A stretch of DNA of 63,135 nt, counting the filler, from Sandaracinaceae bacterium (GTDB taxonomy: Bacteria; Myxococcota_A; Polyangia; Polyangiales; JADJQN01): NCBI GenBank assembly GCA_947483975.1. It is 3 parts of 3 records of this genome, joined end to end, with 100 filler letters (N's around TTAATTAATTAA, not from the genome) between each part and the next. Parts side by side here need not be neighbours in the genome. Positions count along the whole stretch, not along the records: positions 1 to 21,049 come from CANKOL010000047.1; 2 more parts are not named here. The stretch is one strand, 5' to 3'. The position numbers and the translations under genes are program-made. Below the pieces are notes generated by a model. The model was not told where the DNA came from, ran no database searches, and worked only from the letters and a program-made list of their open reading frames with translations. Positions 1-63,135 of this stretch are shown one piece after another. Positions within the stretch are counted from its first letter, which is position 1; each line of letters opens with the position of its first letter.

Positions 1-147
1 GGAGTCCTCACCCCAGCCGGAGTCCTCACCCCAGCCGGAGTCCTCACCCCAGCCGGAGTCCTCACCCCAGCCGGAGTCCTCACCCCAGCCGGAGTCCTCA
101 CCCCAGCCGGAGTCCTCACCCCAGCCCTCTCCCTCGACGGGAGAGGG
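1..147 (+). repeat. 18-bp tandem repeat x7 ending in a REP-like hairpin
   Basis: GGAGTCCTCACCCCAGCC repeated exactly 7 times (1-126), then the hairpin CCCTCTCCC-TCGAC-GGGAGAGGG (125-147); lies at the contig start. Confidence 0.95.
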
Positions 148-205
148 GGCCGAGCACGCAGATCGTGCATAGCGCCTAGAGCGCTCAGAGCACGCAGAGC
201 GAGAC

Positions 206-790
206 ATGACTGACTCCGTTCATCCCACCGCGGTCGTTCATGCGTCGGCCATCGTCGATGAGGGCGCGACGATCGGCGCGGGCACGCGCGTCTGGCACTT
301 CGTCCACGTCTGCTCGGGGGCGACCATCGGTGCGCGCTGCTCGCTCGGGCAGAACGTGTTCATCGCGCGCGGCGTGCCCATCGGCGACGGCGTGAAGATC
401 CAGAACAACGTCAGCGTGTACGAGGGCGTCGAGATCGCAGACGACGTGTTCCTCGGGCCAAGCTGCGTGTTCACGAACGTCCACAACCCGCGGGCCTTCG
501 TCGAGCGCAAGACCGAGTACCGCAAGACCCTCGTCGCGCGCGGCGCGAGCGTCGGCGCCAACGCCGTCATCGTCTGCGGCTGCACGCTCGGCGAGTACTC
601 GTTCGTCGGCGCGGGCGCGGTCGTCACGCGCGATGTGCCGCCGTACGCCATCGTCGTCGGCAACCCGGCGCGGCACCTCGGCTGGATGTGCCGCTGCGGC
701 GTGCGCCTGCCCGCGGGCGACGCGCCGACGTGCGCCGCGTGCGCGAACCGCTACGCGATCTCGGGCAACACCTGCACGCCGATCCCATGA
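206..790 (+). CDS. wbpD: Hexapeptide-repeat N-acetyltransferase for UDP-2,3-diacetamido-uronic acid synthesis (WbpD/WlbB-like)
   Basis: Motifs [37 protein letters not shown]; its stop overlaps the next ATG (ATGA). Confidence 0.85.
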
Positions 791-1974
791 CCAACCCCGC
801 GCCCATCCCGCTCCTCGACCTCGCCGCGCAGAATCAGCCGCTGATGCCGGAGCTTCGCGCCGCCTTCGAGCGCGTCGCGGCGCACGGGCACTTCATCCTC
901 GGCCCGGAGGTCGAGTCCTTCGAGCGCGCCGTCGCCGCGTACCTCGGCGTCGAGCACGCGATCGGCGTCTCGAGCGGCACCGACGCGCTCCTCGTCGCGC
1001 TGATGGCGCTCGATCTCGGGCCCGGCGACGAGGTCATCACCTCGCCGTTCAGCTTCTTCGCGACGGCGGGCTGCGTCGCGCGCCTCGGCGCCGTGCCCGT
1101 CTTCGTCGACATCGACCCGGCGACGTTCAACCTCGACGTCACGAAGGTCGAGCGGGCGATCACCTCGAAGACGAAGCTGATCCTCCCGGTGCACCTCTTC
1201 GGTCAGCCGTGCGCGATGGCGCCGCTGCAGGCGCTCGCCGCCGCGCACGGGCTGCGCCTCGTCGAGGACGCCGCCCAGGCGATCGGCGCGCGCACCGCGC
1301 TCGGTCCCGTCGGCGGGCTGGGCGCGCTCGCCGCGTTCAGCTTCTTCCCGTCGAAGAACCTCGGCGCGTTCGGCGACGCGGGGCTCGTCACGACGAACGA
1401 CGCGGCGCTCGCCGCGCGCGTGCGCCTGTTGCGCTCGCACGGCGCGTCGCCGAAGTACTTCAACCCCGAGATCGGCGGCAACTTCCGCCTCGACGCGCTC
1501 CAAGCCGCGCTCCTCGCCGTGAAGCTTCCGCACCTCGACGCTTGGGCGCAGGGCAGGGCGCAGAACGCCGCGCGCTACACCGCTGCCTTCGAGGCCGCTG
1601 CGTTCGATGCCGCTGCCTTCGAAGCCGCTGCCTTCGAAGCCGCAGAGCTCCGAGGCGCAGGCGTCTCGCGCGACGCGCTCACGCTCCCGCGCGCCGTCGA
1701 GGCGGGGCACGTCTGGAACCAGTACACGATCCGCACGCCGCGCCGCGACGCGCTCAAGGCGCACCTCGCCGCCGCGCAGATCGGGCACGAGGTCTACTAC
1801 CCGCTGCCGCTCCACTTACAGAAGTGCTTCGCGAAGCTCGGCTACGCGGAGGGCGCGTTCCCCGAGGCGGAGCGCGCGAGCCGCGAGGCGCTGTCGCTGC
1901 CGATCTTCCCCGAGCTAGGCGAAGCGCGCCTCGCCCGCGTCGTGCGCGAGGTCGTCGGCTTCTTGGCGAGCTAG
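787..1974 (+). CDS. DegT/DnrJ/EryC1/StrS PLP-dependent sugar aminotransferase (WbpE-like)
   Basis: [30 protein letters not shown] (PLP lysine), [17 protein letters not shown]; start ATG 787 coupled to the upstream stop. Confidence 0.9.
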
Positions 1975-2001
1975 CCGGGCTCCCCGGAGCGCCGCGCCCG
2001 C

Positions 2002-2679
2002 TCAACGCCCCAAGAGCGCGAAGCCGATGCCCTTCGCGACCGCGAGCGCGAGGAGCAGCAGCCCCGCCGTCCGCAGGCCCTGCGTCATCGGGCTGTAGCG
2101 CTTGCCAGCGTTCGCCCGCGCGACCGCGCCGCGCGCCCCGACGACGTCGAGGCCGATCACGGACGCGATGAACACCGCGCCCTCGGTCGTCTGCCCCGTC
2201 ATCAGCAGCGCGAACGCGAACACCTCCGCGAGCGCGAGGAGCGCGCCCGACGCGACCTCGCCCGCGTAGAAGTGCCCCGCGCCGAACGACAGGAACAGCC
2301 CGACGCCCGTCGAGACGAGCGTGCTCTTCGGCTGCGTGCGCCGCCCGCCAGCGCGCGGATCGCGCCGATACGGCCCCGTGCCCGCGTCGCTCCCGAGGCG
2401 AGGCGGCTCGTCGTCGTCCTCTTGGTCCTCGTCGCGGTCCACCGGCACGCCGAGGTCGAGCGACTCGAGCAGGTCCCGCGCGCGCTCAGCGTCCACCGCC
2501 CGCACGCGCAGCTCCACGCCGAGCATCGACGCCGTCAGCGGCCCGCCGATCGCCTGCGCGTGCCGCAGCCCCGCCGTCTGCGCCGGGATCCCCTCCTGCT
2601 CGAGCAGGTGCTGCCACATCTCGAGCTGCACAGGGTCCGTGATCGACGCGACGCTCACCCACCGCTGCTCGTCGCTCAT
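2002..2679 (-). CDS. DUF2007-like N-terminal domain plus C-terminal membrane helices, hypothetical
   Basis: LLEQEGIPA...VELRVRAVDAERARDLL pattern, then GAGHFYAG and hydrophobic segments. Confidence 0.6.
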   Translation of the reverse strand: MSDEQRWVSVASITDPVQLEMWQHLLEQEGIPAQTAGLRHAQAIGGPLTASMLGVELRVRAVDAERARDLLESLDLGVPVDRDEDQEDDDEPPRLGSDAGTGPYRRDPRAGGRRTQPKSTLVSTGVGLFLSFGAGHFYAGEVASGALLALAEVFAFALLMTGQTTEGAVFIASVIGLDVVGARGAVARANAGKRYSPMTQGLRTAGLLLLALAVAKGIGFALLGR

Positions 2680-2739
2680 GCGCACAACCTAGTGCCGAAC
2701 GCCGCGCTGCGCCGCCGAGAGGCGCCCGCGAAGCCGACG

Positions 2740-3162
2740 TCACCCGCGCGCGGTCGGCACGACGGGCACCTTGGTCCCATCGGGGCGCCGCCAGACGACG
2801 CGGAACTCGCGGTCGTAGGTCCAAACGCGCGCCTTCTTCAGGCGCGCCGTGGCGATGACGAGCGCCGCGTCGGCCCAGTCCGGGCGATGCTCGGCGTACC
2901 GGGCTACCCACTCGAACGCCGCGCGCCGTGACTCGGCGGGTCGCTCGTCCGGCAGCACGCCGATGGGGAGGGCGTCGAGCAGCCGCGCGAGGCGAGCCCG
3001 CTGCGACGCGGCGCCGAGCAGATGGAGCGCCTCGGTGAGCACGCCGTCGGACACCACGAAGAGCTCCCGCGCGAGCCGGTCGAGGTCGCGCACCGCCGTC
3101 GCGTGCAGCGCGTCCAGCGGATCACAGAGCGCGACGAGCGGCGTGCTGTCGACGAGGATCAC
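2740..3162 (-). CDS. PIN-domain (VapC-like) toxin
   Basis: N-terminal ILVDSTPLVAL, VLTEALHLL, DWADAALV, WTYDREF acidic PIN residues; GTGA overlap with the upstream small gene. Confidence 0.85.
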   Translation of the reverse strand: MILVDSTPLVALCDPLDALHATAVRDLDRLARELFVVSDGVLTEALHLLGAASQRARLARLLDALPIGVLPDERPAESRRAAFEWVARYAEHRPDWADAALVIATARLKKARVWTYDREFRVVWRRPDGTKVPVVPTARG

Positions 3163-3443
3163 GGCGCCCCGCTCCGCAGGCGCGCGGCGATGTGACGCTG
3201 CACGGCGTGCCGATCCGTCGTGTCGACGCCGTGGCTCCGGGTGCCCGGCGGATCGGGGAGCTCCGCGAGCAGCGCGGCGATGAGCTGCGACGGCTTCTGC
3301 TTCCGCGCGAGGTGCCCGAGGCGCCGCGCGTGCTCCGCGCGGATCGCCTCGCGCACGATGCGCGAGATCGGGATCCCCTCCTCGCGGAGCTGGTCAGCGA
3401 GGTGCTGGTCCTCGGCATCGAGGCGGACGTTGAGCAGGGGCAT
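3159..3443 (-). CDS. Ribbon-helix-helix antitoxin (VapB-like), 94 aa
   Basis: MPLLNVRLDAED...ISRIVREAI RHH pattern; directly upstream of and coupled to the PIN gene. Confidence 0.75.
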   Translation of the reverse strand: MPLLNVRLDAEDQHLADQLREEGIPISRIVREAIRAEHARRLGHLARKQKPSQLIAALLAELPDPPGTRSHGVDTTDRHAVQRHIAARLRSGAP

Positions 3444-3449
3444 CCCCCT

Positions 3450-3478
3450 AGTGTAAAGACAGAGCGTCCTTACGTCGA
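3450..3478 (-). promoter_or_regulatory. Putative sigma70 promoter of vapBC with an overlapping operator palindrome
   Basis: Minus strand TCGACG-17 nt-TACACT, 6 nt before the ATG; imperfect palindrome GTAAAGAC-N5-GTCCTTAC at 3453-3473. Confidence 0.55.
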
Positions 3479-3571
3479 GCGCTTCGGCAGGGTTCAGGTC
3501 CCCTTCTCGGCGGGGAGCAGCGGCGGTCGCGCGGCGCTCCCCCCTGAGCCTGGCGCCGTGCTTCCGACCGC

Positions 3572-5368
3572 TCAGGTCATGCCGAAGAGCATCGGCACGA
3601 GCAGCACGGTCACGGCCATGATGAGCAGGTCGAGCGGCAGGCCCATGCGGACGAAGTCCGTGAAGCGGTAGCCGCCGGGGCCGTAGACCATCAGGTGCGT
3701 CTGGTACGCCGTCGGCAGCGCGAAGCCGCTCGAGCCGGCGATGGCGATGGCGATGGCGAAGGGCATGAACGGCACCCCGAGCGAGAGCGCCGCGGCCTTG
3801 GCGACGGGGAACGCGATCACCACCGCCGCGCTGTGCGTGACGAACTCCGTGCAGAGCAGCGTCGTCAGGTACACGCCGAGCAGCACGCCGCGCGGGCCGA
3901 GCGACGCCGTCAGGCCGACGAGGCCCTCCGCGAGCGTCCCCGCCGCGCCGCTCTTGTCCATCGCCTTGCCGAGGCCGATCGCCGCACCGATGGCGAGCAG
4001 CACGTGCCCGTCGATCGACTTGCGCGCCTGCTCGAGCGAGACGCAGCCCGTCGCGATCATCAGCGTCGCCGCGACCGACGCCGCGATCAGCAGGCTGACG
4101 TGCGTGAAGCTCTCCGCCGCGTTGACCACGACCATCACGCCGAGGATGCCGATGGCCGTCCAGGCGCGGTCGTGTCGCAGCGGCTGCGAGCCTGGCACGC
4201 TGACGAGGAAGAGCTCGCGCGAGTGCCGGTGCGCGTCCACGAAGCGCGGGTGCGCCTCGACGAGCACGGTGTCGCCGACGCGCAGCTCGATGTCGCCGAT
4301 CTTGCGCACGAGCCGCTCGCCGCCGCGGTGCACCGCGATCACCGCCGCGTCGTAGCGCGTGCGGAACCGCGCCTCGCGGATGCTCATCCCGACCACCGGG
4401 CACGAGCGCCCGACGACCGCCTCGACGAGCACGCGGTTCGCGCGCGAGCGGTCAGCGAGCTTGAAGACCTGCTCGGTCGCCGGGCGCAGCCCGCGGATCT
4501 TCTGCAGATCGACGACCGCCTCCACGATGCCGACGAAGATCAGCCGGTCCCCGCCGCGCAGCCGCTGATCGGGCGCGACCGCCACGATCGACTCGCCGTC
4601 GCGCTCGATCTCGACCAGGTACGCGTGCTGCAGGTGCCGGAGCCCCGCGTCCTCGACCGTCTTGCCGTCGACCGCGCTGCCCGGCTCGACCAGCATCTCG
4701 ACCGTGTACTCGCGCGCGTCCTCCTGCGTCGTGCTCGCCGTGCGGCGCTCGGGCAGCAGCCAGCGCGACGCGACGAGGACGTAGACCACGCCGACGATCG
4801 CCGCGGGCACGCCGACCTTCGTGATCGTGAACATCCCCATCGTCGGCAGGTGCGCGTCGACGAGCATCGCCTGCACGATCAGGTTCGTGCTCGTGCCGAT
4901 CAGCGTGCAGATCCCGCCGAAGATCGCGAAGTAGCTGAGCGGGATGAAGAGCTTGCTCGCCGCGAGGCCGGTCTTCTTCGACCAGTCGTTGACCACGGGC
5001 ATGAACATCGCGACGACGGTCGTGTTGTTGAGGAACGCGCTCGCCGCAGTCACCGGCAGCGCCAGCCGCGCCTGCGCCCCGAGCGCGCTCCGCGGCCGTC
5101 CGAGCACCCGGTCCGTCAGCAGCGACATCCCGCCCGTCTGCGAGAGCCCCTCGGCGACCACGAAGAGCACCGCGATCGTGACGATCGCCTCGTTGCCGAA
5201 CCCCGCCGCGAGGTCCCGCGGCCCGGGCAGCCGCTCCGAGAACTCCGACAGCACCCCGATCGCGCCCGCCCCGGCGAGCAGCACGACGTCCGGCGACGCC
5301 AAGCTCCGCACGAGCGCCACCAGACACCCACCGAGCACCGCCAGAGTCGCCCACGCTTCCCAGTGCAC
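3572..5368 (-). CDS. SLC13/CitMHS-family permease with two TrkA-C (RCK_C) domains
   Basis: SAFLNNTTVV, GGICTLIGTSTNL, soluble RCK_C repeats, YQTHLMVYGPGGYRFTDF. Confidence 0.9.
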   Translation of the reverse strand: MHWEAWATLAVLGGCLVALVRSLASPDVVLLAGAGAIGVLSEFSERLPGPRDLAAGFGNEAIVTIAVLFVVAEGLSQTGGMSLLTDRVLGRPRSALGAQARLALPVTAASAFLNNTTVVAMFMPVVNDWSKKTGLAASKLFIPLSYFAIFGGICTLIGTSTNLIVQAMLVDAHLPTMGMFTITKVGVPAAIVGVVYVLVASRWLLPERRTASTTQEDAREYTVEMLVEPGSAVDGKTVEDAGLRHLQHAYLVEIERDGESIVAVAPDQRLRGGDRLIFVGIVEAVVDLQKIRGLRPATEQVFKLADRSRANRVLVEAVVGRSCPVVGMSIREARFRTRYDAAVIAVHRGGERLVRKIGDIELRVGDTVLVEAHPRFVDAHRHSRELFLVSVPGSQPLRHDRAWTAIGILGVMVVVNAAESFTHVSLLIAASVAATLMIATGCVSLEQARKSIDGHVLLAIGAAIGLGKAMDKSGAAGTLAEGLVGLTASLGPRGVLLGVYLTTLLCTEFVTHSAAVVIAFPVAKAAALSLGVPFMPFAIAIAIAGSSGFALPTAYQTHLMVYGPGGYRFTDFVRMGLPLDLLIMAVTVLLVPMLFGMT

Positions 5369-5454
5369 GCTCGGCGTATATCACAGCCTCCCGCGCCGCT
5401 CAGCGTTGCGCGGGAGGGGAGCGCGGGCTCCACCCCGACCTCGGCGACGACTCG

Positions 5455-6142
5455 ATGACGGAGGTGCGGGTCCGGCAGCTGATCGAGGAGTCGATCAGCT
5501 CGAGTATGCTCGAGGGCGCGCGCCCGGCGACGCGCGAGCGCGCGCGACAGCTCGTGCGCGAGGGCAGGGCGCCTGCGACCCACGACGAGCGGATGGTCGT
5601 CCACAACTGGCGCGCCATGGCGCGAATCCCCGCCCTGTGCGCCGAGCGTCGGGCGCTCACCCTCGACGACCTCCGCGAGCTGCACAGCCTCCTCGGAGAG
5701 GGCGCCCTCGCGCGTCGTGGGCGCCGAGGGCGCGTTTCGCGGGGAGGAGCACACCATCACCGTCGCCGACGGGGCCGGGAATATCTGGTTCACGCCGCCG
5801 CCGGCCCGTGGCCTCGAAGACCGCGTCGCCGCGCTGCTCCGCTTCGCTGACGGGCGCGAGGGGGCGGACTTCGTCCACCCGATCGTCCGCGCCGTCCTCT
5901 GCCACTTCTGGCTCGCCTACGAGCACCCGTTCCGCGACGGCAACGGCCGCGTCGCGCGCGCGCTGTTCTATTGGTGCCTGCTCCGCCACGGCTACGACCT
6001 CGCGGAGTACCTCTCGATCGCGCCGACGACGGCGCGGTGCGCCAGGAACCCCGTGAAGCGACGCCCACGGGAGGGCGCCGATGGCCCCTCTCTCGTCGAG
6101 AGAGAGGGGCGGGCGGGTAGAGCTCGCGCAGCGCGGGGGTGA
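5455..6142 (+). pseudogene. Fic-domain protein, frameshifted and probably truncated
   Basis: IEESISSSMLEGA in one frame, Fic motif HPFRDGNGRVAR in another; frame change near 5710-5720; protein-like sequence ends near 6020, just before a repeat element. Confidence 0.8.
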
Positions 6143-6161
6143 GGACTGCGGAGGTGAGGAC
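6084..6161 (-). repeat. REP-like element of the same family as 1-147
   Basis: Hairpin GCCCCTCTCTC-GTCGA-GAGAGAGGGGC (6084-6110) plus two GTCCTCACC motifs on the minus strand (6135-6161). Confidence 0.7.
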
Positions 6162-6283
6162 CGCATGAACGTCCAACCCCCCCTCCAGCAACGTACTCAA
6201 GCGAACGTTTCACCAGTGGTCGGGTCATGTCGTTGACAGCCCTGGCCGCGTCGATATACTCAGCCAGCTTTCGGGGAGGCTTC

Positions 6284-6910
6284 ATGCTCGCGCGCTTCAA
6301 GTCAGTCGCCTCGCAGCTCGGGGGATTCCGCTACGCCATCACGCTCGCCATCGCGGCGCTGCTGATTGGCGGCGGCATCGCGCTCGCGCAGGACCGCACG
6401 GGCGGTGAGGGCCCGGCCCAGAACGGTGAGGACGGCGCCGCCGACGTCGAGCGCCACGCCAACCTCAGCGGTCCCGAGCAGGTCGCCGAGGCCGAGCGCA
6501 TCGGCACCCGCGCCACGCAGATCAGCCGCCGCGTGCAGCAGATGCTCGACGAGGCCCGCCGTGAGCGCGACATCATGCGCGTCACCTGCCTCAACGATAA
6601 GCTGACCCAGGTCAACGCCAACCTCCGGACCGCGGGCGCCCGCGGCGATTCGCTCCGCGAGGCCGTGCAGATGAACGACGACGATCGCCGGAACCACGAG
6701 TTCACGGTGCTCACCGTCCTCAGCCAGAAGTTCCGCACGCTCGAGCAAGAGGCCAACCAGTGCGTCGGCCAGGACATCTTCGAGACCGGCACGACGCGCG
6801 TCGAGACCAGCATCGACCCGGCGACGCCCGAAGAAGACGCCACCGCCGTACCGTCGTTCCCCGAAGTGCCCGTCCCCTTCATCCCGCCGCCGGCCAGCCC
6901 GACGACGTGA
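6284..6910 (+). CDS. Secreted alpha-helical hypothetical protein with two Cys, first gene of the polysaccharide export operon
   Basis: GGAGG RBS before ATG 6284; signal peptide ending ALA-Q; heptad-like helices; TCLNDKL and EANQCVG; Pro-rich tail. Confidence 0.8.
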   Translation: MLARFKSVASQLGGFRYAITLAIAALLIGGGIALAQDRTGGEGPAQNGEDGAADVERHANLSGPEQVAEAERIGTRATQISRRVQQMLDEARRERDIMRVTCLNDKLTQVNANLRTAGARGDSLREAVQMNDDDRRNHEFTVLTVLSQKFRTLEQEANQCVGQDIFETGTTRVETSIDPATPEEDATAVPSFPEVPVPFIPPPASPTT

Positions 6911-6993
6911 GTGCCGACCATCCACCCACGATCTGAGAGCTGAGCTCACGAGGGGCTGTCGTTGAGCCCCAATACTTCGGAGATTCCCGGGAC

Positions 6994-8370
6994 ATGCGCT
7001 TGAGTATCGTTCGCCTGCTGGGAGGGCTGCTCGCCCTAGCGACGGCCCTGACCGCCGCCGCCCCTGCCGTCGCCCAAGACTGGCTCTCCGACCGCAAGCG
7101 CGCGGAGGGCCCGGGCATTCGTTTGGGAGATTTCGAGCTTCACCCCGGCATCGGCATCGAGGGCGGCTACGACTCCAACGTCTTCTTCAGCGACGGCGGC
7201 GCGACGAGCACCGCGATCGTGCCCTCGGGCATCCTGCGGGTCACGCCGCACCTCTTGTTCTCGACGCTCGGCACGCAGCGCGCGGCCGAGGGTGAGGCGC
7301 GCGATAGCGCGACCGCCTCCCCGCCGTCCATTACGTTCCGCGGCGGGATCGACGCGTCGTACTACGCGTTCTTCGCCGACCAGGCGAAGAACAACGTCGG
7401 CCTCGACGCCGACCTCAACCTAGTCATCCTGCCTGAGAGGCCGTTCACGATCGCCTTCCACGAGCGCTTCTCGCGGGTGATTCGGCCCTTCACGGAACAG
7501 CGCGGCGCCGGCGTCGGCGCGGCGCGCTTCGACTTCGGGCGCAACGAGAACGACGCGGGCGTGGAGTTCTCGTTCGGGACGCCCGGGCGCGTCCTCGCGG
7601 GCCGCGTGGGCTACTCGCTCCTCTACAACTTCTTCGACGGCACTGACTTCCAGTTCGCGAACGCGCTCACCCACAACTTCACGGGCGGCGCGAGCTTCCG
7701 CTTTCTGCCGCAGACCGCCTTCGTCTACGACTTCCAGGGCCAGTACAGGACGTACCCGTCCTTCTCGGCGGGCGGCATCTCGCCGTTGCTGTCGGACGGC
7801 TTCAACCTGCGCACGCGCGTCGGCATCAACGGCGCCTTCACGAACCGCCTCTCGCTCAGCCTGATGGTCGGCTACGCGGCCGGCTGGTACGGGACGCGGG
7901 ACGACTTCGACTCGGTCGCCGCCCAGGCGGAGCTTCGCTGGCAGGCGAGCAGCAACGTCAAGTTCGCGCTCGGTTACGACCGCAACTTCTCGCCGTCCTA
8001 CATCGGCAACTTCATGCGGACTGACCGCGGGTACGTGAACTTCCAGCTCATGCTGGGCGGCTCGTTCCTCGTCGGCGCGGACGCTTCGCTCGGGCTGGTC
8101 GGCTTTGGGGTCCCCGTCGCGGCGGACGGCACGACCGCGCTCGGCTCCAATACCGACGGCAGCACGAACCGCAGTGACATCCGCCTCGCCACCGGCGTGT
8201 TCGCGGAGTACCGCCTGACGAACTGGCTCGGCTTGAACGCGACGGTTCGCTACACGGGCGACTACACGGACTACCGCTACGCGATCGAGGACCGCCCCGG
8301 CGTGACGACGCTCGATCCCGCGGGCTACAACAAGTTCGAAGGTTGGTTCGGCGTTCGCGCCTTCTACTGA
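6994..8370 (+). CDS. Outer-membrane beta-barrel of polysaccharide export (EpsX/Wzp-like)
   Basis: Signal peptide AVA-Q, GYDSNVF, alternating aromatic beta-strands, C-terminal GVRAFY; directly upstream of the OPX gene. Confidence 0.8.
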   Translation: MRLSIVRLLGGLLALATALTAAAPAVAQDWLSDRKRAEGPGIRLGDFELHPGIGIEGGYDSNVFFSDGGATSTAIVPSGILRVTPHLLFSTLGTQRAAEGEARDSATASPPSITFRGGIDASYYAFFADQAKNNVGLDADLNLVILPERPFTIAFHERFSRVIRPFTEQRGAGVGAARFDFGRNENDAGVEFSFGTPGRVLAGRVGYSLLYNFFDGTDFQFANALTHNFTGGASFRFLPQTAFVYDFQGQYRTYPSFSAGGISPLLSDGFNLRTRVGINGAFTNRLSLSLMVGYAAGWYGTRDDFDSVAAQAELRWQASSNVKFALGYDRNFSPSYIGNFMRTDRGYVNFQLMLGGSFLVGADASLGLVGFGVPVAADGTTALGSNTDGSTNRSDIRLATGVFAEYRLTNWLGLNATVRYTGDYTDYRYAIEDRPGVTTLDPAGYNKFEGWFGVRAFY

Positions 8371-8405
8371 GTCGAACGGACGCGCGGTCCCGCGCATCCT
8401 AGCTC

Positions 8406-9011
8406 GTGAATATGCGATCCGCCGTGCGCAGTAGCCTCCTCGTCAGCCTCGCGCTCTTGCTGCTCTCCGCCTGCGGGGGAGCGAGCGTGACGACGACGCT
8501 GCCCGTCTTGCCGGGTGACGACACCACGCTCGGCTCGGGCGACGTCTTCGACGTGCGCGTGTTTGGCGAGGCCGACCTCGCGGCGACGTACCGCGTGGCG
8601 CAGGACGGGAGCATCGACTTCCCGCTCGTCGGGCGCCTCGCCGTCGCGGGCCTCGAACCGACTGCCGTGGCGGACCTCCTCTCGGAGCGCCTGCGGAGCG
8701 GGCAGTACCTGCGGGACCCGCAGGTGTCGGTGCTGGTCAAGGAGTACAACTCCAAGCGCATCAGCATCATGGGCGCGGTCGCGCGTCCCGGGACCTTCCC
8801 GATGTCGAGCGGGCTGACCGTCGTGCAGGCGATCAGCTTGGCGGGCGGCTTCACGCCGCTCGCGTCCCGGAACAGCACGGTCGTCAGCCGTCGCGTGAAC
8901 GGCCAGGTCCGCCGCTATCGCGTGCAGGTGGACGACGTCACCGGCGGCGGCGCCAGCGACGTGCCGCTCGCGACGGGCGACATCGTCTTCGTGCCTGAGC
9001 GCGTGTTCTGA
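8406..9011 (+). CDS. wza: Short OPX/Wza polysaccharide export lipoprotein (Poly_export plus one SLBB)
   Basis: Lipobox LSAC; LGSGDVFDVRVFGE, DGSIDFPLVG, GAVARPG, AISLAGGF; ends GDIVFVPERVF with no C-terminal OM helix. Confidence 0.9.
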   Translation: MNMRSAVRSSLLVSLALLLLSACGGASVTTTLPVLPGDDTTLGSGDVFDVRVFGEADLAATYRVAQDGSIDFPLVGRLAVAGLEPTAVADLLSERLRSGQYLRDPQVSVLVKEYNSKRISIMGAVARPGTFPMSSGLTVVQAISLAGGFTPLASRNSTVVSRRVNGQVRRYRVQVDDVTGGGASDVPLATGDIVFVPERVF

Positions 9012-9080
9012 GCGGCTGAGCCAGGGCCGGTAGGTGTCGGTAGCGTTCGCGAGAACGCGCAACTCGCGGTCGCCATCGTC

Positions 9081-9236
9081 GCGAGTGCCCGGCGCTGCCT
9101 CCGCGATGATGCCCGCGACCGGCGCGAGCGCCCGGCGCTGCCTCCGCGATGATGTGTGCCCGCGTGCGGATTGCCGGGCGCTGCCTCCGCGACGATCCCC
9201 GCGACCGGCGCGAGTGCCCGGCGCTGCCTCCGCGAC
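9081..9236. repeat. 43-bp-period tandem repeat x4
   Basis: Core GGCGCTGCCTCCGCGA at 9091, 9134, 9177 and 9220. Confidence 0.9.
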
Positions 9237-9430
9237 GGTCCGCATGACCAGACGACGGGCTGCCTTGGGGGTGGAAACCGGCATTTCTTCCCGTGTTTCT
9301 CGGTGGTGGCGTCGGCACGTTGTGACCGTCGAGTGCCTCAGTTGGCCTCGGAGCGCGCGAACAGCATCCTCGAGGGGGCGCGCATGGTTGAAAACGCCCC
9401 CTTTGGGCTCGCGGGCCGATGCGCGGGCAT

Positions 9431-9653
9431 CGAAAGGCGAGGTCCCCGCCTCTGAAACGCGAGTCCCCACGGGGAATGGCCCCCGGAAGGCGGGGATCCG
9501 CGTTTTTTTACCGGGGACCGGCGTTTTCGGGACCGGGGACCGGCGCTTTTTTGTTGGGGACTGGCGTTTTCGGAAGGGGGGATGAGCGTTTTAAACGTGG
9601 GGATCGGCGTTTTTTGAGCGGGGACCGGCGGTCGCGGACCGGGGACCGGCGCG
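9431..9653. repeat. Phased 21/22-bp array of GGGGAYCGGCGTTTT-like motifs (9 direct, 2 inverted)
   Basis: GGGGA starts at 9471, 9492, 9513, 9535, 9556, 9578, 9599, 9620, 9641; inverted copies end in GTCCCC at 9447 and 9468. Confidence 0.85.
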
Positions 9654-9835
9654 CGCGACGTCTTTGGGGCCGTTCGCGGCCGCAAGATGGCGCCTGGTGA
9701 GGCCCCTCCTTGGGTGCGCATGGTCAACTGGTTCCTCCGCAGGCGGATAAAGACACAAAATTCCGTTGACGGCTTTGAGCGGTTTTGAGCACATTTTCCC
9801 CGCGGCCGACAGGGGTAGCGGCCAACGGAGGAGAC

Positions 9836-10615
9836 ATGGCGAGATTGACGATTGGTCAGAAGGCGACCCGCGTGCTCGAGTTCTTGATGGGCCTGCGCAA
9901 CCGGCGGGCCGCGTGGCGGCTCGCCGCGCACGGCATGATGCCAGCCGACGTGGATCGCGGTTGGCAGCTCCTGCGCGAGCTGACGCGCGGTCGGCTCGAC
10001 CTCAGCGCCCTGCCCACGGAGCCGGATCCGAAGCTGTTGCTCGTGCTCGACGCCTGGGAGAACCAGTGGTTCCCCATCGTGGGGGCGTCGCTCCGGACGC
10101 GGTTTCCTGCCGTGTACGCGTTCGTCTTCAACAACCTCACGCAGACCGACGGTGCGGAGGTGATCCTCTCGGTCGGCACGCTGCTCGAGCGGATCGACGC
10201 GCTCGGCACGCTCGCGCAGGGTGCGGAGGCACGCGCGTTGCTCGTGCAGCGCGGGCTCACCGAGCCGGTGCTCGCGGACGCGAGGAGGCTGCTCGCGGAC
10301 CTCGGCACCTTCGACGGGTCCTTCGACCCCACGCGCAGCGTCAGCGAGGCTGACGAGCTCGCGCGCGAGACCGCGCTCTGGGACTGGTATCTCGAGTGGA
10401 GCACGATCGCTCGCGCCGTCGTCGATGACCGCACGGCGCTGCGCGCGCTCGGCTTCTTGAGCGGGCGCCCAGGTGGCGAGCTCGACGACGGGACGGGCGT
10501 GAACCCCGATGCGCCGGTCGTCGCGGCGCCCGCGCCGACGAACGGCGGCAGCGTCGTCACGCCGCGCGTCGCGCCTGGGATGCCTGGCTCGGATCCCTTC
10601 GACACGCGCGCGTGA
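9836..10615 (+). CDS. Hypothetical alpha-helical protein (259 aa), coupled to the ATPase gene
   Basis: Strong GGAGGAG RBS before ATG 9836; Trp-rich motifs (LDAWENQWFP, LWDWYLEWSTIAR); GTGA overlap with the next gene. Confidence 0.85.
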   Translation: MARLTIGQKATRVLEFLMGLRNRRAAWRLAAHGMMPADVDRGWQLLRELTRGRLDLSALPTEPDPKLLLVLDAWENQWFPIVGASLRTRFPAVYAFVFNNLTQTDGAEVILSVGTLLERIDALGTLAQGAEARALLVQRGLTEPVLADARRLLADLGTFDGSFDPTRSVSEADELARETALWDWYLEWSTIARAVVDDRTALRALGFLSGRPGGELDDGTGVNPDAPVVAAPAPTNGGSVVTPRVAPGMPGSDPFDTRA

Positions 10616-12024
10616 CCGTCGAGCTGCACATGGGCCAGGCGCGGCCCGTCGAGAGCACCGCGCGGCCGACGCCGTATGCCCTGCCTGCCCACCACCTCGT
10701 GACGCACGCGGTGGTGGTGGGCATGACGGGCAGCGGCAAGACCGGGCTGATCACGGTGATGGTCGAGGAGGCGCTGCGCGCAGAGGTGCCCGTCCTGGTC
10801 ATCGACGTGAAGGGCGATCTGCCGAACCTGCTGCTCGCGTTCCCGTCGTTCGACCCCGCGCTCGTGCGGCCGTGGGCCGAGGCGTCTCGGTCGGCGAGCG
10901 AGACGCGCACCCTCGACGAGGTCACTGCAGCGCTCGCGGAGGAGCGCATGGCGAGCCTGCTCGGCTGGGGCATCGACGAGCCCGCCCTGCGCGCGTTTCA
11001 CGACAAGACCGACGTGCGAGTGATCACGCCGGGCTCGACGGCGGGGGAGTCGCTGCATCTGCTCTCGTCGCTCGAGCGCCGGTCGGCGCGGTGGGACACG
11101 GACCTCGAGACCGCGCGCGCGACGCTGAGCGCGGCCATCTCGCTGGTGCTGCGCCTGCTCGGGCGCGACCCCGATCCGGCCAAGAGCCGCGAGCACGTGC
11201 TCTTGAGCGTGCTCGCCGAGCGGCGCCTGCTCGCCGGGGAGTCTGCGGAGCTGGGCGCGCTGCTGCGCGACGTGCTCGAGCCGCCCGTCGAGGAGATCGG
11301 CGCGCTGTCGATCGACGAGTTCCTGTCCAAGAGCGACCGGCGCGCGCTCGCGGCGGGGCTGAACACGCTGCTCGCGTCGCCGACGTTCGCGGGCTGGCGG
11401 CAGGGCGCGACGCTCGACGTCGGCGAGTGGATGACGCCGAAGGACGGGCGCACGCCGGTCGTCGTCTTGAGCGTCGCGCACCTCGACGACGACGAGCGCG
11501 CGCTGGTGCTCGGCGTGGTGATGGAGGAGGTGCTGTCGTGGGTGCGCACGCTCCCCGGGAGCCAGCGCCTGCGGGGGCTCGTGGTGTTCGACGAGGTGTA
11601 CGGCTTCATCCCGCCGCACCCCGCGAACCCGCCGACCAAGCGGCCCATCGTGGCGCTGATGAAGCAGGCGCGCGCGTTCGGCGTGGGCGTGGTCGTCGCG
11701 ACGCAGAACCCGATGGACCTCGACTACAGGGCGCTCGGCAACGCGGGCGTCTGGTGCGTGGGGCGCCTGCAGACTGACGCCGACCGCGCGCGCGTCGTCG
11801 ACGGGCTCGCCGTGGACGGGGACCGCGCGAGCGCGCAGCAGCTCGGCAAGCTGGTGCAGCGCATCGCGCCGCGGTGGTTCGTGCTGCGCGACGTGCACGC
11901 GGGCGACGCGGTGCTGATGCAGCCGCGCTATGCGATGTCGCTGCTCAGGGGGCCGATGACGCGCAGCGAGCTGGTGGCGGCGCGGGCGGCGCATCACGAC
12001 GAGCCTGCCGAGCCCCGCGTGTAG
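10612..12024 (+). CDS. HerA/FtsK-superfamily (DUF87/DUF853-like) P-loop ATPase
   Basis: HAVVVGMTGSGKT (Walker A), IDVKGD, VVFDEVYG (Walker B), KQARAFG, ATQNPMDLDY. Confidence 0.88.
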   Translation: MTVELHMGQARPVESTARPTPYALPAHHLVTHAVVVGMTGSGKTGLITVMVEEALRAEVPVLVIDVKGDLPNLLLAFPSFDPALVRPWAEASRSASETRTLDEVTAALAEERMASLLGWGIDEPALRAFHDKTDVRVITPGSTAGESLHLLSSLERRSARWDTDLETARATLSAAISLVLRLLGRDPDPAKSREHVLLSVLAERRLLAGESAELGALLRDVLEPPVEEIGALSIDEFLSKSDRRALAAGLNTLLASPTFAGWRQGATLDVGEWMTPKDGRTPVVVLSVAHLDDDERALVLGVVMEEVLSWVRTLPGSQRLRGLVVFDEVYGFIPPHPANPPTKRPIVALMKQARAFGVGVVVATQNPMDLDYRALGNAGVWCVGRLQTDADRARVVDGLAVDGDRASAQQLGKLVQRIAPRWFVLRDVHAGDAVLMQPRYAMSLLRGPMTRSELVAARAAHHDEPAEPRV

Positions 12025-12137
12025 CGCGAGCGCGGCACGCTCGTCGCGGCGGCTCGGCTGAAGGAGCGGAGCGCCAACGCCCACGCGTGACCGGGCGCGC
12101 GGTTGAATCCCGGCAGGACTGCGGACAGGATCTGACC

Positions 12138-12368
12138 ATGAGCACCGACCGTATCGAGACGAACCCCGCCACGCTCGGCGGCAAGCCGGTCATCCGTGGC
12201 ACGCGCATCTCGGTCGAGCTCGTGCTTCGCAAGCTCGCCGACGGTGCGACCGAAGCCGAGTTACTCGACGGCTACCCGCGCCTGACGCGCGAAGATATCC
12301 GCGCCGCGCTCGCCTACGCGGCCGACACCGTCGCGCAGGAGGTCTTCCTCAACGCGAAAAGCGCGTGA
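12138..12368 (+). CDS. DUF433-family antitoxin
   Basis: GGKPVIRGTRISVELVL...YPRLTREDIRAALAYA; AGGA RBS. Confidence 0.9.
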   Translation: MSTDRIETNPATLGGKPVIRGTRISVELVLRKLADGATEAELLDGYPRLTREDIRAALAYAADTVAQEVFLNAKSA

Positions 12369-12735
12369 CTGCGGCAGCGCTCCGCTTCCTCGCCGACGAG
12401 AACTGCGACTTCGCGGTCGTTCGCGCCCTCCGAGCGGCCGGGTTCGACGTGCTCGCCGTCGCGGAGCACGGATGCGGCACCGACGATCGCGAGCTCCTGG
12501 CGCGCGCTTCGCGCGAGCGGCGGATCGTGCTCACCGAGGACAAGGACTTCGGGTGGCTGGTGTTCGTCAGCGAGGACGACTCCTCGGGAGTCATCCTCAT
12601 CCGCTTTCCGGCCGGCGCTCGCGCAGCGTTGGTCCCGCCGTGTGCGACCTCGTGCATGATCATGCTGACGCGCTCCCTGGCGCCTTTGCCTCGGTCGAGC
12701 CGGGCCGCGTGCGCCTCACGCGACGGCCAATTTAG
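12365..12735 (+). pseudogene. DUF5615 PIN-like toxin, frameshifted near 12635
   Basis: FLADEN, DDRELL, VLTEDKDFG, GVILIR in one frame; the expected C-terminus (GAFASVEPGRVRL*) is in another frame ending at TAG 12735. Confidence 0.8.
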
Positions 12736-12804
12736 GGGGAACGTTTCGGTCTCTCCTCGCGCCGCGCGGAGGGTGGTGACGGCGAGCGGGCGGAGCAGAA
12801 GGCG

Positions 12805-12885
12805 TATCTGCTGCAGCCGCGCTGGGCGATGTCCTACCTGCGCGGACCGATGACGCGGAGCGAGATCAAGCGGGCTGTGGCGGCG
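12805..12885 (+). pseudogene. Relic second copy of the 3' end of the HerA-like ATPase gene
   Basis: Encodes YLLQPRWAMSYLRGPMTRSEI versus VLMQPRYAMSLLRGPMTRSEL in the intact gene; 46/60 nt identical (12808-12867 vs 11914-11973). Confidence 0.8.
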
Positions 12886-12962
12886 GTGGGTACGCAGCCA
12901 GTTGCGCACGTGCCTACTCAACCAGCAGCTGTCGCGTTATCTTCAGAGTTCGGAGATGCCCC

Positions 12963-13157
12963 ATGACCACGGCCGACCACATCTACGACGAGGTCAAGAC
13001 GCTGCCGGAGTCGCTCGCTCAAGAGGTGCTGGACTTCATCGAGTTCCTCAAGACGCGCAGCGAGCGCTCGCGGGCGACTGACCTGATGCGCGCGCAGGAA
13101 GCGTGTTTGGCGGCGGTCTGGGACAACCCCGAGGACGACGTGTGGAACGATGCTTGA
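12963..13157 (+). CDS. DUF2281-family antitoxin
   Basis: LPESLAQEVLDFIEFL and WDNPEDDVWN; overlaps the toxin start. Confidence 0.85.
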   Translation: MTTADHIYDEVKTLPESLAQEVLDFIEFLKTRSERSRATDLMRAQEACLAAVWDNPEDDVWNDA

Positions 13158-13485
13158 GCCCGGCGTGATCGCCCTGATCCCGTTTCCGTTCTCGGATCTG
13201 TCAGCTGGCAAGCGGCGCCCGGTGCTGCTCCTCAGCCGCCCGGATGAGGTCGGAGACGTGATCTGTTTGGCGATCACGTCCAAGGGCTATCATGCGCACT
13301 CGGTGCCGGTCGATGCCGAGGCCCTTGCCTGGGGCGCGCTGCCGGTGAAGAGCTGGATCCGCACGGACAAGGTGTACACGCTGGCATCGTCGCTCGTCGT
13401 GCGCCGGGTGGCCGATGTTCGCGCCGAAGTCCTGGCGCGATCGTTGGACGGGCTTTGCGCGGTGTTGCAGCCGTCCGGACGCTGA
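13150..13485 (+). CDS. PemK/MazF-family toxin
   Basis: IPFPFSDLSAGKRRPVLLLS, CLAITSK, SWIRTDKVYTL. Confidence 0.9.
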   Translation: MLEPGVIALIPFPFSDLSAGKRRPVLLLSRPDEVGDVICLAITSKGYHAHSVPVDAEALAWGALPVKSWIRTDKVYTLASSLVVRRVADVRAEVLARSLDGLCAVLQPSGR

Positions 13486-13636
13486 AAACCCATCCACGAA
13501 CTCGATGGCCCCCGCGCCTGACGCGCGATTTCGCCCCGGCCCAGCCCGAACGCGTGGACCGCGCCCGAACTAGGCGGGGCGCATGGCGGTAGCGCGCGAT
13601 AGCCATGGGGCGGCGCACCGCCGTGGGCGCAGAAGT

Positions 13637-13966
13637 GGTGGGGCGGGCCGCCGTGCCCGCCCGGCCTTGGTGGGGCGGGCCTCCGTGCCCGCCCCGGTGC
13701 AGCGCCAAAACGCCATCGCGGCGGGCGCACATAAGAGTGGTGGGGCGGGCCTCCGTGCCCGCCCTGGTGCAGCGCCAAAACACCATCGCGGTGGGCGCAA
13801 GAGCGGTGGGGCGGGCCTCCGTGCCCGCCCCGGCGCAGCGCCAAAACGCCATCGAGGCGGGCGCACATAAGAGTGGTGGGGCGGGCCTCCGTGCCCGCCC
13901 TGGCGCAGCGGCAGGGCGCGATAACGGCGGGCGCGATAGTGGTGGGGCGGGCCTCCGTGCCCGCCC
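13637..13966 (+). repeat. Left REP array (6 copies of GGTGGGGCGGGCCTCCGTGCCCGCCC)
   Basis: Copies at 13637, 13669, 13739, 13805, 13875, 13941; GTGG tetranucleotide followed by the hairpin GGCGGGC-N6-GCCCGCC. Confidence 0.92.
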
Positions 13967-13992
13967 TTCCCACACCTGGAAAGACATCAAGC

Positions 13993-14442
13993 GTGGCCAC
14001 CTTCTACCGACGCAGGCTTCCCCATTGGCGCATGAGCGGAGCCACCTACTTCGTGACCTGGCGGCTCCACCCCGGCCAAGCCGATCTCACGCCCGACGAG
14101 AGGACGGTGGTCTTCAGGGCGATCGAGCACTTCAACGGCGATCGCTACGACCTGAGCGCGTACGTCGTCATGAACGACCACGTCCACGTTCTCTTCACGC
14201 CCACCGGTTCGCACCGAGTCGAAGACCTGGTCCGTGCGTGGAAATCGTTCACCGCGAACCTCCTACAGCGAACGACGGGGCGCGGCGGGCGCGTCTGGCA
14301 GGACGAGTACTTCGATCGCGTCATCCGCGACGAAGACGAGCTCTTCGACAAGGCGAAGTACATCGTCGACAACCCGTGGAAGCGCTGGCCAGACATCGCC
14401 GACTACGCATGGGTTGGCTTCAGAGGCTCGGCGGAAGTGTGA
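13993..14442 (+). mobile_element. REP-associated tyrosine transposase (RAYT/TnpA-REP, Y1 HUH)
   Basis: RRRLPHW, YFVTWRL, YVVMNDHVH (HUH), VWQDEYFDRVIRD, YIVDNP (catalytic Tyr); REP arrays on both sides. Confidence 0.92.
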
Positions 14443-14450
14443 AGTCGGCC

Positions 14451-14860
14451 GGGCGGGCGCGGAGGCCCGCCCCACCAGGCAATACACGCCGGGCGGGCGC
14501 GGAGGCCCGCCCCACCAAGGCCGGCGCGCTGTGACCTTGGGCGGGCGCGGAGGCCCGCCCCACCAGGCAATATACGCAGGGCGGGCGCGGAGGCCCGCCC
14601 CACCAGGCAATACACGCAGGGCGGGCGCGGAGGCCCGCCCCACCAGGCAATATACGCAGGGCGGGCGCGGAGGCCCGCCCCACCATAGAGAGCACCACCC
14701 CACCAGGCAATATACGCAGGGCGGGCGCGGAGGCCCGCCCCGCCATGGAGAGCGCCACCCCACCAAGGCCGGCGCGCTGTGATCTTGGGCGGGCGCGGAG
14801 GCCCGCCCCACCAGGGAGACTACCGCCCCACCAGGGAGACTACCGCCGCACCAGGGAGAC
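14451..14860 (-). repeat. Right REP array (8 copies, inverted) plus a 20-bp degenerate tail repeat
   Basis: GGGCGGGCGCGGAGGCCCGCCCCACC at 14451, 14491, 14539, 14579, 14619, 14659, 14719 (variant) and 14787; CACCAGGGAGAC x3 up to 14860. Confidence 0.92.
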
Positions 14861-14967
14861 CTCGCTGGCCAGCTGACGTGGCGCGGCGATCCACTCGCCG
14901 AGCAGAAGAGAATCCGGGATGAGTGGAGCTAGGCTCCTCTTGGACACCAACGGGGTCGTGGCGTCCT

Positions 14968-15804
14968 TCAGCTGTGCGAGGAGTGGCGCTGCGCGAGCAC
15001 GGCCATGTACTCGTCGACGATCATCTCGTGAGCGGCGGCGAGCTTTCTGAGCGACTCGATGTGCGGCACGGTCTCGCCGGACTCGATGCGCCGCACCTCA
15101 CGCTCGCTGAGCCCGGAGACCTCCGTCTGCTTGATGCCTCGCTCGACACGAAGGGCTCGAATCGCGCTCGCATAGCGCGATGCCTCCCGCCGCGCCTTGG
15201 ACTCGTGCGCGGCCTTCACGGCGGGGTCTGCGTGCTCGCGAACGGTGTCGAGGTTGAGGTCGATGTCGGCCTCGGGCCATCGGATCCTGCTTCCGCTCGC
15301 GCTCACCTCGAAGCGAAGAAGTGCGTCGGCATCCAGGTCCGCGAGCGCGTGAAGCTCCGCGACCGGCACGACGTAGCGGATCGGCTCGCAGCTCCACACG
15401 ACGAGCTTGTCGTCCTCGATGGCGGCGGACGCGATGAGCGCCTTCTCTGCGTGGTTGCGACGCGCAAGGATCAGGCGGCGGATGGCATCCAGGTTCGGTG
15501 CGACGTAGGGCACGTCACGCGTCTGCTGTGAAAGGCGGCCAAATGCCTGTAGAGCGACGACGGCGATGGCGGCCACGCCGATCGAGAACAGAACGACGAG
15601 GCGCTCTTCCTTCGGCACCTGGCGAAGAAGCTCGTCGAGCGCCGCGCGCCCGCTGGCGGTGTTGAGGCTGTCGAGCGGGCTCACGACGAGCCGAGACGTG
15701 CTTCCGGCCGAAGGCCGAGAATGGAACCGGGCCGAGGGAAGCGGCCCGAGCGCGCGCTTCACCCGCGACATGGAGTCCTGCGGAACGAGAATCTCGACGG
15801 TCAT
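14968..15804 (-). CDS. DUF2442 plus XRE-HTH antitoxin-like protein with an N-terminal extension
   Basis: FEVSASGSRIRWPEADIDL (DUF2442-like), IRALRVERGIKQTEV...VRRIESG (HTH); downstream of a DUF4160 gene. Confidence 0.75.
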   Translation of the reverse strand: MTVEILVPQDSMSRVKRALGPLPSARFHSRPSAGSTSRLVVSPLDSLNTASGRAALDELLRQVPKEERLVVLFSIGVAAIAVVALQAFGRLSQQTRDVPYVAPNLDAIRRLILARRNHAEKALIASAAIEDDKLVVWSCEPIRYVVPVAELHALADLDADALLRFEVSASGSRIRWPEADIDLNLDTVREHADPAVKAAHESKARREASRYASAIRALRVERGIKQTEVSGLSEREVRRIESGETVPHIESLRKLAAAHEMIVDEYMAVLAQRHSSHS

Positions 15805-15808
15805 CGTG

Positions 15809-16096
15809 TCACCTCGCTGCTCCCGGAGCCTTCACGCTAACCTTCGCTTCCCACTCGGTGAGGAGGGCTTCGCGGTTGGCCTCGACCGCCCGCGCCAGCG
15901 CCTTCAGGTCGCTCTTGTTGGGTCGCCCTGTGGCCATGCTCCAGCTCGGCTCGAACATCTCCGCGGCGGCCCGGAGGAAGTAGACTCGGACCTCCCAGTC
16001 GCCCGGCTTCTCCGCGTGGAAGTGAGGCGGCAGGTGATCGTCCGAGTTGAACCAGAGGTCGAGTCCATGGCGGGCGAGGGACACGACCTTCGGCAC
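15809..16096 (-). CDS. DUF4160-family toxin-like protein
   Basis: FNSDDHLPPHFHAE motif and NREALLTEWE C-terminus. Confidence 0.85.
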   Translation of the reverse strand: MPKVVSLARHGLDLWFNSDDHLPPHFHAEKPGDWEVRVYFLRAAAEMFEPSWSMATGRPNKSDLKALARAVEANREALLTEWEAKVSVKAPGAAR

Positions 16097-16102
16097 ACGA
16101 GC

Positions 16103-16150
16103 ACCCTAGTGCACCGGACACATTTGTCAACGAGCAACGCAGTGTCCGGT
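16103..16150 (-). promoter_or_regulatory. Putative promoter/operator of the DUF4160-DUF2442 pair
   Basis: TTGACA-16 nt-TAGGGT, 6 nt before the GTG; perfect inverted repeat ACCGGACAC (16113-16121) / GTGTCCGGT (16142-16150) flanking the -35. Confidence 0.6.
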
Positions 16151-16197
16151 TACCCGCCGGAGTTCGTTGCCGCCAGTCGGCGTCCGGCCCCGACGAC

Positions 16198-18420
16198 CTA
16201 GCTGGCGTTCGGGCGCGGAGGCGCTTCGCCCGGGGCGTTCTCTGGCGTGCCGTAGTAGCCGTCGCGGTTGTAGTAGGTGTAGTAGCCGCTGCGGCCGTAG
16301 CCGTACTCCTTTTGGGAGACGTCGACGTCGTTGACGACGACGCCGCGGACCACGGCGCTGACGTCCTTCAGCTGCCGGAGGGTCGAGGTCAGCGAGTCGC
16401 GCGTGGTGCTCTCGGCCTTGATGACCACGACGACGCCGTCGAGCTGCGGGCCGAGGACGGCGGCGTCGATGACCGCGCCGAGGGGAGGGCTGTCGAAGAG
16501 CACGCGGTCGTACTTGGAGAGCATGTCCCGCAGCATCTCGCTGAAGTGCACGCTGTGGAGCAGCTCCGCCGGGTTCGGCGGGATCGGACCGCACGGGAGC
16601 ACGAAGAGGTTGGGCACTTCGGTCTGGATGACGACGTCCGCGAGCGTCTTCTCGCCGACGAGGATCGAGGTCACGCCCTCGCCGAGCGCTCGACCAAAGA
16701 CCCGATGGAGGCGCGGGCGCCGGAGGTCGGAGTCCACGATCAGGACGGTCTTGCCCGTCTGCGCGAGGGCGACCGCGAGGCTCACGCAGACGGTGCTCTT
16801 GCCTTCGCCGGGGTTGCCGCTCGTCACGACCAAGCTCCGGATCGGGGCGGTCGCCGACATGAAGGCGAGGTTGGTGCGGACCGTCCGGACGCACTCGGCC
16901 GCGGCCGAGCGCGGCTCGCGCGCGACGACGAGGTCGCGGGTGAAGTCGGGCTCAGCGCTCGCACCTGCGGCCGCCCGCGTCGGGGCGTCGATGCGGGGGA
17001 CGATGCCGAGGACGGTCGCGCCGAGGCGCTCGACCTGCTCGGCGCTGCGCAGGCGCCGGTCGAGGCGCGCGAGGCCGAACGCGAGCAGGACGCCGAGGGC
17101 GATGCCGGCGCCGGCCCCCGCGGAGGCGTTCGTCGAGAAGCGCGGGCTGACCGGGTCGACGGGGACGAGGGCGCGGTCGACGAGCCGGACGTGCGTCACG
17201 CGCAGCATCCGGGTGAGGTCGGTCTCGGCGGTGCGCTCGAGCAGGAGGTTGTAGACCTTGGCCTTGCTCTCTCTCGCGCGGCTCAGCCGCCCGTAGTCGA
17301 TCTCCCGGAGGTTGAGCTCGAGCCCGGCGCGGTTCGCCTCGGCGAGCGCGCCCCGCAGGCCGGACTCGACCTGGTTGGCCTCGCGCAGGTCGCTCTCGGC
17401 GCTCTCCATCATCGACCGCGTCTCGGCGCGGACCTGGTCGGCGAGGGAGCCGATCTCGGCGGTGAGCCCGATCATCCGCGGGTGCCCGTCGCCGTAGCGG
17501 ACCGCGATGGAGTCGCGCTCGGACATCTTCGTGCGGAGCTGCTCGCGCAGGCCGGCGATGGTGGAGTTCGCGGCGATCGCGCTCGAGGTCGGGGTGAGCG
17601 CGTCCGCCTCGACGGCGACGCGGAGCTGCCGGGCGCGCGCGGCGAGCTCGATGCGCTTGATGCGCGTCTCGGTCAGCGCCTTGTTCAGCGACTCCATGTC
17701 GGCGGCGACGAGGTTCTGTCGGTCCTCCATCGAGACGGAGAGGACGTTGTTCTGCTCCTTGAACTCGTGGAGCGCGAGCTCGGAGCCCTCGAGCTGCTGC
17801 TGGAGGGTGTCGAGCTGCGTGCTCAGCCACTCGAGGGCGGAGACCGTCGCGCTCATGCGATCTTCGAGCGTCTTGTCGATGTACGAGTCGGCGATGGCGT
17901 CGGCGAGCAGGCGCGCGCGGGCGGGCGAGACGTCCTTGACCGTGAGGTTGACGATCCGCGTGTCCTTGACCGGCTCGACCGACAGCATGTCCTGGAGGCG
18001 CTCGGCGGCCGCGACGGGCTCGACGCCATGCCAGGCCGCGCGCTCGCGGAGCGGGATGTCCATGAACGAGGGGTCGCGGTGCAGGCCGAGGCGCCGGACG
18101 ACGCGCTCGGAGATGGTGCGGCTCGCGATGATGCGGTTCTGCGTCTCGAAGAACTCGTGGGACATCAGGTAGCCGGCGACCGGGCTGCCGACGTCCTCGA
18201 CCGTGTGCCCGAGCGGCTGCGTCGGGTTCGGGTCGTACTCGATGGTCGTCGTGGCTTCGTAGATCTTGGGCTGCTTGAGGGTCCAGAAGACGACGCCGAG
18301 ACCGACCGCGAGCGCGACGCCGAGCACCACCCACTTGTGAATGACGATCGGCCGCGAGAATTCGCGGAGGTCAAAGGTGCGCTCGGGCTCGCTGCCCGGC
18401 TGTTCGTTCGGCTCGTTCAT
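16198..18420 (-). CDS. wzc: Polysaccharide co-polymerase / BY tyrosine autokinase
   Basis: Two TM segments flanking a coiled coil; TSGNPGEGKST, IVDSDLRRP, FDSPP; C-terminal Tyr cluster YGYGRSGYYTYY. Confidence 0.93.
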   Translation of the reverse strand: MNEPNEQPGSEPERTFDLREFSRPIVIHKWVVLGVALAVGLGVVFWTLKQPKIYEATTTIEYDPNPTQPLGHTVEDVGSPVAGYLMSHEFFETQNRIIASRTISERVVRRLGLHRDPSFMDIPLRERAAWHGVEPVAAAERLQDMLSVEPVKDTRIVNLTVKDVSPARARLLADAIADSYIDKTLEDRMSATVSALEWLSTQLDTLQQQLEGSELALHEFKEQNNVLSVSMEDRQNLVAADMESLNKALTETRIKRIELAARARQLRVAVEADALTPTSSAIAANSTIAGLREQLRTKMSERDSIAVRYGDGHPRMIGLTAEIGSLADQVRAETRSMMESAESDLREANQVESGLRGALAEANRAGLELNLREIDYGRLSRARESKAKVYNLLLERTAETDLTRMLRVTHVRLVDRALVPVDPVSPRFSTNASAGAGAGIALGVLLAFGLARLDRRLRSAEQVERLGATVLGIVPRIDAPTRAAAGASAEPDFTRDLVVAREPRSAAAECVRTVRTNLAFMSATAPIRSLVVTSGNPGEGKSTVCVSLAVALAQTGKTVLIVDSDLRRPRLHRVFGRALGEGVTSILVGEKTLADVVIQTEVPNLFVLPCGPIPPNPAELLHSVHFSEMLRDMLSKYDRVLFDSPPLGAVIDAAVLGPQLDGVVVVIKAESTTRDSLTSTLRQLKDVSAVVRGVVVNDVDVSQKEYGYGRSGYYTYYNRDGYYGTPENAPGEAPPRPNAS

Positions 18421-21047
18421 GGGGATGGCGGCGCCGGTGCAAGGCCGTCGGCGGCGGTAGGTTGCGGTAAGTCACTGTGGCGTTCAAGCGACAGGAGGCG
18501 GTCGCGCTGCACGCAGGCCGCCGAGCCGGGACCGACCGTGGTGCAGAGCTGCTCCCAGGCGGCGAGGGCGCGCCGATGGTTGCCCAAGCGCTCGGCGGCG
18601 ACGCCGAGGGACGCGAGGACGGCATCGTCGCCGCTGTAGGTGTGGGAGAGCTCGTACGCGACCACGGCTTGGGCAGGATTGCCGAGCTGGAGCTCGAGGT
18701 CCCCGAGGAGGCGCTGGGCTGCCGCGAGGGCAGTCGGGTCGCCGCCGCCCGCCGTGCGGAGCGCGTCGATGGTGGCGCGCACGCCCGACGCGTCGCCGAG
18801 GGCTGCCTGGGTCCGCGCCTTCTGTTGCAGCAGGAAGCCGCCGTCGTCCGTGCGCCGCAGCGCCGCGTCGATCTCGCGGAGCGCCTCCTGAGGCAGACCT
18901 AGGCGGGTGAGCGCATCGACGAGCAGTTCGCTGTCGAGGACTTCGCGTTGTGCTGCGGGCACCGCTCGGAGGGCGCGGACCGCTGAAGCCAGGTCCCCGC
19001 TGCCGATGGAGCGGCGAGCGGCACGCTGCCGCACAGGGGCCGCGTCGACGCCGGACGCGGCGAGCAGCGCATCCACCCGCAGCGCCTCCCGGGAAGTCAG
19101 GGCGAGGCAGGTGGCGAGCGCGCGCAGGTACGGGACGCGCTCGGACGCGCGGCTCGGGATGGAGGTCTCGAAGCCCGCCAGACCGTGCTCGGAAGCGCTC
19201 AGCGCGCATACGGCGGGGGCAGTTCGATCGGGGGCGAGGCGCGCCGCTTCCCGGAGCTCGAGCCACGCTTGTTGGGGGTGACTCGTGGACTGCAGCCAGG
19301 CGGCCGCGAGCAGGTGGGACGCGACCCAGCGGGGCGCGAGCGTCATCGCGCGGTTGAGCCACGCGGGGGCGTCGGCGGAGCGGTGCGCGATGGCGCCCGC
19401 GGCGGCGAGGAGCGGGAAGGTCGGCTCGGAGGGGTGCAGCTTGAGCGCGAGCGCGAGGGCCGCGCGATAGTCGGTGCGTTCCACCTGCTGGCCGACTTCG
19501 TGGAGGCGCGCCTCGAGGGAGGGGACGCTCCAGCGGTCGAGGAACGGCGCGAGGGCCGCGACGCAGACGAGACCGGCGATGCCCGCGACGAGCGCGAGCC
19601 TGCGCAGCGACGGGCCCCGCGCGGGGCCGGGCTCCTCGGTGCGCGGCGCGAGCACCGCGCCGAGCGCGACCGCGACGAGCACGACCACGCCGCTCATCTC
19701 GAGGGAGAAGTCGACGAGGTTCTGCGCCGCGATCCCGACGACGCCGAACAACGCGCCGGCACGCGCCGGCGAGCGCAGGTGCGGGACGGTGCCGAGGATG
19801 GCGCCACCGAAGGCGACGAGCGCGGCCAGGCCAGCCGGCAGCCCCCACTCCGAGAGCCACTGCACGACGAGGTTCTCCGGGTGCGTGACCCTCGAGGTGT
19901 CGCCGAACACGCGCACGAACACCTCCCCGAAGGCGCCGCGACCGACGCCGAACCACGGGGCGTCGGTGATCAGCCGCACGCCGCGCAGCGCCACTCCGAG
20001 CTTCGAGGCGGCGTTCGGCGCCATGAACTTCGGCAGCAGCGTCTCCCAGCCGAGGTAGACCGCGCCGGCGAGGCTGACGGCGACCACGCCGGTCGCGGCG
20101 AGCGCGGCCCACTGCCGGGCGGCCGACTGCCCGGCGCGACCGGCGCGCGTCAGCGCCCAGCCGAGGAGCGAGAGCGCGCCGAGCACGAGCCCGCCGAACG
20201 CCCCGCGGGAGAGTGCGAGCGCGCAGACGCCCGCGCAGGTCAGCGCGCACAAGATCCACGCGATGCGCGCGCGGCGATCGCCCGTCGTCATCGCCAGCCC
20301 CGTGGCGAGCGGCACGGTGAACGCCATCACGCCGCCGAGGTGGTTCGGGTTGAGGAGCGGGCCGAGCACGTCCGCCGAGGCGTAGACGGGCGCATAGAAG
20401 CCGAACACCTGGTGCGCGCCGGTGAGCACGTGGGCGAGCGCGACCACGGCCAAGAGCGCGCCGGACGCGCCGCACGCCGACAGCACCCAGACGCGGTGCC
20501 CGCGCCGGGCGAGGACGTAGCCCGCGAAGAGCGCGGCGAGCGCGGCGATGCCCTTGACCACCTCGAGCCAGGTGCCGCCCGGGGCGCGAGAGAGCGCGAC
20601 GTAGGACGGCGCGGCGTGCCCGAGGAGCGCGGCGGACACCTCCGCGTCCTCGACGCTGCTCGGGGAGAGCAGCCGCACGAGCCCGATGGGCAAGGGCGCC
20701 GCTTGAACGGCGGTCCACACGACGAGGCCGAGGGCGACGGCGAAGAGGGCCGGGGCGCGCTCGCCGGAGCCCGCCGTCGTCGAGAGGCCACAGACGATCA
20801 GCGTCGCCGCCGCGAGGCCCGCGAGGACGCTCGTCGCCCACGGGAACGCCCCGCCGAACAGCATCGGCCCGAGCAGCACGAGCAGCGTCACGCCGCCGAG
20901 CGCGACCTGATCGAGGCGCCCGTCGCGGCGGCGCGCGTCGACGCGGTGCTTGCGGCGCTCGCGACGACGCTGACCCGTGCCGCGCTTGGCTTCGCGGGGC
21001 CGGGGCGGGACGTCGGTGCTCGGCGGGGGCGCTTCGTCTGTGCTCAT
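18417..21047 (-). CDS. O-antigen ligase/Wzy-like membrane protein with C-terminal TPR-like repeats
   Basis: GPLLNPNHLGG, LSRGA, PWFGVGRGAF, HPEN..Q..SEWG; many TM helices; ATGA overlap with wzc; start lies at the contig edge. Confidence 0.8.
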   Translation of the reverse strand: MSTDEAPPPSTDVPPRPREAKRGTGQRRRERRKHRVDARRRDGRLDQVALGGVTLLVLLGPMLFGGAFPWATSVLAGLAAATLIVCGLSTTAGSGERAPALFAVALGLVVWTAVQAAPLPIGLVRLLSPSSVEDAEVSAALLGHAAPSYVALSRAPGGTWLEVVKGIAALAALFAGYVLARRGHRVWVLSACGASGALLAVVALAHVLTGAHQVFGFYAPVYASADVLGPLLNPNHLGGVMAFTVPLATGLAMTTGDRRARIAWILCALTCAGVCALALSRGAFGGLVLGALSLLGWALTRAGRAGQSAARQWAALAATGVVAVSLAGAVYLGWETLLPKFMAPNAASKLGVALRGVRLITDAPWFGVGRGAFGEVFVRVFGDTSRVTHPENLVVQWLSEWGLPAGLAALVAFGGAILGTVPHLRSPARAGALFGVVGIAAQNLVDFSLEMSGVVVLVAVALGAVLAPRTEEPGPARGPSLRRLALVAGIAGLVCVAALAPFLDRWSVPSLEARLHEVGQQVERTDYRAALALALKLHPSEPTFPLLAAAGAIAHRSADAPAWLNRAMTLAPRWVASHLLAAAWLQSTSHPQQAWLELREAARLAPDRTAPAVCALSASEHGLAGFETSIPSRASERVPYLRALATCLALTSREALRVDALLAASGVDAAPVRQRAARRSIGSGDLASAVRALRAVPAAQREVLDSELLVDALTRLGLPQEALREIDAALRRTDDGGFLLQQKARTQAALGDASGVRATIDALRTAGGGDPTALAAAQRLLGDLELQLGNPAQAVVAYELSHTYSGDDAVLASLGVAAERLGNHRRALAAWEQLCTTVGPGSAACVQRDRLLSLERHSDLPQPTAADGLAPAPPSP

Positions 21048-21049
21048 CC

Positions 21050-21149
21050 NNNNNNNNNNNNNNNNNNNNNNNNNNNNNNNNNNNNNNNNNNNNTTAATTA
21101 ATTAANNNNNNNNNNNNNNNNNNNNNNNNNNNNNNNNNNNNNNNNNNNN
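21050..21149. other. Artificial contig linker
   Basis: N44-TTAATTAATTAA-N44, with stops in all six frames. Confidence 0.98.
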
Positions 21150-21150
21150 C

Positions 21151-21630
21151 GCAGAGCCGCCCGTGCAGCCCGGCGCGCCCGCGCATCGGCGTCGGCACGG
21201 CCGCGCGCGTCGCTGGGTCTTTGCTGTACAAACTGATTTCGCCTTCGGCGCGTCGCGCGACTTCTTCTTCAACGCGCTCCTCGGCGCGCGCATCGACTAC
21301 CGCGTCACGCCCGACATCCGCGTCGGCGCGTATCTCGGCTACGCGAACCTGCGCGGCAAGGATGGTCGCGCGAGCAACCTGCTCATGCTCGCGCAGGTCG
21401 AGGACCGCGTCCGCGTCAGCTCGGGCACCGATGTCCGCGTGCCGCTGCGCCTCGCGATCGGCTATCTGCCGAAGAACGGCCCGGTCGTGCGCCTCGCCGC
21501 GGGCGTCGGCTTCCCCATCTCCAACCGCGTCGAGCTGACCTTCGATCTGCTCGCGCCGACCTTCTGGGTGATCCCCGGGCGCACCGTCGTCTCGCTCGAC
21601 GTCGGCGCCGAGGTCGGCTACCGCTTCTAA
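21151..21630 (+). CDS. 3' part of a small outer-membrane beta-barrel-like protein (5'-truncated)
   Basis: Frame open from the contig edge; amphipathic strands; C-terminal VGYRF. Confidence 0.6.
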   Translation, partial: AEPPVQPGAPAHRRRHGRARRWVFAVQTDFAFGASRDFFFNALLGARIDYRVTPDIRVGAYLGYANLRGKDGRASNLLMLAQVEDRVRVSSGTDVRVPLRLAIGYLPKNGPVVRLAAGVGFPISNRVELTFDLLAPTFWVIPGRTVVSLDVGAEVGYRF

Positions 21631-21664
21631 ACTTCAGCGTCGGCGACCGAGTCTCACGCGGGCG

Positions 21665-22387
21665 TCAGAACTTGCCGCGGAGCGCGTCGAAGCGGAGCTT
21701 CCAGACCATCGCGACCGCCTCTGCGAAGATGCGGCGCGACATCTTGCTCTGCCCCGCGCGGCGGTCGACGAACACGATCGGCACCTCCGTCACGCGGAAG
21801 CCGCGGCGGAGCGCGCGATACGTCAATTCGATCTGAAACGAGTAGCCCTCGCTGCGCACCGAGCGCAGGTCGATGCCCTCGAGCGCGCGGCGCGTGAACG
21901 CCTTGTAGCCGCTCGTCAGGTCCCGCACGCGCAGCCCGAGGATCGTGCGCGAGTAGAGCGAACCGCCCTTCGAGAGCACGTGCCGGCCGACGCCCCAGCC
22001 CTCGACTCCGCCGCCCGCGACGTTGCGCGAGCCGATGACGACGTCGGCGCCCGCCTCGAGCGCGCGCAGAAAATCCGGCACGTAGCGCGGGTCATGCGAG
22101 AGGTCCGTGTCCATCTCGAAGACGACGTCGTAGCCCTCGCGGAGCGCGTACTCGAAGCCAGCGATGTACGCCGTGCCGATGCCGAGCTTGCCCGCGCGGT
22201 GCAGCACATGGATGCGCGGATCGCTCTTGGCGAGCGCGTCGGCGAGGTCGCCCGTGCCGTCGGGTGAGGAGTCGTCGACGACGAGCACGTCGACCGCGGG
22301 CGTCACCGCGTGCAGGCGCGAGACGAACGTCTCGAGGTTCTCTCGCTCGTTGTAGGTCGGAGTGACGATGAGAATGCGCGGCGCCAT
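21665..22387 (-). CDS. Polyprenol-monophosphomannose synthase-like GT2 glycosyltransferase
   Basis: PTYNERENL, VDDSSPDGTG, EMDTDLSHDP, DLTSGYK, GYSFQIE, VFVDRRAGQSKMS. Confidence 0.9.
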   Translation of the reverse strand: MAPRILIVTPTYNERENLETFVSRLHAVTPAVDVLVVDDSSPDGTGDLADALAKSDPRIHVLHRAGKLGIGTAYIAGFEYALREGYDVVFEMDTDLSHDPRYVPDFLRALEAGADVVIGSRNVAGGGVEGWGVGRHVLSKGGSLYSRTILGLRVRDLTSGYKAFTRRALEGIDLRSVRSEGYSFQIELTYRALRRGFRVTEVPIVFVDRRAGQSKMSRRIFAEAVAMVWKLRFDALRGKF

Positions 22388-22552
22388 CGCGGCGGCACGC
22401 TAGCAGAGAACGGAGCGCCTTGGGGGCGCGGTCGCCAGCCTCGCGCTGCCTCGACGACGAGCCTCCGATGGGCCGCGCGCTCCCCGAAGTCGGCGGCCCA
22501 AACCCCGGATCGTCGGGATGGTGCGCGCGCGCGAAAGTCGAACTCTCTCGTC

Positions 22553-22783
22553 ATGCCCAACGAGGTTCCAATGGACGTATTCGAGACTCGGCGCTTCGAT
22601 CTGCAGGCACGTGACGACGCCCACTTGCGGCAGCGGCTGACGACCTTCCAGAGCGCCGTGCAGGCGCGGAAGGGCACCATCCTCGACGTCCATTTGGGGC
22701 CGCGCACCCCGAGGAATCAGAGCGTCGCCTCGGTCGTCTATTTGCTCCCGTTGGCGCGCAGCGACGCGCCCGAAGCGGCCTGA
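22553..22783 (+). CDS. Small hypothetical protein
   Basis: 76-aa ORF in an intergenic gap with plausible codon usage; no recognised motif. Confidence 0.4.
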   Translation: MPNEVPMDVFETRRFDLQARDDAHLRQRLTTFQSAVQARKGTILDVHLGPRTPRNQSVASVVYLLPLARSDAPEAA

Positions 22784-22812
22784 GGCCCCCCCTCAGGCGC
22801 GGAGGAGGTCTC

Positions 22813-23979
22813 ATGGAAGCCGCGGAGCTGGCTAGTTCCTACATCCTCGCCGTCGACGACGCGCCGAGCAACTTGGACCTGTTGGCCAGCGCGCTAGGCC
22901 AGCGCGGGCATCGCGTCCGGGCTGTGTCCAGAGGGCGCCTCGCGCTCGAGGTGGCGCGCGCGGTCCCTCCGGCGCTCGTCCTCCTCGACGTCGACATGCC
23001 GGAGATGAGCGGCTTCGAGGTCTGCGTCGAGCTCAAGAAAGACCGGCTACTCGCGCAGATCCCGGTCGTGTTCCTCAGCGGCAACACCAGCCTCGACGAC
23101 AAGGTGCGTGGGTTCGCGGTCGGCGGCGTGGACTACATGACCAAGCCGTTTCACCTCGAGGAGCTGTTCGCGCGCGTCGAGACGCACCTGAAGCTCCGCC
23201 GCCTCCAGGACGCCGTCGACCGGCAGAACCACAAGCTCGAGGCGAAGGTGCAGGTCCAGATCGCCGAGATCTTCTCGTCGAACATCGCGACGATCACCGC
23301 CTTGGCCAAGCTCTCCGAGTGCCGGGACGAGGACACGGGCAACCACATCGTGCGCGTGCAGCAGTACAGCCGGCTCCTCGCGCGACAGTTGGCCGTGTCC
23401 GGAGCCTTTCCTGGGGTCGTCGACGACGCCTTCATCGAGAACCTCTTTCACGCGAGCGCGCTGCACGACATCGGCAAGGTCGGTATCAGCGACGCGATCC
23501 TCCTCAAGCCCACCCAGCACACCGCGGCGGAATTCGAGCAGATGAAGGCGCACTCCGCCCTCGGCGCCGAGGCGCTCGCGGCCATCATGGAGGCGCATCC
23601 GCACAACGCGTTCCTCCGCATGGGGATGCAGGTGGCGAGGTCCCATCACGAGCGATGGGACGGCAGCGGCTACCCGGATGGTCTCGCGGGGGAGGCCATC
23701 CCGCTCGCCGCGCGCATCGTGTTCGTCGCGGATCAATACGACGCGCTCCGCAACAAACGGCCCTACAAGCCGCCCTTCGACGCGCAGCGGACGCACCGGA
23801 TCCTCACCGAGGGCGACGGGCGCAGCGACCCGAAGCACCTGGACCCGCAGGTGCTCCGCGCCTACGAGGCCGTCGCGCCCGACTTCGACGCGATCTGCCA
23901 GCGGTTCAAGGAGCCGCCGACGCCTCGAGCGACCCCGACCGCGAGGCCGCCTGCGAGCCTCCCCGCGCTTCGTGATTGA
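22813..23979 (+). CDS. Response regulator with HD-GYP phosphodiesterase domain (RpfG-like)
   Basis: REC (VDD, LLDVDMP, KPF); LHDIGKVGI, HHERWDGSGYP, YDAL..KRPYK; GGAGG RBS. Confidence 0.93.
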   Translation: MEAAELASSYILAVDDAPSNLDLLASALGQRGHRVRAVSRGRLALEVARAVPPALVLLDVDMPEMSGFEVCVELKKDRLLAQIPVVFLSGNTSLDDKVRGFAVGGVDYMTKPFHLEELFARVETHLKLRRLQDAVDRQNHKLEAKVQVQIAEIFSSNIATITALAKLSECRDEDTGNHIVRVQQYSRLLARQLAVSGAFPGVVDDAFIENLFHASALHDIGKVGISDAILLKPTQHTAAEFEQMKAHSALGAEALAAIMEAHPHNAFLRMGMQVARSHHERWDGSGYPDGLAGEAIPLAARIVFVADQYDALRNKRPYKPPFDAQRTHRILTEGDGRSDPKHLDPQVLRAYEAVAPDFDAICQRFKEPPTPRATPTARPPASLPALRD

Positions 23980-24044
23980 AGCGCGCGGTGCTGGGGTGTA
24001 GTTTTTCGCCCCCACGTCGGAACCCCTCGAGGAGTCACGCGAAA

Positions 24045-25833
<1,789 letters not shown>

Positions 25834-25841
<8 letters not shown>

Positions 25842-27165
25842 CGCGCGAGGGGGGAGCGCCCGCGCTCTCTCGCTCGCCTGGCGCGCGCTCACCGTCCTCG
25901 TCTTCACGAAGCTCGCGCTCCTGCAGTACCTGTGGCTGCGCTTCGGCTCCGAGGAGCTCGACGAGGACGGGCTCGATCGGCTGCGCGGGCGCGTGCTCGC
26001 GCGCTTGCTCGAGCGGCTCGGCGCGACCTTCGTGAAGCTCGGGCAGATCCTCGGCACGCGCCCGGATCTGCTCTCGCCGGGCTACGTCTCGGCGCTCGCG
26101 CGCCTGCACGACGACGTCCCTCCCGCGCCCTTCGCGGACGTCGAGCGAGTGCTCGCGGAGGACCTCGAGCCCGAGGCACGCGCGCGCATCGCGCACATCG
26201 ACAGAGAGCCGCTCGCCGCCGCGTCCGTCGCGCAGGTGCACCGCGCCGTGCTCGACGACGGCTCGGAGGTCGCGCTGAAGCTGCAGCGCCTCGCAGCCCC
26301 CGCCGCCATCGACCGGGACCTGGCGATCCTCGCGGTCGTCGCGCGCCTGCTCGACCGCATCCCCGGGCTCGAGATGCTGTCCCTGCCGGGCGCCGTCGAG
26401 CGCTTCGATCACTCGCTCCGCGGGCAGCTCGACTTCCGCCTCGAGGCCGAGAACAACCTCCGCTTTGCGGCGAATTTCCAGGGAATTGACGGGATCTCGT
26501 TTCCGCGGCTGATCCCAGGCCTCTGCACGCAGCGCGTGCTCGCGATGGAGCTGATCCACGGCGTCAAAGGCACCGAGGCGCACCAGCTCGGGGGGGACCG
26601 CGCGCGGCTCGCGCGCCTCGGCGGCGAGGTCGTGCTCGAGATGGTCTTCGTCGACGGCTTCGTGCACGCCGACATGCACCCGGGGAACGTCTTCTACACG
26701 GACGGCGGCATCGTGCTGATCGACCTCGGCATGGTCGCCGAGATCCCTCCCGAGCTGCAGCGCCCGTGGGCCGAGACCTTCCTCGCGCTGGCGATGCAGG
26801 ACGCGAAGGAGCTCGCGCGCTTGTTTTATGGGCACGCGCCGGTGGTGTTCACTGCCGACTACGCGGCGTTCGAGCGCGACGTGCAGACGCACTTCGCCAA
26901 GCTCTACGGCAAGAAGCTCGGCGAGGTCGAGGTGAGCGAGGCGGTCGGCGGGATCATGAACATCCTGCGCAAGCACCACGTGCAGGTGGAGCCCGTGTTC
27001 ACCGTCGTGCACGTCGCGCTGCTCGTCGCCGAGGGGCTCGGCAAGCAGCTCGATCCGACGCTCGACGTCGTGCAGCAAGCCGTGCCGTATCTGCAGCGCG
27101 CGCTCCTCGAGTCGCCGCCCGGCCGACCGATGACGCGACAGCCGCCGCCGCGCTTGTCGGCATAG
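25834..27165 (+). CDS. ABC1/AarF/UbiB-family atypical kinase
   Basis: FVKLGQ, AAASVAQVH, VALKLQR, HADMHPGN, IDLGM. Confidence 0.92.
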
Positions 27166-27183
27166 CCGTCCGCGTGATAACGC

Positions 27184-28023
27184 GTGCGGGTGCACGCCGT
27201 CGCCGTCACACGCGTTCGTGGGCTCGTTCGCCTCGAGGGCGGCTATCGCGAGGCCCCGCACGCGCTCGCGGAGCCTCCGCGCGAGGAGGTCGTGCAGGCG
27301 CTCGCGGCGCTCACCGGGCAGGACGCGGCGGATTGGCGGATGCGCATCGGGCAGGAGCTGCCGTGGATTCTCTCGTTCGAGCCCGACGCCGAGCGCGCGG
27401 CAGCGCTCGTGCTCGAGTGTCGTCGTCGTGGGCTCGGCGCGGTCTCGTGCGACGTGAGCGAGGCGAGCGCGTGGGCGCCGCGCGGGCGGGCGCTGCTCGT
27501 GCTGCACGAGGACGGCTTCGGCTTCGCGGACGAGGCGCGCGTCATCCCGTACGACGCCGTGCGCGCTGCCGTGTTCGCGACGCTCGACGTCGAGACGAGC
27601 ACCGAGGAGATCGAGCACGTCCGCGTCACGATGAACCGGCACGCCATCCCGCGGACGATGCCGGTCAGCAGCTATCACCGCGAGCGCTCGCGCACGCGCG
27701 CGCTCTTCCTCGTGCTCGGCGGCGGTGCGCCTGATGTGCGCCTCGCGCAGGGCTCGCTGCGCCTCGTGACGACGGGCGGCGCGTCGATGGGGAGCACCTC
27801 GCTCGAGGTCTTCGCGCGCGCCTCCGACGCGCTCATCGCGCGCCTTCCGGGGGCAGTGCGCGACGACCGCCTGCTCAACGCGCGCCGCGGGCGCAGCGGC
27901 TTCTCGACGGCGAGCGACGGGGTCACGCACACGACCTCGAACGTGCGCGAGACGGACCTCGTCGCGCACCTGATCGGGCTCGCGTGGAGCGAGGCGCAGA
28001 TCGATCCCGCGGGGGCGGGCTGA
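27184..28023 (+). CDS. Hypothetical protein
   Basis: Fills the gap in a co-directional gene run with typical GC3 bias; no motif recognised. Confidence 0.6.
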   Translation: MRVHAVAVTRVRGLVRLEGGYREAPHALAEPPREEVVQALAALTGQDAADWRMRIGQELPWILSFEPDAERAAALVLECRRRGLGAVSCDVSEASAWAPRGRALLVLHEDGFGFADEARVIPYDAVRAAVFATLDVETSTEEIEHVRVTMNRHAIPRTMPVSSYHRERSRTRALFLVLGGGAPDVRLAQGSLRLVTTGGASMGSTSLEVFARASDALIARLPGAVRDDRLLNARRGRSGFSTASDGVTHTTSNVRETDLVAHLIGLAWSEAQIDPAGAG

Positions 28024-29202
28024 GTGCCGACCCGCGCGTACGAGCTCGCTCGACCGTCGTTCACCGAGTGGCGCGCCACGTTCTTCGGGCCCGTCGGCGT
28101 GTCGGTGCGCGAGTCCGCGGACGCGGCCTATCGTGCGCTGGCGGAGGCTGCGCGCGCGGCGGGCGTCGAGTTCTTTCAAGAGAAGACGTACTGCGCGGCG
28201 GGTACGCGCGACGAGCTCGGTGACGCCCGCCGCCGGGCGCTGGAGTCCGCGGGCCTCGACGCCTCGACGCCGTGGGCGTTTCTGCGCGGCCGCGAGGACG
28301 TCGGCCCCGGCGAGGACGCGCGCGCCGTGTGCGTGCAGCTCTGGGGCATCACGCGCCGCGCGCCGGGCGTGCGCCTGACGACGGTCGAGGCGGGGCGGCA
28401 CCGCGGGCGCCTGCTCGAGAGCGCCGAGGTGCGGATGTGCTGGCTCGGGCAGGTCGACGGCAGCGATGACGCGGGCGCGCTGCCCCTCGGCGTCGGCGCG
28501 CAGACGACGGCGATGCTCGGTCGCGCCGAGCGCGCGCTCGACGCGCTCGGCTTCACGTTCCGCGACGTCGCGCGCACGTGGATCTACGTGCGCGAGCTGC
28601 TCGCCGACTACCGCGAGCTCAACGCCGCGCGCACTGCGTTTTACGCGGCGCGCGGCATCGGGCGCGGGCCCGACGCGACGCCGTTCCCCGCGAGCACCGG
28701 CATCCAAGGGCGCGCCGCGCGTGAGGATTGTGTGATGGATCTGCTCGCCGTTCGCGCGAGCGGCGAGGCGCGCGTCACGCCGCTCGATCAGAGCGGTCGG
28801 CAGGGCCCCGCGTTCGCGTATGGCTCGTCGTTCTCGCGCGCGATGTCGGTGGACGTCGAGGGGCGGCAGACGCTCTTCGTGTCGGGCACCTCGAGCATCG
28901 GGCCCGACGGCAGCACGCTCTATCCGCACGACGCAGAGCGGCAGTCCGTCGAGATGCTGCTCGGCATCGCCGCGCTCCTCGAACCCCTCGGCGCGGCGCT
29001 CCGCGACGTCGCCGCGGGCACGCTGTTCACGCGCGACGCGCCCGCGCTCGCGGCGTTCGAGAGGGTCGCGCGCGCCCTTTGTTTGCCTGCACTTCCGCTC
29101 GCTCGAGTGCGCGCGGACGTGTGCCGCCCCGACCTGACGGTGGAGATCGAGGCGGTCGTTCACGCGCCCATTCTCTCGACGAAGGGGGGCGCGCGCGAAT
29201 GA
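28024..29202 (+). CDS. Tandem RidA/YjgF-fold protein, FkbO/Hyg5 chorismatase-like
   Basis: VARTWIY, PASTGIQG, YGSSFSRA, LFVSGTSSIG, ADVCRPDLTVEIE. Confidence 0.7.
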   Translation: MPTRAYELARPSFTEWRATFFGPVGVSVRESADAAYRALAEAARAAGVEFFQEKTYCAAGTRDELGDARRRALESAGLDASTPWAFLRGREDVGPGEDARAVCVQLWGITRRAPGVRLTTVEAGRHRGRLLESAEVRMCWLGQVDGSDDAGALPLGVGAQTTAMLGRAERALDALGFTFRDVARTWIYVRELLADYRELNAARTAFYAARGIGRGPDATPFPASTGIQGRAAREDCVMDLLAVRASGEARVTPLDQSGRQGPAFAYGSSFSRAMSVDVEGRQTLFVSGTSSIGPDGSTLYPHDAERQSVEMLLGIAALLEPLGAALRDVAAGTLFTRDAPALAAFERVARALCLPALPLARVRADVCRPDLTVEIEAVVHAPILSTKGGARE

Positions 29203-30308
29203 GCCTCTCGTCTCTCGCCTCGGCCATCGGTCGCCCGCGCAACCTCCCTTATGCGTTCGGCGCGATGCACACCATCGTCGACGCCTCCACGGTGTCGGTC
29301 GTCGTCGGCGCGTCGCTCCTGCACTCCCTCCCGCTCGAGCGCGCGTTCACGCTCGTGCTCACGTACGACCTCATCGCGTTCGGCGCGCAGACGTTCTTCG
29401 GCGCGCTCGTCGATCGCGTCGCGCGGCCGCGCGCGGCGGTGCTCCTCGGGCTCCTCTTCACCGCCGCGTGCGTGGCAGTCGCGCCCGCCGAGCCGACCGT
29501 CGCGATGCTCCTCGCGGGCGTCGGCAACGCCCTCTTTCACGTCGGCGCCGGCACGCTGACGCTCTGCATGGGCCGTGGTCGCGCGGCGCCCTCCGGGCTC
29601 TTCGTCGGGCCGGGCGCGCTCGGCCTCGGCTTTGGCACCTGGCTCGGGCGACAGGGGATCTACCAGCCTTGGCCGTTCTATCTGGCGCTCGCGCTCTGTC
29701 TCGGCGTGACGCTGCTCTTTCGGGACCCGGAGACCTATGCGGTCGTGCCCGACGCGCCGACGTCCGCCGACGAACCTGCGCCGCGCTCGCCCATCCCCTT
29801 CGCCTCCGTGGTCGTCGGCCTCTTGCTCTTCTCGATCACCATCCGCTCGCTCGTCGGCTTCGCGGGCTCGCACGGTTGTCCGCGCGGGCCGACGACGCTC
29901 GTCGCGCTCACGCTCGCCGCGTTCAGCGGCAAGACGCTCGGCGGCTTCGTCAGCGATCGCTTCGGCTGGATGGGCGTCAGCGTCGGGGCGCTGTTGCTCT
30001 CGGCGCCGCTGATCGCGTTTGGCACCGGCAACTTGCTGCTGATCGTGCCCGGGATGTTCCTCTTTCAGATGACGATGCCGGTGACGCTCTCCGCGGTCGC
30101 GCTCGTCATGCCGAAGCGCCCCGCGCTCGCCTTCGGGCTCACCTGCCTCGCGCTCATCCTCGGCACGCTGCCGACGTTCACGCACGCCTTCGACGCGTAC
30201 TACCGCGCTGAGTCGTTCTTGCTCTTGATCGGGCTCTCCGCGCTCGCGCTCTTCGGCGGGCTGCGCGCGCTCCGCCCGGCGCCTCGAGCGCGCGTCGCGC
30301 TCGCCTGA
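29199..30308 (+). CDS. MFS-like integral membrane protein
   Basis: About 11-12 hydrophobic segments; HTIVDA, GNALFHVG, GGFVSDRFG; ATGA-coupled to the upstream gene. Confidence 0.75.
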   Translation: MSLSSLASAIGRPRNLPYAFGAMHTIVDASTVSVVVGASLLHSLPLERAFTLVLTYDLIAFGAQTFFGALVDRVARPRAAVLLGLLFTAACVAVAPAEPTVAMLLAGVGNALFHVGAGTLTLCMGRGRAAPSGLFVGPGALGLGFGTWLGRQGIYQPWPFYLALALCLGVTLLFRDPETYAVVPDAPTSADEPAPRSPIPFASVVVGLLLFSITIRSLVGFAGSHGCPRGPTTLVALTLAAFSGKTLGGFVSDRFGWMGVSVGALLLSAPLIAFGTGNLLLIVPGMFLFQMTMPVTLSAVALVMPKRPALAFGLTCLALILGTLPTFTHAFDAYYRAESFLLLIGLSALALFGGLRALRPAPRARVALA

Positions 30309-30375
30309 GCGTCGCCGTCGCCGCCGCCCCGCGCATGGTAGGCTCGCGCAACGAACGCCCCGCGGCGCCCCCTCC

Positions 30376-30909
30376 ATGCGCAGACCCCTCGTACTCGCGG
30401 TCGACGACACCCCCGCAAGCCTGCAGATGCTGTGCGTCGTGCTCGACTCCGAGGGCGTGGACATCGCGATGGCGTCGAGCGGACCGGAGGCGCTCGCCTC
30501 CGCGCGGAGCTCGCCACCGAATCTGATCCTCCTCGACGTGATGATGCCCGGCATGGACGGGCTCGAGGTGTGCCGCGAGCTCAAGCGGGACATGGGCCTC
30601 TCGCGCGTGCCGGTGATCTTCCTGACGGCGCTCGCGGACACCGAGCACATCGTCGAGGGCTTCGCGGCGGGCTGCGTCGACTACGTCTCCAAGCCTTTCC
30701 GGGAGGCGGAGCTACGCGCCCGCGTGCGCACTCACCTCGAGCTGAATCGGCTGCGAAGCCTGCTGCCGATCTGCAGCCACTGTCACGCGATCCGCGATGA
30801 AGACGACGCCTGGATCCCTGTCGCGACGTACATCTCGAAGAAGGCCGGCGTGAACTTCTCGCACGGGATCTGCCCTTCCTGTTTGCAGACGCACTACCCC
30901 GGACACTGA
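30376..30909 (+). CDS. Response regulator with a C-terminal Cys/His (putative Zn-binding) tail
   Basis: REC (VDD, LLDVMMP, KPF), then LPICSHC...FSHGICPSC. Confidence 0.88.
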   Translation: MRRPLVLAVDDTPASLQMLCVVLDSEGVDIAMASSGPEALASARSSPPNLILLDVMMPGMDGLEVCRELKRDMGLSRVPVIFLTALADTEHIVEGFAAGCVDYVSKPFREAELRARVRTHLELNRLRSLLPICSHCHAIRDEDDAWIPVATYISKKAGVNFSHGICPSCLQTHYPGH

Positions 30910-30955
30910 GGGAGGGCCGCGCGCGTGAGCGCACCGCCGTGCCGATGAGGACAGC

Positions 30956-32833
30956 GTGTTCAGCCCCGACAAACTGACCCGCATCAAGCGCTCCTATGCG
31001 CTCGCGTTCTCGTTCATCGCGACGACGCTGGTCGCATCGTTTCTGGTCACCGGACAGGCGATCGAGCGGAACTCGGGGGACGCGCGCGTCATCAACCTCT
31101 CTGGCCGGCAGCGGATGCTCAGCCAGCGCTTGGTCAAGGACGCGCTCGCGCTCGCCCGACAGCATCACGCGGCGCCGGGCGATCACCTCTACGTCGAGCT
31201 GCGGACCTCGCTCGCGGCGTGGGAGCGCTCGCACGACGGCCTGCAGTACGGCGCCCCTGAGCTCGGGCTGCCGTCGCGCTCGCAGTCCGCGAAGGTGCGC
31301 AGGCTCTTCGCTGAGGCGAGCGCGCCGCACGAGGCGATGGTCGGCGCCACGCGTGAGCTCTTGGGGGTGATCGCGGAGGGCCGTTTCGACGCTGAAGCGG
31401 GCGACCGCGCCGTGACGGTGATGCTCGCGAACGAGGACGACTTCGTGCGGCTCATGGACGAGGTCACGCTGCAATTCGAGGCGGAGGCGCGGGCGCGCGT
31501 CAACTCCCTGCAGCGGCTGGAGCTCCTCGTGCTGCTCGCCGGACTGCTGGTCCTCCTCTTCGAGATGGTGGTCGTGTTTCGGCCCTCGATCGTCAAGCTG
31601 GAGGCTTCGATCGTCGCGCTCACCGCCAGCAGAAAGCACCTGCAGGCGGCGAATGAGTCGTTGGCTGCCGCGGCGACCGAGGCGCACCGCTTGGCCGAGC
31701 TGGCCGACGCCGCGAGTCGCGCCAAGAGCGATTTCCTCGCGAACATGAGCCACGAGATCCGCACCCCGATGAACGCGATCGTGGGCTTCTCCGAGATCCT
31801 CGTCTCCGCGCTCGAGGACCCGAAGCTGCGCGGCCATGCGAACACGATTCTTCGGTCGAGCGAGGCTCTGCTCCGCGTGATCAACGACATCCTCGACCTC
31901 TCCCGCGTCGAAGCGGGCAAGCTCCCTGTCGTCCCGACGAACTTCGACCTTCGGTCGCTGCTGCGCGACATCGGTGCGATCTTCGAGGGGACTGCGCACC
32001 AGAAGGGGCTCGCGCTCGTCCTCGAGCCGGACGACAGCCTGCCGCAGGCGATGGCGCTCGATGAGGTGCGACTACGGCAGGTCCTGCTGAACTTGGTCGG
32101 AAATGCCCTCAAATTTACCCGCGCAGGGAGCGTCGTCGTCCGCGCCGAGGCCGTATTTCCTCCCGAGGAGGGCGCGCGTCTCTTTCGGCTCGTGCTCGAG
32201 GTCGAAGACACCGGCATCGGCGTCCCGGACGAGGAGAAGGAGGCCGTGTTCGCGGCCTTCGAGCAGCGCAAGAACCAGGACCACGCGGTGTACGGGGGCT
32301 CGGGGCTCGGGCTCGCGATCTCGCGCCAGCTGGTCACGTTGCTGGGCGGGACGCTCACGCTGACGGATAATCCCGCCGGGCAGGGGAGCCGCTTCACCGT
32401 GACGCTCGAGGGCGTGCCAGTCGTGGACGCCGAGCCGCCTACGCAGGCCGAGCTCGAGCGCGTCGCGGCGTCCCGCGCGCTCCTCCTCGAGGACGTGAAG
32501 CTCGTGCGCTCGCTCCGCGCCCCCAGCCCAGGGCGATTTCTCGCGGAGGTCGGCGATGCGGTGGAGGTGCGGGCGCTGTGCGAGGCGCTGCGCGGCCTGC
32601 TCGACGAGGAGCTGCCGGCGCTGCGGCACACCGTGCGTCCCAAGCTCGCGGAGGCGCTCGGCGAGCGCGCCCAGGCGCTCGGGCGCGCGCATCGCCTCCC
32701 GTCGCTCGAGTCGGAGGGCGCCGAGCTGTCGGCGGGCGCAGCGTCGTTCTCCATCACGCGCATTCGCGCGTCGCTCGAGCGGCTCACCCAGTTGGTGGCG
32801 CGGATCCTCGAAGCCGCCTCCGCCGGGGCGTAG
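30956..32833 (+). CDS. Membrane sensor histidine kinase with a PilJ/NarX-like periplasmic domain
   Basis: INLSGRQRMLSQR; FLANMSHEIRTPMNA (H box), NLVGNALKFT, DTGIG, GSGLGLAIS. Confidence 0.9.
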   Translation: MFSPDKLTRIKRSYALAFSFIATTLVASFLVTGQAIERNSGDARVINLSGRQRMLSQRLVKDALALARQHHAAPGDHLYVELRTSLAAWERSHDGLQYGAPELGLPSRSQSAKVRRLFAEASAPHEAMVGATRELLGVIAEGRFDAEAGDRAVTVMLANEDDFVRLMDEVTLQFEAEARARVNSLQRLELLVLLAGLLVLLFEMVVVFRPSIVKLEASIVALTASRKHLQAANESLAAAATEAHRLAELADAASRAKSDFLANMSHEIRTPMNAIVGFSEILVSALEDPKLRGHANTILRSSEALLRVINDILDLSRVEAGKLPVVPTNFDLRSLLRDIGAIFEGTAHQKGLALVLEPDDSLPQAMALDEVRLRQVLLNLVGNALKFTRAGSVVVRAEAVFPPEEGARLFRLVLEVEDTGIGVPDEEKEAVFAAFEQRKNQDHAVYGGSGLGLAISRQLVTLLGGTLTLTDNPAGQGSRFTVTLEGVPVVDAEPPTQAELERVAASRALLLEDVKLVRSLRAPSPGRFLAEVGDAVEVRALCEALRGLLDEELPALRHTVRPKLAEALGERAQALGRAHRLPSLESEGAELSAGAASFSITRIRASLERLTQLVARILEAASAGA

Positions 32834-32929
32834 CCCGACCTGCCGCGGGAGGTGTGGCGCCTGCGCGTGACGGCGCGATAGAGTCAGCCGTCGCTGGCGG
32901 GAACGCCTGCGCACACAAAGGACTCGCCG

Positions 32930-35266
32930 GTGCCGCTCCTCCTCCTGATCGAATACGGGCTCGCGGCCTTCTGCGCCCTCGTCGTGCTGGTCTTCCTCTA
33001 TCAGAGCATCGCGATCGCGAAGGGCGATCAGTTCCTGACGCTCGAGCGCCGATGGTTCGGCAAGCCGATGGCCGATGGGCGCACGGTCGCCCTGCGCGAC
33101 GAGGTCGGCATTCAGGCGCGGACCCTCGGGCCCGGAGTCCATCTCTTCATTCCGTTCATCTACAAGGTGCAGAAGCACCACTTCTTCACGATCGGCACCT
33201 CCAGCGTCGGCATCGTTCAGGCGGTCACGGGGCTCCCGATGGCGGCCGGCAACTTCTTCGCGCGCTCGGTCGAGTGCAACATCTTCCAGGACGGCGAGGC
33301 GTTTCTGCGCAACGGCGGCGAGAAGGGACCGCAGCTCTCGATCCTTCCGCCCGGCGAATATCAGATCAATCCCCATCTGTTCCGGGTCTCCGTCGATAGC
33401 GCCATCGTCATCGACGAGAACCAGGTCGGGATCGTCGAGGCGGTCGCCGGGCAGCCTTGTGTCGTCGGCCGCATCTTCGCCGACCCGGTCGACTGCGACG
33501 CGTATCAGGACGCGGATGGGTTCCTGCGCAACGGCGGCCAGAAGGGCCCGCAGGTCAAGATCCTTCCGCCCGGCTACTACCGCATCAACACCGCGCTCTT
33601 CAAGGTCGAGCGGGCCCCCGCGACGGTGATCCCGAATGGGCACATCGGCCTGATCACCGCGATGGACGGCGGTCGGATCATGGAGGGCAGCCTCCTCAGC
33701 CGGAAGATCGAAGGCCACTCGAACTTCGAGGACGGAATCGCCTTCATCAAGAACGGCGGGCAGAAGGGCCATCAGCTCGATGTGTTGATGCCCGGCACAT
33801 ACCGGATCAACACCTCGTTCTTCATGATCAAGGCGATCGTGCCGTGGACGAGCATCACCGCTGATTGCGTCGGGATCGTCACCGTCCTCGAGGGAAAGCC
33901 GATCATCGAGGCGCACAAGATCGCCGCCGAGGAGCTCTCGCTCGCGCTCCACAACAACTTCCAGGACGCCGCCGCGTTTCTCGCCGCGGGTGGGCAGAAG
34001 GGCTTGCAGATTCCCGTGCTCCGCTCGGGCAACTACGCGGTCAATCCGTGGTTCGCGTCCATCGATCAGATCCCGCTCGTCGAGGTCAAGATCGGTGAGT
34101 GCGCGGTCGTCACGAGCTTCGTCGGCGAGGAGGGCGAGGACGTCACCAGCTCCGACGTCAACGCCAAGATCGTGCGCAACGGCAAGCGAGGTATTTGGGC
34201 GGAGCCGCTCGGGCCGGGAAAGCACCCGATCAACACCAAGGTCTGCAAGGTGGACAAGGTGCCGACGACTCAGATCTTGCTCAATTGGGCAGACAACGAG
34301 TCGAGCGCGCACAAGCTCGACTCCAACCTGAAGACCATCACGCTGCGCACCGCCGACGCGTTCAACGTCAGCATGGACGTCAGCGTCATCATCCACATCG
34401 CGATGACCGACGCGCCCAAGGTCGTCGCGAACCTCGGCTCCGTCGACAACATGATCTCGCAGGTGCTCGAGCCCGCCATCTCCTCGCACTTCAGGAACTC
34501 GGCGCAGGCGGTCAAGGCGCTCGACCTCTACACCAAGCGCGCGGAGCTCCAGGCGCACGCCAAGGAGCACCTGCAGAGCGTGCTGCGGATTCATCACATC
34601 GAGTCGAAGGACACGATGATCGCGGACGTCGTGCTCCCGGCGGAGCTGACGCGCACCGTCACCGATCGGCAGATCGCCGAGCAGGAGCGCATGACCTTCG
34701 CGACGCAGAAGCAAGCGCAGGAGGAGCGCAAGCTGCTCGAGAACGCGACGGCGCAGGCGAACATGCAGCCGAAGGTCGTGGAGTCCGAGCGAGGCGTGGA
34801 GATCGCGAAGAACCTCGCGAACGCCGAGATCGAGAAGTCCACGGGCGACGCGCGAGGCATCGAGATCCGCGCGGATGGCGCCTCGAAGGCGACGCGCGTG
34901 ACGGCGGGCGCGCACGCGGAGGCGACGCGCGTCAACGCGCTCGCGGACGCGGAGGCGATCGAGAAGAAGGGACTCGCGGAGGCGCTCGTCATCCTCGAGC
35001 AGGGCAAGTCCACGGCAGAGTCGTACAAGCTGCAGGTGAGCGCGATGGGCAACGAGATCTTCGGTCAGATCCAGGTCGTCGAGAAGATCGCGGCGAACAA
35101 GCTCAAGCTGATCCCCGACGTGTACATCGGCGGCGGGAGCGGCGGAGTCGGCGGCGCGGGCGGCGAGCAGAACTCGCTGATGTCGCTCGCGCTGTTGCAG
35201 TTCCTGACGGGGCGCAACGTCTTCGCCGAGCAGCGCGCGAAGAACGAAGAAGAGGGCAGTCGCTGA
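32930..35266 (+). CDS. SPFH/flotillin-family protein with four N-terminal repeats
   Basis: N-terminal TM; 4x F(Q/E)D..AFL.NGGQKG.Q..IL.PG.Y.IN; SPFH core followed by an AE-rich coiled coil. Confidence 0.88.
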   Translation: MPLLLLIEYGLAAFCALVVLVFLYQSIAIAKGDQFLTLERRWFGKPMADGRTVALRDEVGIQARTLGPGVHLFIPFIYKVQKHHFFTIGTSSVGIVQAVTGLPMAAGNFFARSVECNIFQDGEAFLRNGGEKGPQLSILPPGEYQINPHLFRVSVDSAIVIDENQVGIVEAVAGQPCVVGRIFADPVDCDAYQDADGFLRNGGQKGPQVKILPPGYYRINTALFKVERAPATVIPNGHIGLITAMDGGRIMEGSLLSRKIEGHSNFEDGIAFIKNGGQKGHQLDVLMPGTYRINTSFFMIKAIVPWTSITADCVGIVTVLEGKPIIEAHKIAAEELSLALHNNFQDAAAFLAAGGQKGLQIPVLRSGNYAVNPWFASIDQIPLVEVKIGECAVVTSFVGEEGEDVTSSDVNAKIVRNGKRGIWAEPLGPGKHPINTKVCKVDKVPTTQILLNWADNESSAHKLDSNLKTITLRTADAFNVSMDVSVIIHIAMTDAPKVVANLGSVDNMISQVLEPAISSHFRNSAQAVKALDLYTKRAELQAHAKEHLQSVLRIHHIESKDTMIADVVLPAELTRTVTDRQIAEQERMTFATQKQAQEERKLLENATAQANMQPKVVESERGVEIAKNLANAEIEKSTGDARGIEIRADGASKATRVTAGAHAEATRVNALADAEAIEKKGLAEALVILEQGKSTAESYKLQVSAMGNEIFGQIQVVEKIAANKLKLIPDVYIGGGSGGVGGAGGEQNSLMSLALLQFLTGRNVFAEQRAKNEEEGSR

Positions 35267-35295
35267 AGCGTCCGCGCCGCGGAGGCTCGGGCGAG

Positions 35296-35329
35296 GCGCT
35301 CCGCAGGACCCTCATGTCCTGCGGGGCGC
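35296..35329. terminator. Hairpin between convergent genes
   Basis: GCGCTCCGCAGGAC-N6-GTCCTGCGGGGCGC, a 14-bp stem with one G-U pair; no U-tract. Confidence 0.45.
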
Positions 35330-35332
35330 GCG

Positions 35333-37420
35333 TCAGAGGCGGCGAATCGAGTAGGTGTTGACGGCGCTGCCGTACGGATAGACGCGCACGTAGAACGTCC
35401 CGGTGCCCGACACTCGCTCTTCGCCCGTGGTCCCGGCGCTCGTCGCGAGCACGCTGCCGGTGGCCGTCAGCGCCTGCGCGTCGAGGTCGCCGCTCGAGGC
35501 GGTGAAGCGGATGGAGACGGTGACCGTGGCGGCGCCGGCGTCCACTCGATAGAAGTCCTGGTCGCCGCTGCAAATGCGCGCGTCGAGCGGGGTCGGGCCG
35601 AGCAGCGTCGCCGCCGAGGTGGAGTCGTTGGCGACGCTCGGCTCGCACGCGGTCGTCGTCGGGGACGGCGGCAGGGAGCAGAGCGCGGCGCCCGTGCGCG
35701 CGGTGACCGTGTCCTCCGAAACCTCGCGCTGCGCGCAGGTCTCGTCCTCGCTCCACGCGCGCCAATCCGCGGCGCGTCCGACCGAGGCCGCGTAGGCGCG
35801 CCAGCGGGCGTAGCCGTCGCCGCCCGTCGCGCGGTCGGCGGACTCGGCGCGGAACACGGTCGGCTCTACGCAGCGGGAGCCCGCGGCGGCGTCGCGCTGT
35901 TCCTTCTCGGCGTAGGCGAGCACGAGCTCGCGCATCGCCGCCGTGCTGCTGTTCCAGCAGCAAGTGCGCGAGCGCGTGTAGTCGAGCTCCGCGAAGACGC
36001 GATCCGCGAGCGTGCGGTGCGCGGCGTCGACCTCGGCGCGGGTCTCGCCGAAGTAGCCCTCCATCACCTCGTAGAGCTCGACGAAGGCGTCCTCGCGCTG
36101 CTCGCGCGCGGAACAGCTCGAGGGGTAGTCGCGCAGGTGCAGGCGCGCGGTCTGAATGCGGGCGAGGGCCGCATCGCGCTTCTGCTCGGGGGTCTGCGTG
36201 CCGAGCAGCTCGCGGAAGCGCGCGGGGCGCGCGGCGAGGACGTCAGTCGACGAGTCGTCGATGAAGGCGGCGCGGTCTGCGGTGCGGACGAGGTTTCGCC
36301 AGCGACCGGCGGAGAGCGCGGGAGTGCGCCAGCGACGGAGCCCGCCGCCGAGCTTCGCGTAGGGGACGCCGTCGGCGTTGAGCTCAGGACCGCCGCAGTA
36401 CTGCGACTCGAAGTAGGAGCGCGCCTGCGCGGTCTCGGTCCAGAGGGGCTGACGGCGGGGCATGGAGCCCGACGCGACGGCGACCTCGAACTGCCCGCCG
36501 GGGAGGTCGACGCGGCGGAAGACCGGGATCACGTGGCCGATGCCGACCTTCTGCCAGCGCTCGATCAGCAGGTCGCCAGGCGCGAGCGCCTCGGGCTGCA
36601 CCGAGAAGGTGTTGGCGGAGTCGACCAGGTTGACGCTGCCGAAGTAGAGCAGCAGCAGGCGCGCGAAGTAGCCGACGCGCTTGTTGAGGAAGAGCTCGTC
36701 GAAGTACGCGCCGGCGCCGAGCGTCTGGCCGCCCGTCGAGAGGAAGCCGACGGTGTCGTCTGCGCCGAGGTGCATCGCGCGCAGGCGCGCATCGCTCGGC
36801 CACGCCTGACCCTCGCGCCACGAGGAGGTCGCGTCGGTGTACTGCGCGCGGAACTTCGGGAAGTTCGCGATGCGCTCGCCGCGCTTGTTGACGAAGCCGA
36901 AGTGGCCGGCGAAGAGCGTCTGCCGCCCGGCGGAGTCCCAGCCGCTGACGAAGAAGGGCAGGCCGTACCAGGAGGCGAACGCCGTCCGCAGGAAGAGCCC
37001 GACCTCGGCGCACTCGAGCGTCGGCGCGTCGAAGGCGCGGGCGCCGTAGGGCGTCGGGATGCGGACCGTCTGCCCGTAGCCCGCGCGGGCCACGACCTCG
37101 AACGCGCCGACCCAGCGGTCGAACTTCTGCTCCCAGTCGAGGCCGCTGTTGGCGCCCCACGACACGCCCGCGCGGCGCGCGTCGGTGGTGTCGCGCTCGT
37201 CCCACTGGTTGCGGACGCTCCAGACCTCGGTGCTCGCGCCGGCGGCGACCGCCGGGCCGAGCGACTCGACGCCGTCCATCTTGGCGGCCTCGGGCAGCGC
37301 CTCGAGCGGGCCCTCGAGGCCGGTCTCTGCGGAGGCCTCGTCGAGCGCGCCCGGGCCGCCGACGGCGCACGCGGGGAGCGTCATCACGAGCAGGAGGGAG
37401 AGGGCCGCGCGGAGCTTCAT
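35333..37420 (-). CDS. Secreted lipoprotein with a putative NlpC/P60-like Cys-His core and a C-terminal PPC domain
   Basis: Lipobox LPAC; ECAE, PGDLL....GHV; C-terminal ND...A...IC.GDQDFY...DLD...YVRVY. Confidence 0.7.
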   Translation of the reverse strand: MKLRAALSLLLVMTLPACAVGGPGALDEASAETGLEGPLEALPEAAKMDGVESLGPAVAAGASTEVWSVRNQWDERDTTDARRAGVSWGANSGLDWEQKFDRWVGAFEVVARAGYGQTVRIPTPYGARAFDAPTLECAEVGLFLRTAFASWYGLPFFVSGWDSAGRQTLFAGHFGFVNKRGERIANFPKFRAQYTDATSSWREGQAWPSDARLRAMHLGADDTVGFLSTGGQTLGAGAYFDELFLNKRVGYFARLLLLYFGSVNLVDSANTFSVQPEALAPGDLLIERWQKVGIGHVIPVFRRVDLPGGQFEVAVASGSMPRRQPLWTETAQARSYFESQYCGGPELNADGVPYAKLGGGLRRWRTPALSAGRWRNLVRTADRAAFIDDSSTDVLAARPARFRELLGTQTPEQKRDAALARIQTARLHLRDYPSSCSAREQREDAFVELYEVMEGYFGETRAEVDAAHRTLADRVFAELDYTRSRTCCWNSSTAAMRELVLAYAEKEQRDAAAGSRCVEPTVFRAESADRATGGDGYARWRAYAASVGRAADWRAWSEDETCAQREVSEDTVTARTGAALCSLPPSPTTTACEPSVANDSTSAATLLGPTPLDARICSGDQDFYRVDAGAATVTVSIRFTASSGDLDAQALTATGSVLATSAGTTGEERVSGTGTFYVRVYPYGSAVNTYSIRRL

Positions 37421-37528
37421 GGGGTGGTTCTATGCGAGCGCTGTGCCGGGCACAGGCCGCGAAAAGATGAGGGAATTGTGAGGTGGAGCCTGGCTTCTGG
37501 AGTTGCCGGTGGCCACTCGGGACGGCGC

Positions 37529-37651
37529 CGGAGGGGCGAAAGAGGTCAACGTCGGTCGGTCTTGGGAGGCCCGCGGAGGGGCGAAAGAGGTCAACGTCGG
37601 TCGGTCTTGGGAGGCCCGCGGAGGGGCGAAAGAGGTCAACGTCGGTCGGTC
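37529..37651. repeat. 45-bp tandem repeat, ~2.7 copies
   Basis: GAGGGGCGAAAGAGGTCAACGTCGGTCGGTC at 37531, 37576 and 37621 with identical linkers. Confidence 0.92.
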
Positions 37652-37722
37652 GGCGGCGGGCCGCGCGGGTCGGCGTTGCGCAGAATCATGGGCCCCGCGG
37701 GCCTTCGGATAGACTGCGCCCG

Positions 37723-39336
37723 ATGAGCGAGACGCCCCCCGCCGTCGCGGCCCCTGCGCAGCCTCCGAAGGCCGCGCGCGGGGCGCAGCTCGTCGCGGCG
37801 GGCATCCTCTTGAGCCGCGTCGCGGGCCTCGTGCGCGAGCGCGCGTTCGCGCACTACTTCGGCAACTCCGACGCGGGCGACGCCTTCAAGGCGGCCCTCA
37901 AGATCCCGAACTTCTTGCAGAACCTCTTCGGCGAGGGCGTGCTCAGCGCGTCGTTCATCCCCGTCTACGCGAAGCAACTCGCGCAAGGCGACGAGGTGCT
38001 CGCGCGGCGGCTCGCCTCGGCGGTGGCGACGCTGCTCGCCCTCGCGACGAGCCTGCTCGTGCTCGGCGGGGTGTTCGCGACGCCGTTCCTGATCGACACG
38101 ATCGCGCCCGGTTTTACTGGCGAGAAGCGGCTCGAGACGATCCGCCTCGTGCAGATCTTCTTCCCGGGGACCGGGCTGCTGGTGATGAGCGCGTGGTGCC
38201 TCGGCATCCTCAACAGCCACCGCAAGTTCTTCCTCTCGTACGCCGCGCCCGTGCTCTGGAACCTCGCGATCATCGGCGCGCTGTTCCTCTACGGCGGCGG
38301 CACGCACGACTACGCGCTCGCCGAGCGGGTCGCCTGGGGGCTCGTCCTCGGGAGCGCGCTGCAATTCGGCGTGCAGCTCCCGACGGCCCTGGCGCTCGTG
38401 CGCGGGCTCCGCCCGGAGCTCGGGCTGCGGCTCGAGGCGACGCGCACGGTGCTGCGCAATTTCCTGCCTGTCGTGCTCGCGCGCGGCGTCGTGCAGGTGA
38501 GCGCGTACATCGACAACCTCCTCGCGAGCCTGCTGCCGACCGGGGCGGTGTCGGCGCTCGCGTACGCGCAGACCTTGTATTTGCTGCCGATCAGCCTCTT
38601 CGGGATGTCCGTGTCCGCGGCGCAGCTCCCCGCGATGGCGAGCGCGACGGGCACCCCGGAGGAGGTCGCCGCGGCGCTACGCACGCAGCTCGAGCGCGGG
38701 CTGCGGCAGATCGCGTTCTTCATCGTGCCGTCCGCCGCGGGGCTGCTCTTTCTCGGCGACGTGATCGTGGCGGCGCTCTTTCAGACGGGCGCGTTCGACG
38801 CAGAGAGCACGCGCTATGTGTGGGCCGTGCTCGCGGGCTCGACGGTGGGGCTGCTCGCGGCGACGCAGGGGCGGCTCTACGCGTCCGCGTTCTACGCGCT
38901 CCACGACACGCGCACGCCGCTCAAGTTCGCGTCCGTGCGCGTCGCGCTGACCGTGGGGCTCGGCTGGGTCTGCGCGCTGTGGCTGCCTGGCTGGCTTGGG
39001 CTCGAGGCGAAGTGGGGGACCGTCGGGCTCACGGCGTCCGCGGGCGCGGCGGGCTGGGTGGAGTTCCTCTCGCTGCGCGCGGCGCTCAATCGACGCATCG
39101 GCAAGAGCGGCTTGCCGGCGGGGCTGCTCGCGCGCCTCTGGGCTTCGGCGCTCCCTGCCGCGGCGCTGGGCTTCGGCGTGAAGGTCGCGCTCGGCACGCT
39201 GCTGCACCCGATCTTGCGCGGGGTCGTCGTGCTCGGAGCGTTCGGCGTCGTCTACGCGGGGCTCACGCTCGCGCTCGGCGTGCCCGAAGCGCGGCACACG
39301 CTCGAGCGGATCTCGACGCGTCTACGAAAGCGGTGA
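37723..39336 (+). CDS. murJ: Lipid II flippase MurJ (MviN)
   Basis: LSRVAGLVRE, DAF..A.KIPN..QNLFGEG.LSASFIP, FYALHDTRTP. Confidence 0.93.
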   Translation: MSETPPAVAAPAQPPKAARGAQLVAAGILLSRVAGLVRERAFAHYFGNSDAGDAFKAALKIPNFLQNLFGEGVLSASFIPVYAKQLAQGDEVLARRLASAVATLLALATSLLVLGGVFATPFLIDTIAPGFTGEKRLETIRLVQIFFPGTGLLVMSAWCLGILNSHRKFFLSYAAPVLWNLAIIGALFLYGGGTHDYALAERVAWGLVLGSALQFGVQLPTALALVRGLRPELGLRLEATRTVLRNFLPVVLARGVVQVSAYIDNLLASLLPTGAVSALAYAQTLYLLPISLFGMSVSAAQLPAMASATGTPEEVAAALRTQLERGLRQIAFFIVPSAAGLLFLGDVIVAALFQTGAFDAESTRYVWAVLAGSTVGLLAATQGRLYASAFYALHDTRTPLKFASVRVALTVGLGWVCALWLPGWLGLEAKWGTVGLTASAGAAGWVEFLSLRAALNRRIGKSGLPAGLLARLWASALPAAALGFGVKVALGTLLHPILRGVVVLGAFGVVYAGLTLALGVPEARHTLERISTRLRKR

Positions 39337-39459
39337 GTGCGGCAGTTGCGCGGCTGAGTCGCTGGCTCGTTCACCCGCACTACCGAACTCGCCCCGCACG
39401 AAGAACCATCACGAGCGTCCAAATGCGCGCTTGATTGCAGAGGGAGCGCGGGTACGTCG

Positions 39460-40884
39460 ATGACCATGCGCACCCACGCTATTTGTGCTGCAACAATCCT
39501 CGCAATCCTCGCCTCGACGCCCGCTCACGCGGACGCGCAAGAGCCCTTCCTCTGGGTGAGAGGTGAACTCGGAGCCGGCTTGGGGCTAAACGGTGTGCCG
39601 AACGATGCTGGCGCGGGCGGGCACCTCGGCGCCGAGGCGATGGTGTACGTCATTCACCCGCTGGCGATCGCGGTGCGCGCCGCGGGCACGTATTTCTCGC
39701 CCTTTCAGGCCAAGCCCGACGCGCTTCACGCCTCGTGGAGCGGCGGCCTGATCTTGCGCCTCGACGGACTTTGGCTCGGCGGGTTCGCGGGGATGCACGA
39801 GTCGCTCGGAGAGAACGTGTTCGGTATCGACGCGTTGCTCGGCTACGACTTCGCGCTGGGCGCGAACGCGGGTATCGGGCCGTTCGTCAGTTACTCGGTC
39901 GCAGCGCTCGACAAGACCCTGTATTTCGTGAGCCTCGGCGTGACGATGAGCGTCGGAGTCCCCTGGGCGAGCGCCGCGCCGGACGACCCCGACCACGATG
40001 GGATCGTGGGCACTGCGGACGTCTGTCCGAACGACCCAGAGGATATGGACGGCAACGCAGACCAAGACGGGTGTCCAGAGGCCGACGACCGCGACGGGGA
40101 CGGACTCCTCGACAACGTCGATCGGTGTCCCGCGGAAGCGGAAGACATGGACGAGTATCAGGACTCGGACGGCTGTCCTGATCCCGACAACGACGGAGAC
40201 CACGTCCTCGACGGCGTCGACGGCGCGCCGAACGACGCGGAGGATCCGGACGGCTTCGAGGATGCCGACGGTGTCCCCGACCTCGACAACGATCACGACT
40301 TCGTGCCGGACGCCTCCGATGGTGCTCCGAACGACCCGGAGGACCGCGACGGCTTCCAGGACGAGGACGGCGTGCCCGACCCGGACAACGACCAAGACGG
40401 CATCCTCGACGGCGCCGACCAGTGCCCGACCGCGCCCGGCCCCGCGACGACGAACGGCTGTCCGGTGTGGGTCCGCGTCGAGGCGGGACGCATCAACATC
40501 CTGCAGCGCATCGAGTTCGCGACGGACCACGCCACGCTGCTGCCGTCGGCCGGCCGCATCCTCGAGGAGATCCGCGCCGTGCTCGCCGTCAACCCGCAGA
40601 TCCGGCACGTGCGGATCGAAGGTCACACCGACGACCGCGGCCGCGCCCCGCACAACCTCGAGCTATCGCAGGCCCGCGCGCAGACGGTGATGACGTGGCT
40701 GACCGACCACCGAATCGCGGCTGAGCGTCTCGAGGCCCAGGGCTTCGGCCAGACGCGTCCGCTGCTGCCGAACACCACCAACCCGAACCGTCAGACCAAC
40801 CGCCGAGTCGAATTCATCATCACCGACCCGGCGCCGCCCGCGACTGAGGCCGTGCCCGCAACGCCGAGTCCGACGCTCAACTGA
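39460..40884 (+). CDS. OmpA-family protein with thrombospondin type-3 repeats
   Basis: Signal peptide AHA-D, short beta-barrel, repeated D.D.DG..D..D.CP, IEGHTD...NLELSQARA...NRRVEF. Confidence 0.92.
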   Translation: MTMRTHAICAATILAILASTPAHADAQEPFLWVRGELGAGLGLNGVPNDAGAGGHLGAEAMVYVIHPLAIAVRAAGTYFSPFQAKPDALHASWSGGLILRLDGLWLGGFAGMHESLGENVFGIDALLGYDFALGANAGIGPFVSYSVAALDKTLYFVSLGVTMSVGVPWASAAPDDPDHDGIVGTADVCPNDPEDMDGNADQDGCPEADDRDGDGLLDNVDRCPAEAEDMDEYQDSDGCPDPDNDGDHVLDGVDGAPNDAEDPDGFEDADGVPDLDNDHDFVPDASDGAPNDPEDRDGFQDEDGVPDPDNDQDGILDGADQCPTAPGPATTNGCPVWVRVEAGRINILQRIEFATDHATLLPSAGRILEEIRAVLAVNPQIRHVRIEGHTDDRGRAPHNLELSQARAQTVMTWLTDHRIAAERLEAQGFGQTRPLLPNTTNPNRQTNRRVEFIITDPAPPATEAVPATPSPTLN

Positions 40885-42094
40885 CGTCGTGCCGTACGTC
40901 GAGGCTGAGCTTCCAGCGCTCGGCGCCCTCGCGCGGCAGGGCGTCGAGCTCGAGCACGCCCACCTCGCTGACGGTCGCTTGCAGGCGCACGGTGACGACC
41001 TCGCCCGGCGTGCGCCCCGAGGTCGGCAGCTCCGCCTCGAGCTCCGCGAGCTCCTCGAGTTCGCCGTCGGCCCAGCGATCGAGGACGGTGCCGACGGTGT
41101 CGTCCCGCCGCACCGAGGAGCCGAAGAAGCGGAAGCGAACCGGCTCGCCGACGACTAGCCCGAGGTCCTCGGCGAGGAGCGCCGCGCTCGCGCCCTCTTC
41201 CATGCCGAAGGGTGCGACGCAGAGCGCGCGGATCGGTGGCTCGAGCCCGGGAACGGCGGGCATCGCGCTCTCGACTCCGACGTAGTAGGCGCGCGCCGTG
41301 CCGCCGCGAATGCGGATTCCCCCGCCGCGACGTGTGTACGCGTGATACGCCGCGCCGCGCGCGACGGCGAGGTCGAGATCTGCGCCCGGGAGCTCTCTCG
41401 GCAGCGGCGCGCCGACGCCGCTCAGCCAGGCGCCGAGCACCTCGAGCACGCGAGTGCGCAATAGCGTCGATTTGACGACTCCGCCGTTGAACAGCACGGC
41501 AGTCGGGCGCGCGAAGGTGGTATTTCCAGGCGTCGTGTTGGCCTGTCGCGCGAGGAACGCCGCGAGGTGCCGGGTGACCGCCGCGTCCTGCGCGTAGGGC
41601 AAGCCGAGCTGCGTGAGCCCCGCGCGGGGGCGTTGCGCAGGGCGCGCGCTCGCCTCGACCTTCGGGAAGAAGCCGTCGAGCACGACGCGCGTGACCTCGG
41701 CCCGCGTCAGCTCTGTGCGGAGGGAGCTCGCGACGAGCTTCGAGCCGCGGCTCGGCACCACGACCGGCACGCTCTCTGGTGCGTTCTCGGAGAGCAGCGA
41801 CTCCTTGGCCGAACGGCAGCCGTGCGCCAGCGCGACGAGCTGCCACGCGTCGAGCGACTTGCCCTCGGCCTCGAGCTTCTGTCGCACGAGGTGCGCGAGC
41901 GCGAGGTCCATGTTGTCGCCGCCGAGCAGGATGTGCTCGCCGACCGCGACGCGCTCGAGCGCGAGGGAGCCGCCGCTCTCGCGCACGGAGATGAGCGAGA
42001 AGTCCGTCGTGCCGCCGCCGACGTCGACGACGAGGATCACGTCGCCGACCGAGACGTCTCGGCGCCACGCGCCCTCGCTCCGGGCGATCCACGC
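40877..42094 (-). CDS. Hsp70/DnaK-like protein (5'-truncated by the contig end)
   Basis: VVDVGGGTTDFS, LLGGDNMD, VLFNGG, LAVARGAAY. Confidence 0.88.
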   Translation of the reverse strand, partial: AWIARSEGAWRRDVSVGDVILVVDVGGGTTDFSLISVRESGGSLALERVAVGEHILLGGDNMDLALAHLVRQKLEAEGKSLDAWQLVALAHGCRSAKESLLSENAPESVPVVVPSRGSKLVASSLRTELTRAEVTRVVLDGFFPKVEASARPAQRPRAGLTQLGLPYAQDAAVTRHLAAFLARQANTTPGNTTFARPTAVLFNGGVVKSTLLRTRVLEVLGAWLSGVGAPLPRELPGADLDLAVARGAAYHAYTRRGGGIRIRGGTARAYYVGVESAMPAVPGLEPPIRALCVAPFGMEEGASAALLAEDLGLVVGEPVRFRFFGSSVRRDDTVGTVLDRWADGELEELAELEAELPTSGRTPGEVVTVRLQATVSEVGVLELDALPREGAERWKLSLDVRHDVS

Positions 42095-42194
42095 NNNNNN
42101 NNNNNNNNNNNNNNNNNNNNNNNNNNNNNNNNNNNNNNTTAATTAATTAANNNNNNNNNNNNNNNNNNNNNNNNNNNNNNNNNNNNNNNNNNNN
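42095..42194. other. Artificial contig linker
   Basis: N44-TTAATTAATTAA-N44. Confidence 0.98.
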
Positions 42195-42736
42195 ACGAGG
42201 TTGTGCACCACGGACAGGTGACTCGAGTCGAAGAGCTGTATCCCGTTACCCCGATCGGCGGGGCGGAGGTCGGGTCGGCCGCGCACGTGGTTGTAGGCCA
42301 CGCGCGCGTCTTGGGTGCGGTGAATCCAGATGCCGTACTCGCAGGCGGTCAACTCGTTGTGCTCGATGACCGCGCCCTTGGCCTCGGGTTCGACGTAGAT
42401 GCAGGAGTCGGACGCGACGATGTCCACACCGCTGCCCCGCACGGCCAGTCCCTCGACGCGCGCGTGCGCGGCGGTGACCCGCAGGACCGTGCCGCGCCCC
42501 TCACCGTCGAGCGTCCCGCCGCGCCCGCGGAGCGTGATCGCGCGGTCGAGGACGACGTGCTCGCGATAGGTGCCGGGCGGAACCTCCACGACGTCCCCCG
42601 CGACCGAACGCGCGATCGCGGCTTGGATGCCATCGGCGCCGACCGTGCGCACCTCGGCGCGCGCGACGGTCGCCGCCAGCCCGCTGCACATCAGCAGCGC
42701 GATGGCGGCCAGCGCAGGGCGCGCACGCGGAGTCAC
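42195..42736 (-). CDS. nosD: Nitrous oxide reductase maturation protein NosD (3'-truncated)
   Basis: Signal peptide, GD...VPPGTYRE, LDGEGRG, RGNGIQLF beta-helix repeats; GTGA-coupled to nosR. Confidence 0.88.
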
Positions 42737-44841
42737 ACGCGCTCCTTCGCGCGCTCGAGCTCCGCGAGGCGCGCCTTCGACTCGTCGTCGGTGACGCCCT
42801 TGCGCACGAGTCGCTCGATCCCGATCAGCGGCGGGCACTTCTCGGGGTCGTTGTAGGTCGCCTCGCAGTCCATGCACGAGAGACACTCGCGCGCGTCGAT
42901 CGTCCCGTTGGGTCGAATCGCGCGGGGCTCGCACTCGCGCGTGCAGACCTTGCACGACGAGCAGAACTTCCGGCGCTTGGGCCCGCCGAAGCGGAAGCTG
43001 TTCAGCAGCGCGAGCCCGCCGCCTAGCGGACACAGATAGCGACAGAACGGTCGATACGTGACGAAAGACGCCGCGAGCAGGGCCGCCCACCACACGATGA
43101 AGCCCCAGTGCCGCGTCCAGATGGGCACGAGGAACGTCGACTTGAACGGCTCGATCTCCGCGAGCTTCTCGCCGAGCACCGACGAGTAGAGGAACGTCGC
43201 GACGAGCCCGACGAGCGCCACATAACGCAGGTTGCGCAGCACGCGATGCCAGCGGTCGGGGAGCTCCTTCGACTTCAAGCCGAAGAGCGCCGCGAGCTTG
43301 TGCATGAACTCGCTGAGCGCGCCGTAGGGGCAGACCCACCCGCAGAACACGCCCCGCCCCCAGTAGAGCGAGGTCCCGAAGATGAACACCCAGAGGATGA
43401 AGATGAGCGGCTCGCTCGCGAAGAGGTCGAAGCGCCACTCGTGCACGAGCGAGTCGATCAGCGTCAGGATCTGCGTCACCGACGGCTGCGCGTGCAGGAA
43501 CACGCCGATGAGCGCGAAGCCCGTCGCCATGCTCAGGAGGTGCATGCGGTCGAGGCGCTTGCGGCTCGCCGTGCTGCGGTTGCGCAGCGCGAACACTCCC
43601 GTGACGAGCGTCAGGTAGACGAGCAGCAGCGCGACGTCGACGCGGTGATTTCGCCACGCCTGAACCCAGACCGCGTCCGACTCCGATTCCTCGACGAAGT
43701 ACACGCTCGTCGGGAGCCGATGCGTCCCGCGGAACTCCCGAAATTCCCTCGAGAACGCCGAGCGATGATCGTAGCGACTGCCGAGGAATACGAGGTCGAA
43801 GGGCGCCCCCGGATCGACCTTCGCGCCGCGCGAGATGAAGCACGCGCCCTCGTGGAAGCGCGGCGCGTCGGGGGTCGCGATGGGCGAGAGGTTCGAGTAG
43901 TCCGTGTCGCGGAAGACGAGCTCGACGAGCCCTTGGTCGATCCGCACTCGGTCGAAGATCCCGCCGCGCACGAACGCCGAGCCCTTGAAGCTCTCGGTGC
44001 CATTGCCGAGCACGACGAAGAGATGTTCGCCTGGCGCGAGTCGCCCCTTGAGCAACGTGTACAGGCGCTCGCCGAGGAGCGAACGCCCTACCTGCGGAGC
44101 GTCCGCCATCGTGAAGTAGAGATCGACGAACGGCTCCGCGCTCGCGGACACGCCCATCTCGCGCTCTGTGACCGTCAGGCGCCCGAATACGTGCTCCTGC
44201 GTCATGCGCGCCCACGACCACACCTCGTGCGTCGCGACGAGGTGCCCCGGATTCAAGCGCGCGGCGTCGACGACGCCAGTGGCGGTGCCAACCACGCGGG
44301 CCGTCTCGAGGATCGTGCGATTCTGGACGAGGGCCGTGACCGTCGCGCCGGAGATGCTGTCGACCTCGACCGCGCCGGGGGTCGACGAGTGACCGACCAC
44401 GACGCGCGCATCGGCCCGCAATCCCGTGTAGCGAGCCGTGAATTCGTGCAGGCGCGCGACGGGAATACCGACGAGCAAGATGGGCTCGCTGTGGTGGATC
44501 ACGCGGGCGCCCGTGATCACTCCGTGCGGGTCGAGCCCGACGAGCGTGACGAGCGGCTTGCCCGAGTACGCGGCGATGTTCGCGACGTCCGTGGACATGG
44601 CGACCCAGCCGAGCGCCACGTGCGCGGCGTTGAAGCCGGCGACGAAGGGCTGCCCCGCGACGGGCTCAAAGCGCACCGCCCCTGGCAGGACCGCCGCACA
44701 ATCCATGCTGCGGCAGTCGAGGTGCGCTGGGGCGGGCGCCTGTCCGTATTGCGCGCTCGCGGGAGCGGAGCGCACTAGAAACGCCGCGGAGAGAATCCCT
44801 GCGAAGAGACTCAACCCGCGGCGGTACAGCGAGTGGTTCAC
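42733..44841 (-). CDS. nosR: NosR/NirI FMN-binding and Fe-S membrane protein
   Basis: YSGKP, HSEPILLVGI, VDSISGATVT (flavinylation motif), FCGWVCP, EPFK, FCRYLCP, CSSCKVCTREC; GTG start overlaps the nosZ stop. Confidence 0.92.
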   Translation of the reverse strand: MNHSLYRRGLSLFAGILSAAFLVRSAPASAQYGQAPAPAHLDCRSMDCAAVLPGAVRFEPVAGQPFVAGFNAAHVALGWVAMSTDVANIAAYSGKPLVTLVGLDPHGVITGARVIHHSEPILLVGIPVARLHEFTARYTGLRADARVVVGHSSTPGAVEVDSISGATVTALVQNRTILETARVVGTATGVVDAARLNPGHLVATHEVWSWARMTQEHVFGRLTVTEREMGVSASAEPFVDLYFTMADAPQVGRSLLGERLYTLLKGRLAPGEHLFVVLGNGTESFKGSAFVRGGIFDRVRIDQGLVELVFRDTDYSNLSPIATPDAPRFHEGACFISRGAKVDPGAPFDLVFLGSRYDHRSAFSREFREFRGTHRLPTSVYFVEESESDAVWVQAWRNHRVDVALLLVYLTLVTGVFALRNRSTASRKRLDRMHLLSMATGFALIGVFLHAQPSVTQILTLIDSLVHEWRFDLFASEPLIFILWVFIFGTSLYWGRGVFCGWVCPYGALSEFMHKLAALFGLKSKELPDRWHRVLRNLRYVALVGLVATFLYSSVLGEKLAEIEPFKSTFLVPIWTRHWGFIVWWAALLAASFVTYRPFCRYLCPLGGGLALLNSFRFGGPKRRKFCSSCKVCTRECEPRAIRPNGTIDARECLSCMDCEATYNDPEKCPPLIGIERLVRKGVTDDESKARLAELERAKERV

Positions 44842-46784
44842 GCCCGCGCTTCGACGAACATACGGCCGCGCATCTCGAGATGCAGGGCGTGACAGAACCA
44901 AGGGCAGTAGTACCAGAACATGCCCGGGCGGTCGGCGACGAAGGTCATGCTGCGCGTGTCCTGCGGATTGACCACGAAGTTCACGTCGTGGTGCGTCATG
45001 CAGAAGCCGTGCGTCAGGTCTTCGACGTCGTCCTGGTTCGTGACGATGATCTGGACGCTGTCGCCCTGCTTCACGTTGAACTCGGTGAGCGCGAAGCTCG
45101 GGGCGCGGCTCGTCATGTAGACGCGAACCGAGGTGTCCGACTTGCGGATGACGCGAGTGTCGGTGAGCAGGGTGATCCCGTCCTCGCGCGCCCAAGCCTC
45201 GTACATGTCGAAGCGCGGCCCGTTGCGCGTCATCATCTTGATCGGGTTGATGATGCTGCGCTCGACCATCACGCAGTCGTGCGGCTCGGGATAGGTCGGG
45301 CCGTCGTGCATCAGCACCATCCGCTCGCCCGAGATGTCGATCAGCTGATCGTTCTCGGGGTGAAGCGGACCGACGTTGAGGAAGCGGTCCTTCGAGAACT
45401 TACAGAGCGCGATCAGCCACTTGCCGTCGGCGTCCTTCGTCTCGCTCATCGAGGCGTTGGTGTGACCCACCTGATAGTGGACGTCGATCTTCTGGACGAT
45501 CGGGTCGATGGTGTCGTCCGTGTGGGCCGCGATCGCCTTGGCGATGTTCCACTTGCAGATGACCGAGTCGATGAAGATGGAGGTGTAGGCGTTGCCGCGA
45601 CCGTCGAACGCGGTGTGCAGCGGGCCGAGGCCGAGCTCCGGCTCCGCGACGATGCACGCGATGGGCTGGATCGTGCCCGCGAAGGCCGCGTCGAGCTTCG
45701 CGATCTCGACGATCGAGGCGGTCGGCGAGAGCTTGCCGAGCGCGATGGCGTACTTGCCGTCCGGCGACACGTTGACGCCGTGGGGGCTCTTCGGGACGGG
45801 GATGCGCAGGACGTAGGGGCTGTTGGCGTTGCGCGCGTCGACGACGGGAACTGGGGAGTCGCCGAGGCGAATGACGTCCGTGCCCGCGGCGACGGCCGCC
45901 GTGATGCGCGCGAGGTTGAAGACGTAGAGGAAGTCCTTCTCCGCGGCCATCATGTCGGCGAGGTGCGCGCCGCGCTCCGAGTTGTAGCAAGTCGCGAACG
46001 AGTACTTGCCCTCATAGTCCGTCGCGCAGAGGTCCATGTTGCCGTCGACCAGCACCTGCCACTTGAGCTCCATCGTCTCGCCGTCGATGGCGGTGTGGAG
46101 CGCGCTGTACGTGTGCGGATCCTGGGGATTCGTCCCCGGAATGGGCAGCGGAGCCTGGAACTCGCTGTTGCAGAACACGAGGCCCGTGTGGTGACGCTGC
46201 GGGAAGATGCCGTGCGTGCCGTGGCCGAAGGGCACGGTGACGATGTGGTCGCACTCCATCGTGTCGCAGCGAACGCGCGCGACGCGGCCGCCGGCCTTGT
46301 CGTTGACGAAGATGAAGCGGCCGTCGTACGTCCCACCGTGGTAGGAGGGATGGACGTGGTGGGTGTCACCGCTCTCGCGGTTCCCGAGGAGCTGCTTCGA
46401 GAAATCGTCGCGGCCCCAGCCCGTGGCGGAGTCGCGATTGAACACCGGAATACGCTTCAGCTCGCGCATCGAGGGCACGCCGACGATGCGAATCTCGCCC
46501 GACTGACCGCCGCTCCAGAGGCCGTAATACGTATCGAGCTGCCCCGGCGGGACCTCGTTCGACGCGTGCGCGCCGCCGCCCGCGGGCTCCGGCGTCGGCG
46601 TCGGGGTGGCCGGCGGGGTCGGCGTGCTGTCGGCGGGCTTCGGACCACAACCGGGGAGCGTCGAGACGACGCCAGCGCCGATCACGAGCCCAGCTGCGCC
46701 GAGGAAGCCTCGACGACCCGTTTGAATCCGCTCCTCGGCGACCGTGGCTTCGGTCGCCTTCGTATCTTCGTCCTTGCGTGACAT
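44838..46784 (-). CDS. nosZ: Tat-dependent nitrous oxide reductase (clade I type)
   Basis: RRGFLG Tat motif; CuZ His motifs DTHH, THG, SPHG, GPLH, VGH, EPHD; KFSKDRF; CuA HGF...WYYCPWFCHALHLEM. Confidence 0.97.
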   Translation of the reverse strand: MSRKDEDTKATEATVAEERIQTGRRGFLGAAGLVIGAGVVSTLPGCGPKPADSTPTPPATPTPTPEPAGGGAHASNEVPPGQLDTYYGLWSGGQSGEIRIVGVPSMRELKRIPVFNRDSATGWGRDDFSKQLLGNRESGDTHHVHPSYHGGTYDGRFIFVNDKAGGRVARVRCDTMECDHIVTVPFGHGTHGIFPQRHHTGLVFCNSEFQAPLPIPGTNPQDPHTYSALHTAIDGETMELKWQVLVDGNMDLCATDYEGKYSFATCYNSERGAHLADMMAAEKDFLYVFNLARITAAVAAGTDVIRLGDSPVPVVDARNANSPYVLRIPVPKSPHGVNVSPDGKYAIALGKLSPTASIVEIAKLDAAFAGTIQPIACIVAEPELGLGPLHTAFDGRGNAYTSIFIDSVICKWNIAKAIAAHTDDTIDPIVQKIDVHYQVGHTNASMSETKDADGKWLIALCKFSKDRFLNVGPLHPENDQLIDISGERMVLMHDGPTYPEPHDCVMVERSIINPIKMMTRNGPRFDMYEAWAREDGITLLTDTRVIRKSDTSVRVYMTSRAPSFALTEFNVKQGDSVQIIVTNQDDVEDLTHGFCMTHHDVNFVVNPQDTRSMTFVADRPGMFWYYCPWFCHALHLEMRGRMFVEARA

Positions 46785-46899
46785 CGGTCAGACCTTCGGT
46801 AGACGCTGCGCGCAGTGAGGCACACCACGAGCAGTCGTGTGGTTGTTCGGCAAACAGCGTTGGCGGCTGTCCTTGTCCTATGGCCCTGGCCCCCCCGGC

Positions 46900-46915
46900 T
46901 ATGATCCACGTCATA
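46900..46915. promoter_or_regulatory. Putative CRP/FNR-family binding site upstream of nosZ
   Basis: Dyad TATGA-N6-TCATA, 116-131 bp upstream of the nosZ ATG. Confidence 0.5.
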
Positions 46916-47064
46916 CGCGCGGCGATTCGGAGCAGCAGGCTCGGTCTACCGAGCTTTTCGACCGGAGCGCGTTACTTCGTGGGTTGCCCACGGGCGCGAT
47001 ACGATCGCGAGCCGCAATCTACTGGGCAAGAGCCGCCCCTGATCACCCGAAGACCCATGCGCCC

Positions 47065-49320
47065 ATGAGAAATGCCCCGGCCGCCGTCCGACCTGCGCTC
47101 ACGCGCCGGAGCGCGCTGCCGTGCGGCGTCGGGCTCGCGCTCGCGGCGCTGCTCGCCTGCGCGGGCTGCGCGTCGGTCCCCGCCGGGCGGCGCGGCGTCA
47201 CGTCGCTCGACTTCGAGGGCGTCGACGCGATGGACGAGCGCGCGCTCGGGGCGTGCCTGGCGACGCAGGCGCGCACGCGCTTCTCGATCGACGTCAGCCC
47301 GAATCCGAGCCCCGCGTGTGGCGAGCCCGAGTTCGACGCTCCGCGCGTGCGCGCGGAGCTCTGGGCGTGGCCCTGGAGCGCGTGGCCGCTCTACGACCGC
47401 ACGATCTTCGAGCGCGACGCGGACCGCGTGCAGCGCTGGTACCGCGCGCGCGGCTTCTACGACGCGCGCGTGATCGAGGCGAACGTCGATCCGCCGGACG
47501 ACGTCGCGCCGACGTCCGACGACGACGAGGTGCGCCTGCGGATCCGCGTCGAGGAGGGCGAGCCGGTGCACGTCGGGCTCGTGCGCGTCGACGGCATTCG
47601 CGGGCTCGACGCCGCGCTGCAGGAGCAGCTGCGTCACGTCCCGGTGCTGTCGCTCGGGGACCGCTTCGACGAGGCGGCCTACGACGCCGACAAGAAGTCG
47701 CTGCTGCGCGCGCTCCGCGAGGCGTCGTACGCGCGCGCGTCGATCGAAGGCCGCGTGACCATCGACCCCGTGCGCCGCCTCGCGAAGGTCATCTACGACG
47801 TTCACCCCGGGCTCAGCTGCGTCTTCGGCGAGCTCGAGCTGCAGCTCGATGGCGAGCAGGTCCCCGCGGTGCCGATCATCGCGGCAGCGCAGCTCCGCGC
47901 GGGCGCGCCGTACAGCGACTCGGCCCTCGACGACGCGCAGCGCGCGATCTTCGCGCTCGGCGCGTTCTCCTCGGTCGAGGTCACCCCCGACATGAGCGGA
48001 CCGCTGCGCGTGCTGCGCATCGTCATCGCGGCGCGCACCGGGAACCTCGTCAGACGCGGCGTCGGTGCCGGTATGCAGCTCGGGCAGCCGTACGGCGCGT
48101 CGTTCCTCAACGCGGATGGCACGCAGGCCAACGACGCGACCTGGGACCTCCATCTGCTCGGCTTCTTCGAGCACCGAAACACGTTCGGTGGCCTGCGCCG
48201 CACGCGCCTCGAGGCGCGCCCGCGCGTCATCTTCGGCGACGTCTTCCCGAACGTGCCGACGCCCGCGCTCGGCTTGACGCTGCTCGCCGAATTCCGTCAG
48301 CCGTCGTTCCTCGAGTCGCGCACGAACCTCGTCGTCGGCTCTCGCTTCGACGTCGGCCCGGACGCGAACCAGGGCGACTTCCAGCGCTACGTCGTCGACG
48401 CGTGGGTGGGGCCGGAGCGCAGCTTCTTCGGCGGCAAGCTGTACCTGAACGCCTCCGTGCACGCGCTCTACTTCTCGCCGTTCCAGGTCGCGAGCACGGT
48501 GCGCGACCAGGTCGAGTACGGGATCGCCTTCCTCGAGCAGACCGTGCGGCTCGACCTGCGCGACGACGCAGTGAACCCGCACGCCGGCTTCTTCTTCCAG
48601 GTCGGGCTGCAGGAAGCCGGGCCGTCTCCGCCCGGCTCGTGGACGTACTTCCGCGCGACGCCCGAGGTGCGGGGCTACGCGCCGCTGCCGCTCGGCATCG
48701 TGCTCGCGGGGCGCTTCGCGCTCGGCATCATGGAGATCACCGACACCAGCCTGAACCAGACCATCGACGGTGCCCCCGCCGATGATCCGGCGACGACGGC
48801 CGTCGACGAGTCTCTGCCGACCTCGGGCGCGGGCTGGCTGGGGCCCGAGACGTACCGCCTGCGCGGCGGTGGCGCGAACTCCAACCGCGGCTTCCTGCCG
48901 GTGCGCCTCGGTGGGCGCACGCATGTGCTGCAGCGACCGTCGGGGCTCCCGGGCGGCGGGACGGAGGACGTGACGGTGACGGACACGGCGCAGCTCGGCG
49001 GATTGCGCCGCTGGGAGGCGTCCCTCGAGCTGCGCGTACCGCTGACGGAGAGCATCGGCGTGGTGCTCTTCGCGGACGCCGGCGACGTCAACCCGACGAA
49101 GCAGTTCCGCTTCTTCGCGCCGCAGCTCACGCTCGGCTTCGGCCTCCGCTACCGCACGATCATCGGCCCGATTCGCCTCGATCTCGGCCTCCGGCAGCCG
49201 TGGGCGCGCTGCTTCGGCGCCGCCTCGAGCTGCCCGCCTGACCCGGCGCCGCAGTCGTTCCTCTTCGACGCGTGGAAGATCAACGGCGCGATCCACATCA
49301 CGATCGGGGAGGCCTTCTGA
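47065..49320 (+). CDS. tamA: TamA/BamA-family Omp85 outer-membrane protein
   Basis: Possible lipobox CAGC; POTRA (YRARGFYDARV); GGANSNRGF, GLRYRTIIGPIRLD, C-terminal IGEAF; followed by tamB. Confidence 0.85.
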   Translation: MRNAPAAVRPALTRRSALPCGVGLALAALLACAGCASVPAGRRGVTSLDFEGVDAMDERALGACLATQARTRFSIDVSPNPSPACGEPEFDAPRVRAELWAWPWSAWPLYDRTIFERDADRVQRWYRARGFYDARVIEANVDPPDDVAPTSDDDEVRLRIRVEEGEPVHVGLVRVDGIRGLDAALQEQLRHVPVLSLGDRFDEAAYDADKKSLLRALREASYARASIEGRVTIDPVRRLAKVIYDVHPGLSCVFGELELQLDGEQVPAVPIIAAAQLRAGAPYSDSALDDAQRAIFALGAFSSVEVTPDMSGPLRVLRIVIAARTGNLVRRGVGAGMQLGQPYGASFLNADGTQANDATWDLHLLGFFEHRNTFGGLRRTRLEARPRVIFGDVFPNVPTPALGLTLLAEFRQPSFLESRTNLVVGSRFDVGPDANQGDFQRYVVDAWVGPERSFFGGKLYLNASVHALYFSPFQVASTVRDQVEYGIAFLEQTVRLDLRDDAVNPHAGFFFQVGLQEAGPSPPGSWTYFRATPEVRGYAPLPLGIVLAGRFALGIMEITDTSLNQTIDGAPADDPATTAVDESLPTSGAGWLGPETYRLRGGGANSNRGFLPVRLGGRTHVLQRPSGLPGGGTEDVTVTDTAQLGGLRRWEASLELRVPLTESIGVVLFADAGDVNPTKQFRFFAPQLTLGFGLRYRTIIGPIRLDLGLRQPWARCFGAASSCPPDPAPQSFLFDAWKINGAIHITIGEAF

Positions 49321-52300
49321 TGTGGAAGGCGGGCGCGCGCATCGTCGGCTGGACGAGCCTCGGCGCGCTCGCGCTCGCGGCGTCGCTGGTCGCGCACACG
49401 CGCACAGGCCTATTTTTGAGGGCTGCGCGGGACACGACGAACACGCTCGTCTCGGACGCGCTCGCGGGGGACCTCACGATCGGGCGCATCGAGCGCCTCG
49501 ACCTCGAGCGCGTCGTCGTAAGACACGTCGTCATACACGACCCGGCCGGTCGGCGCGTCATCGTGGCGGACCGCGTCGAGGCCGTGCCGAACGTCCGCGC
49601 GCTGCTGCGCGGCGTCGTCGCGCTCGACCGCGTGCGGGTGCGCGGCGGGGCCGTGCGTCTGATCACGACGCCGCAAGACGCGATCCCTTCGCTCGCGTCG
49701 GCGTTCTACTCCGCGACGCCTTCCACGGGCCCCGCGGGCGCGACCCCGACGGTGCGCCTGCGCGATCTCGCGGTCGAAGACCTGCTCGCGTACGGCGACG
49801 AGCCCGGCGTGAAGAACCTGCGCGTCGAGCACCTCTACGCGCGCGGCAGCCTCACGCTCGAGCACGACGCGCTCGCCCTGCGCCTGCGCGACGTGCGCGG
49901 TCACGTCGTGTCGCCGTACCGCCCGAGCGTCGACCTGACGGGCGGCTATGGGCTGATCACCAACGACCCGCACCGCACGGTCGAGCTTCACGCCGACCTG
50001 ACCTCGCGGCCGACGACGCCACGCGAGCCCGACCGAGCGCGGGCCCGCGTGCGCGTGTTTCTCCCGGCGGGCGAGCCCACGACCTCACCGCAGCACGTCG
50101 AGGTGCTCGTGCACGCCGACCCCGTCTCGCCCGAGCTGATCAGCTCGGTGGGTGTGCCGGGGCTCGACGCGCTGCGCGTGCCCTTCGTGCGCGGCTGGGC
50201 GAGCCTGAGCGGCCCGCCCGACGAGCTGCGCGTGCTCGCGTCGCTGACCTCCGACGCCGGCGACGTGACGGCGCAGGGCGTGATTCGCCCGGGAACGCGC
50301 GTCGAGATGAGCGCGCAGACGCCCGGCCTCGCGCTCGACGCGCTCCTCCACGCCGGCCCGCCGCTGCGGGTTGGCGGGCGGGCGCGGCTGACGGTGGCGC
50401 TCGCGCCCGACGACCTCACCGCGCCCACGTTTCACGCGGAGCTCGAGCCGTTCTTGTTCGATCGCTGGGCCGTGCCCGCCCTCACCGCGGACGGCGCGAT
50501 CGAGCCGGAGCGCGTGCGCCTCGACCGCCTCGACATGCCCGACGCGGGCGGCTCGGTGGAGGGCTCTGGCCTCGTCTACTTCGACGGAGCGCTCGACGTG
50601 CACGCCCGCGCGCACATCCCGCAGGTCGCGCGCGATCCCAACGTGCGCAGGGTGATGCCCGGCGCGCGCGCCTCGCTCGACGCGGACCTGCACGCCGTCG
50701 TCACCGCGGGCCCAGACCCGCGCGTCGACGTGCGCGGTCAGCTCGCGCTCGGCGGCGTGCGCGCAGGACCAGTGCAGGCAGGGCGCCTGCGCGTGAGCGG
50801 ACGGATGAGCGGCGACCCCCGGCGGCCGCAGGTCAACGCGTCCGCGACGGCGCAGGCGCTGTCTGTCAGCGGCTACACGCTCGGCGACGGGACGGCGACC
50901 GTGCGCGGCGGCCCCGCGAGCTACGACACGCGCGTGCACTTCGCGGACGGCGCGCGGCGGATCGAGGTCGACGCGGCCGTCGGACACCGCGGCGCGACCT
51001 GGCAAGTGGACGCGCAGCGAGTCGAGCTCGCGGTGGGGGACGCCGCTTGGCGCGGACAAGTGCTCGGCCTGCGCCTCACGCCGGGGCGGTCGGTGGAGGT
51101 CGAGAACCTGCGCCTCGCGAGCGGCTCGCAGCGCCTCGAGGCGCACGGCCGCTATGGCCTCGACCGCGTCGGCGGGCGCACCTTCGACGCGGAGCTGCAG
51201 GGCCTCGACGTCGGCGCGTTCTCGCCGTTCGTGGCGCAGCTCGCGGGCTACAGCGGCCTCGTCGACGCGCACATCACGATGGCCGGCGACCGCGACCGGC
51301 CGAACGTGTCGGTCGAGGGCGCGGTGCGCGAGGGCGGCGCGTTCGGCCTGCGCGGGATCGAGGCCGTGTACGTGCTGCGCTACGACGTCGGCGCGCTCGA
51401 GCTCGACACGGAGGTCACCGTCGGCGAGCACGGCACGTTCGCGGTCAACGTGCTCGGGCTGCTCGATCCGACGCGCCCCGACGTCGTCGAGGCCCTTCAC
51501 GAGGCGCAGTACGAGGCGCGCCTCGACCTCGCGCGTCTCGACCTCGACTTCCTCCACGAGGTGCTCGGTAGCCGGGCCCCGGACCTCGATGGCTCCGCGA
51601 CGGGGAGCGTGTCCTTCCGCGGCAGCCTCGACGCGCCGCAGCTCGACGGCGCGGTGCGCTTCGACGACCTCGTGTACGCCGGGCAGCCGCCGATGAACGC
51701 GGCCTTCGCGGCGATGTACGACGGCACGCAGCTCTCGATGAACGTGGACGTCGCGGTCGGCGGCGGGCCGCTGCTGCACGCAGAGTCGCGCGGCTCGCTG
51801 CCGCTGCACGCGCTCCTCGACGAGCGCTACGACCCGCTCACGGCGCTGCGCAGCGAGCCCTGGCAGCTGCACGTGCGCGTGCCGACGCGGCGCCTCGATC
51901 GGCTGCCGCCGCCGTGGAGCGACCGCACGGCGAGCCTGCCCGTGAGCGTCGGCGGCGAGCTCTTCCTCGAGGGCGGCGGAGCCGAAGGGACGCACGGCGA
52001 CCTGCACGCCTCGGGCACCTGGGCCCCCGACGACACCGCCCTCGCCTGCGCGCGCGACGCGCAGCCGCGCTACACGGTCACCGCGACGCTCGGCGGCGGG
52101 ACCGCCTCCGCGACGGTGCGCGGCTTCGTCGACCCGGTCGACTACTTCGTCGAAGCGCGCGCGACGGCGCCGCTGCCGGTCGACGCCTGGCTCGCCGCGG
52201 GCGCGCTGCCGAGCGCGCTGCCGCCGGTGCACCTCGACGCGACGCTGCCCGGCGTCGAGCTCGGCGGAGTGCCGTACGTCTGCCGCACGACGACGGGCGC

Positions 52301-53891
52301 GCTGACGGGCTCGGTCGTCGTCGACAACCTCTTCACGACGCAGCCGGTCGCGCGCGTCCTGCTCGACGTCAGCGAGCTGCGCGTCAACGAGAGCGCGCCC
52401 GCCGACGCGGAGCTCGTCGTCAACGCGTCGACGCGCAGCATCGTCGGCGACCTCACGATGGACTACCTCTCGGGCGACGCGCACGCGGCCCTGCAGGCGA
52501 CGATGGAGTCCTCGTGGGGCCCGACGGAGCCCCTGCCGAGCGTGACCGAGGACGCGCGCTTTCTGCTGCTCGCCGAGCTTCAGAACGCCAACCTCGCGCC
52601 GCTGCTGGCCGCGATCCCGGGCATCTCGGGCGCGGAGATCACCGCGGACGGCACGGTGCAGGCGCAGGGCACGCGCGACGCGCTCACCTGGAGCGGCGCG
52701 CTCGATCTCCTCGATGGGCGCCTGCAGCTCGACGGTCCGGGGCAGCGCCTCGAGGAGGTCGAGGGCCGCATCATCTTCCGAGAGAATCGAGCCGAGCTTC
52801 AGCGCCTGCACGCCCGCGACGTCGACGGCGAGATCGAGGCGCGCGGGCAGATCGACTTCCGCGGCGTCGTCCCGCAGCGCGCGAGCATCGACGTGCTCGC
52901 GCACGAGCTCCCCGTGCGCCGCGAAGGGCTCGTCCTCGCCGCGCTGACCGGCGAGGCGAACCTCAACGCGCGCGTGCTCGCCGACCGCACCGACCTGCGC
53001 GTCACGGTGAGCTCCCTCGAGGTCGCGCTCCCCGACGAGCTCGCGCAGAACCTGCAAAACCTGGACGATCATCCTGACATCGTCGTGCTCGGCGAAGAGC
53101 GAGCCGCCGCTCAAGACGCCGCCCTCTCCTATCCTTTCCACGTCACCGTGGACGCGCGTCGCCCGTTCTGGGTGCGGCGCTCGGACTTCGCCGCGCAGGT
53201 GCGGGCGGAGCTCGACGTGCGCTATCAGTCGCCGGAGCTGCGCATCGCGGGCTACATCGATCTGCGGCGCGGCTTCTTCGAGATCTTCGGCAAGCGCTTC
53301 GCGCTGCAGCCGGGGCGCATGGACTTCGACGGCAGCGACACGCTCGATCCGGCGCTCGACATCACGGCCGTCTACGCGCTCAACGCCGCGCGCACCAAGA
53401 CGATCACGGTGACCGTCAGCGGGCGGCTCTCGCGGCCGCAGATCGACTTCTCGTCGACGGAGTCCACGGACCGCGGCGAGATCATCGCGCTCCTCGTCAC
53501 GGGCCGCTCCTCGGTCACCACGGGCTCGACGGATCAGAACCTGCGCTCGGCCGATCAGCAGGCGACGTCGTTCGTCACCGGCGTGCTCGGCGGCATCCTG
53601 ACGCTCGGGCTGCGCAACGAGTTCGGCGAGTTCCTGCCGACCATCTCGCTCGACTCGACCGACGCGGGCACGCGGCTGCGGGCGGGCCTCCAAGTGGACT
53701 CGTTCATCCGCGACAACCTCGGCTTCTTGAGCAACGTGATCGAGGGCGCGTACGTCGAGGGCTTCGTCGAGGGCGGCGTCGCGACGCGCGGCGGCTTCCT
53801 GCTCGAGTTGCAGTTCCCGTACAACCTCGTGAGTCGGACGACGTACACTCCGCCGATCAATTTCGGACTCGACCTCACCTGGGAGCCCTAG
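49320..53891 (+). CDS. tamB: Translocation/assembly module TamB (DUF490)
   Basis: N-terminal anchor, long beta-taco-like body, C-terminal FGKRF...DPALDITA...VSGRLSRP...[14 protein letters not shown] coupling. Confidence 0.85.
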
Positions 53892-53931
53892 CCGTGAACG
53901 GTCGATGCCCTCTCCCACACCAACGGACACG

Positions 53932-55308
53932 ATGACCAGGAAGCTCTTCGGGACGGACGGCATTCGCGGGCTCGCCAACGCGGGCGCGATGACACCCGAG
54001 ACCGCGTTTCGCCTCGGCGCGGCGATCACCTATCAAGCCAAGCGCCGCGTCAAGCGCCCGCCGCGCGTCATCATCGGCAAGGACACGCGCGTCTCCGGCT
54101 ACATGATCGAGACCGCGCTCGCCTCGGGCATCTGCGCGCTCGGCGGCCGAGTGCTGCTCTCGGGACCGCTGCCGACCCCGGCCATCGCGCACATCACGCA
54201 GAGCATGCGCGCCGACGCGGGCGTCGTCGTCAGCGCCTCGCACAACGCCTTCGAGGACAACGGCATCAAGGTCTTCGGCGCGGACGGCTTCAAGCTGCCC
54301 GACGAGGTCGAGGCGGAGCTCGAGCGCTTGATGGCGAGCGACGTCATCGACACGAAGCGCCCGACGGGGATCCACGTCGGGCGCGCCGAGCGCCTCGACG
54401 ACGCCTGGGGTCGCTACGTCTCGTTCGTGAAGGGCACGTTCCCCCAGAACCTGACGCTCGAGGGCGTGAAGATCGTCGTCGACGCGGCGCACGGCGCGGC
54501 CTATCGCGTCGCGCCCGCCGTCTTCGCCGAGCTAGGCGCCACGGTGCACGCCATCGGCGTCAAGCCCAACGGACGCAACATCAACGCGGGCTGCGGCGCG
54601 ATGCACCCCGAGCACACCGCCGCCGAGGTCAAGAAGCGCAAGGCCGACATCGGCGTCGCGCTCGACGGCGACGCGGACCGCGTCATCGTCATCGACGATC
54701 AGGGCAACGAGGTCGACGGTGACCGCGTGATGGCCCTCTGCGCGACGCGGATGCTGCGCGAGAAGCGCCTCGTGAAGAAGACGCTCGTCGCGACCGTGAT
54801 GTCGAACCTCGGGCTCGAGCTCGCGATGAAGCGCGAGGGCGGCAAGCTCGCGCGCTGCCCCGTCGGCGACCGCTACGTCGTCGAGACGATGCGCAAGCAC
54901 GGCTACAACCTCGGCGGCGAGCAGTCGGGGCACCTCGTGTTCCTCGATCACGCGACGACGGGTGATGGGCTGATCGCCGCGCTGCAGCTCCTCGCCATCG
55001 TGCTGCGCGAGGGCAAGCCGCTCTCGGAGCTCGCGCGCGAGGCGATGCAGCGCGTGCCGCAGGTGCTCGTCAACGTCTCGCTCCCCGCGCGCCGCGCGCT
55101 CGACACGATGGAGAAGGCGACGCACGCGATCCGCGGCGCCGAGAAGAAGCTCGGCGACAAGGGCCGCGTGCTCGTGCGCTGGAGCGGCACCGAGCCGAAG
55201 CTGCGCGTGATGGTCGAGGGCCCCGACGAGCGCGGGATCAAGGCGATCGCCGACGAGATCGTGGACGCCGCGCGCCGCGACCTCGCGGGCGGCGGGGCGG
55301 CGACCTGA
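53932..55308 (+). CDS. glmM: Phosphoglucosamine mutase
   Basis: [44 protein letters not shown]. Confidence 0.96.
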
Positions 55309-56282
55309 TGCTCGACCTCGCGCGCCTCCGGAGCATCCGTCTCCACACCAAGCCGTGGTCTCAGCGGCTGATCGCCGAGGGCTTTCTGCGGTTCGACTAT
55401 CGGCACGTCGAGCTCGTGCTCGAGGGGCTCGAGACGCTGCCGAAGACGCCGGTCATCTACGCGATGAACCACACGGACAACTACAACTACTGGCCGCTGC
55501 AGTACGCGCTGCATAAGCGCTTTGCGCGATATACGGCCGCGTGGGTCAAGGGGAAGAACTACGAGCACCCGTTCGTCGCGTGGTTCATGGCCGCGACGAA
55601 CAACATCCCGATCGCCTCTCGCGGCTATCTCCTGACGCGGGACTTCGTGCACACGATGCGCCGGCGGCCGACAGAGCCCGAGTATCGCGCGCTCCGCGAC
55701 GGGGTCGACGGTGGGCTCGCCGTCGACGCGAGCGCGGTGCCGCGCGAGATCCTCACGAAGGCGCGCGATATGTTCGGGCGGCGCTTCGAGCCGACGCGCG
55801 AGCGCTACGACGAGGCGCTCGACGCGGTGTTCGGCGAGCTGATGCGCTGCTTCGTGGACCTCAACCGCGGCGCGCTCGCGATGGGGCTCGATCTGCTCGT
55901 GTTTCCGGAGGGCACGCGCTCACTCCGGCTCTCGCGCGGACACATCGGCATCGCGCAGGTCGCGCTGCACCTCGGCGCGACCATCGTGCCCGTCGGCTGC
56001 AGCGGCTCGAATCACGTGTATCCAGGCGGCTCGCCGTCCGCGAAGCCGGGCCGCATCGTCTACCGCTTCGGCCGCCCGATGACGCCGGACGCCTTCGCGG
56101 ACCTCGCCCCGCCGCGCACCTTCGTGCCGTTCGGACGCGAGGACGAGGAGCGCTACGGCCCCGTGTTCCAGGCGGTCACCGACCGCGTGATGGACGCCCT
56201 CAACGAGCTCCTCGACCCCGAGTACCGCTACGCCGAGAGCCAGCACGGCACCGGCACAGAGGGCACGCACCGCTTTCTGTGA
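55308..56282 (+). CDS. Lysophospholipid acyltransferase (PlsC-like) family protein
   Basis: YAMNH, VFPEGTRS, IVPVG, RFGRP; TGATG-coupled to glmM. Confidence 0.8.
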   Translation: MLDLARLRSIRLHTKPWSQRLIAEGFLRFDYRHVELVLEGLETLPKTPVIYAMNHTDNYNYWPLQYALHKRFARYTAAWVKGKNYEHPFVAWFMAATNNIPIASRGYLLTRDFVHTMRRRPTEPEYRALRDGVDGGLAVDASAVPREILTKARDMFGRRFEPTRERYDEALDAVFGELMRCFVDLNRGALAMGLDLLVFPEGTRSLRLSRGHIGIAQVALHLGATIVPVGCSGSNHVYPGGSPSAKPGRIVYRFGRPMTPDAFADLAPPRTFVPFGREDEERYGPVFQAVTDRVMDALNELLDPEYRYAESQHGTGTEGTHRFL

Positions 56283-56545
56283 GCGACGGGCGCCTCGAGC
56301 GGGCCCGTGAGTCGCGCTGGCGTCGTGAGCACTTCGTCGAGCTCGAGGTCACGCAGCCCCGGCGGGAAGTCCTCGTGAGTGTCCATCCAGCTGGCACAGG
56401 CCTCCACCAGCCAGTCCGCAGAGGCCGAGTCGTGAGGGGGATAGTCCTGCAGGTGATAGGCGACGGCCTTGAGGAACTCCCGAAGCTCTCGGTCTTCGAC
56501 AAAGAGTGATTCGCCGCGGAACCTGAGCGAGCGCAGGTTTGGCAG
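56228..56545 (-). pseudogene. Startless protein-like reading frame (gene relic)
   Basis: Open frame LPNLRSLRFRGESLFVEDRELREFLKAVAYHL...WLVEACASWMDTHEDFPPGLRDLELDEVL; only CTG at the 5' end; the 3' end runs into the acyltransferase. Confidence 0.4.
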
Positions 56546-56839
56546 GGAGACTCTGTACTACCAGCAGCCGTGCGGGCCAGAGCGCCAAGCCGACCTCGAG
56601 TCGCATACGAGCGGTGTCGGCGTCGAATACTACGAGTGGCTCGTACCCCCTCGACAGCGATGAACCCTCCTGTCGAGGAGTGGCGCTGCTTCGGTCGAAC
56701 CGGCGGGACGGGGCGGACCGTGGCGGTCCTTCGATTGCCTCGCGCCGTCTACGACGGTCGGCTCGACTGCCGGTTTCCACCCCAAGGGAGCCCACGAGCA
56801 GCGCGCGCAGCCGCCACGAGGGTACGCACCCGCTGCAGA

Positions 56840-57389
56840 GCGAGACCTCGGGCGAGGTGACGGGCGCCCACGCGCGGCCGTCGAAGTGCAGGATCACGCC
56901 GCCGCCGCCCACGGCCCAGACGTCGTCGCGCGCGAAGCCCCACACGCCGTAGAGCGCGCTCCGCGTCGGAGGCAGGACGCTGCTCCACGCGCGTCCGTCG
57001 TAGTGCAGGAGCGCGATCGAGCCCGCCTCGAGAGCGTTGCCGCCGACCACCCACACATCGTCCGCCGCGCTGCCCCAGACCTCGTTCAGCCATGCAGTCG
57101 TCGGGCTCGCGACGGGACTCCACTGGAGTACCGCGCACGCCCCGAGGCTGGTGCACGTCTCCCCGCTCCCACACGAGCCACACGAGCGCCCGCAGACGGG
57201 ATCTGGGCCACAGCGCCGCGCGCCACATGCGGCGACGCACTCACCGGCATCGGTCCCCGCGTCGGTCCCGGCGTCCACCGTGGGCGTGCGCGAGGCGTCG
57301 AACGGGGCGACGTCCGTACGCGCGCCGCAGGCGGTCGAAGCGAGAACCGTCAGCGCGAGGGCGAGGGCACGGGACGCTGTGCGGTGCAT
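56840..57389 (-). pseudogene. Truncated myxobacterial-type lipoprotein with Cys-rich and VWG...DVWAVG repeats
   Basis: Lipobox STAC, CGPDPVCGRSCGSC, only two propeller-blade-like repeats before non-homologous sequence. Confidence 0.6.
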
Positions 57390-57483
57390 ACGCGGAGAGT
57401 ATCCTCGAACGCGCGCTCGGGCTGCGTTCAGTGTCGAGGCCGCGCTCGTCGAGGGCGCGCGCCGCACCTCGCCGGCGCTGCGG

Positions 57484-58824
57484 TCACGCGTGTCGGCGGG
57501 GGGACTTCCCCGTGAGCTTCGTGAAGGCGTGGTAGCCGGCCCAGCGGAGCGGCTCGGGGGGAATGTAGAGGAGCTTCTGCTGATAGAACGGCTGCGCGCG
57601 CCAGCGCTCGTCCGCGCCCACGTAGAGGTCCGTGAGCACGCGACCCGCGAGGTTCGCGAGCGTGATCCCGTGACCGCTGAACCCGACCGCGTAGTAGATG
57701 TTCCGGTGTTCCCCCATCACGCCCATCGTGCACACGCGGCTCATCGTGACCGCCACGGTGCCTGTCCAACGGTGGGCGATGCGGACGCTCTTGGCCTTGG
57801 GGAAGTACTCCAAGAAGCGCGCGTGTACAGCCGCGTAGCCCTTGTCCGCAGGGCGGTCGAAGCGCGTGCGGCTGCCGTAGACGTAGTCGTACGCGGCGTT
57901 GCTGCCACCGCCGAAGACGAGCTCGCCGTCCTTCGTCAGCGACGCGTAGGCCACGCGATCGAGGTCGTCGCTGAAGCCAGCACCCTGACGCCAGCCGAGC
58001 TCGCTCCAGGTCGCCTCATCGAGCGGCTCGGTCGCGATCGCGTGCGAGTGCAGCGGGACGATGCCGCGCTTGAAGTAGCCGAGGCGCGGCGTGTACGCGT
58101 TCGTCGCGAGCACGACGGCGCCCGCGCGCACCGTGCCGTGCGGCGTGCGCAGCGTGATGGTCTTGCCCTCTTCGACGCCGAGCACCGGCGTGTTCTCGCA
58201 GATCCGCACCCCACGCCCGAGGAGCAACGGCAGCTGAGCGCGAATGAACGCCACTCCGTCGATCTGCCCGGCCGTCGGATCGTGGATCGCGCCGCACGCC
58301 CCCTGCAGCTGCAGGTGCTCGCGCAGCTCCGACGCACTCAAGAAGCGCAGCGGCACGCCCGCCTTGCTCAGCCGCTCGACGTCCCTCGCGCCCTGCTCCG
58401 CGCGCGCCGGATCCGTGAAGATCTCGTTCGTCCCATCCCGACGGAAGCGCACCGGAAGCGCGTTGTCCCGGATGATCCGCTCGACGATGTCGATGCCCTC
58501 GCGCGTCGCGTCGTAGACGAGCTTGGCGCGCTCCGTGTCGGTGGTCTCGACGCCGTTGACCCAGTTCAGCATCAGCCCGCCGTTGCGCCCGCTCGCGCCG
58601 TTCGCGAGCACCTTCGCCTCGAGCAACACCACGCTCTTGTGAGGAAGGAGCTCCGAGAGGTGCCACGCGGTCGAGACTCCCGTGAAGCCTCCGCCGATGA
58701 TCGCCACGTCGCACACGAGGTCGCCTTCGAGCTTCGGCTGCGGCTCGTACGGAGGCTTGCCCGCCGCCCAGACCGAGCGGTTCTCGTCGATCTCGTCGAG
58801 GAGCGTCGCTGCCTCAGTGCTCAT
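57484..58824 (-). CDS. FAD-dependent amine oxidoreductase (PuuB/DadA family)
   Basis: IIGGGFTG, GASGRNGG, LATNAY, GFSGHG; AGGAG RBS before ATG 58824. Confidence 0.88.
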   Translation of the reverse strand: MSTEAATLLDEIDENRSVWAAGKPPYEPQPKLEGDLVCDVAIIGGGFTGVSTAWHLSELLPHKSVVLLEAKVLANGASGRNGGLMLNWVNGVETTDTERAKLVYDATREGIDIVERIIRDNALPVRFRRDGTNEIFTDPARAEQGARDVERLSKAGVPLRFLSASELREHLQLQGACGAIHDPTAGQIDGVAFIRAQLPLLLGRGVRICENTPVLGVEEGKTITLRTPHGTVRAGAVVLATNAYTPRLGYFKRGIVPLHSHAIATEPLDEATWSELGWRQGAGFSDDLDRVAYASLTKDGELVFGGGSNAAYDYVYGSRTRFDRPADKGYAAVHARFLEYFPKAKSVRIAHRWTGTVAVTMSRVCTMGVMGEHRNIYYAVGFSGHGITLANLAGRVLTDLYVGADERWRAQPFYQQKLLYIPPEPLRWAGYHAFTKLTGKSPRRHA

Positions 58825-58895
58825 GTTGCCAGTCTCCTTTACAGAAGCCCAAGCCCTCGGGCAAGGTGGCACTTTCGCCCGACGGCGCGGCGCGA

Positions 58896-60170
58896 ATGAG
58901 GTCTGACGTGCCGGCTACGAAACGCGTTCGCCTGTGTCTCAAAGACCTCTATCACCAAGACGTGGTCGAGATGGTCGAGCGCGAGACGCGCAAGTACGAG
59001 CTTTGGCTCGTCGACGACCCAGATCACCCCGACTTCAAGGCAGCCTTCGAGCTCCTCTGGGGTGCGTTCGGCGCGAGCGGTGAGCTGGAGCGGGAAGAGA
59101 CCCTCCGGCAATTCATCCTCGACGACAATCACCAGCCGATCCCGTCGGGCACCTACTTCCGTTACTTCCTCATCGTCGCGAAGGACAAGGACGGCAACGT
59201 GCGCGGCGCGCGCGACGGCTCGGTCCTCATCAACCCCTCGTACGCCGCCGATCTGTGCGTCGTCTATCTCTCGCACATCGTCATGGTCCCCGAGGCGCGC
59301 GGGACCGTCCTCTCGTACTGGCTGCGCATCGCGCCGATCGAGATCGCGATGCAGTACCTCGCGGACCTCCACGCGCTCGGCAAGGTGACGGTCCCGCTCC
59401 CCGACCAGCCCGGAAAGTACTTCGGGATGCGCATGAACCTGACGGCGGAGATGGAGTACTGGACGCCGGACGAGCGCATCTCCCTCCAGCGCATTCTCTT
59501 TTACGGGCGCGGCGGCTTCGACGCCATCAACCCGCGCCACTTCCCCTACCGACAGCCCGACTTTCGCGACCCGGAGCTGATCCGCGACACGGGCTTCCGG
59601 CCAATCCCATTCATGATCCTGCTGCGGCGCATGGGCCGCGAGCGGCAGGCCACGCTGCCGATCGACGAGGCGCGTGCAGTGATGAAGCTGCTCTACGATG
59701 AGTTCGCGTGTCACTGCCCCGTCGAGATGCTCGAGAACAGCCTCCAGATCGTGCTCGACCGGCTCGAGGAGCGCGCGAAGACGAAGTCCTTCGTCGACCT
59801 CTTACCCCTGCCGACGGGTTCGAAGGACCTCGGCCGCCTGAAGCGCCTCTTCCGTCATTCCGTTTACAAGGCCTATTACCGCGACGATCCCCAGACGACG
59901 GAGTACCTCGAGGGGGAGATCAAGCAGCGCCTCAAGGACAACCCCAACTACGTCGACGCGGAGATCGCCAGGATCGCGGCAGACCTCGAGTCGCGCCCTG
60001 CGTACGTCTACGCGAGCCGCGCGCGCGAGGTTACGTGGGAAGGCTTGTCGGCAGACGAGCCAACCGCCGCGCCGCTCGATCCCTCGGAGAGCGGTGACCA
60101 CTCGAGCATCGTGCCGTCCGAACAGGACGAGCCGAAGCACGCTATGTCCCCGCGCCGCTCGGGTCCTTGA
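58896..60170 (+). CDS. Hypothetical protein, divergent GNAT-like
   Basis: Strong codon bias; VYLSHIVMVPEARG and RILFYGRGGF resemble GNAT motifs A and B; start uncertain. Confidence 0.6.
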   Translation: MRSDVPATKRVRLCLKDLYHQDVVEMVERETRKYELWLVDDPDHPDFKAAFELLWGAFGASGELEREETLRQFILDDNHQPIPSGTYFRYFLIVAKDKDGNVRGARDGSVLINPSYAADLCVVYLSHIVMVPEARGTVLSYWLRIAPIEIAMQYLADLHALGKVTVPLPDQPGKYFGMRMNLTAEMEYWTPDERISLQRILFYGRGGFDAINPRHFPYRQPDFRDPELIRDTGFRPIPFMILLRRMGRERQATLPIDEARAVMKLLYDEFACHCPVEMLENSLQIVLDRLEERAKTKSFVDLLPLPTGSKDLGRLKRLFRHSVYKAYYRDDPQTTEYLEGEIKQRLKDNPNYVDAEIARIAADLESRPAYVYASRAREVTWEGLSADEPTAAPLDPSESGDHSSIVPSEQDEPKHAMSPRRSGP

Positions 60171-61632
60171 GGTACCAGCCCCACGGCTGAGTCGAGGTGT
60201 AGGTCGTCAGTTGTTTGGTCTCGAGGTAGTTGTCCAGGCCCCACTGACCGAGCTCACGACCAATACCGCTCTTCTTGGTGCCGCCCCACGGCGCCTGCGT
60301 GAAGGTCGGTTGCGAGCAGTTGAGCCAGACGATGCCCGCGTCCATCTGGCGCGCGATCCGCTCGGCACGCTCCGAGTCCGCCGACATCACCGCCGCAGCC
60401 AAGCCAAAGGGGCTGTCGTTCGCGAGGGCGATCGCCTCCTCTTCCGTCCGAAAGGTCCGCACGCAGAGCACGGGCCCGAAGATCTCTTCTGTCCAAGCCG
60501 ACGACGTGACCGGCACATCGGTCAGCACCGTCGGCTCGTAGAAGTAACCGCGCTCGAGCTCGGGCGGCCGCTTGCCGCCGCAAAGCAGACGGGCGCCGTC
60601 GGCGAGCGCCGACTGAACGCGGCGCGCGACCTGTCGATGTTGTGCCTCGCTGACGAGCGGGCCGAGCAGCGTCCCCGGCGTGAGGCCATCACCGATCACG
60701 ATTCGTCGTGACTCGTGCGCGAGGCGCTCGAGGAGGGCGGGGGCGAGGCGCTCGTCGACGATCAGCCGAGACGTCGCGCTGCACACCTGCCCTTGATTCC
60801 AATAGATACCGAACATGATCCACTCGACGGTGGCGTCCAGAGGCGCGTCTGCACACACGATCATCGGAGACTTCCCCCCGAGCTCGAGACTCACACACTT
60901 GACGTCCGCCGCGCAGGCCGACATCACCTTGACGCCGACCGGACCGCTGCCGGTAAAGGCCACTTTGCGGACGTCTGGATGCCGCGCGAGCGGCTCGCCT
61001 GCGCCTCGGCCGGTGCCGGTCAAGACGTTCAACACCCCCCGCGGCAGGCCGATCTCATGGGTGATGGCGGCAAGCTCGAGGGCGGTCACCGGAGTGACCT
61101 CGGACGGCTTCAGGACCATCGTCGCCCCAGCGGCGAGCGCCGGCGCGACCTTCCACGCGGCCATCAGGAGCGGGTAGTTCCACGGGGTGATCAGGCCGGC
61201 GACCCCGACCGGCGCATACCGGACTCGGCACGTGAAGCGACCATCCGGGAGCGGCAGCGCGGTGTCCTGCCGGCCGTCGAGCTCCTCCGCGAGCTCGGCG
61301 TAATACTCGAAGCAACCCACCGCGTCGTCGACGTCCCACAGCGCCTCGGGGAGCGGCTTGCCGTTGTCGAGCACCTCGAGCGTCGCGAGCTCCTCCCTCC
61401 GCTCGCGCAGCCTCCGCGCGATGGCGCGAAGATGAGGAGCCCTCTCGGCACCGCTCGTCCTGCCCCAGGTGTGGAAGGCGCGGGCGGCGGCCCGAACCGC
61501 GTCGTCGACGTCCTCCGGGCCCGCCGCAGCGACGGTGTGAAACACCTCCTCAGTCGACGGATTGACGACTGGCAACGTCTCGCCGCCGCGCGCATCACGC
61601 CACTCGCCATCGAGGTAGAGCTTGTCGCGCAC
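60142..61632 (-). CDS. Aldehyde dehydrogenase (betaine/aminoaldehyde type)
   Basis: PWNYP, LKPSE, FTGS, LELGGKSP, GQVCSATSR, EEIFGPV, PWGG.KKSG.GRELG. Confidence 0.93.
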   Translation of the reverse strand: MRDKLYLDGEWRDARGGETLPVVNPSTEEVFHTVAAAGPEDVDDAVRAAARAFHTWGRTSGAERAPHLRAIARRLRERREELATLEVLDNGKPLPEALWDVDDAVGCFEYYAELAEELDGRQDTALPLPDGRFTCRVRYAPVGVAGLITPWNYPLLMAAWKVAPALAAGATMVLKPSEVTPVTALELAAITHEIGLPRGVLNVLTGTGRGAGEPLARHPDVRKVAFTGSGPVGVKVMSACAADVKCVSLELGGKSPMIVCADAPLDATVEWIMFGIYWNQGQVCSATSRLIVDERLAPALLERLAHESRRIVIGDGLTPGTLLGPLVSEAQHRQVARRVQSALADGARLLCGGKRPPELERGYFYEPTVLTDVPVTSSAWTEEIFGPVLCVRTFRTEEEAIALANDSPFGLAAAVMSADSERAERIARQMDAGIVWLNCSQPTFTQAPWGGTKKSGIGRELGQWGLDNYLETKQLTTYTSTQPWGWYLKDPSGAGT

Positions 61633-61760
61633 TACTGACCTCCGCCGCAGTCGCCAGTGCAGGTGAGCTGCGTGCCGTCGCCTACGACACCGCCGTCACC
61701 ACAGGCTCCGCGGAGGAGCGCGGCGCCGATCGTCACCGAGCAGACCCTGGGTGTTCGCAT
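61632..61760 (-). CDS. Possible 42-aa lipoprotein-like peptide
   Basis: MRTPRVCSVTIGAALLRGACGDGGVVGDGTQLTCTGDCGGGQ*; its TAG shares a base with the ALDH GTG. Confidence 0.3.
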   Translation of the reverse strand: MRTPRVCSVTIGAALLRGACGDGGVVGDGTQLTCTGDCGGGQ

Positions 61761-61813
61761 GCCCAAGCGTAGCCGATCGGTCTGCGCAGGAGCTTCTGCG
61801 AAACAGAGAGGGC

Positions 61814-61844
61814 TTGACCAAATAACTAACCGCGTGGTTAGTTA
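61814..61844 (+). promoter_or_regulatory. Putative TetR operator next to a -35 hexamer
   Basis: TTGACC (61814-61819) followed by the perfect palindrome TAACTAACC-GCGT-GGTTAGTTA (61823-61844). Confidence 0.7.
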
Positions 61845-61906
61845 CGACCTGGGACGGCCGCGTGCTTCGCGGCCCCAACGCCCGCACCCCACCCCAAGGA
61901 CTCACC

Positions 61907-62404
61907 ATGCTCACGTTCGACGCGGGACTGTCATATGCCCTGTATGCCTTTGCCCTCAGCTACCTGCTGATGTTCGGGGCGTTCTTTCTCAACAACGACT
62001 GGGCGCTTCGTTTTCTATTCCGATACCCGCTCCGGCCGCTGCTCGCGCAGAGCCCCTCGGCTGACCTGATCCGTTGGGCGGGCATCGGGATGATCTTCCA
62101 CCGGATGGAAGCCAGCTTTGGCCTCGGCCTCGGCGTCTTCGTCGCCGTGATGACCCGCGCTTGCGCGGGGAACTTGGGGCAGCTCAGCGCGGTGTCGGCG
62201 TGCGTGGCAGCGCACGCAGTGTTCGTGGCCCTCAACCACACGCTCAATCATGCGGGCCGCGCAGAATTCTGCCCGCAGAGCGTGCTTCCCGCGGAGGTGC
62301 GCCGTACGGTGGGAGTGCTCCGCTTCGCAGGGTGGGGAATGGCCTTTCTTTACGGCGCTCTCGCGGTGTTCGGGGCGATGCGCGCCGGGGCCGTCGGGGG
62401 GTAA
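61907..62404 (+). CDS. Four-TM hypothetical membrane protein
   Basis: AAGGA RBS; four hydrophobic segments. Confidence 0.65.
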   Translation: MLTFDAGLSYALYAFALSYLLMFGAFFLNNDWALRFLFRYPLRPLLAQSPSADLIRWAGIGMIFHRMEASFGLGLGVFVAVMTRACAGNLGQLSAVSACVAAHAVFVALNHTLNHAGRAEFCPQSVLPAEVRRTVGVLRFAGWGMAFLYGALAVFGAMRAGAVGG

Positions 62405-62493
62405 ACGTTCCCGTCGCGACGTCGTGCAGAGAAGCTCTCAGTCGGCGTCGCCGTATTCCCCGCTCACTGACTCTCCCTCCTCGGAGTGAACAA

Positions 62494-63126
62494 ATGGGCC
62501 GAAAAAAAGGCTACACCCGAGCCGGGCTGATCGAAGCTGCGACAGCCCTGTTCCACGCGCACGGCTTTGAAGGTACGTCCACCGACATGCTGGTGCAGCA
62601 GCTGGGCGTCAACCGCAACAGTCTGTTCTCGGAGTTCGGCACCAAGCGCGCTCTCTTCGACGCAGTGGTGGAGCGCTACAACGATGACGTGGTGACGAGC
62701 ATGGTTGGCGCGCTCGAGCGCGACGACGCTTGCCTCGAGGCGATTGGGCAGCTCTTTGCCGCGTTCGGCGCCGACTCCACAGGACGATTCGCTGGCATGG
62801 GCTGCCTGATGTGCAACACGGCCATCGAGTTGGGCGCGGAGACGCCCGACGGCAACGCCCTCGTCCTCCGGTACTTCGAGCGGTTGAACCGCGCCTTCGC
62901 CCACGTTCTGGGCAACGCCCAGCGCGCCGGGGAGCTCGCTCCGGGGCTCGATGTCGAGGCCGAGGCAGGGATGCTGTGCGCCACCGCCCTGGGACTCTTC
63001 GTGATGGCCCGGGCGCGGGCGCCAGCGGCCATGGTGCAGGCGGCAGTGAGCACCACGACTCGTCATATCGAGCTCCTCCGCGCACCGCGTCCGCCGCGCC
63101 GCGCCGCCCGTGGTGCCAAGAGGTGA
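62494..63126 (+). CDS. TetR/AcrR-family transcriptional regulator
   Basis: LFHAHGFEGTS..LV..LGVNRNSLFSEFGTKRALF HTH; GCLMCNTAIE. Confidence 0.92.
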   Translation: MGRKKGYTRAGLIEAATALFHAHGFEGTSTDMLVQQLGVNRNSLFSEFGTKRALFDAVVERYNDDVVTSMVGALERDDACLEAIGQLFAAFGADSTGRFAGMGCLMCNTAIELGAETPDGNALVLRYFERLNRAFAHVLGNAQRAGELAPGLDVEAEAGMLCATALGLFVMARARAPAAMVQAAVSTTTRHIELLRAPRPPRRAARGAKR

Positions 63127-63135
63127 CTCGACCCG

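Follow-up and report, generated by a model that had tools for sequence, protein, structure and literature searches.

A candidate DNA platform: a phased GGGGA array linked to a family of all-helical proteins and, at some loci, to a HerA-like ATPase

The 63,135-nt stretch of Sandaracinaceae DNA analysed here (the window) carries, upstream of a gene for an all-helical protein, a helically phased array of GGGGA units disposed in two arms around a central dyad. Comparison of homologous loci ties such arrays to the gene, in a geometry that is kept when the motif changes; it reveals that the base next to GGGG co-varies with the third residue of the protein, and that a C-terminal peptide of the protein goes together with the presence of a HerA/FtsK-type ATPase gene. 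From this we infer that the array probably serves as a duplex DNA platform for the neighbouring gene's protein, which would polymerise outward along it and recruit the ATPase motor through its tail, the whole acting as a conflict module. Taken on its own, this last point, the purpose, is a tentative proposal which may well prove wrong.

The array and genes of the window

The long, right arm (9471-9661, plus strand) consists of nine GGGGA units starting at 9471, 9492, 9513, 9535, 9556, 9578, 9599, 9620 and 9641, i.e. with steps of 21, 21, 22, 21, 22, 21, 21 and 21 bp. The short, left arm (9427-9468, minus strand) has two units, whose GGGG start at 9468 and 9447, 21 bp apart. The arms meet at the dyad TCCCC-AC-GGGGA (9464-9475), which is the proposed nucleation site. 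A preliminary description, made from the window sequence, had noted both the spacings and the inverted pair, and it was right on both counts: lag-21 autocorrelation of the array gave z = 14.1 against dinucleotide shuffles, and the array was re-assembled independently from two other sequencing runs of two studies (X3, spanning 8939-10024 with 5 differences to the window, and X5, spanning 9457-10831 with 3 differences). A coding repeat, which that description had discounted, was likewise rejected, the 22-bp steps leaving no consistent frame. Its further statement that the array is not a recent simple duplication holds with a nuance: alternate units are alike, with a super-period of 43 bp, so that past duplication has a part in how the units differ. 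The array is not a dispersed genome-wide repeat either, which would have undone the original interpretation: it is the only phased GGGG[AG] chain of more than three units in the 5.29-Mb genome. Two chains of three units occur elsewhere, one upstream of the paralogue on C127 and one at a site on C256. Further repeats are found near the array, at 9072-9235.

The gene that follows (9836-10615, plus strand), preceded by a GGAGG ribosome-binding sequence at 9827-9831, codes for a 259-aa protein, P0001. As initially described, it is coupled through a GTGA overlap to a gene for a 470-aa ATPase of the HerA/FtsK superfamily (10612-12024, plus strand), a short form related to YjgR and HerA.

Arrays upstream of homologues and the residue 3 rule

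Examination of the DNA upstream of homologous genes, proposed earlier as a check, was positive. With a threshold of z ≥ 4 at lags 20-22, 69 of 97 deduplicated homologue loci were periodic versus 4 of 67 control windows, taken 900-1400 nt upstream; among held-out homologue loci, 28 of 37 showed the 21-bp period, and about a quarter of the homologues were without it. These frequencies support the view of the array as a cis element that belongs to the helical gene and is conserved upstream of its homologues.

The repeats are polar, 21 bp each, and invert once, at the centre; the unit itself is not a palindrome. Among 75 core loci, 21 had a C-arm followed by a G-arm, 24 a single arm and 2 other patterns, while 28 had none at threshold. 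The gap at the centre was 3-8 modulo 21 in 19 of the 21 two-arm loci, among which there are several related ones. The same two-arm layout is found with other motifs at L070, L098, L124, L128, L129, L130, L133 and L137, and the non-G4 motifs require at least five changes on the tree; period and geometry are retained across proteins 25-50% identical although the motif changes. A few arrangements were odd among the held-out loci, the arms being convergent in L241 and mixed in L245 and L247.

Residue 3 of the protein (Arg3 in P0001, codon at 9842-9844, plus strand) tracks the motif, Arg going with GGGGA and Lys with GGGGG. Its association with the base next to GGGG ranked first of 22,847 phylogenetically corrected tests over 60 loci (t = 11.9, a value equalled in 0 of 2000 permutations), and the direction was the same for 13 of 14 disjoint contrasts on the tree (p = 0.002). 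In sister pairs, the clade-specific N-termini are retained and codon 3 differs by one base. Polyangium shows both states, with Arg3 and a GGGGA array at L003 and L005 and Lys3 and a GGGGG array at L004 and L025. At held-out loci, the proportion of units with at least five G was 0.72 for Lys (7 loci) versus 0.20 for Arg (16 loci; p = 1.6e-4). Restricting the comparison to starred branches, with a binary threshold, gave 7 pairs, of which 3-5 were concordant (mean about 4.5) and 0 opposite, with a median p of 0.06-0.125. Exceptions to the rule are L042 (Lys, 0.0), L100 (Arg, 0.88) and L116 (Arg, 0.75). That a residue and a base co-vary in this way speaks for binding of the array by the protein itself, and points to direct recognition.

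The helical protein, the ATPase and the PF tail

P0001 belongs to a family (family A) of 1,209 clusters at 50% identity. It comprises a fold of about 205 residues made of two internal repeats, whose core is not basic (24 K+R, 27 D+E), then a disordered Pro-rich tail. The two-gene module had been described as matching no named system, and none emerged for the protein. P0001 had no family match in Pfam, NCBIfam or PADLOC, nor any nuclease, NADase or other effector domain there, and 149 aligned family A members gave scattered weak Pfam matches only, among the 25 families listed out of 29. The family A model (pLDDT 84, pTM 0.52) had no Foldseek match and no significant match to the PDB, by two methods, or to viral structures; its best structural match was a generic bundle (Z 7.8), and the fold searches did not list any recognisable DNA-binding fold. 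The model of family B, a second helical family, gave no significant match either (best Z 8.2). The fold lists of the two families overlap in generic matches (a three-helix bundle for the N and C parts, a four-helix bundle for the middle), which is a hint that their architectures may be alike; profile comparisons between them (0.3% and 0.9%) found no homology. DUF6261 (PF19775), an all-helical protein of similar size, came up as a language-model (Atlas) neighbour, at 0.86 with 151 shared features and the family on 16% of members, and is a lead only. PF19775 had no match in this genome at E ≤ 0.001, P0001 included, and hhalign of family A against a DUF6261-like alignment of just five proteins gave 0.6%.

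In this genome, family A has 2 matches and family B has 10. Homologues are located on chromosomes, and tblastn found no match in 72,556 plasmid and 50,697 phage records. Two relatives are devoid of the cassette at the same site and another strain (X11) has a diverged allele there. Neither a target-site duplication nor a transposase tied to the cassette was found; a comparison of duplicated Sorangium loci for cassette ends yielded none, the signal being dominated by CRISPR arrays. A search for longer fused forms of the family A protein found none, which is weak evidence.

The ATPase has intact motifs (Walker A, Walker B, ATQNP and an arginine-finger-like one). It matches the HerA_C, DUF87 and TrwB families and, structurally, only HerA and YjgR, its nearest solved relatives being HerA-domain proteins and YjgR (8wiv, 11kk); the HerA and mad8 profiles of PADLOC match it partially. 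The array had been viewed as the loading site of a two-gene module. Linkage of the array to the helical gene stood, but a fixed two-gene unit did not: among the 147 loci found through the protein, window included, only 4 have the ATPase gene downstream. About 97% of family A loci are without it, so it is dispensable for the core function. Seen from the ATPase side the linkage is strong, 28 of 31 close relatives being preceded, within 1.5 kb, by a helical gene from family A, B or C. The top upstream period was 40-43 bp for 19 of 24 family B or C genes.

The second link is the tail. In P0001 it bears PGMPGSDPF (residues 247-255; 10574-10600, plus strand), a proposed docking peptide for the ATPase. 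In family A, a PF tail of this kind was present in 4 of 4 ATPase-linked proteins versus 3 of 106 unlinked ones (2 of 37 among held-out unlinked proteins); in family B, the figures were 14 of 15 versus 5 of 20. Given the linkage seen from the ATPase side and this common C-terminal tail, sequence comparison identifies the ATPase as an accessory of several unrelated-looking helical families. Folding had also been suggested as a check. The fold of the helical protein gave no informative match, as seen above. Tail plus ATPase scored 0.44 versus 0.00 for the best control, the runs sharing at least 44% of contacts and the partner pLDDT being at least 49. Of 157 solved pairs, 116 reached the mark adopted, as did 2 of 215 mismatched ones; since those reaching it with scores of 0.60 or less are only 18 solved pairs plus both mismatched ones, the model lends weak support to docking.

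Proposed function and alternatives

We propose that a pair of protomers would occupy the central dyad of the double-stranded DNA and that others would join outward in head-to-tail order, at intervals of two helical turns (21 bp). The resulting nucleoprotein track, with two-fold symmetry, would lie upstream of the promoter of the gene. Reading of the motif would fall to the N-terminal arm or the first helix, with Arg3 for GGGGA and Lys3 for GGGGG. In ATPase-linked proteins, a peptide of the PG(M/F/L)PGxxPF type at the end of the disordered tail would recruit the ATPase ring, which may strip or move the coated DNA. As a conflict module, the array would store the protein in an inactive, DNA-bound state; loss of or damage to the DNA, or the ATPase, would free it, as in an addiction system or an anti-phage tripwire. 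What suggests this role is the existence of many private paralogues per genome, the absence of the cassette at the same site in relatives, the diverged allele, and the neighbourhood of some loci, which adjoin toxin-antitoxin, REP-transposase, CBASS and CRISPR genes. The defence reading is weakened by the lack of an effector domain and by flanking genes which are mostly housekeeping or unrelated.

By the features tested, the module is not one of the known systems that it resembles. Like the plasmid partition loci (F sopABC, ParMRC, TubZRC), it has a helically phased, centromere-like cis array adjoining genes, a neighbouring candidate binder with a flexible tail possibly recruiting an NTPase, and a specificity private to each locus. 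Unlike them, it is chromosomal and multi-copy, with no plasmid match; its NTPase is of the HerA/FtsK type, not ParA, ParM (actin) or TubZ (tubulin), and is absent at most loci. As to the protein, Pfam and NCBIfam showed no match of the ParB, ribbon-helix-helix or winged-helix type, and the fold lists gave generic helical bundles. The iteron replicons of P1, F and R6K (RepA/RepE/pi) similarly have direct repeats at 21-22 bp beside the binder's gene, plus an inverted pair. Here, in contrast, only about 5-10 bases are common to the units, both arms run outward from a single dyad, and there is no plasmid or phage context. Neither Pfam, NCBIfam nor the fold search lists a Rep initiator family for P0001. 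With the HerA anti-phage modules (Sir2-HerA, HerA-DUF4297) and YjgR/DUF853, the common points are a small gene coupled to a HerA-superfamily ATPase and the intact motifs and nearest structures of the latter; the differences are an all-helical partner with no nuclease or NADase match, an ATPase far below family cut-offs (31 versus 800 bits for NF042943) and a cis array which is part of the module. A literature search that covered a minor part of the subscription journals found no description of the array, the family or the tail; one may exist, and the bacterial module type is apparently undescribed.

Autoregulation is likely as a side role. That the array is an extended operator and nothing else, on which the protein cooperatively represses or activates its own promoter while having its main job elsewhere in the cell, we regard as unlikely. 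The same co-variation and linkage speak for binding, most loci have 100-250 nt between the end of the array and the start codon, and L265 is a divergent gene pair with one two-arm array in common. An ECF-like GCAAC-N16-CGA motif, moreover, lies between array and gene at 11 of 75 family A loci, against 0 for the opposite strand, and at 10 of 25 loci upstream of ATPases; it was rejected as a DdvS motif, which is GTAA-n16-CGT (PMC6061681). In the window, a possible weak promoter with TTGACG at -70 (9766-9795, plus strand) lies between array and gene. It was missed by a sigma-70 consensus scan, which found none at the locus, and TTGAC at -70 is not significant (12 of 75 loci versus 9 on the opposite strand). 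Against the operator are the position of the array, upstream of the promoter-like motifs and not overlapping them, the number of sites (up to 17 in the two arms of L112, the largest array), which is more than an operator needs, and the recruitment of a DNA-motor ATPase by a dedicated tail, which it leaves unexplained.

Still less probable is a loading site for DNA movement, where the coated array would recruit a HerA/FtsK-like translocase to pump DNA of the chromosome, either in segregation or in transfer between cells. A centromere and the Streptomyces clt/TraB system are analogues. Array, binder and NTPase make up the expected architecture, a symmetric two-arm site suits bidirectional loading, and the ATPase has weak matches, none of them anywhere near the cut-offs, to ATPases of DNA transfer (CedB/CedD, TraD and VirB4). 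But the ATPase is missing at nearly all family A loci, plasmid and phage records gave no match, neighbours with mobility or membrane-channel functions are not consistent, and there are multiple unrelated sites per chromosome.

An element acting as RNA or single-stranded DNA, either as a long hairpin of the two arms or as guide-like units bound by the protein, is very improbable. The inverted arms could pair, the plus strand folds with z = -1.8 (5 of 200 shuffles fold as well), and an RNA ligand would also produce residue-base co-variation. The arms, however, are very unequal (2+9 in the window, 8+2 in Polyangium, one arm at many loci), and the likeness of mirror-image units does not exceed that of off-mirror ones (5.3/14 versus 5.9/14, with 7.2/14 for same-arm units), which is expected of sites on DNA and not of a hairpin. 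A duplex also agrees with the period of 21 bp and with the centre at 5 mod 21. CRISPR or TIGR-like RNA arrays differ further in that same-arm units here share sequence and no Cas or Nop partner is present; Rfam gave only two sub-threshold chance matches. A neutral tandem repeat that is simply carried along with the gene is hardly credible in spite of the homogenised units within arms, the 43-bp super-period and the other repeats nearby (9072-9235); this reading is largely refuted by the periodicity and geometry kept across divergent proteins, by the residue 3 rule and by the held-out results.

The preferred reading, a DNA platform for the adjacently encoded protein, could extend to a widespread class of all-helical proteins that polymerise on private phased arrays through a residue-to-base code, with families A, B, C and DUF6261 as independent specificity classes. 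The DNA would then be antidote or sensor, the protein being harmless while bound and freed by loss or degradation of the array or by a HerA-like motor docking on the PF tail. We consider this generalisation rather unlikely.

To conclude, a large family that has neither a name nor a known fold gains, from sequence alone, a testable molecular function, with a cognate site on the DNA, a residue that may recognise it and a peptide that may dock the motor. If true, DNA recognition by a helical bundle whose subunits are laid down every two turns, starting from a central dyad, would be of a new kind, with a specificity toggled by one base change in the gene, and could serve as an orthogonal DNA scaffold. 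The tail offers a first partner for a multi-copy, uncharacterised clade of HerA/YjgR-like ATPases in myxobacteria.

The phased array and gene pair of the window

The preliminary description had placed helically phased GGGGA units around a dyad, upstream of a two-gene pair, and all of them were found in the sequence. The right arm is formed by plus-strand units starting at 9471, 9492, 9513, 9535, 9556, 9578, 9599, 9620 and 9641, the left arm by minus-strand units starting at 9468 and 9447, and the two arms meet at the dyad TCCCC-AC-GGGGA (9464-9475); the lag-21 autocorrelation gives z = 14.1. The gene pair was equally confirmed: a 259-aa protein without any family match (9836-10615, plus strand) is GTGA-coupled to a 470-aa HerA/FtsK-superfamily ATPase whose motifs are intact (10612-12024, plus strand). 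The motif is not a dispersed genome-wide repeat, the possibility that had been raised against the array. The window's own genome (5.29 Mb, completeness 81%) contains 22 matches with at most two mismatches, six inside the array and 16 as singletons, and a whole-genome scan found no other phased chain of more than three units. Two three-unit chains were detected, one of them upstream of the paralogue on contig C127. The array is nearly unaltered in contigs from two other studies. The homologues suggest a myxobacterial host.

The block lies downstream of wza, amid toxin-antitoxin genes and a REP-type transposase; it is absent after wza in two relatives of the same family, and a related strain carries a diverged allele at its site. 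A second tandem repeat (43 bp, about four copies, 9072-9235), with weak partial matches only elsewhere in the genome, separates wza from the array; it may represent a REP-like repeat or what is left of an array of the type seen with family B (see below). Between the ATPase and the convergent wzc (12138-16096) are DUF433/DUF5615, PemK-like, IS200-like (RAYT, with flanking repeats) and DUF4160/DUF2442-HTH genes. At 13909, contigs of two runs exit the REP-like region into sequence with a CRISPR-repeat-like start of the Sorangium type. An apparently split Fic-domain gene occupies two reading frames at 5455-6142.

Arrays upstream of family A genes

A search of 50%-identity representatives gave 1,209 relatives of the 259-aa protein (family A) at E ≤ 0.001. 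The protein is predicted to be all-helical, its tail being disordered from about residue 210, and to consist of two internal repeats (96% probability); structure searches returned no solved fold matching the model beyond generic bundles. We gathered 141 loci, 140 of which match a profile restricted to the folded core, and kept 97 after removal of near-duplicates, late-starting matches and loci with less than 300 nt upstream. The 21-bp periodicity expected upstream of homologues was present: 69 of the 97 were periodic at lag 20-22 (z ≥ 4), versus 4 of 67 control windows taken from farther upstream, as were 28 of 37 loci of a later, held-out set scored with a simpler shuffle. Judged from sequence, the array belongs to the family A gene.

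The 75 core loci divide into 21 with a C-rich then a G-rich arm, 12 with a G arm only, 12 with a C arm only, two with another pattern and 28 with none, at a conservative threshold under which the window array itself scores only four units. The centre gaps place both arms in register about a single axis, 19 of 21 being 3-8 modulo 21; the two-arm, 21-bp layout is retained at loci with different motifs, the exceptions being L241 (convergent arms) and L245 and L247 (mixed). We read the units as duplex DNA sites because mirror-image units are no more alike at the 14 variable positions (5.3) than off-mirror (5.9) or same-arm ones (7.2), the two arms differ greatly in length, and RNA folding gives nothing out of the ordinary (z = -1.8), nor did an Rfam search give a family.

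Several loci have a particular arrangement. At L265 (2150-2620 within the locus) one two-arm array of 5+8 units is common to two divergent family A genes, and tandem or divergent pairs occur in other genomes too. L141 (1108-1755) is a distant relative of 216 aa that shares the internal repeat and has close look-alikes in Bacteroidota; this copy has no evident array upstream. At 11 Sorangium loci (L008-L014, L016, L019-L021; about 4290-6200) array and gene directly adjoin a long CRISPR array at its leader end, with cas2 and cas4-cas1 on the other side and opposite strand at the two whose neighbours were identified (L014, L019). An ECF-sigma-like motif, GCAAC-N16-CGA, lies between array and gene at 11 of 75 family A loci and 10 of 25 loci upstream of ATPases; its distance to the start is 75-115 nt at L040, L112, L158, L171 and others. 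It is not found at the window locus and differs from the DdvS motif.

When protein columns were scanned against array positions, residue 3 (Lys or Arg) tracked the base adjoining GGGG: with the frame set by the upstream GA, Arg3 proteins go with GGGGA units and Lys3 proteins with GGGGG. This pair ranked top of 22,847 tests (t = 11.9; 60 loci, phylogenetic correction), no permutation out of 2000 was as high, and 13 of 14 disjoint tree contrasts agree (p = 0.002). Restriction to well-supported branches with a binary cut left seven pairs; on average about 4.5 of them agreed and none disagreed, short of significance (median p 0.06-0.125). Sister sequences retain their own N-termini and differ at codon 3 by one base, which speaks against a swap of entire 5' blocks. 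Held-out loci repeat the code (share of units with five or more G 0.72 for 7 Lys loci versus 0.20 for 16 Arg loci; p = 1.6e-4, uncorrected for kinship), and the window obeys it, with Arg3 and exactly four G in 10 of 11 units. Of all the evidence, this code speaks most strongly for contact between the protein and its own array, which we infer.

The ATPase and the PF tail

The coupling to the ATPase held only in part. From the family A side, the ATPase follows the gene at 4 of 110 loci that extend 300 nt or more beyond it (the window, L032, L045 and L130) and at none of 37 held-out loci; a further linked locus, L169, was found from the ATPase side. But from that side the link is tight: of the 31 close relatives of the short ATPase whose upstream sequence is long enough, 28 are preceded within 1.5 kb by a helical gene of family A, B or C (16 of these loci had served to build the B profile). 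The preliminary reading stands in part: the array is conserved upstream of homologues, and the ATPase appears, on gene neighbourhood, to be an optional partner common to several helical families. Upstream of the ATPase-linked family B and C genes the strongest period is 40-43 bp in 19 of 24, the units being palindromic as judged by eye. In the window's genome the ten family B matches (contigs C206, C131, C123, C102, C103, C196, C304, C51, C398 and C474) mostly have their own 41-43-bp upstream array, and a short ATPase follows on the first three; a more distant ATPase (41% identical) is on contig C154. In a DUF6261-like set of the same order, tandem repeats of the 41-42-bp type follow the stop codon (L172, L174, L175); L177 has a shorter one, about 27 bp.

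No sequence homology was detectable between family A, family B and the DUF6261-like set, yet a similar tail (consensus PGxPGxxPF) is found at the C-terminus of ATPase-coupled members. Scored as PF within the last ~27 residues, this tail was present in 4 of 4 ATPase-linked versus 3 of 106 unlinked family A proteins (2 of 37 unlinked held-out ones) and in 14 of 15 linked versus 5 of 20 unlinked family B proteins. A helical-looking gene outside families A, B and C, upstream of an ATPase at L167, also has it. Co-folding of tail and ATPase scored 0.44, whereas the best of three controls scored 0.00; the runs had 44% or more of their contacts in common, and partner pLDDT was 49 or higher. Among reference pairs, 116 of 157 solved ones and 2 of 215 mismatched ones reach this mark, but only 18 solved pairs, and both mismatches, do so at this level, so that the models lend slight support to docking.

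Proposed mechanism and purpose

A pair of protomers would bind the dyad and extend outward, one protomer per 21 bp, the N-terminus reading GGGG(A/G); where present, the motor, presumably a hexamer as in HerA, would dock on the PF tail and then remodel or move the coated DNA. That the protein binds the array seems to us very probable, docking of the ATPase on the tail somewhat probable.

As to purpose, we tentatively lean towards a conflict module, with the protein sequestered by DNA, because specificity toggles repeatedly, private paralogues are many per genome (two family A and ten family B matches here), a diverged allele exists, and some loci have toxin-antitoxin, CBASS or CRISPR genes as neighbours. 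Two observations count against this role: no effector domain was seen, and most neighbours are ordinary genes. It is a possibility rather than a likelihood. Its rivals are pure autoregulation, a DNA-transfer or segregation site, and an RNA element. In layout the module resembles a partition locus or iteron site, but the defining features of these that were examined (NTPase class, obligate NTPase, plasmid location) fail here. From known HerA defence modules the window module differs in that no effector was found. A search of open-access literature found no description of such a module, and the array and its protein, together with an accessory motor, form a real, conserved and apparently undescribed system.
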